This document shows, in pieces, positions 1 through 64,000 of a stretch of 64,000 bases of DNA (position 1 is the stretch's first letter; each line of letters starts with the position of its first letter). Source of the DNA: Octopus vulgaris (lineage: Eukaryota). Under the pieces are notes generated by a model. That model was not told where the DNA came from, made no database searches, and saw only the letters and a list, made by a program, of their open reading frames with translations. The DNA lies in contig OX597821.1 in the NCBI GenBank assembly GCA_951406725.2, forward strand, positions 20,336,001 through 20,400,000, written 5' to 3'. A program made the translations under genes and the position numbers.

Positions 1-312
1 TAAATCTGCTACATCGAGTCTTAACTGGGGTAAATAACATATACGTCAAATATGCATGTTAACACGTTCGTATGTAACAGTTTTGTAGACGCCTTCTCTG
101 AAAAGTTAGGAGAGAAGTCAGAGATTGTGCTTAACGAAGATAATACATCAATGTTTGTTCTTTAAATATTAGTTCTATTTTTTTCTGAGCATAAACCAAA
201 CAGTAAGTATTTCAAATGAAGCGATAAATAAAATTTATAGCTTTTCGCCTTTCAAGAATGACCTTAGAAAGAACAGACATTCTTTAATAACAAAATAGAA
301 ATCAAACATTTA

Positions 313-360
<48 letters not shown>

Positions 361-452
361 CGTGTATGTGTCTGTGTCTGTGTGTATACACGCACTTATA
401 TATGTAGATGTATATATATTTACACACACATACACACATACACACACACACA

Positions 453-492
<40 letters not shown>

Positions 493-796
493 AGTATATA
501 TGCATAAATAATCTGTATTGATATGTGCATGCGCATGTGTGTGTTTACGAATATATATGTATCTATTTGTGTGATTATTTCTATGTTATGTACACGTATG
601 TAATCATGCATACACACACATATTCACGCACACACACATATGTATATTAGAGGGAGAAAGTGTGATTAAATCGCGTAGACCTATTAATAGATCGATACAT
701 ATTTATGTGTCTATGTATATTTTGTCCATGAATGCATCGTTAACTATATCTATAAGTTAATGTCCGCATTGCTTTGACGATACATATATGTATGTT

Positions 797-897
<101 letters not shown>

Positions 898-1990
898 TTA
901 TATATATATATGCACATATGTATGGATATACTTATGCATACGCACATATGTATGTGTGCATATGGAGAAAGATGATTAGATAGACAGGTTGATAGATATA
1001 GCCTTCAGTGTGTTTACGTATTTGTGTGAATGCCTATAATGCGATAGTTTTTAATTAAATCTCTGATTTATGACGAAGTGTCAGATTTCTCGGAGATTAT
1101 AATTACAAACTAAAGAAAAAATGTTTCATAATTTATTGAAGAAGATTGAAATCGAAGGTTATTATTAAATCTTTCAAAACTGTAATTATGGAAGTGAATA
1201 GTTAGACAGATGAAAACGACGACAGCAAGGAGGCTGCTTTATTTGTACACCAACTTTTCCTAATTGCACACAAAATTCTTCACGTAATCATCTGTTTGCT
1301 GATTGAAATAAAACGGAACTTTACAGATGAAATTATAATTCCAGGCAGATTTCCAGTGATTATATATATATGCTGGGTGAATTGTTACGTCCGTTCGGTA
1401 TGAAATTGAAAATATGCTGTTAAGCTACACACATTCGTACACACGCCAACACTCACACATACATATATACTAACAGCCACACACACACACACGTAGTTAT
1501 AATTTCTGTTTCTTCACTCTCGTATTATTTCTCTCAATATTTCGAATCACGCGTCATTTTTATATCCATTGTCATAAATTTTTTTCTGATGTTATTGCAC
1601 ATTTTCGAAATGAAATGGGTGGGAAAATATTAAAAAGATAAAATTGAATAAATGATTCATCGTCTGAATGTTTACCGAAAGTCGCCTATAAAAAATTACA
1701 GCAACTCTGCTGACTGTGATTCGGTATACAGTCTTGCTTGTTGGTGTGCACTTTGATCACCTCAGAGATCGTGAGGTGCTTTCCTTTTACAAGAAATTAG
1801 TAGTCTGAGAGGTTTAATAGACATATACACATACCTACGTACATACATACATACATACATATGTATACATTTACTCACGCATATGAGTGTGTATATATGC
1901 ACTTATACATTCATATGTATATGTATTTTATATATACTATATAATATATATTGAGGTACATATTATATGTATATATATCTAGCCATCCAT

Positions 1991-2032
<42 letters not shown>

Positions 2033-2072
2033 GCATGTACGCATATATGTATACACACACACACACACACAC

Positions 2073-2114
<42 letters not shown>

Positions 2115-2117
<3 letters not shown>

Positions 2118-2690
2118 AGGAACTCTCACTACGTTTCGTGGTTCGATACCTCAACAGCTTCTTTATAGGATCCAGTGGTTAAAGACATCCTCAGGAGGGA
2201 CCAAGAACAGTTTCAGCCCCTACCCCTCAACCGTTTTGGAATTGGTGAAGCCTCCACTTTCTGAGGTGTCTTCAGCTCTGGTGTTGAGTGCGTTTCTTGT
2301 TTCTCTCTCTTATTTTTTTGTTTGTTCTTTTCGATGTAGCATTAAATTTCTCCTTAAATACTCGCCTATAGGCTCGAACAGCCCAAACCTGATAACTTGA
2401 ACAAAATCGCACTATGAACAAAATCGCTACCTTGGCCCACCTGCCAGTCAGCGATGTTGCTTAAGTGTCAGCCAACTTCACCTAGCGACGCTGTTTCCCG
2501 GTCGGCATTTCAAGCCATTTTAGGTCTCGCTTCAGCCATATGTAGAAGCTGGCTTTGTCGCCTGCCACCTCTATCCTCCTTATTACATTTTTCAGTTCTG
2601 AGCTCGAAATTGCAAACCTTCTTTTAAATAACATCGCCATTCCAGCGAACACCGACCATAAGTCATCACAGTTGCCCAAAGGTAAAATCT
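2115..2690 (-). mobile_element. 3' end fragment of a HERO-like (RLE-type) non-LTR retrotransposon
   Basis: Minus ORF 2482-2679 ends ...ELKNVIRRIEVAGDKASFYIWLKRDLKW, resembling the C-terminus of HERO/NeSL-type elements as recalled. It is followed by a presumed 3' UTR ending at a (TA)n run. Confidence 0.55.
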
Positions 2691-3071
2691 AAAATGAATT
2701 CCTCGCTCTTTCAGGAACATCAATTTTTTATATTGACTGCATATCACCACTTTGATCTATTTTTTATATTGAATGCATATCACCACTATAAACCACTGCA
2801 TCAGACACTTTAAACATATAGCATGAACGAACTCACTTCACACTATATATGAACTTTTTGATGTCTGACTCTATTGTGTATTATAAATGAATTTTCTATA
2901 CTTGATAGCATGAACTATCTTTTTTTATATATAACTTTTTTTGATAAGGTTCATTTCAAGAACCGAAACATGTTATAATGTATATATAAAAATTAAAAAT
3001 TTGTATAATATAGCAGCATTTTCGAACTTCATTTTTTACAAATATATACCTACTCGTATACGAGCTAATCC

Positions 3072-3137
<66 letters not shown>

Positions 3138-3899
3138 GGTATTCAATTAATAGAAGAAAAGAAAATGTAGAGGTGAATGTTAAGAATTATTTATTAATAT
3201 ATTGATAATTCTTACTTCATACAGCTGTTTTAATTTGTGCTCCTGAAATAAATTACAAATTTAGGTTTAAAGTTTGCCTTTATAAGATATTAGCAAAATT
3301 TCATCAGCAAAAAATATATATATTTATTTCCCAAAATATTAGGTATAGAACCAGTGTTTTCTTGGATGTAATCATCCCTTTAAGAGGTTAATATATCCCC
3401 TAATGAACTTATATATATATATACATACATAAACATTTATCTTTCTAAACATACATTTGGTTATCTATGTTTTCTATAACTGAAAATGAAAGCGTTCCTA
3501 TAAAATTGTAGTTGCAGCAGATGCATCTTTAACATAATAGTTGGTTGTGGGGGGCCTTTACAGCTCTTAGGCCACAGATATTATTAGTGGAGTTGCGTCT
3601 GTCATAAGTAATGTATTTAGATTTTCACTATAGTAATGCCTTTAATTTAATGGATCCAAACTCGCTCCACCTATTTTAGATGATTAGACATAATACTAAA
3701 CTTCATTGAAACTACTTCATTTTACACAACACTATCTCTCTTCTCTAACTTCGATCACTGATTCACTCTTGAAGCCCAAATTATATCTTATTCTCACACC
3801 TGATACACATTCTGAAGCATAAATCTCTGAGAACTAATCTATAACTCTGTTTAACTAAATAATTATTAAGTTATTTATTTTTGTCTTTGTTCAGTAGGT

Positions 3900-4280
3900 G
3901 CTATTTCTAATTTGCTTCTATCACGAAATGAAAGGAAATGACTACTACTCCCTTCAAACTTTGCCTTTTTGATCGGTACACGAGCGTTTTGAAACTGACT
4001 TATTTTCCATTACAATTCAGGCAGATCAGCGCTGAGCAGCTGTAGCAGAAATATCATATTATTATAGCAAATATTTTGCTCAATACCATAGATATGCAGG
4101 TCACTTAGTGGTTGACAATATGTGTATATCTGATCATGAACAGCAGTAGTGAGGGAGCATCGTTGTTATGTATCGAGAAGGATTCTTTGAGGTTTAAATA
4201 AACGTAACAAAAGTAAAGTTTGAAGGAATCATTAACCATTTCCCATACATTCTAGGGGTAAGCAAATAGGAAATAACAGT
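3900..4280. mobile_element. Degenerate MITE-like element with imperfect inverted ends
   Basis: ctatttctaatttgctt...ccttcaaactttgcctttt at left is roughly complementary to aaaagtaaagtttgaagga...aagcaaataggaaataacag at right. The interior 4068-4200 resembles the repeat at 54650-54800. Confidence 0.35.
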
Positions 4281-5375
4281 TGCTAACTAACGACAAAAAT
4301 CGTGTTACAAAGGGTTTTATGGTCTCCAGGTCCAATTGTTTACTCAGACTTCACGCTATCAGTTGGTGCCTGTCATATCCACATTCGACTCCTTAACTTA
4401 CTTATCTTACCTGTATATCAGCAACAATTACTTTTGACTACTTCGTCATTAAGTCTCCAAATATATTTCCTAGCACTAATGTTTTCTTGATTTCCCCAGT
4501 TACCGTCAACGCTTCATGATCGATACCGACTCAATTCATTATTTTCAGCAATGTCAATGCCCATCACCTTTTGTGGATCTTTCCAAAAGTTTGTTTGTGC
4601 ACTATCAAACCTATCTATGAAATCCAAGGCTAACAGTGTATAACACGTTATATTACATGTACATAATATATGCAGTGAAACAGGTGACAAAACATCCAAC
4701 ACAATTTATTCCAAAAGGATGCTAATAGACCACCAAACATGATCTCTCATCAAACAAGCATTTGATAATAAAACAACAAATAGCGGTGACATCACCAATA
4801 GTTCATGGTATTTAAAACTTCCGGTCTTCAATAATAGAATAACTACTGCAATCGTCATGGAGGAATAGTGTGGGTGGGGTGAGTTTTAAATAGATAAGTG
4901 GGACAGAATGTTCAATTTTTTTTTCTCGTTTTCTCCCTACTTGTTTCAAATCATTACATGGCAAGCATGGCATCATCATTTTGTACTGCTGTGTCATCTT
5001 TGAGAATTACCATAGATCAGCATGTATTCGGTGGTTTAGGTTGCCTCGTAGAGTATCTATGTCACTGTGTGGTTTGTAGTGTGCTATGGGTTTTGGTGTA
5101 TGATTCATTGTCTGTATGGAGACTGAGATATATGTGTGGTGGGTGTTTGGCAGCGAGTAACTGTCAATGTTAAAAATAATTATGTTTTAGCATAAATTCC
5201 TCAATGGGCTTACGGCCATTTTCCTATGCGTTTACGCTGCTATTCATGGGCCTTCGCGTGTGCTTATAAGGGTAGACTGCAATGTTTGTAGATATATATT
5301 TTTCCACCCTATTTTATTTCAGATCTCTAATAAAATACCTTCATAATTTTCGATGTTTATACATACATACATACA

Positions 5376-5479
<104 letters not shown>

Positions 5480-6268
5480 GAGACAGACGAAATTCTTTAC
5501 GCAGTTTGGATTCCAAGTCAATTTTTCCCACAGCAATTTCTAAGTTGATAATTTTCAAGTTTCAATGAATGGTATTTAGAGTGGGGCAAACTGAGTAACG
5601 ACTAGTATAATTTTTTTCTGTAGAAGGATATGGTGCGTAATTATATCCGGAAAAAGCATTCTACCCTTTCAGCTGATCGCGAAGAATTCATAGGTAGTAT
5701 TTTATGTTGAGCGTTTAGTTTTTGTCGAGTTTCATTAATATCATATCGTGTGCCATTTTTACATGATCCTCTTTCATATGACCTACATATATGAAGATGT
5801 TTGTTTTCATTTATAATGATTTCCTAGTCTAAAGATGGATATTAATATGTGCGAGTTTTTTCGAAATGTAATTGTTGAGAACTGCTAAGGTTAATTCACC
5901 ATAATTTGTCTTGCTGATTTTGCCCCACCTAAATTTGTCTTTTATATGATGTAAGAGAACGGAGACACCTTCTTGAAATACTATTCAGATTATATTACAG
6001 TGTTTTTAATGCATGCAAAGAAGCTCAGTTGCTTAGCTGACATACATTTTGTAAGGAAATGAACGTTTGTAAAATACGATATATTTTTCTCGAAATCAAC
6101 AACGCGCTGAATATTACTCATTGTGCACCAGCGCTATTCAATTACTACAGCTTCATCAAAGTGGAATAAATATCTAGCAATGAAACAACCAATGGTAAAA
6201 ATGTTCGCATGTGACCCAAGCGCGCCACCAACAATGTAGCCTTATGTGTATAGTTCCACGTATTATAC

Positions 6269-6488
6269 AGCGGCGAGCTGGCAGAAACGTTAGCACGCCG
6301 GACGAAATGCGTAGCCGTATTTCGTCTGCCGTTACGTTCTCAGTTCAAATTCCGCCGAGGTCGACTTTGCCTTACATCCTTTCGGGGTCGATAATTTAAG
6401 TACCAGTTACACACTGGGGTCGATGTAATCGACTTAATCTCCTTGTCTGTCCTCTCTGTGTTTATCCCCTTGTAGGTAGCAAAGAAAT
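6269..6488 (+). mobile_element. tRNA-derived SINE family A (Meta-domain-like), full copy with TSD
   Basis: Head gcggcgagctggcagaaacgttagc, B-box gttcaaattcc, body gtcgactttgccttacatcctttcggggtcgat. 11-bp TSD acgtattatac at 6258-6268 and 6489-6499. Confidence 0.9.
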
Positions 6489-7065
6489 ACGTATTATACC
6501 TCATAATTTGTAGTGTACTTAATCATAAGTAAGCGTTCAAGTGTATATTTATAGAAATGCTTGTTCCGTAAGAAAAAAACAGAACCATCTGGAGAGAAGT
6601 TATAAGGTGATCAAGGTCGCTAATATTAAAGCAAATATAAGACATTTTAAGCTAATGAAGTTATGCTGATTAAAATAAATAACCTAATTGATGAAAATAT
6701 TCGAATTTTAAGATGTTTACAGATTGGTTAATTTAATAATAAACGGTGTACACATAGTGCAACAAGTTCTCCAAAAGATTTCGTCCGAAAACTGACTGAT
6801 TAATAGTAAATGTAATTTACGCAAAAAGAGAAAGGGTGGGCCAAATTAGAAAAAAAGAGATTGAGAGAGAGTGAGGGTGATAGGAGGGAGGATGGAGTTT
6901 AAAAAGAGAGTCAGAGAGAGAGAGTGACACGGATTTTCTTATGCTTTCTTGATAAGAGATTTCTATAACTGAAATAAATCAGATACGACATATTATAAAT
7001 GTAACTGATTGTTACGTATGCTACAGACAGATGGATATTTCCTCCCCTCTGTCTGTCTGTCTCTT

Positions 7066-7170
<105 letters not shown>

Positions 7171-7470
7171 GGCGCATGGCTCAACGTTTAGAGCATCGAG
7201 CTTATGATTGTGAGGTTGTGAGTTCGATTCCTGGACTGAGCTGCGTGTTGTATTCTTGAGCAAGACACTTTATTTCCCGTTGGACCAGTTCACTCAGCTG
7301 TAGAAATGTATCGGCCGTTGCCTTTCCCTTGGATAACACTGGTGGCGTTGAGAGGGGAGGCCGGTATGCATGGGCGACTGCTGGTTTTCCATAAACAACC
7401 ATACCCGGACTTGTGCCTGGGAAGGTAACCTTCTAGGTGCAATCCCACGGTCATGACCGAAGAGGGTCTC
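7171..7470 (+). mobile_element. tRNA-derived SINE family D
   Basis: A-box tggctcaacgtt, B-box gttcgattcc, then ttcttgagcaagacactttatttc..cactcagctgtagaaatg. A second copy lies at 38329-38590. Confidence 0.8.
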
Positions 7471-8567
7471 AATATATATTTATATAGACGATATACATCC
7501 GGATGCATAAGAAACCGGTAGCAACCCAATTGAGTTCAAAGTCGGGGTGTGAATTTAACAACAAATGTGAAGCTTATTTAACTCTGCAAGCATACACGGC
7601 TTACAACAGCATGTTTATATATTATTAAAGGATTAACTAAATCGGATAAATAATTTTACAAAGAAAAACTCATTCATGGCCACAATTTCAGTCAATAAGA
7701 TTCAAATGTTTTACCAGGTTTTGTTTCAATGAAACAAAATAATTAGAATATATCTACAAACATTACAGTCTACCCATATAAGCACACGTGAAGGCCCATG
7801 AATAGCAGCGTAAACGCATATGAAAATGGCCGTAAGCCCGTTGATGAATTTATGCTAAAACATAATTATTTTTAACATTGACAGTTACTCGCTGCCAAAC
7901 ACCCACCACGCATATATCTCAGTCTCCATACAGACAATGAATCAGATGCCAAAACACGTAGCGCACTACAAACAACACAGTGACGTCGATACTCTACTAG
8001 ACAACCGAAACCACCGAATCATTGAAGCTAATACGATAAGCTAATATTCAGTATATAGATTCATTATCGTAAAGCTCTTCATCTGTAGATACTGCTAATA
8101 AACGCGCCATCTGGTGGAAGAGATAGTGTTTGCACCGAAGGGAGAGCACAAAATATATTTTCCTCTTTTATTACTGATTAATTTTTATGATCAATTATTT
8201 TCTTTCAATTTTTTAACAAAGTACCAACATCGACAGAAAAAATATAGACGAAAGGAAAAAAATGACTAACACAAAACTTTCTGGAAGGTTTCATTATTTG
8301 AACAGATAGAAGGTGGATAGTAAATTATAATTTTACCACTGAGTAGTAACAATAGATTCATGGGTAATTATGTTTCAAACTTGCTTATATGAAGGAAACA
8401 ACATTCTTATTTACAAAATGGCCGAGATGGTTAGACTTTGGAGACACGAGTGTATATATATATATATATAAAGTTAATCCAAACAAGAAAACACAGAAAA
8501 AAACAGCAACGCGAGGACGTGGAACAATTAAAGTATTATTTGACGCTCAGGAAAGAAGGGAAGGAGG

Positions 8568-8602
8568 GTTTAACGTTTCGAGCGGAGCTCTTCGTCGGAA
8601 AC
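8568..8602 (-). ncRNA. Minimal type I hammerhead ribozyme (variant core)
   Basis: Minus strand reads GUUU-CCGACGA-A-GAGC(UCC)GCUC-GAAAC-GUU/AAAC: stem I GUUU/AAAC and palindromic helix III AACGUU. Confidence 0.7.
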
Positions 8603-8744
8603 AAGGAGAAGGAAAGATCCCAAGAAGGGAAGACAGGGGAAAAAAATATTTTTGCTGGTGGTGCTCAAGAGATCACATGTTGAAAGAACAGAAGTTGAGA
8701 GGTAGACGAATCATGATTTTTAAAAACAAGAGTTTCAAAAAAGG

Positions 8745-11700
8745 AATGTGTGTGGGTGCGTGTGTGTGGGTGCAAGGATGACAAGTGTGTTTGTGTGTGC
8801 GTGTGTGTGTGTGTGTGTGTGTATGTATGGTGAATAAAGCATGGCAAGTTAGCTGTCATAAGGCACTCCTTTATGACAGCTAGCTTGTTTGTATCCAGAC
8901 AGGTCAAAGCCAGGTCAGAAAACAAAGGGGTATATATGTGTGTGCGTGTAAGAATATGTATCATGTGTGTGTGTTGTTTGTGGTGTGTGTGTGTGTGCAT
9001 GTGTGTGTTCGTGTGTGTATGCGTAGAGTGTAGCTGTGTGGCGAGTAACTGCTTAACCTAGTGTATGTGTGCGTGTGTGCTTGTACGTGCGTGTGTGTGT
9101 GTAGGGATGTATGTGTGGGTTCATTTGTGTGAGTGTGTATGTATGTACGTGTAAGTGTGTGCGTGTATGTGTGCGTTTGTCTGTGTTTATGTGTATGTGT
9201 GCGTGCGCGGATAGGTGTATATTGTGTATGTATATCTGTCGGTGTATATGTGAGTTTGTGTGTGTTTGTACGTGTGTATGTGTGTGTGCGTGTATAGTAT
9301 ATGTATGTACATGTGTGTGTGTGTGTGTACGTGCGTGCGAGTGAATGTATGTATATATATGTGTGTGCGTGTGTGTACACTGTAGAGGCTTATATGTGTG
9401 TTTATATGTTTATATGTGTGTATGTATGTATGTGCGTATGTGTGTATGTGTGTGTATGTGTATGTATGTATATATGTATATGTATGCGTGTGTGTATGTA
9501 TGTATGTGTGTATGTGTGTGTGTATGTGTGTATGTGTGTATGTATGCGTGTGTGTATGTATGTGTGTATGAGTATGTGTATGTGTGTATGTATGTATGTA
9601 TGTATGTGTGTGTATGTATGTGTGTGTATGTATGTATGTATGTACGTACGTATGCATGTATGTGTGTGTGTGTATGTGTGTAAGTGTGTGTATGTATGTA
9701 TGTACGTATGTGTGTATGTATGTATTTATGCATGCGTGTACATGTGTATGTGCGTGTGTGTACGTATGTATGTATATGTATGTGTGTGTATGTATGTATC
9801 TATGTATGTAGTGTATGTATGTGTGTGTATGCATGTATGTATGTGTACATTCATGTATGTGTGTAGGTGTGTGCGTATGTATGTATATATATGTGTGGGT
9901 ATGTGTGTGTGTGTATGTGTGTATATGTGTGTGTATGTATGTGCGTATGTATGTGTGTATGTATGTGTATGTGTGTAAGTGTGTATATGTGTATGTATGT
10001 ATGTACGTGTGTGTGTATGTATGTGTGTATGTATGTGTGTGTGCGTGCGTGTGTGTGTATGTGTGTGTGTATGTGTGTATGTATGTACGTATGTATATGT
10101 ATGTTTGTGTATGTATGTATCTATGTATGTATGTGGGTATGTATGTGTGTATATATGTATGTATGTGCGTATGTGTGTGTATGTATATGTATGCGTGTGT
10201 GTATATGTATGTATGTGTGTATGTGTGTAAGTATGTATGTATGTATGTGTGTATGTGTGTGTATGTATGTATGTACGGGTGTATGTGTGTAAGTGTGTAT
10301 GTATGTGTATATGTATGTATGTATGTAAGTGTGTGTGTGTATGTATGTGTGTATGTGTATGTGTGTATAGTATGTATGTGTGTGTGTATGTATGTGTATG
10401 TATGTATGTGTGCATGCGTGTATGTGCGCATGTGTGTGTCTGTATGTATGTATATGCATGTGTGTGTGTATGTATATATGCGTCTATGTATGTATGTGTG
10501 TATGTATGTGTGTGTATGTATGTATGTGTGTGTATGTGTGTGTATGTATATGTATGCGTTTGTGTATATGTATGTATGTGTGTATGTGTGTAAGCAGGTA
10601 TGTATGTGTGTATGTATGTATGTACGGGTGTATGTGTGTAAGTGTGTGTGTGTATGTGTTTGTATATGTATGTATATGTACGCGTGTGTGTATGTATGTG
10701 TGTATGTGTATGTGTGTATAGTATGTATGTGTGTGTATGTATGTGTATGTATGTATGTGTGCATGCGTGTATCTGTGCATGTGTGTGTCTGTATGAATGT
10801 ATGTATATGTATATGTTTGTGTATGTATACATGTGTCTATGTATATATGTGTGTATGTTTGTGTGTGTGTATGTATGTGTGTAGATGTGTATGTGTGTGT
10901 GTGTGTATGTATGTATATGTATGCGTGTGCGTATGTAAGTATGTGTGTATTTATGTATGTATGTGTGTGTATGTGTGTGTATGTATGTGTGTATGTGTGT
11001 ATGTATGTGTGTGTATGTATGTAAGTGTGTGTGTGTGTATGTGCGTATGTATGTGTGTGTATGTATGTGTATATATGTATGTATGTGTGCATGCGTGTAT
11101 GTGTGTGTATGTGTGTGTACGTATGTGTGTATATGTATGTGTGTGTGTATTTATGTATATGTATGTGTGTGTGTATGTGTGTATGTATCTATGTATGTGT
11201 GTATGTGTGTGTGTATGTATGTATGTATGTATGTGTGTATGTGTGTGTGTGTGTATGTATGTATGTATATATATGTGTGTGTATGTGTGTATGTGTGTGT
11301 ATGTGTGTATGTGTGTATGTGTGTATGTGTATGTGTGTGTGTATGTGTGTGTATGTATATTTGTGTCTGTGTGTGTATGTGTGTATGTATGTGTGTATGT
11401 ATGTATGTATGTATGTATGTATGTATGTACGTGTGTGTATGTATGTATGTATGTGTGTGTATGTATGTGTGCGTGCGTGTGTGTGTGGGTATGTGTGTGT
11501 GTGTGTTTATGTGTGTAAGTATATGTATGTGTGGGTATGTATGTGTGTGTGTATGTATGTATGTATGAATGTATGTATGTATGTATGCGTGTGTGTGTAT
11601 GTATGTATGTATGAATGTATCTATGTATGTATTATGTGTGTGTACGTATGTATGTGTGTGTGTGAATGTATGCGTGTGGGGGGGTTTGGAGTTGTGTGGG

Positions 11701-11960
11701 CGTAACATACATGCGCGTGCTTGTGTGCGTGTGTGTGCTTTCGTGCGTGTATCTGTGCGTATCAGCTAGGTGTTTATAGGAGTGTGCGTATCTGTATGAG
11801 TATTGTCCTTGGTGTGTGTGTGCGCGCGTGGGGGGTGTATAGGTGTGGAAGTATGTGTGCGTACATGTGCATGTACGTTGTGTGTGTGTGGTGTGTTGGG
11901 AGTAGGTGTGTTGGGAGTAGGTGTGTTCGTGGGTACTTGAGTATGTGTGTGTGTGTGACT
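8745..11960. repeat. ~3.2 kb compound (TG)n/(TATG)n low-complexity tract
   Basis: Directly visible; it produces the long spurious HT/YI and CV/MY ORFs. Confidence 0.97.
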
Positions 11961-12078
11961 GCATAAGGACAATTATAAAAAATAAAAAATAAATAATAAA
12001 TAATAATTAATAAATAATAAATAAAAAATAAAAAATAAAGAATAAAAGATGCTAGTGGGGAGAAGTGGAGCGCAGTCA

Positions 12079-13485
12079 CTAAGAGGAGGTGGCAGTGTTG
12101 AGTCCGTGTGGGGTTGGAGTCTGTAGAAGGAATATGAGCCGTTGCTCCAAGTGAAGCCTGGATTGTGGAGAGCCATTGTGTGGGGCAAGACCAAACACCG
12201 AGATGTCATTGGGGGAATTGCTGGCCGAGCGGAAGTGACATGGGACGGGAGAATGGGACCGTAGACGAACATCCCTCAGATGTTCGGCGAATCGGTCTGA
12301 CAACCGGCGTCCCGTCTGTCCTATATACAGCATCCCACAGAGGTTGCATTTAATGCAGTATATGTGTCCAGACGAGGTGCACGTAAAAGAATGCCTGATA
12401 CATACAGTTCGCCGGTTGGAATCAGTGACAGCAGTGGTGTTGGTGATGAAGGGGCAGGTGTTGCAGCGGGATCTGGAGCACGGGAAGGATCCGAGTGGGG
12501 CCGAGGGGGAAGAAGGGAGGGTGCTACGGACCAGGAGGTCGCGTAGATTCCGGGCTCGTTTGAAGGAGGACAGGGGTGGGTTGGGGAAAATGGGGTGGGT
12601 CGTGGAATCGAGCTGGAGACGACGGAAGGCACGAAGTATCTTCCGACGAAGGGGTAGAGTAGAGGGGTGGAAAAGGAGGGGAAAGGGGTGCGGATGGGGG
12701 TGGGTGATTGGAAGGAGAAAGGGCGACGAGCGTGGGCGAGGGCGTTCAAGACCAGGGTAGGTGGGTAACCTCGAAGCCTGAACAGGCGGGCCAGGTATTG
12801 AGACTGGGTCTCGAAGTCCTGGTCGCGGCTGCACAAGCGTCGGAGGCGGAGGAACTGGGAGTAGGGGATGGCCCGTTTGGTGTGGAAGGGATGGGAGGAG
12901 GAGAAGTTGAGATAGAGGTGGGAATCCGTGGGTTTGAAGAAGGCGGAGGTGGTGAGAGAATGGGAGGGGTGGTCGATGCTGAGTGAGATATCAAGGAAGT
13001 TAACGGAAGTATTGGAGATGGTGGAAGTGAATTGTAGAGAGGGGTGGAAGTTAGAGAGGAAAGAGATGAAGTGGCAGAGTTGTTCGCGGGAAAGGGAGGT
13101 GGCGCCTATACAGTCGTCTATGTAACGACCGTATAGTTCTGGGGTCGGCCCGGAGAATTGGGAGAATACTTGGGCCTCAATGTAGCCAACAAAGAGATAG
13201 GCGAAATTGGGGCCCATTCTCGTTCCCATCGCGACCCCAGACTCCTGTTGGTACGTTTCCCCGGCGAACGTGAAACAGTTGAGGGTTAGGACGAGCTCTG
13301 CCAGGCGGAGGAGGGTGGGTGTGCTTGGGGTGGGGTCGGGACGACGGTCGAGGCTGTGTTGGAGAGCTAGGAGACCATCGTTGTGGGGAATTACCGTATA
13401 CAGGGATTTGATGTCATGGGTGAAGAGGAGGTGTGAGGGGCTGGAAGGGAAGGAAAAGGAATTGAAGAGACGGAGGGTGTGGTTG
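12079..13485 (-). pseudogene. Penelope-like reverse transcriptase + GIY-YIG endonuclease (5' truncated, one frameshift near 12700-12730)
   Basis: RT motifs DIKSLYT, GVAMGTRMGPNFAYLFVG and YGRYIDDCIG. Second frame carries CSRSRCNTC, IYCIKCNLCGMLYIGQTGRRLSDRFAEH and EQRLIFLLQTPTPHGLN. Confidence 0.93.
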
Positions 13486-13603
13486 ATATATATATATATA
13501 TATACCACACATATATACCATACATACATACATATCTATCTATCTATATAAATATATATACTATAAGGTTATTTATAATAATATGTCATTACTATTGTTG
13601 TTA

Positions 13604-13731
13604 TGCTCAAAATCCACCAAGATCGGCTTTAGCCTTTCGGGATCGGAAATGTAAGTATCAGTGAAGCACTGGGGTCGATGTGATCGAGTAATCCCCTCCC
13701 CACAAAATTTTCAAGACTTGTGCCTTTAGTA

Positions 13732-13735
<4 letters not shown>
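13604..13735 (+). mobile_element. SINE family A, 5'-truncated
   Basis: gcctttcgggatcgg..aagtatcagtgaagcactggggtcgatgtgatcgag..ttgtgcctttagta, then (ATT)n. Confidence 0.7.
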
Positions 13736-13784
<49 letters not shown>

Positions 13785-15960
13785 TACTTTTAATTTGCAT
13801 GTTTGTTACAGCCACTTGCTGAGAGACACCCAGTGCCCTGGGGCGAGTAAAGGATAAGAGATGTTACAGTATGACTGGGGATGAATAGGTAGTGAAATAT
13901 TTGCATGTAATACAACACAGACATTTAAATGGATAGTGTTTTCTAAGTTTGTGTACGTTACTTGTTAGTACAATCTTTTGGGTTTCTCTGAGACATGGTT
14001 CTCCTGGGATCTCATACAGATGCTTCTTTTTATCATACATAGGACACCTACAATAATAGGAACGCGTCACTTTTTAAGAGGTCAGACCTTTTGTATTTCA
14101 ATTTCAAGGTCCTTATATTTACTGAGTTTGTCAAATTCTTTGGCAGATATACTTTAATCAGTGGGAACACTTACATTTATTATTTATTAGCATACATGTA
14201 TTTTCTTCGTTGTCTTTAATAATCATATCTGGTCGATTAGCTTAGATCGATAGTGATATTTTTACCTTCAATGCCTGACTCAGGATGATGTTCATACCAG
14301 TGAGCAGAAGTGCTAATTTTGTAGTGCTCACATACATTCCAGTGTAAATACAGTCTTGCCCTGTCGTGACGATTTTTACATTCATTTGGTGTCACAAAAT
14401 CTGCATTTAGGCTCATAATAATTTTGAAGAACGTTAGCCTGGAAGTGTTTTGTGAGCAAGATTTCATCTTGTGCCGCTACTATGAAACCTCCAGTCGTTG
14501 CTTTCAGTCCTAAACTACCCAGCCACTGATGCATTGTTGCTTGATTTACATCAGCATTTCATCTTCGAATTATACTGAGGTTTCCTGTTCTTCGCTCCTA
14601 AGTTTGTTTCTGCCCGTTCTTTTTTGCAGTCTGCTTGATACAATTTGCTTTTTTTTATGGCAGTGGTTTCAGGTTCTATAACTATTACAGGGTTAATGCT
14701 AAGTTCCTTTGTAAATTGGCAAGATTCCTAGACAATAGAATGTGATTTTTTTACTGCTTTCCTGTTTGCAAACAAGTCGCAGCATCCAGTCCTCTGTAGT
14801 GAATAAGTACTTCTTCAATACTTTTGTGGAGGTCTTATAGCACAGTTCTACCTGCATGATTCCTATTACCCCATTACTTCTATGTAGGTACAGAAAATCA
14901 GCATCTGCATTTGGACGGTGCATGTCCTTAGACGGTAGTAATTTTCATGTCTTCCTGTCGAGGCGTTGGAGCTCTGTAATATGCCAGTTAATGATGTTAA
15001 AACTATATTGGATTACTCGAAGTGCCAGGGTATTAATGGCTACGATAGAATTTTTATAGTTGAGTTCAATTTTTAGTATGTGTCTTATTCTCCTGTATTA
15101 TTGCTTCCTTTATTTTTCCTTCTTAGTTGTATATCATCTCCGTTTATCCCCAGGTGTTTGTAATTTTATTGTGGGTCAAGCTCCTTGATGGTACTGTCGG
15201 TAGCTAATTTAATGGAAGCTGTTTGCCAGAGCTTGCCTCTTACAAAAGTTACTTTAGCACACCTATCAATGCCAATGTCCATCCCGATGCCATTACTGAA
15301 TTCTTTAACAGTTGTTAGTAGCCTTACTAGTTCTTAGTCATTTCTGGCAAACCGTTTCAGATCGTCCATATAAAGCAAATGGTTTATTGCCGTATTGTAA
15401 ACTTTGAACCAGTACCTTGTATTATTCAGTTTGTTTGAGAGTGGGATCAGTGTCATGCAAAAGAATAATGGGGAGAGTGAGTCACAATGAGAGTTGCCTC
15501 GTTTGATGTTGATGCTCTTAGATTGGCTCATCCTATTACTATGGTGCAGAAAGAGATGTGTATTCTACTTTTTCATGCTACCTTTTAAGATTTTGGAGAC
15601 GACAGAAGAAATCATATATCTGAAGGGCTTTCTGTAGGCAAATATGTGGGACACTATCAAACACTTACCTATAGGCTAGCTATGCCATACTGAAGTTCTT
15701 TTTTTGCTCCAGCAATTCTTTACAATCATTTTAATTATGAGTAATAGATCTTTCTATCCTTAAGAATTCCTTTTACAACCTTTTTGAGCTTCTGGAAAGA
15801 TTGAGTTCTGTTCAAGAGAAATGTATATTCTTTCATTTAGTAGCGATATGAGGACCTTGTAGGTGGTGGTAAGACATGCTACTGGTCGGTGGTTCTTTAG
15901 ATTTTTCTTGTCTTCAGGTTTTTCAGCGCCGGCACACAGCTTAGAGACACAACACATTCC
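13733..15960 (-). mobile_element. Decayed R4/Dong-like non-LTR retrotransposon (RT + restriction-like endonuclease)
   Basis: Minus-strand fragments in the expected order: NHRPVACLTTTYK..QKGC, CDSLSPLFFC, HLLYMDDLK, HRPNADADFLYLHRSNG, RHDRARLYLHWNVC..WYEHHPE, and the RLE region (..DKLSKYKDLEIEI..VPIIVG). Ends in a (TAA)n tail. Many stops and frameshifts. Confidence 0.85.
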
Positions 15961-16616
15961 TCAACACATGATATATTCCAAGTGGTGCTACAAAGTGAAT
16001 ACTTCCTCTGAAGTTTAGTATTTGCAACTTTCGATATCATAATATTGCTCTCTTGGAGAGAGACCCCAGTTTTCCTATCAGAATTGTTACAGTTTTTTTC
16101 CCAGAAACAAGCTGATGTCAGCGAGACAGGAGACTGGAGTGCATTATGCCAGAACAAAGACGGCGATGAACTTTAGCAGATTGTAAAAGGCATGAATAAA
16201 AATACTGAAATAAATCTATGTGCTTATGTTTAATGAAAATACGTCTAAGTTCTTTAATAAATACGTTACAAACGGAAATAGTGATACGCATTTATATGAA
16301 ATCATTAAGTATGAGTTGGCTTGGCTTGTAAGTAGACTTAATCTAATTCCTTACACTTTGCCTCTTGCCACGCTTTTCTCCTCTTCTCTCTCCATTTCTC
16401 TTTCAATCTTTATCTCTCTCCCTCTCTCCTGAGAAAAGAGGGAGAAGAGATAGAGGGAGTCCTGTCAATTAAACAAGGAATGTATTTATTGAGCTTGTCA
16501 GTATTATACATATGTTTATTAAACATGCATATATAAATTGACGTTCAATTTATAATCTTTGTACTTTAATATAATATAATATATAATATAATATATATAT
16601 ATATATATATATATTC

Positions 16617-16667
<51 letters not shown>

Positions 16668-17240
16668 TACACACATATTTATATACATGCATATACATGC
16701 ATGTATGTGTATACGCAAATACACAGACAAATACAGAGACATATATATGCGTGTGCGTGTTTGCATGTATCTATTACGATAAAAGTGTGTGCATATACAC
16801 TTGGTGAATTCAAGTTTATACTTTGAAGTCTATATGATTTATTAACGTCCGTATAACCGCACAGAGACACAAAAATATACACACACCGATCTGCGCATGC
16901 GCATAGAGTCACATGCTCGCATTTAATTTTATATATTAATTTTTGTCTTCCTAATCACTTGTCGGTCTTTTCTCCCAGACGATATAAGATCTTGAATTTT
17001 CCATTGAAGTCTTTTGGAGCGTACAAGACTTAGAAGAAAAGGAGCTTCAAAGGGAGGGAATTCATCAAATAAACTAGTCCGCCTGAGGGCACTTCGATCT
17101 TTGCAATAATTTCCCTCGTGATTCGTAGAAATTGTAAATCAATTTGGTTTATGAGAAAATATCACGACTTGAAAAATATCTTACCGACGTTTGGAGACAA
17201 AAAAGAAGAAGAATGGCGTGGGAAATACATACACACATAC

Positions 17241-17277
<37 letters not shown>

Positions 17278-17325
17278 CATTTATATGCATATATATATAT
17301 ATATACATATGTATATGTATATATA

Positions 17326-17361
<36 letters not shown>

Positions 17362-17784
17362 TGTATGTATGTATGTATGTATGGTGTATGTATGTATGTA
17401 TGTACATATGTATGGTGTGCGTGTGGGTGGGTGTTATATATGTTATATATATATATATGCGTTGGTAGGTGTGTGGATTTGTGCCTGTTTGTTTGTCTGT
17501 CTCTATGTATGCACGTAAAGGTTTTCTTCATCGTTCGTCCATATGGTTGCCAGACTCACATTGCATTAACTGAAGTTGAACATTCTTGCTCGAGATGAAA
17601 ATCGTACCGAATTGCTTTTGTTGATATTTATATTAATAGCGGTGTTTAGTGTACATATTGCATGATATTGTCTTTGCTAGTTGTATTTTTTTATTTATTT
17701 AATATCTCAGGTATGATACTCTCGACCTATTACGAAAAGTATTGACCAACTTACGTGACCGTCAAACATTTTATTTAGGTATAC

Positions 17785-17947
17785 TTATTTATTTATTACC
17801 CACAAAAGGCTAAATATAGAGGGGACAAACAAGGACAGACATTAAGTCGATTACATCGACCCCAGTGCGTAACTGGTGCTTAATTTGTCGACCCCGAAAG
17901 GATGAAAGGCAAAGTCGACCTCGGCGGAATTTGAACTCACAACGTAA
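17785..17947 (-). mobile_element. SINE family A, partial
   Basis: Reverse complement of the 6340-6488 body (gtcgacctcggcggaatttgaactc). Confidence 0.85.
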
Positions 17948-18059
17948 GGATTATTTCAACCGATATATTTTCCTCAATGCAAATATGAAGAATTTAATTT
18001 GACGTAAATATTGCTAGCGTTTCTTGTGTGTCTGTAGGTATTAATAAGTTTCTGATTGT

Positions 18060-19280
18060 AGGGCGGCGAGCTGGCAGAAACGTTAGCAAGCCGGGCGAAA
18101 TGCTTAGCTGTATTTCGTCTGTCTTTATGTTCTGAAATGAAATTCCGCTGAGGTCGACTTTGCCTTTCATCCTTTTAAGTACCAGTTGCATATCGGGGTC
18201 GATCGGGGTCGATCTAATCGACTGGCTCCTCCCACAAAATTTCGGGCCCTGTGTCTAGAGTAGAAAGGAATATGTTTCTGATTGCCCCTTACTATTATTT
18301 GTTAGCGAAAGACGGCGAGCTGGCAGAATCGTTAGAGCGCCAGACGAAATGCTTAGTAGGAATTCGCCCGCCGCTACCTTCGTGTTGAAATTCCACTGAG
18401 GTCAACTTTACCTTTCATCCTTTTCGGGTCGATAAAATAAGTACCAGTTGAACATTGGGATCGATTTAATTGACTTATCCCTTTCCTCAAAGTTGCTGCA
18501 CTTGTGGCAAAATTTGAAACCTTTATTTTTTGTTAGCGTAAAGCGGTGGCATGCTGGTAGAAATTTTAGAATGGTGGACAAAACTTTTTAGCGTTATTTC
18601 GTCTATCTTACGCTTTGGTTTTGAATTCCTCCGATGTCGCGTTTGCTTTCATCATTGCGTGGGTCGATGGAATAAGTACCAGTTTACTACTTAAGTCGAT
18701 ATAATCGCTTAACCACGTCCACACATAATTTTAGGCCTTATGCTTGTAACAGAAAATAATTTGTTATATAGGTGGCGAGCAGGCATAATCGTTAGTATAC
18801 CGAATATTATGCTTAAAGGCATTTCGTCTTTCTTTACGTTCTAAGTTCAAATTCCGCTTCAACTATGGTTTCATCCTTTCAGAGTCGATAAAATAAATAC
18901 CACTCATGTACTGGGGTCATTGTAATGGACTTCCCCCTCCTTTCAAAAGATGCAGGCTATGTGTCAACATAGAAAACATGATTATTTATTAGTGTTGTAT
19001 TTCCTTTGTCAATTTAAGGTGGCAATGTAGCAGAATAGCTTGTGTTGTAAGAAAATGCCTTGCCGATTGCGTATCATCAAACTTCAAATCCCACCCAGAT
19101 CCGATTATTTCACATCAGAGTTCAAATCCCACCCATATCCGATTATTTACCTTCACAGTTGAAATCCCACCCAGATTTCATTGGGATTGATAAATTAAGC
19201 TACCAGTCATGTAATGGAGTGGATTTAAGCGACTTATCCCACTAAGGAACTCAGAATAGCTAGGTTGGTGCCGAATGTAG
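18060..19280 (+). mobile_element. Head-to-tail stack of five SINE family A copies
   Basis: Heads at ~18061, 18311, 18541, 18771 and 19017. Each has the gcctttcatcc/gtcgataaaataagtaccag body; divergence increases downstream. Confidence 0.85.
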
Positions 19281-20309
19281 TATCATCATGTTTCCTAATT
19301 CTACGAGACGAGTTAGAAACTTTAAAGTGTCTGAAAAATTTCTCACTGTATCTCGCATCCTTGTCGAGCTTTTACTTTCTAGCATGAAATTCAATGTCTG
19401 CATAAGCGGGTCAGCATTTCGAGCTTAGTAAGATAAACAACCAACGAAGCATTGGATAGATGGTTCCAAATTATCCCTATAGCAAACATCAGCATTAATT
19501 CAGAAATAATAACACCTGAAAAAAAGAGGCCTTGCAGTATTTGTACTAGCCCTTTACGTTCATAGTTCAAGTCCAGCCGATATTTACCTTTCATTCTTCC
19601 GAGTTCGATAAAGTTAATTTAACACCGCCCCCCCCCCCAAAAAAAAAGAAAAATGTTCTTGTGCTTATATTAATTTTTTGCCGTGATATTAGTTGTTTTA
19701 CACGCATTTTTCTTATAGTTTTCCTTGTTAAAGAAATAGTAGAAGGTAAACACATAGTAGTAGTGTATGTGTTGATGTTTTGCTGCAGATCTCGCAAATC
19801 CAGAATTTCTCTGCTCGGTGTCGCCTCTCAACGGATCGCATTTTACAATCAAACCCTTCCACCAAGTTTTGAAAAATAAATAACTAAAGAACAGAATATA
19901 ACAGAGTATGACTTTAAAAATCATTCAAGGTAATTTTTTGCAGTGTATTATCATTCATAACTTTTTATATTAATCTATCCATCAGCAGCTTTAATTTAGA
20001 TATTTGCATACAAAAGGGCTCCTTATGTTAAAATGTAAATAGAACTTCAATGGAAGTGGATCTTCACGCATCGTCAGTCAGGGTTCTGCTCATTGATATA
20101 CAATGTGCTGCGCATATTTTAATACTGACAATACTTATTTTATTTTATTTTACTAAGGACTGTATTTTAGCTAAATATCTTATTTCCATCAATCATCCTG
20201 GTCTCTCACAAAAATCCGACATCCGCCAAAGAAATATTTTCGAACTGTTTGTAAGATCCCATCTCAGCAATAAATACTCACCATTTAAGTCTCAGTAGCC
20301 TGATCTATT

Positions 20310-20515
20310 TCAAATTTCAAATTTTGGCACTTGGCCAGCAATTTCGTGAAAGGGGTCATGTCTATTCCATCGACCACAGTGGTCGCCTGGTACTTATTTT
20401 ATTGGTTCCGGAATGATGGCATGCAAATTCGAACTCGGCGGAATTTGAACAGAGACCGTAAAGACGAACTAAATACCACTAAGCATTATATCAGCCGTGC
20501 TAGCTTGCCACCTCA
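20310..20515 (-). mobile_element. SINE family A, degenerate
   Basis: tggtacttattttatt..ctcggcggaatttgaac..gctagcttgccacc is the reverse complement of family A. Confidence 0.7.
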
Positions 20516-20967
20516 TGGCTGACCAATTACCAAAGGCATTCCAACGAAAAACTCATCATCAATGCACATACAGTTTATCGTGGTCAACGATATCCACTTG
20601 AATGGTTCTTCTTTTAAGGCAGCCGAATATGATTTCAGAAGAACTTGACTGCGGTTTCTAGCAGTTCTCACATTATAACAAATCAATCTTTCTTAGTATA
20701 AAACGTGTATTGAGTACTTTTCTCTGCTATGCACATGGAAATCCTTGTGTGTATGTAAGCGTATCTGGTTGTGCGTGTGTGCGTGCGTGTGCACGTGTAT
20801 GCTGTGCGTGTATGCTGTGCGTGTATGCTGTGCGTATAAGTGTGCGTGTACATACATGCATACACACACATATATAATCATCATTGATGTGATGCACCAA
20901 CATATCTATCTATATATATATATATATATATATACTTTATTTAAAAGTAGCAGAAATTCAACAAAAC

Positions 20968-21005
20968 CTGTTACTCGGAGTTTCACGTTCCTGTTCGTCG
21001 GACAG
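20968..21005 (-). ncRNA. Minimal hammerhead ribozyme in a solo Penelope terminal-repeat fragment (20940-21105)
   Basis: Minus strand reads CUGU-CCGACGA-AC(AGGAAC)GU-GAAA-CUCCGA-GUA/ACAG, with stem I CUGU/ACAG. Confidence 0.6.
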
Positions 21006-21102
21006 TTTTGTTAAAATAGAACAGATGTGACAATTCTATAAGCGTCCCCTGATATTTGAGTACTCTTTTTTCCACCTTGTTTCACATTTATGTGTTCACT
21101 CC

Positions 21103-21159
<57 letters not shown>

Positions 21160-21160
<1 letters not shown>

Positions 21161-21768
21161 AACATCCAGATAATTAGATGAAAGAAAAAAGGGACAAGAA
21201 AAACAAGAACGGATCATTCGGAGTTTTCTTTCGCCAGACGAGTTCCAGATTATCTTTGCAGTTTCGGCTGGTTATACTCGAGGCTGCCCCAGTCTGGCCA
21301 GCCGCAAGGAAAATCTAACCTAAAAGCACTAGATTCCTTGGAAGAAAGCAGCGAATTTATACGAAAAGAGGGGCGGAAAAAATGGTACACAACGGAGAAA
21401 TGGTACACAAATACAAATGCAAATAACAGCAGGTGTCTTTCGACTAAGGACGAATTAAATTAAGCTGGCGAGTGTGGAAGTGAAGCAGGAACATAAGAGA
21501 CGACAAGCATGGGAAGGGATATAGATGTTGCACGGATGGTAGTCGAACCAAGAAAGAAAGGTCAGGCTTGGCCGAACAACGGTCACGTGAAAGGAGAGGT
21601 AAAGGCAGAGGGATAGAAGAATTAGGGAGGGACGAGAAAAAAAAAGAAAAGGGACAGAGTGAAGAGAAAGAGGAGGGGAGGTGAGAATGAAGGGAAGGTC
21701 AGAAAATGTGAGAGAGGGTGAGCGAAAGAAAGAATGAAAGTATGAAAGAATAAGAGGGACGTACAAAA

Positions 21769-21800
<32 letters not shown>

Positions 21801-21830
21801 CTTACATATAAGAAAGCAAAGTGTACGTAG
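21160..21830 (-). mobile_element. Penelope-type 3' terminal fragment (same family as 35305-35900)
   Basis: Shares gtttcggct..ctcgag..ccagtctggcca..agattcctt..aattaaatt.agct.gcg with 35305-35660, and is flanked by microsatellites. Confidence 0.45.
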
Positions 21831-21840
21831 GCCGCTATAT

Positions 21841-21900
<60 letters not shown>

Positions 21901-22149
21901 TTTCAGGTGCTAGTGGTGGAAAGATTTTGTGATTATAGATATGGTGGTGTTGTTATCAGTGGTAACATGCATTATATCGTTGCTGCTGCAGTTTTATTTC
22001 GATTTATCTAACTAAGCCTCCCTTGTACTTGATATGAATTGTTTTTGTTATTAAATTAATAAAGTTTGCTAATTGAAAGATTAAAAGAAAAATTCTTCAT
22101 TGTTATGTTGTAGATCTAGCATTTATACTATAATTATTTTCATATTGCA

Positions 22150-22186
22150 GGCGCAGGAGTGGCTGTGTGGTAAGTAGCTTGCTAAC
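22150..22186 (+). mobile_element. SINE family B, 5' half (A box) of a split copy
   Basis: ggcgcaggagtggctgtgtggtaagtagcttgctaac matches the heads of intact copies ending at 27822 and 33927 (minus strand). The SINE continues at 26334. Confidence 0.92.
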
Positions 22187-24149
22187 TGCGCATGTGCGAG
22201 TCAGTGTTATGTTTGCCACTGAAGCAGTGAAGATGTGCTTTTGAAGCCGTCTTGAATTGAAAACTTTGGAAGCCCCATGTAAGATAAGATTCTGTTTTCT
22301 GGGTCCAGTGGGAGTTTTTGTTGAGAATTATTTTTACATGCAGGAAGTCCTACTGGATTCAGAATTCTGATTCTGCCGACATGTGGCAAATATATTTTTC
22401 TCGCTGAGAAAATTTTGGGGGGCGTATCCGTCTTCGAATTGTGAAAATTGAATTGTGCTGTGAAGAACTACCAATTTTACACCAATTTTTGTGGAAGTTG
22501 TACGATCCTGGTTCGATTTAGGCCGGGAGTACCAAATGGCCAAAAGGATTTTGCTGTGTTATTGACTTTCTTTTTAACTTTATTTGACTTTCGTTTTTAA
22601 CTTTATTTGACTCTCTCCTTTTTTCATTGTGACTTTCTTCGGATTTCCTTTTCTTCTCGTTTTTTAGTTTTATTCTAAATACATTTATTTAAAAAAAAAA
22701 ACATGGCAACAAAAGAAACCACCGCTTTGGAATGGGAGGTCGTCCCACCCAAGCAGTGGATTGAAAGTCTTGAGAAGAGGACGGTGGTCCTACGAACCTA
22801 TTCTAGGTCGCGTGGAGCCATTGCCCTCTTCGACAGGAATACTATAGAGAAAGAGTTGGGGGAATACCTGCCAACTATAAAATTTATTTCTCGGGGACTA
22901 AATTTGCAACGGTGTGGTTGCTGTTTGGTACCCCCGAGGAAGCTAGCAGATTTGCTAGCGAGCCACTGGAGGGAGAGGAAATTTTGTTCCTCCCCTCGTA
23001 TTGTGGCAGAAAAGTGAAAAGAGCCTGGGTGTGTGGGCTGCCCCGGGCACGGAGGTGGAATGGATCGAGAAGACCATCCGGCGAGGCCTGGGGGATAGCG
23101 GACCCAGACTGCTGAGTGTGAAGGTGGCTCCCGCGGTCGCCTGGGAGGGGTCGAGGGCAACTTTGATACTGTGGACACCGGTAGCCGTGGGAGAAATGAA
23201 ATTCCCGGACTTCCTGAGAATGGCTGGGCACAGGTACCCGGTGATACTCGAGGGTCGCCCCCCCCAAGTGTCACCTGTGCCTGAAGCCCGGACATATCAG
23301 GAAGAATTGTCCCAGGGGCCGTGGTGGTGCCCCGGAGCAGAGAGGGGAAAAGGCGCCCGCCGCCCCCTCATTGGAGGGGGAGACGATGGAAGTCGTGGAG
23401 GAGGTTGCCTCCACGAAAAGAAAGAGAAAGGCGAGCAACAATGGTTGCCCGCCAAAGAACGCTCAGGGGGCGAAGGGGGATAGCAATCCCCGTGTCTGGT
23501 GACGGAGTCCCCTGGGTCAGCAGTCTCCCCCAAAAGAAGGAGGAGAAAAAGGAGAGGTCGGACGACTGACGTTTCTGTGTCGCCGACGGAGCCGCGGGTG
23601 GGATGTGTGCCACCCGCGGACAAGGCTCCGCCAGTAGGAAGTGTGCCACCGACGGAGCAGTGTGAGGTCCCTCCCTGTGAAGAGGAGATGCTTCTCCTCC
23701 TTTACCACAAGGGAGAGGAGGTTGAAAGATTCTTGAATGGCTTGGGTGACCGAGAGCGTAAGGGCACGGTCGGCTCAAGGAGTCCGTTATGGCCTCCGCG
23801 GGTAGCTGCGGAAAAAGTAACAGAAGATACTTTGTCAAGGGTCGCAGAGACCTTTGAAAAGAAAGACTTTACCTTTCTCTTTGCAGGCCCCGACTTGTCG
23901 TCGCAGAGTTGTCTGCAGGCGGCAAGACAATTTGCTTCGGGGACCTGACGAGAAGAATTGTTGAACATTTTTTGAACATTTTATTAAATGTATTTATTGA
24001 AACATTGTTTTAGAGAAGCGAAAGTCAGCGGGCGCTTTCGACTTCTCCCATCACCATCTTCATCCACCACCACCATCATCCATTAATGTCCTTGTCCAGC
24101 CCGTAGCTACTACTCTGTGTGCTGCCCTAGTGGCAAATTATATAAAATA
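22187..24149 (+). mobile_element. ORF1-only non-LTR retroelement, copy 1 (Tx1/L1-like ORF1, no RT)
   Basis: Flanked by 15-bp AAGTAGCTTGCTAAC at 22172-22186 and 24150-24164. Has a ~515-bp 5' UTR, a single frameshifted ORF, and a structured 3' UTR ending in AATAAA. Confidence 0.85.
22703..23948 (+). CDS. ORF1/Gag-like nucleic-acid-binding protein (RRM-like x2, CCHC zinc knuckle), frameshifted
   Basis: Pieces in different frames join by comparison with copy 2: MATKE..KFISRG / ATVWLLFGTPEEASRF..AWVCGLP / PGTEVEWIEKTIRRGL..YPVILEGRPP / KCHLCLKPGHIRKNCP (CX2CX4HX4C, ~23266-23313) ..LLYHKGEEVE..WPPRVAAE. The three N-terminal shifts lie in G/C homopolymers. Confidence 0.8.
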
Positions 24150-24164
24150 AAGTAGCTTGCTAAC

Positions 24165-26333
24165 AGTTGCTTCTGCGCATGTGCGAGTCAGTGTTGTGTT
24201 TGGCACTGAAGCGGTGAAGACGTGCTTTTGAAGCCGTCTTGAATTGAAAACTTTGTTTTCTGGGTCCAGTGGGAGTTTTTGTTGAGAATTGTTTTTTACA
24301 GGCAGGAAGTCCTACTGGATTCAGAATTCTGATTCTGTCGACATGTGGCAAATATATTTTTCTCGCTGAGAAAATTTGGGGGGCGTATCCATCTTCGATA
24401 AATTGAGTGAATATTTTTTTCACGTAATTGTGAGAATTGTATTGTGCTGTGAAGAACTTTTATGAATTGTGAAAACTGCTATATAGGGGAGTATTTTGCC
24501 TCCGAAGTTTGAACAATTTTTACCAATTTTACACCAATTTTTGTGGAAGTTGTGCGTTCCTGGTTCAATTTAGGCCGGGAGTACCAAATGGCCAGAAGGT
24601 TTTTGCTGTGTTATTGACTTTCTTTTTAACTTTATTTGACTTTCTCTTTAACTTTATTTGACTCTCTCCCTTTTTCACTGTGACTTTCTTCGGATTTCCT
24701 TTTCTTCTCGTTTTTTAGTTTTATTCTGAATACATTTTAAAAAAAAAACAAAAAAAAACAAAAAAAAACATGGCAATGAAAAATAACAAGCTTTTGGAAT
24801 GGGAGCTCATACCGCCTAAAAAGTGGTTAAAAAACCGTGAAGATAGGACGGTGGTGTTGAGAACCTACTCCAAGGCACTCGACACCATCGCCCTATTCGA
24901 AAAGACGGTAATTGAAAAGGAGTTGGAAGAGTATTTGCCAACAATTAAATTCATTTTCAGGGGTGTCAAATATGCAACGGTGTGGTTGCTATTTGACACC
25001 CTTGAAGAGGCTTGCAAATTTGCTAGCAAACCCCTGGAGGGTAAGGAAATCTTATTCCTGCCCACGTACAAAAAAAAGAAATTGATGAAAGCTTGGATTT
25101 GCGGGCTGCCACCCGACATAGAACCCGAGTGGATAGAGGAGACTATCCGCCGGGGTCTGGGTAGCAGCGAAACTAAGCTCCTTAATGTAAAAGTTCTTCC
25201 TGCGGCTGCTTGGGTTGGGTCAAAAGCAATTCTGACCCTGTGGACCCAATCAGCCAATCTGGTTCTTCCAGATTTTTTGAAAATGGCCGGGTGCAGGTAC
25301 CCGGTGATGCTTGAGGGTCGCCCCCCTAACTGTCATCGGTGCTTGGAGTCCGGCCACATAAAGAACTGTCCCCGGGAACAAAATAGGATCCCGGAACAGT
25401 TAAGCAAAACCCCTCTAGAAGAGGGAATGATAACGGCCGAGAAAGCAGAGGACTCCTCAAACAGAGGCCGAAAGAGGAAGGTGAGCAACAATGGGTGCTC
25501 ACCAAAGGATAATAGGGATGAGGAGAGGAAGGCAAATCTTCCAGCCACGGAGGAGACGCACCCTCCCTCAGTTGAAAAGGGAAAAAAAAGAAAAAGAGGA
25601 AGAAAAACGGGACATTACCGGCTGTCAGTGTAGCACCGGAATGTCCCGGAACTACGTCGGTTGGGGTTGTGCCACCGACAAGAGAAGGAATACTGTTGGC
25701 GGGAACTGTGCCGCCAACGAAAGAACTGAACGTATTGGTCCTCTTCTATAGAGGAGGAGAAATTGAAAAAGTGATGGAAGAGCACCACAAGGGAGCACCT
25801 TTAGCCTTCACACAGGACCCCGAATGGCCTCCGCAGGTAGCTGTGGAGGCCGTGGCGTTCGACGTGACGCTTGGGCTAAATGAGCTCAATGAAGATTATA
25901 ACTTGGTCCCGGGCGACGCTGACTCGGAACTTGATTACGTTCTGAGGGAGGCGTGGTTGATGGTGGAGGGCGCGGTCACAAGCGATTTCGAGGACGATAT
26001 GTAATTTATTGAACTGTTATTATTAGTAATGGACTGCTAAGTCCAAAAATTGAAAAATTGTAAGAGGTTTAATATCTCGTTTTGTGTTTATTTTTATTAA
26101 TAATGGACTGCTAAGTCTAAAAATTGGAAAAATTGTAAGAGGTTTAATACCTCGTTTTGTGTTTATCTTTAAAAAGAACAATGTTTTAGAGAAGCGAAAG
26201 TCGGCGGGCGCTTTTTGTCTTCTCCCATCCTTATCATCTTTCTTTCATTATCATTCACTTCATTAATGTCCTCGTCCAGCCCGCAAAGCTAACTTAATCT
26301 GTGTACTGCCTTTATGGCAAATGTTTTGAAATA
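24165..26333 (+). mobile_element. ORF1-only non-LTR retroelement, copy 2
   Basis: Flanked by AAGTAGCTTGCTAAC at 24150-24164 and 26334-26348. The 5' UTR is highly similar to copy 1, the ORF is diverged, and the 3' structure is the same. A ~73-bp tandem duplication lies in the 3' UTR (~26020-26167). Confidence 0.85.
24770..26004 (+). CDS. ORF1/Gag-like protein, ~410 aa if one frameshift in the A-rich run at ~25570-25610 is corrected
   Basis: 287-aa ORF with KAWICGLPPDIEPEWIEETI (RNP2-like) and GRPPNCHRCLESGHIKNCP (CX2CX4HX3C). Another frame continues ..TLPAVSVAPECPGTTSVGVVPPTREG into ORF 25669-26004 (LFYRGGEIE..WPPQVAVE). Confidence 0.82.
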
Positions 26334-26733
26334 AAGTAGCTTGCTAACCAACCACATGGTTCCGGGTTCAGTCACACTGCGTAGCATCTTGGGCAAGTGT
26401 CTCCTGCTATAGCCCCAGGCCGACCAAAGCCTTGTGAGTGGATTTGGTAGACGGAAAACTGAAAAGAAGCCTGTCGTATATATGTATATATATATATATA
26501 TATGTAAGTGCGTGTGTGTTTGCGTGTCTGTGTTTGTACCCCTAGCATTGCTTGACAACCGATGCTGGTGTGTTTACGTCCCCGTCACTTAGCGGTTCGG
26601 CAAAAGAGGCCGATAGAATAAGTACTAGGCTTACAAAGAATAAGTCCCGGGGTCGATTTGCTCGACTAAAGGCGGTGCTCCAGCATGGCCGCAGTCAAAT
26701 GACTGAAACAAGTAAAAGAGTAAAAAGAGAGAG
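26334..26733 (+). mobile_element. SINE family B, 3' part (B box + body) of the split copy
   Basis: caaccacatggttccgggttcagtcacactgcg..gcatggccgcagtcaaatgactgaaacaagtaaaagag. The SINE's own imperfect TSD is atattgcag (22142-22150) / atattgaag (26735-26743). Confidence 0.92.
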
Positions 26734-26961
26734 TATATTGAAGTTTGATATCTTGCCTTGCTGCTGATGATGTAGCTGTTTAGCCTCAGGCCACCTTGGT
26801 CGAGAAGTAATTTAATCGAAGCTTTTTAATCATAACCATTCCATAGTATACACATCGAATATATTCAAGGCTATATTTTTAAATGTGTAATTTTATAAAA
26901 AAAAAAGTGGGGTGAGATGAGTGCAATTTGGTTGATATTTCTATCTGGTCGATCAACCATA

Positions 26962-27179
26962 TGAGGGGGTTACTATAAAGTTCCTGGCTGTAGGTTAAAA
27001 GAAAATACAGGAGGATGAATTAATTATTTTATTCAACATATTCCCCTCTCAGATTCGCACACTTATTGCAGCGGTCCTTCAGATTCTCTAAGCCCTGTAA
27101 AAGAACTCGGAAGTTTGGGCCTCCAATCAGGCCTTTCGCGACAGCCTTGAAGCCGGGAACTTTTCAGCACTCTCTCCTA
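26962..27179. mobile_element. Mariner-type MITE
   Basis: Imperfect TIRs ta|tgagggggttactataaagttcctggct ... agccgggaacttttcagcactctctcc|ta with TA flanks. Confidence 0.6.
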
Positions 27180-27402
27180 TAGATATCAACCTACGGCTTG
27201 TTGATGTGGCTGTATATAACAGCAATCCTGATATTTGTGGTGTTTATTCTGGTGATTCTGTTTCTAAATACTCCCGTGGCTGTGGTTTCTGGTGATTTGA
27301 TTTTGCTTACTATTTTCTTTCAACTCTGTACGTAGGGTGATTCTTGCATTTTTAGAAAATACTGTTCTATTGTTGGTATTGTTTTTTTTGTTTTTTTTAT
27401 AA

Positions 27403-27822
27403 CTCTCTCTTTTACGCTTTTACTTGTTTCAGTTATTTGACTGCGGCCATGCTGGGGCACCGCCTTTAGTCGAGCAAATCGATCCCTGGACTTATTCTTT
27501 GTAAGCCCAGTACTTATTCTATCGGTCTCTTTTGCCGAACCGCTAAGTTACAGGGACGTAAACACACCAGCATCGGTTGTCAAGCAATGCTAGGGGGACA
27601 AACACAGACACACACAAACACACACACACGCACACGTATATATATATATACATATATACGACGGGCTTCTTTCAGTTTCCCTCTACCAAATCCACTCACA
27701 AGGCTTTGGTCGACCCGAGGCTATAGTAGAAGACACTTGCCCAAGGTGCCACGCAGTGGGACTGAACACGGAACCATGTGGTTGGTAAGCAAGCTACTTA
27801 CCACACAGCCTACTCCTGCGCC
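27403..27822 (-). mobile_element. SINE family B, full uninterrupted copy
   Basis: Reverse complement of 22150-22186 + 26349-26733. Provides the empty-site sequence ggtaagtagcttgcttaccaacc. Confidence 0.93.
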
Positions 27823-28970
27823 TAACTGTGGTTACTTTAAAAATAAAATAAACACAATTATTGCTGTTGTTGATATTTGCCATGTTTCTGTTCATTTTGT
27901 TATTTATTATATTATATATTTTTTATATATGTCTTATTGGTTCATCATGTTCACGTTTTCTCGTGGCTTGTTTTTGCTGTAAGCGATTTGTTAGTGGTTG
28001 CCATATTTGTTGTGACTATTCTTTTAAGAGTTTATATTATTATATTTTTTTCCTTCTTGAATTTATTGTAGTGCTTGCAGATTTTTTGAAGCTGTTCCTG
28101 TTGTCGTTCTTATTGTTTGTAGCTGTTTGTATTTTAATTATCAGTTTTTAAAAAAATCAATATTATTTCCTTAAATTCTATCCGTTCTGCCTCATCTCAC
28201 TACGTACAGTTCGGTATTGTTAATATTGTTCTTGTTTTTGATGGTAGTGGTGTTGGTGGGGGGGGGGGTGATGGCATCCTTATTGTTCTTCATTTTGGTA
28301 TTGTTGTTGTTGTTTGTGCTGTTTACTGCGTTTGAGATTTCAACGACGTTGATGGTTTATACTTCATCAGTGTTGCATCAGTTGTCGTTATGTTCTCCAT
28401 CATTCTTCATGTTATTTTTGCTATTATTGATGGAACTGCTATTCGCCTTTCTTTTAATGCCGTTAATGTTCATTTTGGTTCATTATTTCAAGTCATTGTT
28501 GACGATCATGATAATAATGATGGTGATGAGCATGAGGATGATGATGTGGAGGAGGCGGATGAGGGGGAGTAGGTGACGACGACGACGACCAAGGAGAAGA
28601 GGATGATGATGATGATAGTGATGACCCTCCTCGGCTTCCTCTTCCTCCTCCTACTACTACTCCAGTTCCTCAACGTTATGGCGAAACCTTACAAGGAATT
28701 ATTTTTCCAAACCCTTTTATAGTTGACGCAGTTGTTGCTGCTGCAGAGGAGTCCACATTCAGCTCTAATCCAGGAAGTTTATATCTAAACCTGTTCAACT
28801 ATGGTCATCATTGTTTATTCAGACAATGGATCTAGGACTACGATAGCAACCGAGTTTATATCATTTAAGTCGCAAGGCGGAATATCAAATGTATATTATG
28901 ATGTGTCCAAATAAATCGAATGCACTCAAAGAGGCTCCCACAATAAGCCCCCCACTCTCTCTTTATATTC

Positions 28971-29033
<63 letters not shown>

Positions 29034-29216
29034 CGTATGTGTATATATATATATGTGTGTATATATTATACACGCTCGAAATACGAGAACTGAAAACAGC
29101 CAACAACTGATGAAGGGTCGTTCTTTATGTTGTTTGTTTCATTTTCCATTTGGGTCTTTCGTTGTTCGAAAGAATAGTTCATATACTCGAAGTTCGTGAC
29201 GTCCAATACCCACATA

Positions 29217-29251
<35 letters not shown>

Positions 29252-29255
<4 letters not shown>

Positions 29256-29764
29256 CAATAATAAATCTCTGAGCGAGGTATAAACAGTAACTGCTCTGTA
29301 ATATAAGCGGGATCAGCAATCTGAATGTGGCTAGGGACAGGGCGGGGTGGTGGAGGTGTTACTGATGCATTTAGCCCCAGGCGACTATAGACGTCACCAG
29401 AAGAGCCGACACCATCACGGTGTCCTTGCTAGCCTGTAAAGGGAGATCAGCCTCCCCGAAGATACGGATGCTACACACGGACCGGTTTCGAGGTGGTCGC
29501 CTCTCGTCAGCGCATGGCAAGCACCGTTCTTCGTTGAGGGACTTCCTCTACAGGCTAGAAATATATAGATTTTCACAGTAAACACAGTCACTGGCGTCGA
29601 AAATCTGTTCGATAACAATAATAAATCTCTGAGCGAGGTATAAACAGTAACTGCTCTGTAATATAAGCGGGATCAGCCATCTGAATGTGGCTAGGGACAG
29701 GGCGGGGTGGTGGGGGTGTTACTGATGCATTTAGCCCCAGGCGACTATAGACGTCACCAGAAGA
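29252..29764 (-). mobile_element. Retrozyme-like / non-autonomous Penelope-type element: 360-bp unit in partial tandem
   Basis: 29252-29404 is repeated at 29612-29764 (153 bp, 2 mismatches, period 360). GC-rich, non-coding, and contains a hammerhead. Confidence 0.75.
29474..29516 (-). ncRNA. Type I hammerhead ribozyme with canonical core
   Basis: Minus strand reads CAUGCG-CUGACGA-GAGG(CGACCA)CCUC-GAAA-CCG-GUC/CGUGUG. Stem I CAUGCG:CGUGUG, palindromic helix III ACCGGU, predicted cleavage between 29480 and 29479. Confidence 0.85.
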
Positions 29765-31799
29765 TATTTTATAAAATTACGTACCTTGTTTTCAGGAAAA
29801 TTACACTTCCCAAATACAAGAAAGAAAAGAAGCAAGGATGCTAAAAAAATTTTGTTGATATTGGCAACGCATTTCAGAATGTTGCTCGAAATATTTTGTG
29901 AATTAGCACTAACTGTAGCTGTGGCTAGTTCAAAAGGATAGCATCTAAATCAAAGTGATATGACAACAGCTGTTGTAGTAGTTAATGTGGCATGACAAAT
30001 CAGTGTGTGCTTCTAATGCAATACTTTATGTGGTGATTCACCTCTATTCTACGGGTGGACCTTGCTGATGATAGTTGAAACAGGCGAGATAAGTACTAAG
30101 GTTCTAAATCGAGGGAGGATCCAATGAATGTTATTACAATTTACAAAAAATAGACCCTAATGTTGAGATTATAATGAGACTCAGGTTCATTTGTTTAATA
30201 TGACAGGTCTATATCTGCTTATAATACTGTCTTTAACATTGAAAGGGAGATTTCTATAGTTGAAAACTTTGGCCCAACTTCGTTGATGCCTTGAATCTAG
30301 GAACTTGCTTTCCCTGACTGTCAGTTAAATAGCTGTGATCATAGGTAAAGGCAAGAAGTTTCTTTCTTTTGTCCAAAGGATACGGGTAGAATATTTAGAT
30401 CTAATGCTTTAAAATCCAGATGTAAATGAGATAAGATGGAAATAGACGCGTCTTTACAGAGGATTTTGAAGATGAACCCTTTTAGTCTATCAAATGATAA
30501 GATTGAATTCCTGGTTAATGGTGAATGGATTAGCTTATCGTGATGATTGAAATTAAGGAGAACAAATCATCAACAATATAGCCAAGAATATTAAGCATCC
30601 TACTTTCTACAATAGTAGATCAAATCTTAAAATTCGACCTATTACTACTAGCCCTAACAAATCTCTTTATAAGGTAGCTTAGCTCCTCTCACAGTTCCTT
30701 AAAGCTCTTCCACGCGCAAATGAACCCAACATCCAAAGGCTTCACCTCTTTCTTCAGCATATTATTAAGTACAGTAGGTATGTTTGCAGACTCAATGTAG
30801 AGTCATTATAGTCATTTGGCCAAGTCCGGTGGTTGCATTTGAGAGTAATAAGCCGATAATCCCACTTCCTTAAACTGCTCGCAATGTTAATCCCCTTCAC
30901 ATACTCCATCAGTTCAATGAAAACTGTTCTTCAAAAATTACTTTTATTACTATTATTTTCATGATTATTTTATCATTGTTTTATTCCTGTTCTCGATGCT
31001 AACTCATGTTTATTTCAACTTTATGTTTATTCCTATTTATCATACTTATTATGTTTATGGTTATTATTATTGTTAATTTATTATGCCTGGTGCGGTTTTC
31101 TTTTTGCTTATGGTCTTTCGTAGTTATGTACATCCTGAATGTGGATTTTATTTAATTATTCATTTATTTATTTAATTACTTATTTAACTTTCTGACGTCC
31201 CATCAATCTTTCTATTCCTTTGGAATCGTCCGTATTCATCCTGTTCTCCCTAAGGTCCATTGTTGGCCATGGTCTTGTCTCTTAATTTCGTGCATTCATT
31301 GTCAGTGGCGGTAAAAATCCTCTCCATATTTCACTATTGGTCTCTGTGCATGCTACTAGTAGTGCTGCTGCTGCTACGCCGTTATTGGTAACACTGTTGA
31401 TCTGCAGACAAACAGAAGAATAGTATTTCTTGCATAAAATTGGAAGGTAAAAAATAACATTGAATATGTATTGTTCAGGTTATTGATTAGGTGATTTTCT
31501 AAAAATCAATGAACTAGGTATTCATATAAGTGCCACTTAATCAAAGGTTAAGGAATCTACACGTCGAAAAAAAAATCGAAAATTTGTTTCATTCTTCTGT
31601 CACATTTTCTTGGTGTATTTCAATTGTTTGAAGATTTAAATGTCATAAACAGATGACAAGAATGAATCTTCTTTGACGATATATCAAAGTCGTAAAATAT
31701 TGATGTTATTTTGCATTAAAACGAGAGATCACTGTGTAAATAGAAATGAAAATAACGACGTTGAACATTAAGAAAATGTCACAGAACCTAAATAGTAAA

Positions 31800-32215
31800 G
31801 CAAAGAGGAGTTATTGTGTTTTAAAGGGAATATCTTAAATATTAAATCAAGTAAAAGCAAAAAGAAATTTATAGGGTTTCAAAGAGAAATGTTAGATACG
31901 AAATCAACTGAAACAGAGAAATTGTGGAGGCTTTAAAGGAAATATTTTAAATATTAAATGAAGGAAAGCGAAAAGAAATTGCTGGGGTTTCTCAGGGAAA
32001 CTGTGAAGTATGGAATCAACTAAAGCAAAATAATAATAATAATAATAATAATAAGTTGGTGTTTTAAAGGGAATATCTTAAATATTAAATCCAGTTATGG
32101 AAAATGAAATTGCTGGATTTTTAGGGGAAAATATTAAATATGTTATCAACTAAAGAAAAGAATATTTGTTGGGGTTTTAAAGGGAATGTGTTAAATATGA
32201 AATCATCTAAAATCC
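31800..32215. repeat. Degenerate ~56-bp minisatellite (about 7 units)
   Basis: Motif gttttaaagggaat..aaatattaaatc recurs at ~31818, 31875, 31929, 31985, 32061, 32116 and 32174. Confidence 0.7.
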
Positions 32216-32699
32216 ATCGATAATACTTGATCAATATGAAAATGCTGTTTCAATGTAAAAATTTAAAGGCAATCTTTGTAAATTTAATTTTAAAAAGAGT
32301 GATAGTGACGTGGACGTTTGTTCAATATTTGATTAACATCACATTATCAGGTTAGCTAGTGATACTCAGTTTAAAATCAACAATGATCTAATGTTTGTTC
32401 AATATTTGCGTTAAGTTCGTTCCAACATAGCTGATCCATCATAAAATTTAGTTAACAGGAAATTTTAAAATTCCAATACGAAACATTTTCATATTGAGAT
32501 AGAATGTCCATCGGATAATGCCTTCACCTGTACATTGTAGGATTATTTCTGACAGGTGATTGCAGAAAAAAGGAAGTATGGAATTTGGAATGTAAAACTA
32601 CAGAGTCACCAAAGGAGGTAAACAGATAATTGCAACTCCAGGACGGCAGTGTGCACTTTTGATATTCCGCCTTCCCTTTTGCTACTAATATAGAGTCTG

Positions 32700-33000
32700 C
32701 TCCTTGGAGTATGGCTGTGTTTGTGACAGCTTTACACAAGCACTCTTTCCTCAGTCATCTCTCCATTTCTTACGGCTTATATTGCATCATCTTAGGCTCA
32801 CATTGAACCTCAAGTTTATTTCTCCTTTCACGTTACATCGGTTATCTGAAATTCACGCTTTACAAATAACTATACTGATAGTTGTTTTCTAGTAGCCGTC
32901 GACTGGCAACAATTGAAGGTCATCCTGAATGGTATAGTATTACCGGCCACGCAGGGCCTACGTAACCCATGCCTAACACTTCCTTATGACATTTGAAAAC
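32700..33000 (+). pseudogene. Possible relic of a DIRS-type tyrosine recombinase
   Basis: PWSMAVFVTALHKHSF, then LRLTLNLKFISPFTLHRLSEIHAL, resembles the recalled WDL..VL.AL / LTLK..R.SELHAL motif. Heavily decayed. Confidence 0.25.
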
Positions 33001-33457
33001 ATGAAAGAGAGGAAAGGAAACCAATTCAGAAGGATCTACTCTAAGTAGATGTTTATAAAAGAAAGCATGCAACCTGATATACAACTTCTCCAGAAGGTAC
33101 ATAATTATATGGAATCATGAATATATATGTAGAATGAGTGTGACAACCGTGTAGATCGACATATAGAGAGGAAGAAAGCCAGGGAAACATACGATACAAA
33201 TAAAGACACGTTAGAGGAATTTCTTTGATGGATTAAACATAAAATAGCTGACTGAAAAAAATGTGCCATTAATAGTAAAAAATATTACTGATAATGAATT
33301 ACTGATAATGTTTTTGATGTATGTATAGAATTTCTGAATAATTTAAATAGGATGATAACTTGGGAGTGACTGATTGTATAGCAGACATATGTTAAATGCC
33401 TGTTTATTGAAATAAGTACACACACACACACACGTACACACACACGTACACACACAT

Positions 33458-33510
<53 letters not shown>

Positions 33511-33530
33511 AATATATATATATATTTTTT

Positions 33531-33927
33531 TTTTTACTTGTTTCAGTCATTTTGACTGCGGCCATACTGGAGCACCGCCTTTAATCGAGCAACTCGACAC
33601 CGGGACTTATTCTTTTGTAAGCCCAGTACTTATTCTATCGGTCTCTTTTGCCGAACCGCTTAGTAACGGGGACATAAACACACCAACATTGGTTGTCAAG
33701 CAATGCTTGGGGGACAAACACAGATACACAAACATACACGCACATACATATATATACATATATACGACGGGCTTCTTTCAGTTTCCGTCTACCAAATCCA
33801 CTCACAAGGCTTTGGTCGGCCCGAGGATATAGTAGAAGACACTTGCCCAAGGTGCTACGCAGTGGGAATGAACCCGGAACCATGTGGTTGGGAAACAAGC
33901 TACTTACCACACAGCCACTCCTGCGCC
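33531..33927 (-). mobile_element. SINE family B, full copy
   Basis: Same head and body as 27403-27822. Confidence 0.93.
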
Positions 33928-33941
33928 TATATATATATATT

Positions 33942-33983
<42 letters not shown>

Positions 33984-34375
33984 CGTTACTTATTCATACG
34001 TACAAACCCTGACACACGCAGTTATATATGATAAATGTCTATTCGAGAGTATGTACTGTAATGGTCAGGATGTACTCACAGTCACGAAATGGAAGTTTCG
34101 ATTACCGAACAGGGCGGTGCACAGTGTTCTGAAGCAAAACCTTTTACCTGACGCTGCACTGCGGTCACTTTAACGCCCGAAATGTAACCCATCGGGCATC
34201 TCTGCAGGTAATGTCGATTTGACGAAGGGAGGTAGTTTAGTGAACAGTACAAACATGGGACATCAGTAAAGGAACCATCTGTGCAGGTTGTCTAGTAAGA
34301 AATTATGGAAACATCAATTGACGTTGGCCTTGTATAAATTTTTTCATCCGAAGATTAGATATAGGAACGTGTGTG

Positions 34376-34501
<126 letters not shown>

Positions 34502-35242
34502 AATTTCTAATTGGAACTTGACATCAGGAATATTTACAGGAGTGGGTCAGCTGATTATATAGACCCTAGTATGTATGCATAGCGTTGTTGAGCTTGGAAG
34601 AGGTTATGACAAAATCCAGTTCGGCGGGGAGATGAAGCCAAAAGTACATATGCTAGTCATACTCTTTTTCTATTGAATGACTCTCTTTCTCTATTCTTTC
34701 TATTCCTTCTTCTCTTCATTTTTTTCACTTTAGTCTTTCTTTTCGAAAACATCGCCTGTCTTCCCTTTCCTTTTTCTCTCTCTTCCACTTACAGCTTACT
34801 TATTCTAATTGCCTCTTTCCCCCTCCCCTCTCTCCATGCCTGCACTATTAATTCAATTTTCTACTTGGCCGTGATCAGCAATTACTCTAAAGACGGTAGC
34901 ATTAATTTTGTAGGTCGTTCAATTTTTCTGAAAGGATCAATGGGCCTATTTAGTAAACCTATCAATATCGAACGTATAAACATCTGTGAGTCAAATTTAC
35001 TGTTAAAAAATATTGTATGTATGTATATATATATATATATATATATATTACGGAGATGTACTCGCATAGCAAGTGATTTGATCTGTGATCGTGTGCTGGA
35101 ACGAAAACAATTGCAGCGTGGAAGGTGTTTGTAAGCCATTTAGATACACACAAAAGCCGTTCGATTCACTTCAGCATATAAGTATAATTTGTCAAAATAT
35201 TTTCGTCGCTAAAATCCGCGACCTGTTCACAGCACGGATTTT

Positions 35243-35304
<62 letters not shown>

Positions 35305-35307
<3 letters not shown>

Positions 35308-35765
35308 TACAAACTGGGACGAGAACGCAAAACATCCAGATAGACGATACGAAAAACACGGACGGGTCATTCGAAGCCTTTAATCTTCAGTCAAGAACCG
35401 GATCATCCTCGCAATTTCGGCTAATTAATCTCGAGATTGCTCCAGTCTGGCCAACCTCCAGAAAAAAAACTGAGCTAAGAACATTAGATTCCTTAGAAAA
35501 GGATCGAATGTATGCGAAACAAGGACGGAAAAGCGAACGATATTACACGAATTTAAAAACAAAAATAATACAAAATAACACAATAATGATAATAATAACA
35601 GGACATAACAACAGGCGTCTTACGACTGGAGATAAATTAAATTCAGCTAGCGTGTTGGGAATTAAGCCTTACGGCAGAGGAAAGTTTCGTTGTGACAGTT
35701 ACCGTGGTCCAAAAGGTTTAGCAGTCGAAGAGAAGAGAGAAAAAGGAACAAAGGAATTAAGGAGG

Positions 35766-35803
<38 letters not shown>

Positions 35804-35900
35804 CATATATAGAAATAGGTTTCAAAGAAGAAAGACTACCGACTACGTTGGAGAAGCCTTGCCGCCAAATGCGCCACACGGCGCAAGAGGATCTAAAACG
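35305..35900 (-). mobile_element. Penelope-type 3' terminal fragment
   Basis: Homologous to 21160-21480 and bounded by (TA)n. Confidence 0.45.
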
Positions 35901-36427
35901 AATATATATATATTTATAATATCCAGTCAGAAACCGAATTTCTGTGAGTACAATGCCAAAGCTGGTTCTTTGTCATGGTGCGTTTTTTAGTAAGCTTCCT
36001 TTAACTCCCATCTGGTGTCATAATTTATTACTTGGCTATTTAGAATGTAATGTACAATACTGATAAAAAGGAGGATGATGAATTTGACTATTCAAGTTTA
36101 ATATTTATTTCCAGTGAGTTTATCCATGATATCTGTCCGAGAGGTGTTTCGATCGCACTAACTGCATATTGTTACATATTCATATGCAGTGATTTAAGCA
36201 TTATTAGAATGATCTCTTCAGGGAATAATATATACATAAATACATTTTTCTATTTTCTATTTACTGTTTTCTCTCTCTGTTTATTTCTGTGTTCATTTCT
36301 GTCGAAGAGCGTAGGCTAGAAACATAAAAACTTTCTCCCTTCCCGAGCCTTAAACTAATACATGTTTGTTGTTTACACACCCATCTTCGTCTTTAGTTTT
36401 TGTAAATTCTCACTATACATATGTATG

Positions 36428-36464
<37 letters not shown>

Positions 36465-36516
36465 GGGGTTAACCACAGTAAGTAGGTACTGTGTGTGTGT
36501 GTCTTCAGAAGCACTG

Positions 36517-36561
<45 letters not shown>

Positions 36562-36794
36562 ATTATATACTCACATATATATATATATATATATATACGT
36601 GTGTGTGTATATAAATATATATATATATATGATTATATACTCACATATATATATATATATGTGTGTGTGTGTGTATATAAATATATATATATATATATAT
36701 GTATTATATACTCACATATATATATATATACGTGTGTGTGCTTGTGTGTGTGTGTGTGTCTATATATCATATAAGTATGTAAATATATCCTTTT

Positions 36795-37168
36795 ATTATT
36801 TTATTTGTTTCACTCAGTTGACTCCGGCCATGCTGTCGCGCAGCCTTTTAGTCAAGCCTAATACTTACGCTATTGGTTCTTTTGCCGAACCGCTAATTTA
36901 CTGGGGACATATACACACCAAGATTGGTTGTTAAATGATGGTGAGGGACAAACACACAAACACACACAAAAACATACGCGCACATATATGAATACGACGG
37001 GCTTCTTTCAGTTTTCGTCTACCAAATACACTCACAAGGCTTTAGTTGGCCCAAGGCTATTGTTGAAGACTTGTCCAAGATGTTACGCAGTTAGACTGAA
37101 CCCGGAGCCATGATGTTGGGAGGCAGGCGTCTTACCAGCCAGCCAGCCAGCCAGCCATGCCAGCGCCT
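36795..37168 (-). mobile_element. SINE family B, diverged copy
   Basis: ttttgccgaaccgctaa..gggcttctttcagttt..actcacaaggcttt..gactgaacccggagccatg. Confidence 0.85.
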
Positions 37169-37229
37169 ATATATATATATATATCTTGGACAAGTCTTCT
37201 ACTATAGCCTTGGGCCAACTAAAGCCTAC

Positions 37230-37275
<46 letters not shown>

Positions 37276-37347
37276 ACACATACATATATATCAATGTCCA
37301 TTTGATGGAAGTGGTGTTGGTGATGCTGCTGCTGCTGCTGCTGCTAC

Positions 37348-37383
<36 letters not shown>

Positions 37384-38328
37384 CAATGATGATGTTTTCT
37401 ATTTAAGAAAACTCTGTTTCTTTTAATGGACGTTTTTTGCGTGTAAGCTTCACTATTCAAAACATCGATGCAAATCAATATGGCTGCTATACAATGATTG
37501 GCTACGTCTGAAATTTCATCTCATATTTTCTTTCCTTTCTTTCCAACTTACAGTCCGCAATTTTGTCATTTATCATCACCAAATCTGCTACAAATCGGCA
37601 AGTTATGATGTGAATATTTATTCAAGACATCAGTCATTCAAAAATAACAATTTTGATAGTGTTATTATTCATGTAAATTTCCCTAATTTATCATCTGTTC
37701 TGGTGAAGATGATGACAACGTAAACGTCGACGATTGTGGTGGTAATGATTGATTATGATGATGATGATGATGATTATGATAATGATGATTATGATGATGA
37801 TGATGATGATCATGATCATGATGATGATCATGATGGTGGCGGTAGGATTTTGGTCATGGGTGGATGTTGGCAAAAAATGTCGATGGCAGCATTATACCTG
37901 TAGTCATGTGATGTATACCTCGGTACATGCCGAAAACCAGCTGTTGTTTTACAGAGCAGGCATTTTCGTTATTTGCAGATTCTGAAAAACCCGCATAAAA
38001 ATAACTTTGAAAATTATGTCTCAAGGAACGAAACTTCCATGGGATTACGAAGCAGTTTTGTCTTCTTTATTGTTTTCATTCATTAGTCTGACTTCTATGA
38101 TTGTATGTTTAGCAGACATAAGCTTAATATGATGTTTCCATGCCTACAATGGCAATAAAGCGCAAACAATAGCTTTACCATTGAAACATTTTGATGACCT
38201 GATTGCAGAATCTATTTGTCATGTATTTCGCATACTAGGATTATTGTATGTGAATAGATATATCTGACATATAGAACTATGTAGATAGGTACTAACAAAC
38301 CTATTCATTTTACCCTATAATATTATGA

Positions 38329-38590
38329 AGGCACATATCTCAGTGGTCACAGCGGTGGGTTTGCAATCAATCATGAGGTAGTGAGTTCGATTCCCGGATT
38401 ATGTTCTTAAACAAGACACTTTATTTCACGTTGTCTCAGTTCTCTCAGCTGTAGAAATGTGCTGTGCCAAGTTGTATTTGCATTTGCTTTTCCCTCAGAT
38501 ATCATCGGAGGTGTGGATACGAGAGGCTGGTATGCATGGGCAACTGCTGGTCTCCCATAAACAAGCTTGCCTGGAATTGTGCACCCAAGA
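38329..38590 (+). mobile_element. SINE family D, diverged copy
   Basis: gagttcgattcccgg..aacaagacactttatttcacgttg..ctcagctgtagaaatg, as at 7171-7470. Confidence 0.75.
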
Positions 38591-39129
38591 TTATGGAAAA
38601 AGTGATTGTATAAATTATAAATATCCTCTCTCGTTAATATGTAAAACATATGAAAACCAGGAGATAGTTATGCTATACTGCCAAAATTAAGTCTGCGAGG
38701 CTAAGGAATTGGTGATATACTACAGATTTCCTTTGAGGTAGAACGATAACAGATACAAGAGAAAATTAATTGCTCGTGTTTATAATTTTACGACATTATT
38801 GTATTAAAACGATCGTTTATTTTCCTAAAATTCAAGACTTTTAAATGATCTTTCACATAGGACAATCTCATCCTGTAACATAAACCCCACATAGAAGCAA
38901 CCAATTGAGACAAAGCAACAGACACAATGCATGTTATAATCCACAAAATAATACAATCCATATATTTTATAAAGCATAACTGATGAAAAATAACGAGAGC
39001 CATTCACACAGCCGATATACTAAACAGCCGCAGCGAATTAATAGTACATATACCACATACGATACAACATAACCTGCTGAGACTGTCTCACGTAGTACTA
39101 ACAATACAACATATACTGAAAGTATTACT

Positions 39130-39214
39130 CACAACTACTACTACTATTGCTGCTACTACTACTCTACTATTACTACCACTACTACTACTACTATTACTAC
39201 TGCTGCTGCTGCTG

Positions 39215-39247
<33 letters not shown>

Positions 39248-39334
39248 ATAATAATAATAATAATAATAATAATAGTAATAGTAATAGTAATAGCAATAGT
39301 AATAATAATAATAATGATAATAATGATAATAATG

Positions 39335-39399
<65 letters not shown>
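39130..39399. repeat. (ACT)n/(AAT)n trinucleotide tract
   Basis: Directly visible. Confidence 0.95.
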
Positions 39400-39910
39400 T
39401 AAGGGAGTGCAGAAAGAATTTAAGTTTCGAATAGGTGAAGAAAGCATTCCAACAGTCAAGAAAGAGCCCGTCAACAGCTTGGGGCGAGTATACGCTGGAA
39501 CATTGTCAGATAGAAGTCGTGGGATTGAAATTATGAAACAGGCCAAGGCTGGGTTATCAGCGATTGATAACTCGAAGTTACCAGGTAACTATAAAATTTG
39601 ATGCTTGCAGTTCGGCTTGTACCCGCGACTTGCGTGACTACATTTAATATACGAGGGAGCATTGTCACGAGTTCAAATCATTAAAAAACGTAATGTGTTC
39701 ATTAGAAAGTGGCTAGGCCTACTTCGTATGTTGAACAGTTCAGCTCTTTATCGTAAAAGGGGTTCGCTGCAGCTACCAATAGCATCAATAGTCGAAATAT
39801 ATAAACTGGGAAAGATACGTACGGTCATGATGCTGAGAGAATCGAAGGATATGGAAATCAGGCATAACTCACCAGAGGTGAAAACAGCCAGGAAGTGGTA
39901 AGCAGAAGAA
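39400..39910 (+). pseudogene. HERO-like non-LTR retrotransposon fragment (RT thumb region)
   Basis: IPTVKKEPVNSLGRVY..IDNSKLPGNYKI*CLQFGLYPRLA*..IRKWLGL..SALYRKRGSLQLPIASIVE..RESKD..EVKTARKW matches recalled HERO motifs; contains in-frame stops. Confidence 0.75.
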
Positions 39911-40902
39911 GAAGAAGAAGATGAATTTTTAAAAATAGAAAACACTGTACAAAATCTTATGTATGTTCGTAGTGAAGAGAGATACTTTCATCCTCATAGT
40001 TGTCGGGTCACTAGGATACCTAACAAACAAATTTAAGAAATGTGTCTGAGGTATTGGAACTAGCATGAGGGCAAAACATACTCGAAACCCTGCTCTATTG
40101 GAGACAGCAAGGATTTCGAGTTTGGTATTTGGGTGTTAAGTATGCCAGAAAGAAACCCTACGAAACATTCGACAGCAGTTTGCTGTTCGGTCTCATAGAA
40201 GTTACCGGAGTAATTAAAATCGAGAGCACTGAGAAGTAAGATGATGATGATGATGGTGATGATGGTGATGATGATGATGATGATGAATAACAATAAAAAA
40301 AATATTGACACTTAGGCACTATCCCAAAAACTTTTCGAGAAGGAAGAATCGATTATATTGTCCCCAGTTCTTGAAAGACAAAGTCACTTATGTTCTCTCT
40401 GAATGACGAAACACCAAACTGATATTGGCATGAAATTTCTAATAGAAAATGAATTATGATATATGTATTTATTTACGTTTGTGTATGTCTGTGTTTGTAT
40501 GTGCGTGAATATACATAAACACATATATATGTATGTGTGTGTGTGTGTGCATGCTTATTTGACCGAAATTCACAGAATTAAAACCAATGCCAAATAACAT
40601 ATGAAATATGTACAACGTTAAAGGAGGATATAAAAAAAGACAGTTGGACACTTAAAACGAAATATTGGTAGAAACTAAACAACAAATTATTATATAATAA
40701 AGCAAGTCTGTCCACCTCGAAATTTAGCTGCAGTAAATTGCTGCAATGTTTTAAACAGTAATTCTGCGAAATTTCTGGCAGCGAAAAATGCGGGGAAATA
40801 ATGGACATCAAATAAAAAATACCACACACATTGGCATGCTTTATTGCTTAATGTGCGTCAGCATGTATGAGTGCATTTATATATACATACACACACGCAT
40901 AC

Positions 40903-40949
<47 letters not shown>

Positions 40950-41259
40950 TAAATATAAGGGTAGCAAAAAATTCTCTGCTACCAGCGGTTTAGTGAGAAA
41001 GGAAAGATAGTCAAAGACTATATACCATACATTCAACAATATAAGGAATGGCCATAATAGGACATTCGACTCACTAGAAAGAGCAGCCAAACTCAAACCG
41101 CTAAATAGTTGTAATTCTGAAATTGAAAGAGAAATAAAAACATTTACCCCTTTCATCTCTGGACTATGCATAGTTTCGACAAACTTTGTAACCAAATTAA
41201 TTAAATTTAATTTAAATTTAAATTTAATTTAATTGAATCAATTTGTTTACCAAAGTTTG

Positions 41260-41321
<62 letters not shown>

Positions 41322-41329
41322 ACCGAATT

Positions 41330-42520
41330 ACATAGAAATATCTTGAAATACTAAAGAGTAAATTTATTCAACAAAATTGCCATTGGCTTTAACCACGGAC
41401 TCCATACGACTTCGAAATCTCCTGCATCTCTTCACAACTGTCTCCTTGATTAAGTTGCTGAATGCTCTTATAATGCTGGCCTTCAGTTAATCTTTGATGT
41501 TACAAGGCGTTTTGCTGGCCTCTTACTCAACTGCGCCTCACAAATAATAAACAAAGGGGTTGCCGTCTGTGGAGTCAACTGACCAGATGTTAAGTGTGAT
41601 GTGGTCGTAGAAACCGTCTGACAGCCATCACTGGGTTCCGCTCGTGTGGCATGGTGCAGAGTCTTGGTGACATAAGGTCTTCCTGCAGCCACCCTCTTGA
41701 CCAAGGGTAGCACTAGCTCATCCAGGCATTTGATGTAGGCCTCTGTGTTGAGTCTTAGGCTCTGTGGGAATATAAATGGAGGCATAACGTCGCCATCACT
41801 AGTGGTCACTCGAAACACCACGATGTTGACTGGATGTTTGATTTTTATCATTCTCAGTACATGTTTTGATGATACGTCAAGCCAACGGTTGTTCTATGTG
41901 TTCACTATCTGATCCCTGCAGAAAAAAAGAAATCCAAAGCATGTTCGGTTGGAAGGGATGCTTGAGTTTGTTTAAAAGCTTCGTAGCTTGATCTTTCCTC
42001 TTTTCCTTGATGGCTTGGGATAAAAATTGGTTCTTTCTTATCATGTATGAGGAATACCGAATGTCTTTATGCACTACTTATGTGATAAGAAATTCAGACT
42101 CTCACATGTCACTGGCGATGGACCTGAATGACTGGGAGGGATCGTTGTCAATCATGGTCTCGATCCCACAAACGAATTCAGGAGTTCTTCTCTTATCAGA
42201 ACGATCAAAATGAGTTTTTCGAGCTGCCAATCATCATTAGACTCATCCAAGTTTTTCCAAATCCTCTGCACTGTCCTTAGATTCACAAAAAACAATCACT
42301 CTGAAATGTTAGTATTGGAGCTTCCGGCGCGAATACCAAGCGAGACGGCATATCATTTCTAAATTTCTTGCAAAGTGTCTTGGGTCATGGTGCTGTTTTT
42401 TTTTCAGACGGTACCCAACTGTACTCAGTATACCGCGGCGTCTACAAAATCAAAAATAAAAAATGCGCATGCGAGAAAACAAAACTATCATGTGTGACGA
42501 TTTACCCATGGTACTCTTTA
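41330..42520 (-). mobile_element. Decayed Tc1/mariner (probably maT/DD37D-type) DNA transposon
   Basis: KRKDQATKLLNKLKHP..; KHPVNIVVFRVTTSDGDVMPPFIFPQSLRLNTEAYIKCLDELVLPLVK; frameshifted QDSAPCH and TPQTATPL (the WPPNSPDCNP region out of frame). Confidence 0.85.
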
Positions 42521-44304
42521 TGTATGTGTGTGTGTATATCTCTGTCTCTGCTTAACCAAAATATGTACATTTGGGTACTTTTAGAAATAAGTGTACCTCA
42601 TGTCTACTCGGTTTGAAAATAGGCGATTTTTTTCTACAATGGGACATAGAATAGGTAAGGGAGAAGATGAGAAGGGAGAGAGAGAGAGAGAGAGAGAGAA
42701 AGATAAAAGAGACAGACAAGCACAGAAGGAGGGGGTTTTAGGGAAGGAGAGTATGGGAGGATCGTCTTGAGTACACGACTGGAACTTTCGTTTTTAACTC
42801 TAAGTTGATGGAAGTAGAATTTGACCTCGGCAGGATTTCAGCTCATAAAGCAGAGTGACAGACACATCATTTGTAAGACTATGCATCCGGTTCTCTAACG
42901 ACTCGAGTAGTTTGGTATCTAATCCCTAGAAAATGATTCTAAAATCGTTGGATTCTTGGTTAATGGATTAGCAGTTCATATATCATTTAAGGATGAAATT
43001 AAAGGGCATGCATCTCTTCCTTTGTATTTTTAATCTAGGAGGGATTAATTATAATGTTCATACCGAAATATATTGTATCTGATATATTTAAATAATTGAT
43101 TTTTTTAGATTATTGCCGTCTTTGTGACTCGGTGTATACATTAGTATATCGTATTTAGATATACAGAAGTAGATGGAAATACCTTCTCTTTCTTTCTAAA
43201 ATATATCTTTTTATAGTTAGTTTGATTGCCATGTTCATCGTTGCCGGCCTGTAAAAATTCAGTTTGTATTATGTAATTCGGATTTTACACTTATTAAACA
43301 ACGGTTGTTCGCCTATTTGACCACGTATTATGCTACTGGGCTTGACAATAGATGCCACAGTCGAAAAACAAAATAACGTATTTGTGTTTTGTAATAGCAC
43401 GGAAGATAAAATGTATATAATTTGCTGTGGATATATTACTGAATTACATGAATATATATAGACAACAAAGAAGTATTCATATCCCACTCTCAATCAAAGT
43501 GATATCCAGTTAGAGGCCAGGAATATATATAGTATCAAGTCCAGATACATCATCCCTATCAACAGTGCCGCCCCTTACACTTGCCTATCATACAACATCG
43601 GCACCGTCAGTAGAATTTCGGCAGAACCATTAGCATCGCACATATTGCCGCTACCAACAACTTCTATATCCCCACCACAATCAATACAAAAGACTGCAAT
43701 AAACAGACACGCAAACCCTACCACCAAAATTACCCATCCATAGTCACAACAGCATTACTACCACCATTAACCCTTCTGTCACAATCCTATAAACAATCAA
43801 TAAACTCCCTATTATTAACATCAATGCAACCAAAGTCAGCACCACCATGGCCACCACAGCAATAACATGTCCTCACTGTCAGATATGTATATACGACAGA
43901 TACGGAATCCGTGAAACGGGTGAAAAGATTTCAGTCAACATATTCAGATATTAGTTACAGAATTGTCTTTAAACAAGATTATGTAGATTATATGCAAATT
44001 GCTGGAGCATTTTAATGCCATCTTTATAAGTTCTTTTGATCTGGGTTTCGGAAAGGAATGCAATAATTGATCGGGTTGTGTTAAGCAAAGGTTTGAAGTA
44101 GAAAAGATGTTTCACGCAATCTACAACATACCCAGGTCACATGCAATCAACAGCGTTCCAATATATGTATAAATATGTATAATATGTGTGTATTATATAC
44201 ATATATACATACACACGCACTCACATACACACACACATACACACACACATATATAGTACTTAAATATAAATATATGTATGCATGTACGTATATGTATATG
44301 TATA

Positions 44305-44392
<88 letters not shown>

Positions 44393-45956
44393 AAGTACAT
44401 CATGTTTGTTTTTCCAGTGCAATATCTATGAGAATTCAATTGACCTAAATGAGGCTAGATCGATAATGTTTAAATTTATTATGTATCTGAATCGAAATGA
44501 AATATCAAATAAAGCATAAATAGTAAAATATAATTCATTCCAACTTTTATCTCTACGGGATTGTTAATTTAATAATTTATCGTTTTAGAGTTGTGTACAA
44601 CAAACCAAAAGAGTTTCAAGGATTTCGCATGTTCCCCTAAAGCCACTCTAATGGCATTGGTACGTAGCACTCAAATATCCCAGTAAACAAAATAAATCAG
44701 TCACACCCTCACCACTTTTCTCTAAAGTCTTGTTTTATGATGCTCCTTAATTTCATTGTCAAATTAAACTGACTCGTACGAAATTCATCTCAAATTTATT
44801 TGTCTGTCATGTTAGATATTGCCATGTTTCTTTTACGTCTCTGGGCTTGAGATATCTAGCCTGTGAGTATTCATACCCAAGAGCTGTCAATAATCATCAA
44901 GACGTTTCCCATACAAACAAAGTCCATGTCTATGATTTAGTAAAGTTCACAAAATTATTTAACAACCTTTATTCCCTCATTTCTCTATAATACAATAGCA
45001 AAATTTATTTCCAGGCATCAGCAACGCTCACTCTTACGGAGAACATACACCCTTCGTACATTCTTAAATATTCGCTCGAATACAATGAAACAGATCAGCT
45101 AAAATATACATTTATTCCATCAATAGATATTGAAAAAACATCCTCGAATATTTTTATTCCAGCATGAATAAAAATCAGAAAACAAATGCCCAAACTACCA
45201 CACATATGAAAAGCCTATCCACCTAGACATTAACAGTATACCATTAAAACTGGTGATTGCTTTAAGTGTCAAACTTTGCCGTCCCTGAGAATATTTCTTA
45301 GTGAAGAACAATAGCAATACTATTAACAGTGCATAACAAAGTAAAGAAATTAAATATTATATCCCTTTAGAGCCAAACATTATCACAGTCTAAAACAACG
45401 TCTTAGTCTATACAGAGATATGATGAGACACTCGACCGGACACTACTCATATATTTAGAACGATACAGCACTCCCAGACACCTTAGGCAGAATTGTGGTG
45501 GTTCTAGACTAATTCCACCGCAACTCAAGTATTCCGAAACACTCGCCCACACACCTTCAAAAACAGACTGTCCTTCATCTCTCTCAAGTCCCTGCTAACC
45601 AATATATTCAGTGTTTCCCAGACAGAATATAATAACTTTCGAAATTACTTCCTGGCGGTATTTTTGGTGCAGCCGTTGCATGAAGCATTTTGATCGTAAC
45701 ATTACCGATATACATTTTGGTGACAGATCAAAAAAAAACCTTCGTTTCTTATTTTAGGTCCAGTCTACGCAGGGGTAAATAATATATAGCCATCTCGGTA
45801 TTCCGAACAAGAAATTTGCTTGATAGTCAGAAAAGGGATACTATCTGTAAAACGATCTGAGTATAAGAGATAACCGATACAGTTATTCACGAAATTTGTA
45901 CACATACAGGTACACACATGCACACAAACAAATTGAAACCACACAAAAGTACAAAA

Positions 45957-46008
<52 letters not shown>

Positions 46009-46009
46009 C

Positions 46010-46080
<71 letters not shown>

Positions 46081-46081
<1 letters not shown>

Positions 46082-46460
46082 CGCAATGGCCCAGTGGTTA
46101 GGGCAGCGGACTCGCTGTCGTAGAATCGTGGTTTCGATTCCCAGACCGGGCGTTGCGAGTGTTTATTGAGCGAAAACACCTAAAGCTCCACGAGGCTCCG
46201 GCAGGGGATGGTGGTGATCCCTGCTGTACTCTTTCACCACAACTGTCTCTCACTCTTACTTCCTGTTTCTGTTGTACCTGTATTTCAAGGGGCCGGCCTT
46301 GTTACTCTCTGTGTCACGCTGAATATCCTCGAGAACTACGTTAAGGGTACACGTGTCTGTGGAGTGCTCAGCCACTTACACGTTAATTTCACGAGCAGGC
46401 TGTTCCGTTGATTCGGATCAACCGGAACCCTCATCGTCGTAACCGACGGAGTGCTTCCAT
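46081..46460 (+). mobile_element. tRNA-derived SINE family C
   Basis: Head gcaatggcccagtggttagggcagcggactc..ggtttcgattccc; highly similar to 63245-63620. Confidence 0.9.
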
Positions 46461-46510
<50 letters not shown>

Positions 46511-47354
46511 AGACTTGTTTTATTTATATTCCTGAGCCCCATTCTAATACAATTGTTTGTTTGTATTCCACTTGCCTTCGTCTTTTGTTTATTTTCATAA
46601 AGCTTCCCGTTATATATATATATATATGTAGATATAGATATATACATGAATACATATATATATACACATATAAATACACATATATATTCATATATGTATG
46701 TACTTATGTATGTATCTATACATACCTTTACATGTGTACGTATATGTATGAATACAACTGTTCTTTAAATACGTATTAAGAATAAGGTAACTTATAGTTT
46801 ATGTTCTTTAATTCTTGTGAGTTATTTGCATTTTGTTAAGGAGTATTCACAAATTTTATGAGCCTCATTCCCTCTCACCCACCGGATGGAATGGTGGGGC
46901 TAAGTGTGCACATTAACGCTTTTGCAATATTAAATTTATAACTCAGTATTATCATCTTTTTGCAACTAATATGTAATATAAGAGGGTTTACTTTAGCATT
47001 ATGATGTGCAATTAGTTTTGCTTCCATCACTGATCACCTGTTTTTGTGGGAGTTCTGTATACTATACATGTGATGTTTGCTCATGTTTTCTTCTGTACTT
47101 AACTTTTATGTCATGTGATGTTATGCATAAACACTGCTCCTTGATGTAAGCTTACTGGTAAGCTGGCAGTAAAGTCATATAATTACATGGCCAATGTATT
47201 TGGGATTCATAAATCACGTTGGTCATTAGGAGCTTGTTTGCCTATTTACATGTTTTTGTTTCGTATTTGATGAGGGGATTATGAATTCAAGTATTTTCTA
47301 GTACATTATTAGAGTTAGCTTATGGGATTACCTGCAAATATATTTTGTGTTTCG

Positions 47355-47389
<35 letters not shown>

Positions 47390-47413
47390 CTTTTCACATA
47401 CACATTCACACAA

Positions 47414-47544
<131 letters not shown>

Positions 47545-48960
47545 CATGTGCTTGTGCGTTTGGCTACATGTCTGTATGCATTTGAAAGTATCACTTTATG
47601 TGTGTACTCAGATGTCTTTACAAGGTATATGATAGAATGTGATAGAACTGGGATCATTCCTTGTAAAAACCAATCCTATTTAATAACCATAACCCAGAAT
47701 TTATGTGATACATTTATCCGCTTGATGTGGTTGATAGTAAAAGATGAAACCTGCAATGGTTTAATTAAGAAATTAATGGTCGTTTGTCGGATATTCACCG
47801 TGTTCGCGCTATTCCAGGAAGGAATGGCGAAATTCGTATAAATCTACACCGAAATTCTTATTTAATAAAATCCTTGCTAATTTACAGGACAACACCTCTC
47901 ACTAGAACCATTTCAATCAACCATTTGGCGAATATTTGCTGTAATTCTTCGTTATTAATGGTTGGGAATAAAAAGTCATAAAACTGTCTCTTTGTGCAAT
48001 AGTGATTACAGAAAGAGTAGAAGAATGAGTATGGAACAGAGAAGGGTAAGAAGAGAAAGAGAGTAAGGATGTTAGAGTATCAGGTGGATATAGTGAGTTA
48101 CAGGGAAGAGAAAGGTTATTTAAAAGTATTAAATATAGATTAATGCATATATCTATAGAGATATAGAGAGAGGAGAGATAGAAAAACGGAGATATATTAA
48201 GGAGACTGCAGAAGTACAGTGAGATATCATGAGTGAATGAGGTGGGGAAGACCGAGTATAACGAGGTGTGTAGGTAAGAAAGAAATTTAAAGTAAAATTG
48301 GAGTAAAAATATAAAAGAAACAAATAAAGTTGTTTAGATGTAATGACAGAGGGGAAGAAAAGGAGATAGAAGATTAGGGGAGCATTAAAGGGAAAAGCAA
48401 GGAAGAATGCTAAAATAGGAGGGAAACTAAAAATTCAGTAACATAACAACCTATAAAGAAAGGGAACCGAAAGATGAAACAAGTAGGGAAAGAAAAAGAA
48501 TGGAAAAGAAAACTGAGGAGCATAGAGAATGGAAGATATACTAAACGAAATAAAGAACTGTAAAGGAGAGGCAGAAAAACAGAGAGGAGAGAGAGAGAGA
48601 TAAAGACCGGAGATATCTTATCTTAAATATCTATTAATCTCTAGAATTGCACAGACGGGTTGTTAGAGATAAATTCCCAATGTAATATATAATATCTTCC
48701 AGAGCCAGGATATTAAAATGTGCTGCAGAATATATCACCCAGTTTATACGATATACATCACACATATTATTCCCCAGAACCAGGAGATATGTATGTATAT
48801 ATATATATATATATATACACATACACACACATATATATGTATATGTGTGTGTGTGTGTGTGTGTATATATATTCATATGACGATATTATTGTTTAATAGT
48901 AGTATTTTTGACATTTATTATGATTATCTAATGAATGTTACAGTTGTTTATATATACGAA

Positions 48961-49116
48961 TGTGTGTTAAGAAGCTTGCTTCCCAACCACATCGATTCTG
49001 GTTCAGTCCCACTGCGTCGTGTCTTGATCAAGTATCTTCTACTGGAGCCTCGGTCCTACCAAAGTTTTCTGGGTGGATTTAGTAGACATAATCTGTAAGA
49101 ACCCGTCGTGTGTGCT

Positions 49117-49210
<94 letters not shown>

Positions 49211-49425
49211 TGTGTGTGTGTGTTTGTGAGTGTGTTTGGGTCTGCACTTGTCCCTCCATCACTGCCTGATCATCGGTATTGGTGTGTTTATGTCTCCCTA
49301 ACTAACGGTTCCATAAAAGAGTTCGATAGAATAAGTACTAAGCTTCGACTAAAATCGTCCAGGGCAGTCTTCCAGCATGGCCGAAGTCAAATGACTGAAA
49401 GAAGTAAAAGACTAAGAGAAGAAAA
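48961..49425 (+). mobile_element. SINE family B, diverged, with expanded internal (TG)n
   Basis: aagaagcttgcttcccaaccac..ggttcagtcccactgcg..ccagcatggccgaagtcaaatgactgaaa. Confidence 0.85.
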
Positions 49426-49939
49426 GAATATATAACTTCGTCCAGAAGCTATGTCTTACATTTTGTCTTGAATATTTTTCCTGTACTTATTCATTCTAAT
49501 ATGTGCTTTTCCTTATAACAATAGCTACACCTCTATTGACGGGCACTGCTGTCCTCCATAGACGCTAACTTGTTATAGATTCACTTTCCTTTATTGCTTC
49601 CTTATTACGAGATGAGTTCTGTTGATTAACTTCACTAATAGAAGTTATATCCAATTTACATGCTCATGTAACAATAGTATTTATTTTTCGAATGTTCATG
49701 TACACATCTGGTTAAATTATTTATAACGATTTGTCTGAATGTTTGTGATAGAATCATAATATCTTATGTTGTTGGTGGTGGAGCAATTGACATTGCTCTA
49801 CATTCCCATGACATTGCCCTTGTACAATACTCAAGTGTGGAGCTGCCAATTATCCCATGAAGTTTTCCAGGATAAATAAATCATATCACAAATCTTCATC
49901 GAACATATGGCTTCACTTCTTTATTTTTGCTCAATAGGA

Positions 49940-50528
49940 CTTACCATGGAAGTAGACAAAATTATTAACATGAAGGACGGTTCAGAATACTTGATTCTTG
50001 TTTTTTTTTGTCTCCAGAAGTGTGCAACTATTTGTAGCTGCTAAATTTAATGACACTGCTCTGGCACATTTTTATAACATTTTGAAAGGACTTCACTTAA
50101 TATGTTTCAAATGAAACGACCTGCAGGTGTGAAAAATGAAGGAAAAAGCGCAAAATTAAGCGGAGACAAAAACGCTAGAAATTGTTCTTCCTGAATTCTT
50201 AATGGAATGATAATATTCTTCCAAGCTGTGATCCACCTCCCCACTCGATCATCTTCTTTGAATAAATCATCCCATCTTTCAGGTAATTAAATTAATAAAA
50301 TCAGTTTACGTACTTCTTTCGCATTCTCTTTTTTATTATTGTTATTTTACTTTTAACTACACATTTTCTGTGTTAAAACGCATGAAAAATTATTTTTGGG
50401 TGGTTTGCGGGGACTGGAACAGATTAATTATATTTTGGTTTATTTCAGTGAAAAATTGATTTGTAAAACGAATAAAGAGTAAAACAAGCTCGGTCATGGA
50501 ACGAATTAAACGCGTACTGCGAGGTATC

Positions 50529-50532
<4 letters not shown>
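49940..50532 (+). mobile_element. Pogo/Tigger-like transposon 3' remnant
   Basis: Ends in ggaacgaattaaacgcgtactgcgaggtatcac, resembling Tigger-type TIRs as recalled. Confidence 0.4.
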
Positions 50533-50589
<57 letters not shown>

Positions 50590-50592
<3 letters not shown>

Positions 50593-50800
50593 ACAGGAAG
50601 TTTTACGAAAATAAACAAAAGACGAAGGCAGGTGGAATACAAACAAACAATTGTAGTAGTATGGCGCTCAGGAATATAAATAAAACAAGTCTTTTACGTT
50701 TCGAGCCTACGCTCTTCAACAGAGAGATACACAGAAAAGAAACAAGGAGAGAAACAAGGAGAGAAAAAAATGCGTGCAGGAGCTAACGAATCAACATGAT
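50590..50800 (-). mobile_element. Solo Penelope terminal repeat with variant hammerhead (50690-50727)
   Basis: Minus strand reads UCUCU-CUGUUGA-A-GAGC(GUAG)GCUC-GAAAC-GUA/AAAGA. Related fragments lie at 36250-36415 (+) and 46505-46612 (+). Confidence 0.55.
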
Positions 50801-51078
50801 ATATATAACCATGGTCTAACCATGGTCTAGGAACTAATTTAGATGGTAAATGTTTTAAATTTTCATTCCTTTACAGAATTTATCCCTAATTAGTGGTTTG
50901 AGATTTTCTACCGCTCTTTCTAGCACAAGGCTTTCCTATTTGGAAGCCTGTTAATGTATTTTAATGTACGCGATATTTTTATGTGAATAATATATAGTCT
51001 ATTGACTAATTTTTTTGTGCTAGGCCACTGGTAATAATAATTTCTATAATTCTTATTACTCAAATATTATTTATGTTG

Positions 51079-51675
<597 letters not shown>

Positions 51676-51855
51676 CTTCAGTTATCCGGATTAACTGAAG
51701 AGATGGTGGCGTGGATTTCCACCTCGGCATCCGAAACTCGGAGTTTTATCTTAGCTACCGAATAATTTTCACATATTACATTTACAGATAAATTCCTCTA
51801 TTTACATAATATCGAAGTCTCTTTCTTTCGTTTGTTATCTTACCGTTTTTATCAA
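51676..51855 (+). mobile_element. Penelope terminal-repeat fragment with hammerhead-like motif (51688-51751) and short inverted 5' junction
   Basis: GGAUUAA-CUGAAGA-GAUG..CAUCC-GAAA-CUCGGA-GUU/UUAUCU. It begins with the fold-back cttcagtta-tccggat-taactgaag. Confidence 0.5.
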
Positions 51856-51859
51856 TATA

Positions 51860-52243
51860 CTAGCAGTATCGCCCGGCGTTGCTCAGGTTTGTAAGGGAAA
51901 TAACTATAAAGCATTTTTAGAGAGTTATAGCCAAAAAATAGCAAAAAATGGAAAAAAATGATGGTAAATTTTTTTTGAGAGTAAAAAAAGGTGGAGTTGC
52001 GTCCCCTAGACAGTTTGCGGTTTGTGTTTCTGATTCTCGACCCCATGTCGAATTTATCGATTTTTTTTTCAGAACTGGGGGAACTTTTCAAAATTTTCGC
52101 TGCGTTAGTTTTGAATTATTACATTGGGCTATGTGTGTGTCAAGTTTCATCAGAATCGGTTGAAAGCCGTGGTCAGGTGAGGGTACAAGCAAACAGACAC
52201 ACAGAAACACGCACAGACAAACTGCCGTTTATATATAGAGAGA
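51860..52243 (-). mobile_element. Non-autonomous Helitron
   Basis: The minus strand begins A|TC (52243) and ends CTAG|T (51860), with a subterminal hairpin cctgagcaacgccgggc and internal acagac-type repeats. Confidence 0.75.
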
Positions 52244-52304
52244 TATAATATATATATATATAACATATATATATTTATAATATATATATACATATATATA
52301 TACA

Positions 52305-52735
52305 TCATGTGCATGATGTGGAAAATATTCCATCAGTATTGCCCAAATGATGTTGGCATCACCTTTAAGGTACATCCAAGACTTGGGCCCCGTGCCATCC
52401 GCCCAAAACAAAAATCGCACTCTCATCTCATAACAACAATACGGCACAACTATTTCACCTCAATTGGCCCCGCTCTCTTTAACATTACACCAAAACACAT
52501 TAAAACAGAAACTGACCCTATAGGGTTCAAGAAGTCTTTGGACAGATTCCTTCAAGAAATCCCGGATAAACCCCCTACACCCGGATATGTCTCTGTAAAC
52601 AATAACTCTCTACTTGAGTGGGCCATAGTGCCCAAATTCTCACTTGAAAGACTTCACCAGGTGGTGCTATTAAGTTAGACATGGCCTGGGCCAATAATGG
52701 CCGAAACCTATCAAAGTATCAAAGTATCAAAGTAT
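52305..52735 (+). mobile_element. CR1-group LINE, 3' end
   Basis: ORF ..HNYFTSIGPALFNITPKHIK..FKKSLDRFLQEIPDKP..NNNSLLEW, 3' stem-loop ggccaataatggcc, and tail (TATCAAAG)3. Confidence 0.8.
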
Positions 52736-52819
52736 ATATATATATATATATATTTATAATAATTTGAGGGAATATTAAATCAAATTTCACAAAATATAAT
52801 ATGTACATAAATTAGAAAA

Positions 52820-53215
52820 AACACTTACATATAATAGAAATATTAAATATAAGATAAAAAATATACCGATGATTAAGTTATGTGCAAAAAAAAATATAAA
52901 TAAATAAATGAAAAATAATAAATAAATAAATAAATAAAGGAAAAATAATAAATAAATAAATAAATAAATGAAAAATAATAAATAAATAAATAAATGAAAA
53001 ATAATAAATAAATAAATAAATGAAAAATAATAAATAAATAAATAAATGAAAAATAATAAATAAATAAATAAATGAAAAATAATAAATAAATAAATAAATA
53101 AATAAATAAATGAAAAATAATAAATAAATAAATAAATAAATCTTTATTATTTTTCACATTACTTAATCATCGGTTTATTTTTTATCTTATATTTAATATT
53201 TCTATTATATGTAAT
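52820..53215. repeat. ~70-bp inverted repeat enclosing an (AAAT)n-based ~26-bp minisatellite
   Basis: ttacatataatagaaatattaaatataagataaaaa..ccgatgattaagt vs acttaatcatcgg..tttttatcttatatttaatatttctattatatgtaa. Confidence 0.75.
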
Positions 53216-53838
53216 TTTCTAGATGGTGCAATTAATTTTTCATTTTGAATTGGTAAAAGGTGATTTTTTTCTAATTTATATATATATATATACATATACA
53301 TTTAGCATCGATAACCTACAGACGACAGCTCCTTCTGGTGTTAAAAACGGTAGTAGCGTCCATTCCATATTGACGTGGCAATAAACCTGACTTATAGTTA
53401 TAGTTATAGTTACTACTTTCATAGAGAACATCTAACTTATATAAACTCTCTAACTGGCTACTTCCCTTGTTACAACATCAGCGACTGAATGTCACTCGGT
53501 TTTGTAGGAATTGGGAATTAATCCTATCTCTAACGGACAGGCGTTTACCACTGGTGTCGGGCACAAATAGCCTGAAACCCTACGGTCTGGTGATGTTGTC
53601 GTCTACTAGAAGATAGTAGGGGTAAGCTCCCCGGCTTCCAGTATGTATCGGGTGTTGATTGCATTGATAATCAGGAGGAGGAGTTTCATCCTTGTGTTAA
53701 AAATGGTAGCAATATTGATTCGCATTGAACAGCCATAGTGATGTGGCGATAAACATTACTTACACACACACAGACACACACATATATATATATACACTCA
53801 TATACATATATATATGTATGTGTATATATGCATATATG

Positions 53839-53925
<87 letters not shown>

Positions 53926-54544
53926 TTGTGTGTGTATGTGTGTGTGTGCGTGTGTGTGCGTGAGTGTAAGTGTCTGTGTGTGTGTGTGTAAACAATGCTC
54001 CTTAATATTACGCCTCTGAAATGAATAACACATTTGTTCTGAAAGCATTTAATATAATTAATTCCATAATTTTTTCATAGCTGTCATAATTACTGTTTAA
54101 ATTACTTCTATAATTAAATCAGGTGGCGGCAAGTGATATTAAGCAAGAAAATTACCTTTCGTGAATTTTTTATGCTGGAATTACCAAAAGGCTAATGCAA
54201 TACGAAGAATTTATGATCAGGTTAAACCAGGCCCTGTTTAAAAATTAAGCCTGTCATAATTTGTAGTACACATAAGAGTAGACCTTACTCTAGTTCCATG
54301 GCGTATAAGTGACAATGCTTACAGCTATGTGGATTGGAGCCCTGTAAAATGAAGTGCTTAATTTGAGAACCCAACGCGCCACTTGGTCTGGGTATCTGAC
54401 CCATGATCTTACTATTATGAATATAACATACTAACATCTGTGCTACACCGCTTAATTTAGACAAGATACCCAGTTCGATTCCAAGTAGTGACCTGAATAA
54501 TACTAATAATAATACTAATAAAAATAATAGCAATAATAAAAATA

Positions 54545-55078
54545 AATGCCCTGATGCAGTACCAGGCAGTGGCTCTCGTGGCTTCTGATCTTAACTTATT
54601 GGAAGTGTTACTATGTAACATGTTTTGTCTTGGTATAAAAGATGGGCTACAGCAAATATTTGCTTCTCAGTTGATTGACCTTAACCGGTTGAGCATGTCC
54701 CTTAGTGGCTGACAATATGTGCATCTCTGACCACGAGTAGAAGTATTGGGGTAGCATCATAGCCATGTGTTGAGAGGGATTCTTTGGGGTTTGAATAATT
54801 CACCTTTGGAAACATGGGTGTTTCGTTCAACATCCTTAAACAAGCCTTATTCACGAACTTTTTGACTGGGATGGGTTACTCGACCAGAAGAAAATTCTAA
54901 CTGGGTCCCCACCTGCAAATTCATGTGCTGTTTATCTTAATAAGATCACCATGTCACGCACACATGGTTGTGATGCATGTGCCTAGTATAATCTTATCAG
55001 ACGGCTAGTCATGATGGGTGTTGCTACGTAAATTTTACCCCAGTGTCACTTTGATGGCATGCACTGCAGTCTCACTCG

Positions 55079-55080
<2 letters not shown>
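54545..55080. repeat. Interspersed repeat bounded by (AAT)n; partial second copy at 4068-4200
   Basis: gcaaatatt..cttagtgg.tgacaatatgtg.atctctga.ca.ga..agcatc..gagagggattctttg is shared between the two loci. Confidence 0.5.
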
Positions 55081-55130
<50 letters not shown>

Positions 55131-55143
55131 CAATAACAATAAC

Positions 55144-55204
<61 letters not shown>

Positions 55205-55793
55205 TCGGAAAAATACTTTACGAATGAGAACCCGGGTTCGAAATTCCCCTAGGACACCTGATGAAGGCTGGAGCGTAAAAGCAACAAGATGAGAACAATC
55301 CGTAGGTACATTAATTACTATCCGTAATTAATATTCTGGGTTTAGTGTTCACTAAAAATTCAATTAGAACTAATAACGAAGTGAAGAAAAACAATTTTAG
55401 TACAACGAGTAATATTTTTACGTCGATTTAGCAAGTACGTGAGGTAACTCTGGATAGGCTTCGATGTAATTTAAATCCTTAAGTAAAACTTAGAATGACC
55501 ATCGTACACTTTTGTATAACTATCGATGATCATCTCATTATTTCACACAGTATGGAGTATTGTATGCTTCACTGAAGCATATGAAAAAAATATCGAGAAT
55601 CTCCTCCTGTACAATCAGATTTTCGTAAATGTATGCTACTCATTGAGCACCAAATTTTTAGCACGAGATAACCCAAGCAATATTTCAGTGGCCAACAAGT
55701 AACGGCATTGCCGTTATGTTAATGAGAAAAAATTATAAGATTTTCGATAAGAGAATTTCTTTTTATTTATCATTGTATAAGATACCAGGGATA

Positions 55794-56921
55794 TTTACCT
55801 TTTGACCTACGGATTTAAAAAATAAGTTTTGTAACTAAACATTTTCAATCTTCGGACACTGGTAGAATGTATCATATAAAACATCATTTACTCTTAGCAT
55901 TTTTGAGAAAAATTTATATTTACGAAGTAATTTCACCTCAAAGTAGTCCTATTTCGTTAATTTCAACCAATCAATGACGTGTATTCAGCTGAATAAAATT
56001 ACTGCCATTGTTTGTCATCAACAACTATCGGCGGTGTATTTTTCGTTTGTCACTGTTACTTATAACATCGTTCGTTCGTTCGTACTGCTTTTAGCTTTAA
56101 GGTTTTAGGGTTAGTGTTAGGGTTTTAGGGTAATTGTTAGGGTTTTAGTGCTAGGATTCTAGAGTAAGGGTTTTAGGGTTAGGGTTTTAGGGTTAGAGTT
56201 TTAGGGTTAGGGTTTAGGGTTAGGGTTTTAGGGTTAGGGTTGTCATAAATAACAGTGACAAACGAAAAATACACCGCCGACAGCTGTTGTTGACAAACAA
56301 TGGCAGTAATTTTATTCAGCTGAATATACGTCATTGATTGGTTGAAATTACCGAAATAGGATTACTTTGACGTGAAATATAAGTTTTTCTCAAAAATGCT
56401 AAGAGTTAAAGATGTTTTATATAACACAATCTACCATTCTCCGAAGTTTGAAGGTGTTTAATTGCAAAATATGGATCTTTTCGGTTTGAACGGCAGTTTT
56501 TAACATAATTTCTAGGTAACTAAAAAATTTTAAACTTCGTATACTGGTAGAATGTGTTTATAAAACATCTTTTTCTCTCGGTTTTATTGAGAGAATGCTA
56601 TAGTTTGTAAGATATTTGTTGTTTTTTCCTTCAATTTCTGCAATTTCAACCAATCAGTGACGTCTAATGAGTTAAAAAGCATTATGTGCCGTATGAATAT
56701 GTCCCTCGTTTAAGAAACAGATTGGGTTTATTTACATTTGTGAAGAAAAAAAGATACCCTTCCCCCACCCCTAACCCTAAAAGAGATTGAAATGCAATAG
56801 ATCGATTCTAGGTTCATAATTATGGGTGACAATTTCATATGACACCGCTGGAAAAAAACTGCCGGTCAAACCAAAAAGATCCCACAATATTACTTTTTAA
56901 ATCTGTAGGTCAAAAGGTAAA
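55794..56921. mobile_element. Composite TIR element (three inverted-repeat pairs) with an internal TTAGGG-like tract
   Basis: Outer IR tttaccttttgacctacggatttaaaaa / tttttaaatctgtaggtcaaaaggtaaa. Inner palindrome 55827-56469 surrounds (TTAGGG/TTTTAGGG)n at ~56095-56241. A second IR unit spans 56473-56882. Confidence 0.8.
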
Positions 56922-57464
56922 GATATGATACCAGTGATTAACATTATCTTAAATTTATTAAACTTGGAAATTTGTCTGCTAGTTTTGCTATCCTCACAAG
57001 TCACTTTATATGAAAATCCCAAATTATAATAAACTGTTTCAGTCTGGCTATATAAGATAAGTGTAAACAGGACTACGACACCGAAGCATGTCAATCACAT
57101 CTATTTGGTTTAAAATCCATTGAAAACTGAGTGAAATAGAAAGGATCTAACTAGTTTATATATTCTCTCTGGTTTATATATTCTCTCTCAATTATATAAT
57201 CTCTCTCAAATTTTAAATGCTGTCATCGCATATAATAAAAGGATAGACAGATTAAATGATGCGTCAAATATAAATTTACAATAAACTTGATCTTAATTCC
57301 ATTGGAATACGATAACCATGACGTTATATAGTACTACAACATCAGTCTTGGGTCTCGCAAAAACTTTCACAGACAAGATTGAAAAGATATGCTTCAAATT
57401 CACGTGCTCACGCACACGCACACACACACACAAACGCACACACACACACACACATATTTATATT

Positions 57465-57497
<33 letters not shown>

Positions 57498-57719
57498 GGA
57501 TATATACAGCATAAATATTTGTTTTTGAAAGCCGCGAATGTATATCGTATCATACAGAAAAGAAAGTATTAGTTCGAACACAGCATAGCCATGAAAACAG
57601 CAGAAAGATTGGGTATTTTACTCATACATGACAGAAACAGATGTCAGCAGTTTACCTTAGCCAGTAGAGTACTAAGCCAATATCAGGGATAGTGGGTTCG
57701 AGTCCTGTAGCTGTCTTCT

Positions 57720-57842
<123 letters not shown>

Positions 57843-58054
57843 AAATATTAGGGAATAAATCCAAACTTACAGGGAAACATCAGATTTAGGATTGAATTCA
57901 ATTTTATAGTAAAATATTATATTATATTAAATTAGAGATAAAAGCACTATTAGGCAAATCATACAATGAAAAACTTAAGCCAATACATAAGATTAATTAA
58001 TTTATATTATTTTAAATATATATCAAAATTATTAAAAAAAGATAATTAGTATAA

Positions 58055-58117
58055 CACTACGATCGTTTCATGGCTGTCCAATTCGTAAAAATTCGAGTTA
58101 CAGTCATTCTTCAGGTG
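58055..58117 (-). ncRNA. Hammerhead ribozyme in the Penelope B terminal repeat
   Basis: Minus strand reads CAC-CUGAAGA-AUGACUGU..ACAGCCAU-GAAA-CGAUC-GUA/GUG, with palindromic helix III ACGAUCGU. Confidence 0.7.
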
Positions 58118-60362
58118 ATTGAAATATCTAAAATATAATCAGAAATATTTAAACAATATTTTTAAGATATAAATAATATATATAATATAATAATTTTACT
58201 TATAATAAACTCTATTATCAAACTAGAGACATAGAACTTAACAATTATGATTATATCCAAATCGACTATAATGTTAAATATTAATTTTAATTTATAAGGT
58301 AGGAAACCCACCATAATCTAATATCAATATTAGTCTATATCTAATTACATAAATATTTAAAATGACTAATATATATAAATTATCAATGAAAATATATAAA
58401 TGTATATAAATATTATAATTAAGATCTAAAATAATCTCTATAAATAATTGTATATGCACATATAATAAAAACCTAATAAATTTAATTTTTCATATTTAAA
58501 GATGAAATAGCTAATTTTAAAATACAAATAAACTAACTTAAACGAACTTTCGGAAATCTTATGTAAAATACTTTTAGAAATAATCAATTCGTAGTAATAT
58601 AGTATCGAATAAATACTATAAGTACTATAAATATAATTATGAATGGGAATAATTATCGAATATAAATTTAAAGAAATAACTAAGTTATGCTATTAAATTA
58701 GACATGGCCTGGACCAATCTTTAGTCGAAACATATCTAAGTTTATCAAAGTTTATCTAATTTAATTATAAATTTAAAACTACAATTAATACTATTAAAAC
58801 ATGTATATACAAAGCCTAACTTAATACACCTCGTATGCTTGCTATCAAATAATAAATCTATCGCTAAGAAGTATCTTACGAATAAACTTAAATTTAATAT
58901 CTAATAATATAGAAAATTACGATAATTAGATCATTACATAAACAACGATATTTACATAAGGAGAATATTATTACTCCAAAGGCTTATACAATATTAAAAT
59001 TTACAATTTGAAGATCTTAAATAAATACATACTTAATTTGGCGAGGTTTAATCAATGAACTAAAATTTTGAATCAGAAAACGTCTTTTACAGCGTTTATA
59101 AGAATACTCGTGGAATTACGTTATTAGCAAAAAAAAGAATAAATTGTTGAAGAATTCATTACGCGTGAGGAACCTACGTTTTATTAAAGATTGTTAATGT
59201 GAAAATTATTTGTTTATCATTGTAAAAAGAATGATTTCACAAATAAAGAATAAAATCTCTCTATACTATAATATTTATTAATAAAATAACTATGATAAAT
59301 GAAACTTAATACAAAATAAATTAAATGATTTAAATGATTAAAAACCACTAATTATTAAATATATTCTAAAAATCTTATAAGATTAATAAATATATAAAAA
59401 TTAATTTATATAGTAACCCCTCTACATACTATAAATTCTTTCCCATGCCCTTATAATTATAAGCTAAAATTAGTGATCATAACAAAATCTATAAATACTT
59501 ATCAAAATTTGTAGTATAACTATACATACGTATACATAAATATATAAGAAAATATACATACATATACATATATATATACATATATATATACATATATATA
59601 TATATACATATATATACATATACATACACATATACACATACATACACACATACATACATATACATATATACACACATATATACACACACATACACACATA
59701 CACATATGCACACTCCTACATACATGTACATACATACAATACTCAATATATACACTTACACCTATATATATACACCCCCCCACACATACACATAAATAAA
59801 TGTATATACATATACATATATATACACACACATCATCATATACACATATATACATACACACACATCCGCATATATTATAAAATAAATAGATATATAAATG
59901 TCTATAATCATACTACAATACAAAATAGAGGTAAAAATTAAGTTAAATCTAAATAATTAATCTACTAATCTATAATTCTATATTAAATAAAATAGATTAA
60001 ATAAACAACTAAATAAAACTATTTCAAATATAAAGAGATTACATACAAATAGATTAACATAACAAAATTATAATTTAACGAAGTTATAATAGAAATATAA
60101 CAAAATATATAAAATAAATAAAATTGTAACTTACTAGACTCTATATTCAATAAACCATTAAATATTTATTAAAAATATATATTTAGTAATAAAATATTTA
60201 GTAATAAAATGAACAACCCTCTATAATCTAACTATAATTAAAAACAGAACCTAAATAACTAACATAAACTAATATAATAAATACTACAAATCACCTGGTA
60301 TATTTATAATACTATTACATAAAACAACAAATAGGGAGCTAATTAAGGCTAAGAAATAATCA

Positions 60363-61760
60363 TTATTTATCAAGAAATTTATTATATAAGTAAAGTAACT
60401 TGTGTTTGCATTTTATTTTGCGCTCATCACAGATATTCAGTAAATTATCATGCTTATAAAATAAAATTTCCTTAAACTCATTAGAACATAAATAACAAAA
60501 ATTCGCTCCTATACTATATGATTTAGTTTTACTAATTATTTCCCAAGATAAATTATAATTACCATTTTGGGATTTAAGTCTCCAAATGTACTTGCTAAGT
60601 CCAGTGGAGTTAATTAAGTTTTTATTTTTAAATGAATTCATATGTTGTGCGATTCTTAATTTTATTTTAGAGGAAGTGGACCCTATATATATCGCGTTTG
60701 AGTTATTATTATTATTATTATTATTATCATGTAATGTAACTATACATTTATACACTACATCGTTAATATCACATTTATTATTTAATTTACATTTAGTTTT
60801 ATCTCTACATGTACAGTTAATTAGTGTCTTGTCTTTATTATTGGTATTATTATATAATATATTTTTATAAAAATTATTCAGTTTAAATTTGTTAAAAGAA
60901 GAAATAATGTTACCTACACTATTAGTGGTGGAATAACCTACTCCAAAATTATTACTAGAGAAAATGTTTTTATATTTACGATTATCTCGAATAAATAGTT
61001 CAATAATATCTAAAATCTCTTTAATAATGTTCGTTTTAACTTGAGCACCATAAGGAACTATTAACGAAATTTTATTCTTATTTTCCTTCTTATTATTATT
61101 AAAACTGTCATTATTATTGTTATTATTATATTTCTTTATCATATTATTATTATTATTATTATCAGATTTATATTTATAATTAACATTTAAAGAATTATTA
61201 AAGTTATTAATTTATTTTTATTTTTATTCTTATTTTTATTTATATTATTTTTATTTTTATAATTTCTAATATTATTACCACTATTACTAACAAAATTATT
61301 ATAATTATTATTAATATTTTTATCTCTAATATTATTAGTTATATCTTTATCTTTATTTTTAATAAAAAATTTAATATTACTATTATATCCTGCCTCTCTA
61401 AGGGCCTCATTGTAATAAGGAGCATGTTTATTAAAAATCTCTAAATCATAAGAAAGTAATGATATACGTTTACTTATATTATTAATCAACGATTTTTTAA
61501 TTGATGGTGGGTGATTACTATTAACATTTATATATCTAAGGTTCTCATTAAGTTTATGATATGGTTGTGTTTTACCTGTAATTAGATTAAAATTAACATC
61601 TAAATAATTAACATTAAAATTCTCATTATATATAGTGATACTTAAACCATATCTTTTAAAGAAACTATAAAGTTTTTTTATATACTTCTAGGTTCCTATT
61701 AGTGCAATTGTTAGTAATTAGTAGAAGGTCATCCCTATATAAACCACCCTCTATTTTTAA
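60363..61760 (-). pseudogene. Penelope RT C-terminus + GIY-YIG endonuclease (frameshifted, Asn-rich)
   Basis: CTCRDKTKCKLNNKC..DVVYKC..IYIGSTSSKIKLRIAQH..TGLSKYIW..WEII..CYLCSNE; upstream frames carry YRDD and NHPP. Confidence 0.88.
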
Positions 61761-62109
61761 ATTTTCTAATTGGAGTTCAGATAAAAGATAAATACCTCAC
61801 GTGAAGAATGACTGTAACTCGAAATTTTAAGAATTGGACAGCCATGAAACGATCGTGGTGTTATACTAATTATCTTTTTTAATAATTTTGATATATATTT
61901 AAAATAATATAAATCAATTAATCTTATGTATTGGCTTAAGTTTTTCATTGTATGATTTGCCTAATAGTGCTTTTATATCTAATTTAATATAATATATATA
62001 TATACACAAGGCACTTTCAAAACCCCCAAAACAGAGTTTGTTTAAATATGTTGTTGCATTTTAAGAAGTTATTTATTTATCATTTATATTTGGCGATATT
62101 GTTATCTGC

Positions 62110-62250
62110 GGGTAGTTTAGCTAACATGGTAGAGTACTCAGCCGATATCTAGGGTATGCGGGTTCGAACCCTAAAGCTGTCTTCTGACATTTTTTCCGTC
62201 ACATAAGAGTGAAACACCCAAACTTTCAGGGCTATACTGCATTCAAATTA
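62110..62250 (+). mobile_element. tRNA-like head with short tail (SINE or tRNA pseudogene); related copy at 57575-57722
   Basis: gtagtttagctaacatggtagagtact..ccgatatc..gggttcgaaccc has A and B boxes and an Ile-like anticodon, but the stems are imperfect. Confidence 0.5.
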
Positions 62251-63244
62251 TTACTTTCTTGATTATACTAGATAAGATCTACTCCGCCAATTCGAATTGA
62301 AGAACTGTGACCTATATTGTCGTTACAGTTAATACAAATGGGATTGAAACCTAGTGAAACTTTTTCGAACAACTACTAGACGTGCACATTAATTTAATTA
62401 ATTAAATTGCAATGTACCTCATTTTCTACACATTCAATGCACTAAGAACAAAAATGAGGTTCTGTTTGACAAATATTCAAACAAATATTTCCGAGAGACA
62501 TTTTCAATTCGTAAATCTGCATTTCTTAACATGTTTTCCCTTGTGAGGTAAATGAAATAATTAATATACTATTTATTTCGTTGTACCGATGAGAATATAC
62601 GAAAATGGAAACATACAAGATATCTAATTCTACAAATATTAACGGTTTTATCTTTGAAAGGTGGATCGATACTAAATGATATACTGCACTTCAATTATTT
62701 CGTCAAGAAGTAAAAATAGAAGATAACCCTATCAAAATATTTATCTTTCTTCTACTCTTGTAAAGAAAAGATGTAAGGAGATTCTAGGAACAATTATACT
62801 CAAATTCTAAACATGGAGTTATGATCTTTCCTGAAAGAAATGCACATTGAGGATTGTGGACGCAGGCGAGACAATATGCTGCCAATTGCACGTGGAAAAG
62901 GTGCAGTAATGAATAACACTTCATTGAAATTGACTAGTGATAAATATCTTCTACGTTATACAGCATCACACAATGTAATGAAAGAAGACGAAAATAATGA
63001 GAATCCATGCACGTCACTGTGTGCATGCTTACATAAATACATATTTCAGGTTTATATTTTAAAGTTTATACCTGTAATTATTGGAACACTGCCTAAATAC
63101 CAACCTTGAGAAATTAGGCTTGTCAAATCCAGAAAGAAGAAAGGTAATTCGAATACTACAAATCCAAGCCATCACTGGAACTGTAAAAATCTGTAAAACT
63201 TTCCAGAAGTTTATTACTTCAGTATATATGAGGATGTGCGTGTA

Positions 63245-63620
63245 GGCGCAATGGCCCAGTGGTTAGGGCAGCGGACTCGCGGTCGTAGGATCGCGGTTTC
63301 GATTCCCAGACCGGGCATTGTGAGTGTTTATTGAGCGAAAACACCTAAAGCTTCACGAGGCTCCTGCAGGGGGTGGTGGTGATCCCTGCTGTACTCTTTC
63401 ACCACAACCTTCTCTCACTCTTTCTTCCTGTTTCTGTTGTACCTGTATTTCAAAGGGCAAGCTTTGTCACTCTCTGTGTCACTCTGGATATCCCCGAGAA
63501 CTACGTAAAGGGTGCACGTGTCTGTGGAGTGCTCAGCCACTTACACGTTAATTTCACGAGCAAGCTGTTCCGTTGATCGTATCAGCTGGGACCCTCATCA
63601 TCGTAACCGACGGAGTGCTC
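63245..63620 (+). mobile_element. tRNA-derived SINE family C
   Basis: ggcgcaatggcccagtggttagggcagcggactcgcggtc..cgtaaccgacggagtgc; paralogous to 46081-46460. Confidence 0.9.
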
Positions 63621-64000
63621 CTATGAGGATGTCTAGGCATGCGACTATATGCATGAGATTGCATATTAAAAACAAAATTTACAAATATGTACGTATACAT
63701 GCAAACATACATACATATTAAAATTCCAATGAAGGAGTTTGGGATCTAGGTTAGAAACAGGCTTTTTCTCTGTCGACAACAAATTTTGAAATAAAACTAA
63801 ATGACATACATAAATATATACATGAGTACGTACGTACATAATACATACACATACACACGAACACACACATACACACACATATATCTTATGCAAGAATGCT
63901 GTTGACAGTGACTTCAAAGTATCGGTCACCTAAGCCATTGCCAACAACATACTTGTATAACAATAAGATTGTGTTCTACAAGAGTAGGATAATCCATGAG

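What the first reader, a model, noticed from the sequence alone, without database searches (positions are those of the whole stretch)
22150..26733. SINE-targeting, ORF1-only retrotransposon: two diverged copies stacked in one 15-bp site inside a SINE tRNA head
Seen: the layout is [SINE A box]-T-[element 1, ~1.96 kb]-T-[element 2, ~2.17 kb]-T-[SINE B box and body], where T = AAGTAGCTTGCTAAC at 22172-22186, 24150-24164 and 26334-26348. Removing the elements restores a SINE like the intact copies at 27403-27822 and 33531-33927, and the SINE keeps its own imperfect TSD (atattgcag/atattgaag). The two ORFs match at only 41 of the first 65 aa (hand count), so this is not a recent local duplication. 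Neither element has RT or endonuclease. Established: ~15-bp TSDs are typical of L1/Tx1 target-primed reverse transcription. Tx1-clade elements can be sequence-specific (U2 snRNA, tRNA spacers, other transposons), and ORF1-only HAL1 elements exist. Inference: a non-autonomous, protein-coding family mobilised in trans by a site-specific Tx1-like partner uses a high-copy SINE as landing pad and disables its Pol III promoter, making it a parasite of a parasite. I do not recall such a family from cephalopods.
Basis: partly seen in the sequence, partly recalled or inferred. Interest (0 to 1): 0.92.

Follow-up and report, generated by a model that had tools for sequence, protein, structure and literature searches.

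The report
Octopus retrotransposons stacking inside a SINE
Two copies of a one-gene jumping element sit head-to-tail at one exact base of a very common octopus repeat; they borrow the enzymes of a full-size retrotransposon in the same genome that targets the same base, a layered parasite system assembled from known kinds of parts.

Summary
Observation confirmed, and the predicted partner was found. Both elements belong to a multi-subfamily, ORF1-only retroelement lineage. Its protein has two RRMs and a CCHC knuckle and shows dN/dS about 0.2. 211 of 216 exact element-2 3' ends are followed by the target, and 30 of 30 inspected sit at the same SINE base. Near-identical elements (0.35% apart) lie in SINE hosts 8.0% apart, so the insertions are independent. 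An autonomous 5.44-kb L1/Tx1-type element (APE, RT, zf-RVT) ends at the same site in 20 of 20 copies and shares only a terminal hairpin with them. Corrections: the 15-mer is part true duplication, part element-carried; the SINE's own TSD is weak; only about 2% of sites are filled. Unexpectedly, stacks are polarised: element-1-type copies nearly always sit upstream of another element, which suggests template jumping (inferred). Verdict: a new variant of known kinds (HAL1/HeT-A-like passengers of a site-specific Tx1-type LINE). Repbase and Dfam could not be checked.

The parts
22150..22171 (+). Host SINE head with A-box-like motif (22160-22170); insertion follows the D-loop-equivalent GGT
   Evidence: collinear alignment of the SINE head to the genome's own tRNA genes; A-box label recalled
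22172..22186 (+). Outer 5' copy of the 15-nt target (host duplication plus element-carried distal part)
22187..24149 (+). Element 1, ORF1-only lineage A, 'stacker' subfamily, 1963 bp
22187..22702 (+). Element 1 5' UTR (presumed internal promoter), nearly identical type to the element 2 UTR
   Evidence: promoter role inferred
22703..23948 (+). Element 1 ORF1, frameshifted here (first frame 104 aa); a 415-aa open copy exists elsewhere
24123..24135 (+). 3' terminal hairpin TGCC-N5-GGCA of element 1, shared with the partner
24150..24164 (+). Internal target copy between elements 1 and 2
24165..26333 (+). Element 2, ORF1-only lineage A, main subfamily, 2169 bp
24165..24769 (+). Element 2 5' UTR, one of at least four UTR types found on the same ORF
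24770..26004 (+). Element 2 ORF1 (two RRMs at about aa 20-102 and 103-183, CCHC knuckle at about 188-201); frameshifted after 287 aa here, 412-414 aa in open copies
26017..26171 (+). Tandem duplication of about 80 bp in the element 2 3' UTR
26307..26319 (+). 3' terminal hairpin TGCC-N5-GGCA of element 2; no poly(A) tail follows
26334..26348 (+). 3' copy of the target (host SINE sequence)
26349..26733 (+). Rest of the host SINE: B-box-like motif (about 26365-26375), body and tail
27403..27822 (-). Empty SINE copy (comparison)
33532..33927 (-). Empty SINE copy (comparison)

Best explanation
The two inserts are copies of a non-autonomous, ORF1-only non-LTR retrotransposon lineage. Each is transcribed from its own 5' UTR (inferred) and encodes an RNA-binding ORF1p. 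Its RNA ends in a short hairpin that the ORF2p of an autonomous 5.44-kb L1/Tx1-type element accepts in trans (inferred from the shared end and target). That ORF2p nicks one base of the tRNA-derived head of a very abundant octopus SINE and reverse-transcribes the RNA there, duplicating roughly 10-16 nt of target. Full-length RNAs begin with a copy of the target, which seals the 5' junction by homology and regenerates the site (inferred from junction asymmetry). Shown: family, specificity, independent insertion, partner, selection on ORF1. Inferred: trans-mobilisation and the 5' annealing step. Stacking is not random. Element-1-type copies are added upstream of another element, most likely (my odds about 0.45 of the stacking models) by the RT jumping from a finished cDNA, whose end mimics the target primer, onto a second RNA.
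For: Specificity: 28 of 28 other ORF-selected copies with a 3' end in the locus (29 fetched; L016 lacked one) and 30 of 30 end-selected copies (one locus in both sets) abut the SINE at the same base. 211 of 216 do so genome-wide; the 2 of 5 exceptions I could locate are also in the SINE. Independence: 34 element pairs under 0.6% apart average 0.35% while their hosts average 8.0%; Mantel r 0.03, p 0.37 on 25 loci. Private or subfamily host variants appear on both sides of several inserts (L008, L027, L237, L208). Partner: ORF2 lies upstream of 6 of 30 unselected junctions. It has APE, RT and zf-RVT domains. 144 of 150 scored hits are at 75% identity or more, and 14 have ORF2 frames of at least 1133 aa. 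20 of 20 top copies end at the site (19 exact, 1 off by one base). Shared 3' hairpin. ORF1p: dN/dS 0.20 (lineage A, 7 copies) and 0.18 (lineage B, 6 copies); model pLDDT 88 with two RRM folds. 5' carry-over: 7 full-length lineage-A copies have the A-type 15-mer at 5' but a T-type host at 3', none the reverse, and L006 has a 16-nt duplication plus an extra target copy. Polarity: element-2-type ends abut the SINE body in all copies above and partner ends in 19 of 20. In contrast, 12 of 13 element-1-type ends on contig C1 and 12 of 21 lineage-B ends are followed by another element, against about 2.3% occupancy. An extra-T form of the target occurs at internal junctions in 9 of 24 sites and in 0 of 41 outer 5' junctions (Fisher p 4e-5).
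Against: No biochemical or transcript evidence; trans-mobilisation rests on the shared end and target. Partner and passengers share only 27-44 nt, and ORF1 is 29% identical, so another, unseen partner subfamily cannot be excluded. ORF1p is not strictly needed in cis: the same first frameshift recurs in 10 of the 18 rows listed for element-1-type ORF starts, at four loci, and many element-2-type hits have a shortened frame of about 200 aa. Homopolymer slippage could produce these independently. One Tx1-type copy of a family not otherwise seen in the SINE (L071, 1 of 30 zf-RVT loci) and a second SINE (6 of 30 loci) also sit at this site, so cargo choice is leaky. Element 1 is about 1.0-1.1% from its nearest fetched relative and element 2 about 1.9-2.1%, which fits later insertion of element 1 as well as simultaneous insertion. 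Occupancy rests on exact-match counts, and both numerator and denominator are lower bounds.
Confidence: 0.9

Rival explanations
1. Same system, but stacks arise by later, separate insertions into the 5' junction of a resident element, which is a preferred target (for example because its promoter keeps the site open).
For: The 5' junction regenerates head plus target. Element 1 looks younger than element 2 in the window. Downstream partners of element-1-type copies are of at least six kinds. In old arrays the internal targets carry the old host variant.
Against: Internal junctions should then show the same variants as outer 5' junctions. Instead the extra-T form is at 9 of 24 internal sites and 0 of 41 outer junctions, and the outer GTCTAAC form (4 of 41) is at none of the 42 internal ends listed. 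It also does not explain why element-2-type and partner copies rarely stack upstream.
Confidence: 0.3
2. Stacks are read-through units: an upstream element's promoter transcribes the whole stack, which is recopied as one piece, and runs of element 1 grow by unequal crossing-over.
For: There is no poly(A) tail. Units within the C1 223.7-Mb array are 99.2-100% identical. The target variant is uniform along runs within an array.
Against: The same pair is not repeated as one lineage, since downstream members vary. The first junction still needs another origin. It probably does explain runs of more than one element 1.
Confidence: 0.25
3. SINE plus insert is a composite that amplified as one unit, so the apparent specificity is inheritance from a single event.
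For: Every copy has both SINE halves.
Against: Hosts are 8.0% apart when inserts are 0.35% apart, with no correlation. Truncated inserts of many lengths lie in intact heads. Three unrelated cargo types use the site.
Confidence: 0.02
4. The ORF1-only copies are passive deletion derivatives or decay products of the present autonomous element.
For: A clade of lineage A plus partner ORF1 is not rejected (p-AU 0.32), so ancient descent from the partner's lineage is possible.
Against: There is no DNA similarity beyond the last 27-37 nt. ORF1 is 29% identical. There are hundreds of same-length copies with purifying selection among subfamilies. Lineage B plus partner is rejected (p-AU 0.0004).
Confidence: 0.03
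5. The 15-mer is an intrinsic terminal repeat and the element enters the SINE by recombination, not by target-primed reverse transcription.
For: Full-length copies do carry target-like sequence at their 5' end.
Against: The 3' copy follows the host variant. 5'-truncated copies have fixed 3' ends and duplications of about 7-16 nt. An APE/RT partner with the same ends exists.
Confidence: 0.02

Closest known systems
ORF1-present non-autonomous LINEs: HAL1 (L1 clade), HeT-A (Jockey clade), Ag-Sponge (CR1 clade), as listed in PMC5786205 (passages seen) and PMC5753468 (passages seen)
   Same: A single ORF1p-type gene, no RT or endonuclease, amplified as a family of its own with help from an autonomous LINE.
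   Different: The partner is L1/Tx1-type in a cephalopod; insertion is base-exact in a SINE; there is no poly(A) tail; at least two passenger lineages share one partner site. HeT-A also forms head-to-tail arrays (recalled), but at chromosome ends and not in a sequence target.
Tx1-Mar with SINEU in Mariner-N4_AMi (crocodilians) and Tx1L in Tx1D (Xenopus), PMC4494074 (passages and section 16 seen)
   Same: A Tx1-type LINE targets another high-copy transposon, trans-mobilised passengers share that target, and tandem insertions occur.
   Different: The target here is a tRNA-derived SINE head and not a DNA transposon; specificity is about 98% at one base versus 13-90% region preference for SINEU; the passengers encode a protein.
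Keno, Kibi, Koshi and other sequence-specific Tx1 families (U2 snRNA, microsatellites), PMC4494074 introduction
   Same: APE-type sequence-specific insertion into a multicopy target.
   Different: Different target; none is described there with ORF1-only passengers.
R2 5' junction by co-transcribed target sequence (PMC4494074 discussion passage) and R2 end-to-end template jumping (title only, in the reference list of PMC2881922)
   Same: RNA-carried target sequence at the 5' end; an RT able to jump to a second RNA.
   Different: R2 uses a restriction-like endonuclease and an rDNA target; jumping as the regular entry route of a subfamily is only inferred here.
Octopus L1-Tx1 families in a 2026 repeat annotation, PMC13282606 (passages and one supplement searched)
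   Same: 80 L1-Tx1 consensus families are reported, 13 recently active; these elements may be among them.
   Different: No mention of target site, nesting, HAL1 or non-autonomous forms in the text or supplement searched.

Membership tests
ORF1-only non-autonomous LINE (HAL1/HeT-A/Ag-Sponge type) | One ORF1p-type gene, no endonuclease or RT | tested here: met
   26 solo full-length copies span 2181-2280 bp junction to junction; Pfam finds only a weak zf-CCHC
ORF1-only non-autonomous LINE (HAL1/HeT-A/Ag-Sponge type) | Protein homologous to LINE ORF1p | tested here: met
   24-28% identity, E down to about 1e-22, to ORF1 of two-ORF elements in the genome; invariant EGR-P-C-x-GH-C motif; two RRM folds
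ORF1-only non-autonomous LINE (HAL1/HeT-A/Ag-Sponge type) | Amplifies as its own family with a maintained ORF | tested here: met
   216 exact ends; 11 of 30 fetched copies with 412-414-aa frames; dN/dS 0.20
ORF1-only non-autonomous LINE (HAL1/HeT-A/Ag-Sponge type) | Autonomous partner sharing 3' end or target | tested here: met
ORF1-only non-autonomous LINE (HAL1/HeT-A/Ag-Sponge type) | Origin by internal deletion of the partner lineage | tested here: inconclusive
   lineage A plus partner not rejected (p-AU 0.32, long branch); lineage B plus partner rejected (0.0004); 19 of 36 rows used
HAL1 proper (mammalian L1 derivative) | Poly(A)-tailed derivative of mammalian L1 (tail feature recalled) | tested here: not met
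   no poly(A) tail in any copy; works like HAL1 but is not HAL1
Tx1 clade (for the autonomous partner) | ORF1 with zinc knuckle; ORF2 with APE, RT and C-terminal zinc finger | tested here: met
   Pfam PF00098, PF03372, PF00078, PF13966
Tx1 clade (for the autonomous partner) | Belongs to the L1 group by ORF2 similarity | tested here: met
   best solved match is human L1 ORF2p, E 8e-67, versus R2 E 6e-20
Tx1 clade (for the autonomous partner) | RT groups with named Tx1 references, apart from L1 sensu stricto | not testable with these tools
   no hit carried a Tx1 label; Repbase and RTclass1 unavailable
Tx1 clade (for the autonomous partner) | Sequence-specific insertion into a multicopy target (common in the clade) | tested here: met
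   20 of 20 3' ends; 10 of 13 ORF2-intact copies showed head plus target at the estimated 5' position, 3 did not show a junction there
Target-primed reverse transcription product | Fixed 3' end, variable 5' truncation, target duplication | tested here: met
tRNA-derived SINE (host) | tRNA-like head with A and B boxes | tested here: inconclusive
   collinear alignment to own tRNA genes, z 5-6 for the best of 32 fetched (Lys-type and Thr), but only a few isotypes were sampled; ARAGORN and Rfam negative
tRNA-derived SINE (host) | Own target-site duplication | tested here: inconclusive
   6 nt exact in the window; 6 of 23 hosts with 8 nt or more against 16% in controls, all in TA repeats
tRNA-derived SINE (host) | Pol III transcription, lost on insertion | not testable with these tools
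   no run on record as RNA

The most novel reading that the evidence does not exclude
A four-tier system: host SINE, site-specific autonomous LINE, ORF1-only passengers that start their own insertions (element 2 type), and 'rider' subfamilies (element 1 type, lineage B) that mostly enter by template jumping. Because each full-length RNA begins with the target sequence, every finished cDNA ends in a copy of the primer, so a rider RNA can be added without a new nick. That would make chain insertion the normal life cycle of a retroelement subfamily, and the resulting stacks would be the workshop for the 5' UTR swaps and ORF chimeras seen in the family.
Probability: 0.35. Interest if true: 0.8.

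Novelty: new variant of a known kind. Interest (0 to 1): 0.64.

Why it matters
It adds a SINE head to the known targets of sequence-specific APE retrotransposons and adds a further independent origin of ORF1-only passengers, with at least two lineages sharing one partner site. With more than a thousand junctions at one base, the genome is a natural experiment on open questions: how the top strand is joined, what ORF1p contributes in cis, how 5' UTRs are swapped, and how tandem arrays form. An apparently young, base-exact integrase-like system with tens of thousands of dispensable sites could also be of use for gene insertion in octopus. Impact on the SINE itself is probably small (about 2% of sites).

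Tried and rejected
Pfam on the window's frameshifted ORF pieces gave nothing useful. ARAGORN and Rfam did not detect the SINE head. The zf-RVT search and 20 larger stretches found other two-ORF families but not the partner. The lineage-B ORF1 search found only more ORF1-only elements. The partner came from the junction pattern. The pattern missed the standard junction by one letter; it sampled other ends instead. The pattern ends in a letter class that excludes copies followed by the SINE body, so it lists stacked element-1 ends only; the fraction was taken by comparing with the C1 part. In one search, five rows (L161, L164, L197, L202, L228) are false head matches inside ORFs and were ignored; L208's length is likewise unreliable. 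Counts include loci fetched more than once. Sequencing runs: no RNA holder listed. Laid contigs cover both elements in runs of three organism codes but cannot tell filled from empty alleles or show transcription. No named Tx1 reference was obtained. Literature: nine searches listed no paper describing this family or a SINE-specific Tx1. PMC8869645 has no mention of SINE. Two key papers (HAL1 origin; Tx1L endonuclease) were not held. The SINE could not be named; a match to a described octopus tRNA-Lys-type SINE is recalled only. Three look-ups of earlier findings returned nothing. Rejected: composite amplification, recent deletion derivative, intrinsic terminal repeat.


Full report
Observation. 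The three exact 15-mers, the two inserts (1963 and 2169 bp) and the restored SINE are as described. The restored SINE is 91.5% and 89.5% identical to the two empty copies in the window. Both ORFs are frameshifted in these copies. Their 5' UTRs are nearly the same sequence while the ORFs are about 70% alike, and the last 150 bp are 77% alike. The closest named protein is an uncharacterised Octopus sinensis protein at 64% identity, so the host is an octopus; the window lies in G000:C8.

A family, always at one base. The element 2 ORF gave the full 150 scored hits at 80-100% identity. Of 29 other copies fetched, 28 had a 3' end in the locus and all 28 abut the SINE at the same base; 28 had the SINE head upstream and one had an element-1-type copy upstream. 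The exact 28-nt element 2 end occurs 216 times. The first 30 in genome order are all in the site, 211 of 216 are followed by AAGNAG, and the two exceptions I could place are in mutated SINE sites. A looser junction pattern gives 1,096 matches against 25,180 plus 21,513 exact empty sites, about 2.3% occupancy. All counts are lower bounds.

Independent insertions. On 25 loci with full data, element pairs average 2.4% apart and their host SINEs 7.1%, uncorrelated (Mantel p 0.37). The 34 closest pairs are 0.35% apart in hosts 8.0% apart. Host variants show on both sides of some inserts, and older copies sit in an older SINE variant. Truncated inserts with fixed 3' ends occur in intact heads with duplications of about 7-16 nt. 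This is the signature of target-primed reverse transcription and excludes a composite moving as a unit.

The partner. Of the first 30 junctions, 6 had ORF2 upstream, 18 had ORF1 and 6 neither. A 5,439-bp two-ORF element closes an array of element-1-type copies on C1. ORF2 carries APE, RT and zf-RVT domains, and ORF1 a zinc knuckle; the nearest solved protein is L1 ORF2p. 144 of 150 hits are at 75% identity or more and 14 have ORF2 frames of at least 1133 aa. Twenty copies picked by ORF2 score, leaving out those already seen through the junction pattern, all end at the site (19 exact, one shifted by a base); 10 of 13 ORF2-intact copies showed the matching 5' junction where expected. Partner and passengers share only the last 27-44 nt, centred on a TGCC-N5-GGCA hairpin. 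Elements with a CCC-N5-GGG form of the hairpin were almost never in the SINE site. Tx1 rather than L1 sensu stricto is my reading from architecture, lack of a poly(A) tail and specificity; it was not tested against references.

The protein. ORF1p is homologous to ORF1 of the two-ORF elements. A model from 38 aligned sequences has pLDDT 88 and matches tandem-RRM proteins (Foldseek E 7e-5; best single-domain Z 8.8-9.1 over 71-83 residues, rmsd 2.2-2.7), followed by a CCHC knuckle. dN/dS is 0.20 among lineage-A subfamilies, so the ORF was maintained in source copies. Against a strict cis requirement, one frameshift recurs in 10 of 18 listed element-1-type rows at four loci, and short-read contigs show both forms at that position. 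A second ORF1-only lineage (B, about 1.5 kb) uses the same site and end (dN/dS 0.18). Its ORF1 groups with ORF1-only elements that do not target the SINE and not with the partner (p-AU 0.0004). For lineage A the tree is undecided (p-AU 0.32). Lineage B therefore probably adopted this partner by acquiring its end (inference).

The 15-mer. Among 26 solo lineage-A copies, 11 have a T-type host at the 3' side. Seven of these have the A-type sequence at 5', one has a 16-nt duplication plus an extra target copy, and three share a lineage-specific 5' form. Of the 15 with an A-type host, 14 match at 5' and one is clipped. So the proximal 10-12 nt or more are duplicated host DNA and the distal part arrives with the element. 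I infer that the RNA starts at the target and that the cDNA end anneals to the top strand, as discussed for R2 in PMC4494074 (passage).

Stacking. Element-2-type and partner copies almost always touch the SINE body. Element-1-type ends are followed by another element at 42 places in 24 sites (that search excluded solo copies). On C1, where one search lists both kinds, 12 of 13 ends, or 4 of 5 sites, are stacked; the one solo copy is truncated. Lineage B is followed by another element in 12 of 21 copies with a visible end, 9 showing none. The window is a typical case. Internal junctions carry an extra-T target form at 9 of 24 sites, which is absent from 41 outer 5' junctions and 106 body junctions. 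That favours internal junctions being verbatim RNA ends and hence template jumping. Sequential insertion and read-through copying remain open, and the window's element 1 looks younger than element 2. At least four 5' UTR types sit on the element 2 ORF, and ORF chimeras exist.

Host SINE. Its head aligns collinearly with the genome's own tRNA genes, the insertion falling just after the A-box region; tRNA scanners do not call it. Separating the boxes by 4 kb should silence a copy (established Pol III logic; untested here). Its own TSD is not convincing.

Comparison and novelty. ORF1-only LINE derivatives are known from the L1, Jockey and CR1 clades (PMC5786205, passages; PMC5753468, passages). 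Tx1 families targeting other transposons, with trans-mobilised passengers, are known (PMC4494074, passages and section 16). A recent octopus annotation counts 80 L1-Tx1 families without target information in the text and supplement searched (PMC13282606). Nine searches listed nothing on this system, but subscription journals, Repbase and Dfam were out of reach and two key papers were not held. Verdict: real, correctly read by the first stage, a new variant of known kinds. Confidence in the core mechanism 0.9; interest 0.64.

Noticed in passing
window 6270-6488, 17787-17946, 18062-18932, 20349-20487; L114-L116, L133-L135: A second SINE of about 240 bp is common in the window. Its tail shares about 30 nt with the partner's 3' UTR, and it was found inserted at the same target in 6 of 30 loci.
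   Followed up: partly
L091-L095; G000:C2:73.04-73.07 Mb: Another two-ORF family (1140-aa ORF2) is followed by the same flanking repeat in 5 of 5 copies and forms a tandem array at about 5.4-kb spacing, suggesting a second site-specific family.
   Followed up: no
L098, L102, L104; L100, L101, L103; L107: Further two-ORF families with shared 3' flanks, and one followed by an ATT microsatellite; the genome seems rich in target-preferring Tx1-type families.
   Followed up: no
L171-L190: A radiation of about 1.4-1.5-kb ORF1-only elements with a different end that are not in the SINE site, some in tandem.
   Followed up: partly
L109 (G000:C7:13.47 Mb): A stack of at least five elements headed by a two-ORF copy of a family otherwise not seen in the SINE.
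   Followed up: partly
G000:C1:223.69 Mb, C5:78.75 Mb, C10:101.18 Mb: Long arrays of near-identical element-1-type units at 2-kb spacing ending in a partner, element-2-type or lineage-B copy.
   Followed up: partly
L002-L030; L046, L049, L050, L056: 5' UTR swapping (at least four types on one ORF) and chimeras with an element-1-type ORF start and element-2-type end.
   Followed up: partly
one search hit list: Many element-2-type hits match only residues 1-186 with frames of about 200 aa, pointing to a break at a C homopolymer before the zinc knuckle.
   Followed up: partly
P0001, P0002: Lineage-A ORF1 is annotated as an uncharacterised gene in Octopus sinensis, and one model fuses its start to an integrase-like fragment, probably a mis-annotation.
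   Followed up: no
window 21905-22172: The unique left flank plus SINE head is held almost unchanged in runs of three organism codes, so the host SINE insertion is shared; fill state unknown.
   Followed up: partly
window 12079-13535 (-) and 60363-61687 (-): Penelope-like remnants by eye; the first has a weak GIY-YIG hit (E 0.0024, below cut-off), the second none.
   Followed up: partly
window 41483-41893 (-), 52181-52678 (+): Short frames resembling a transposase fragment and an RT-protein tail (resemblance recalled; no Pfam hit).
   Followed up: no
window 5026-5297 and 7748-8019: Inverted pair of 272 nt at 93% identity, 2.45 kb apart; not examined.
   Followed up: no
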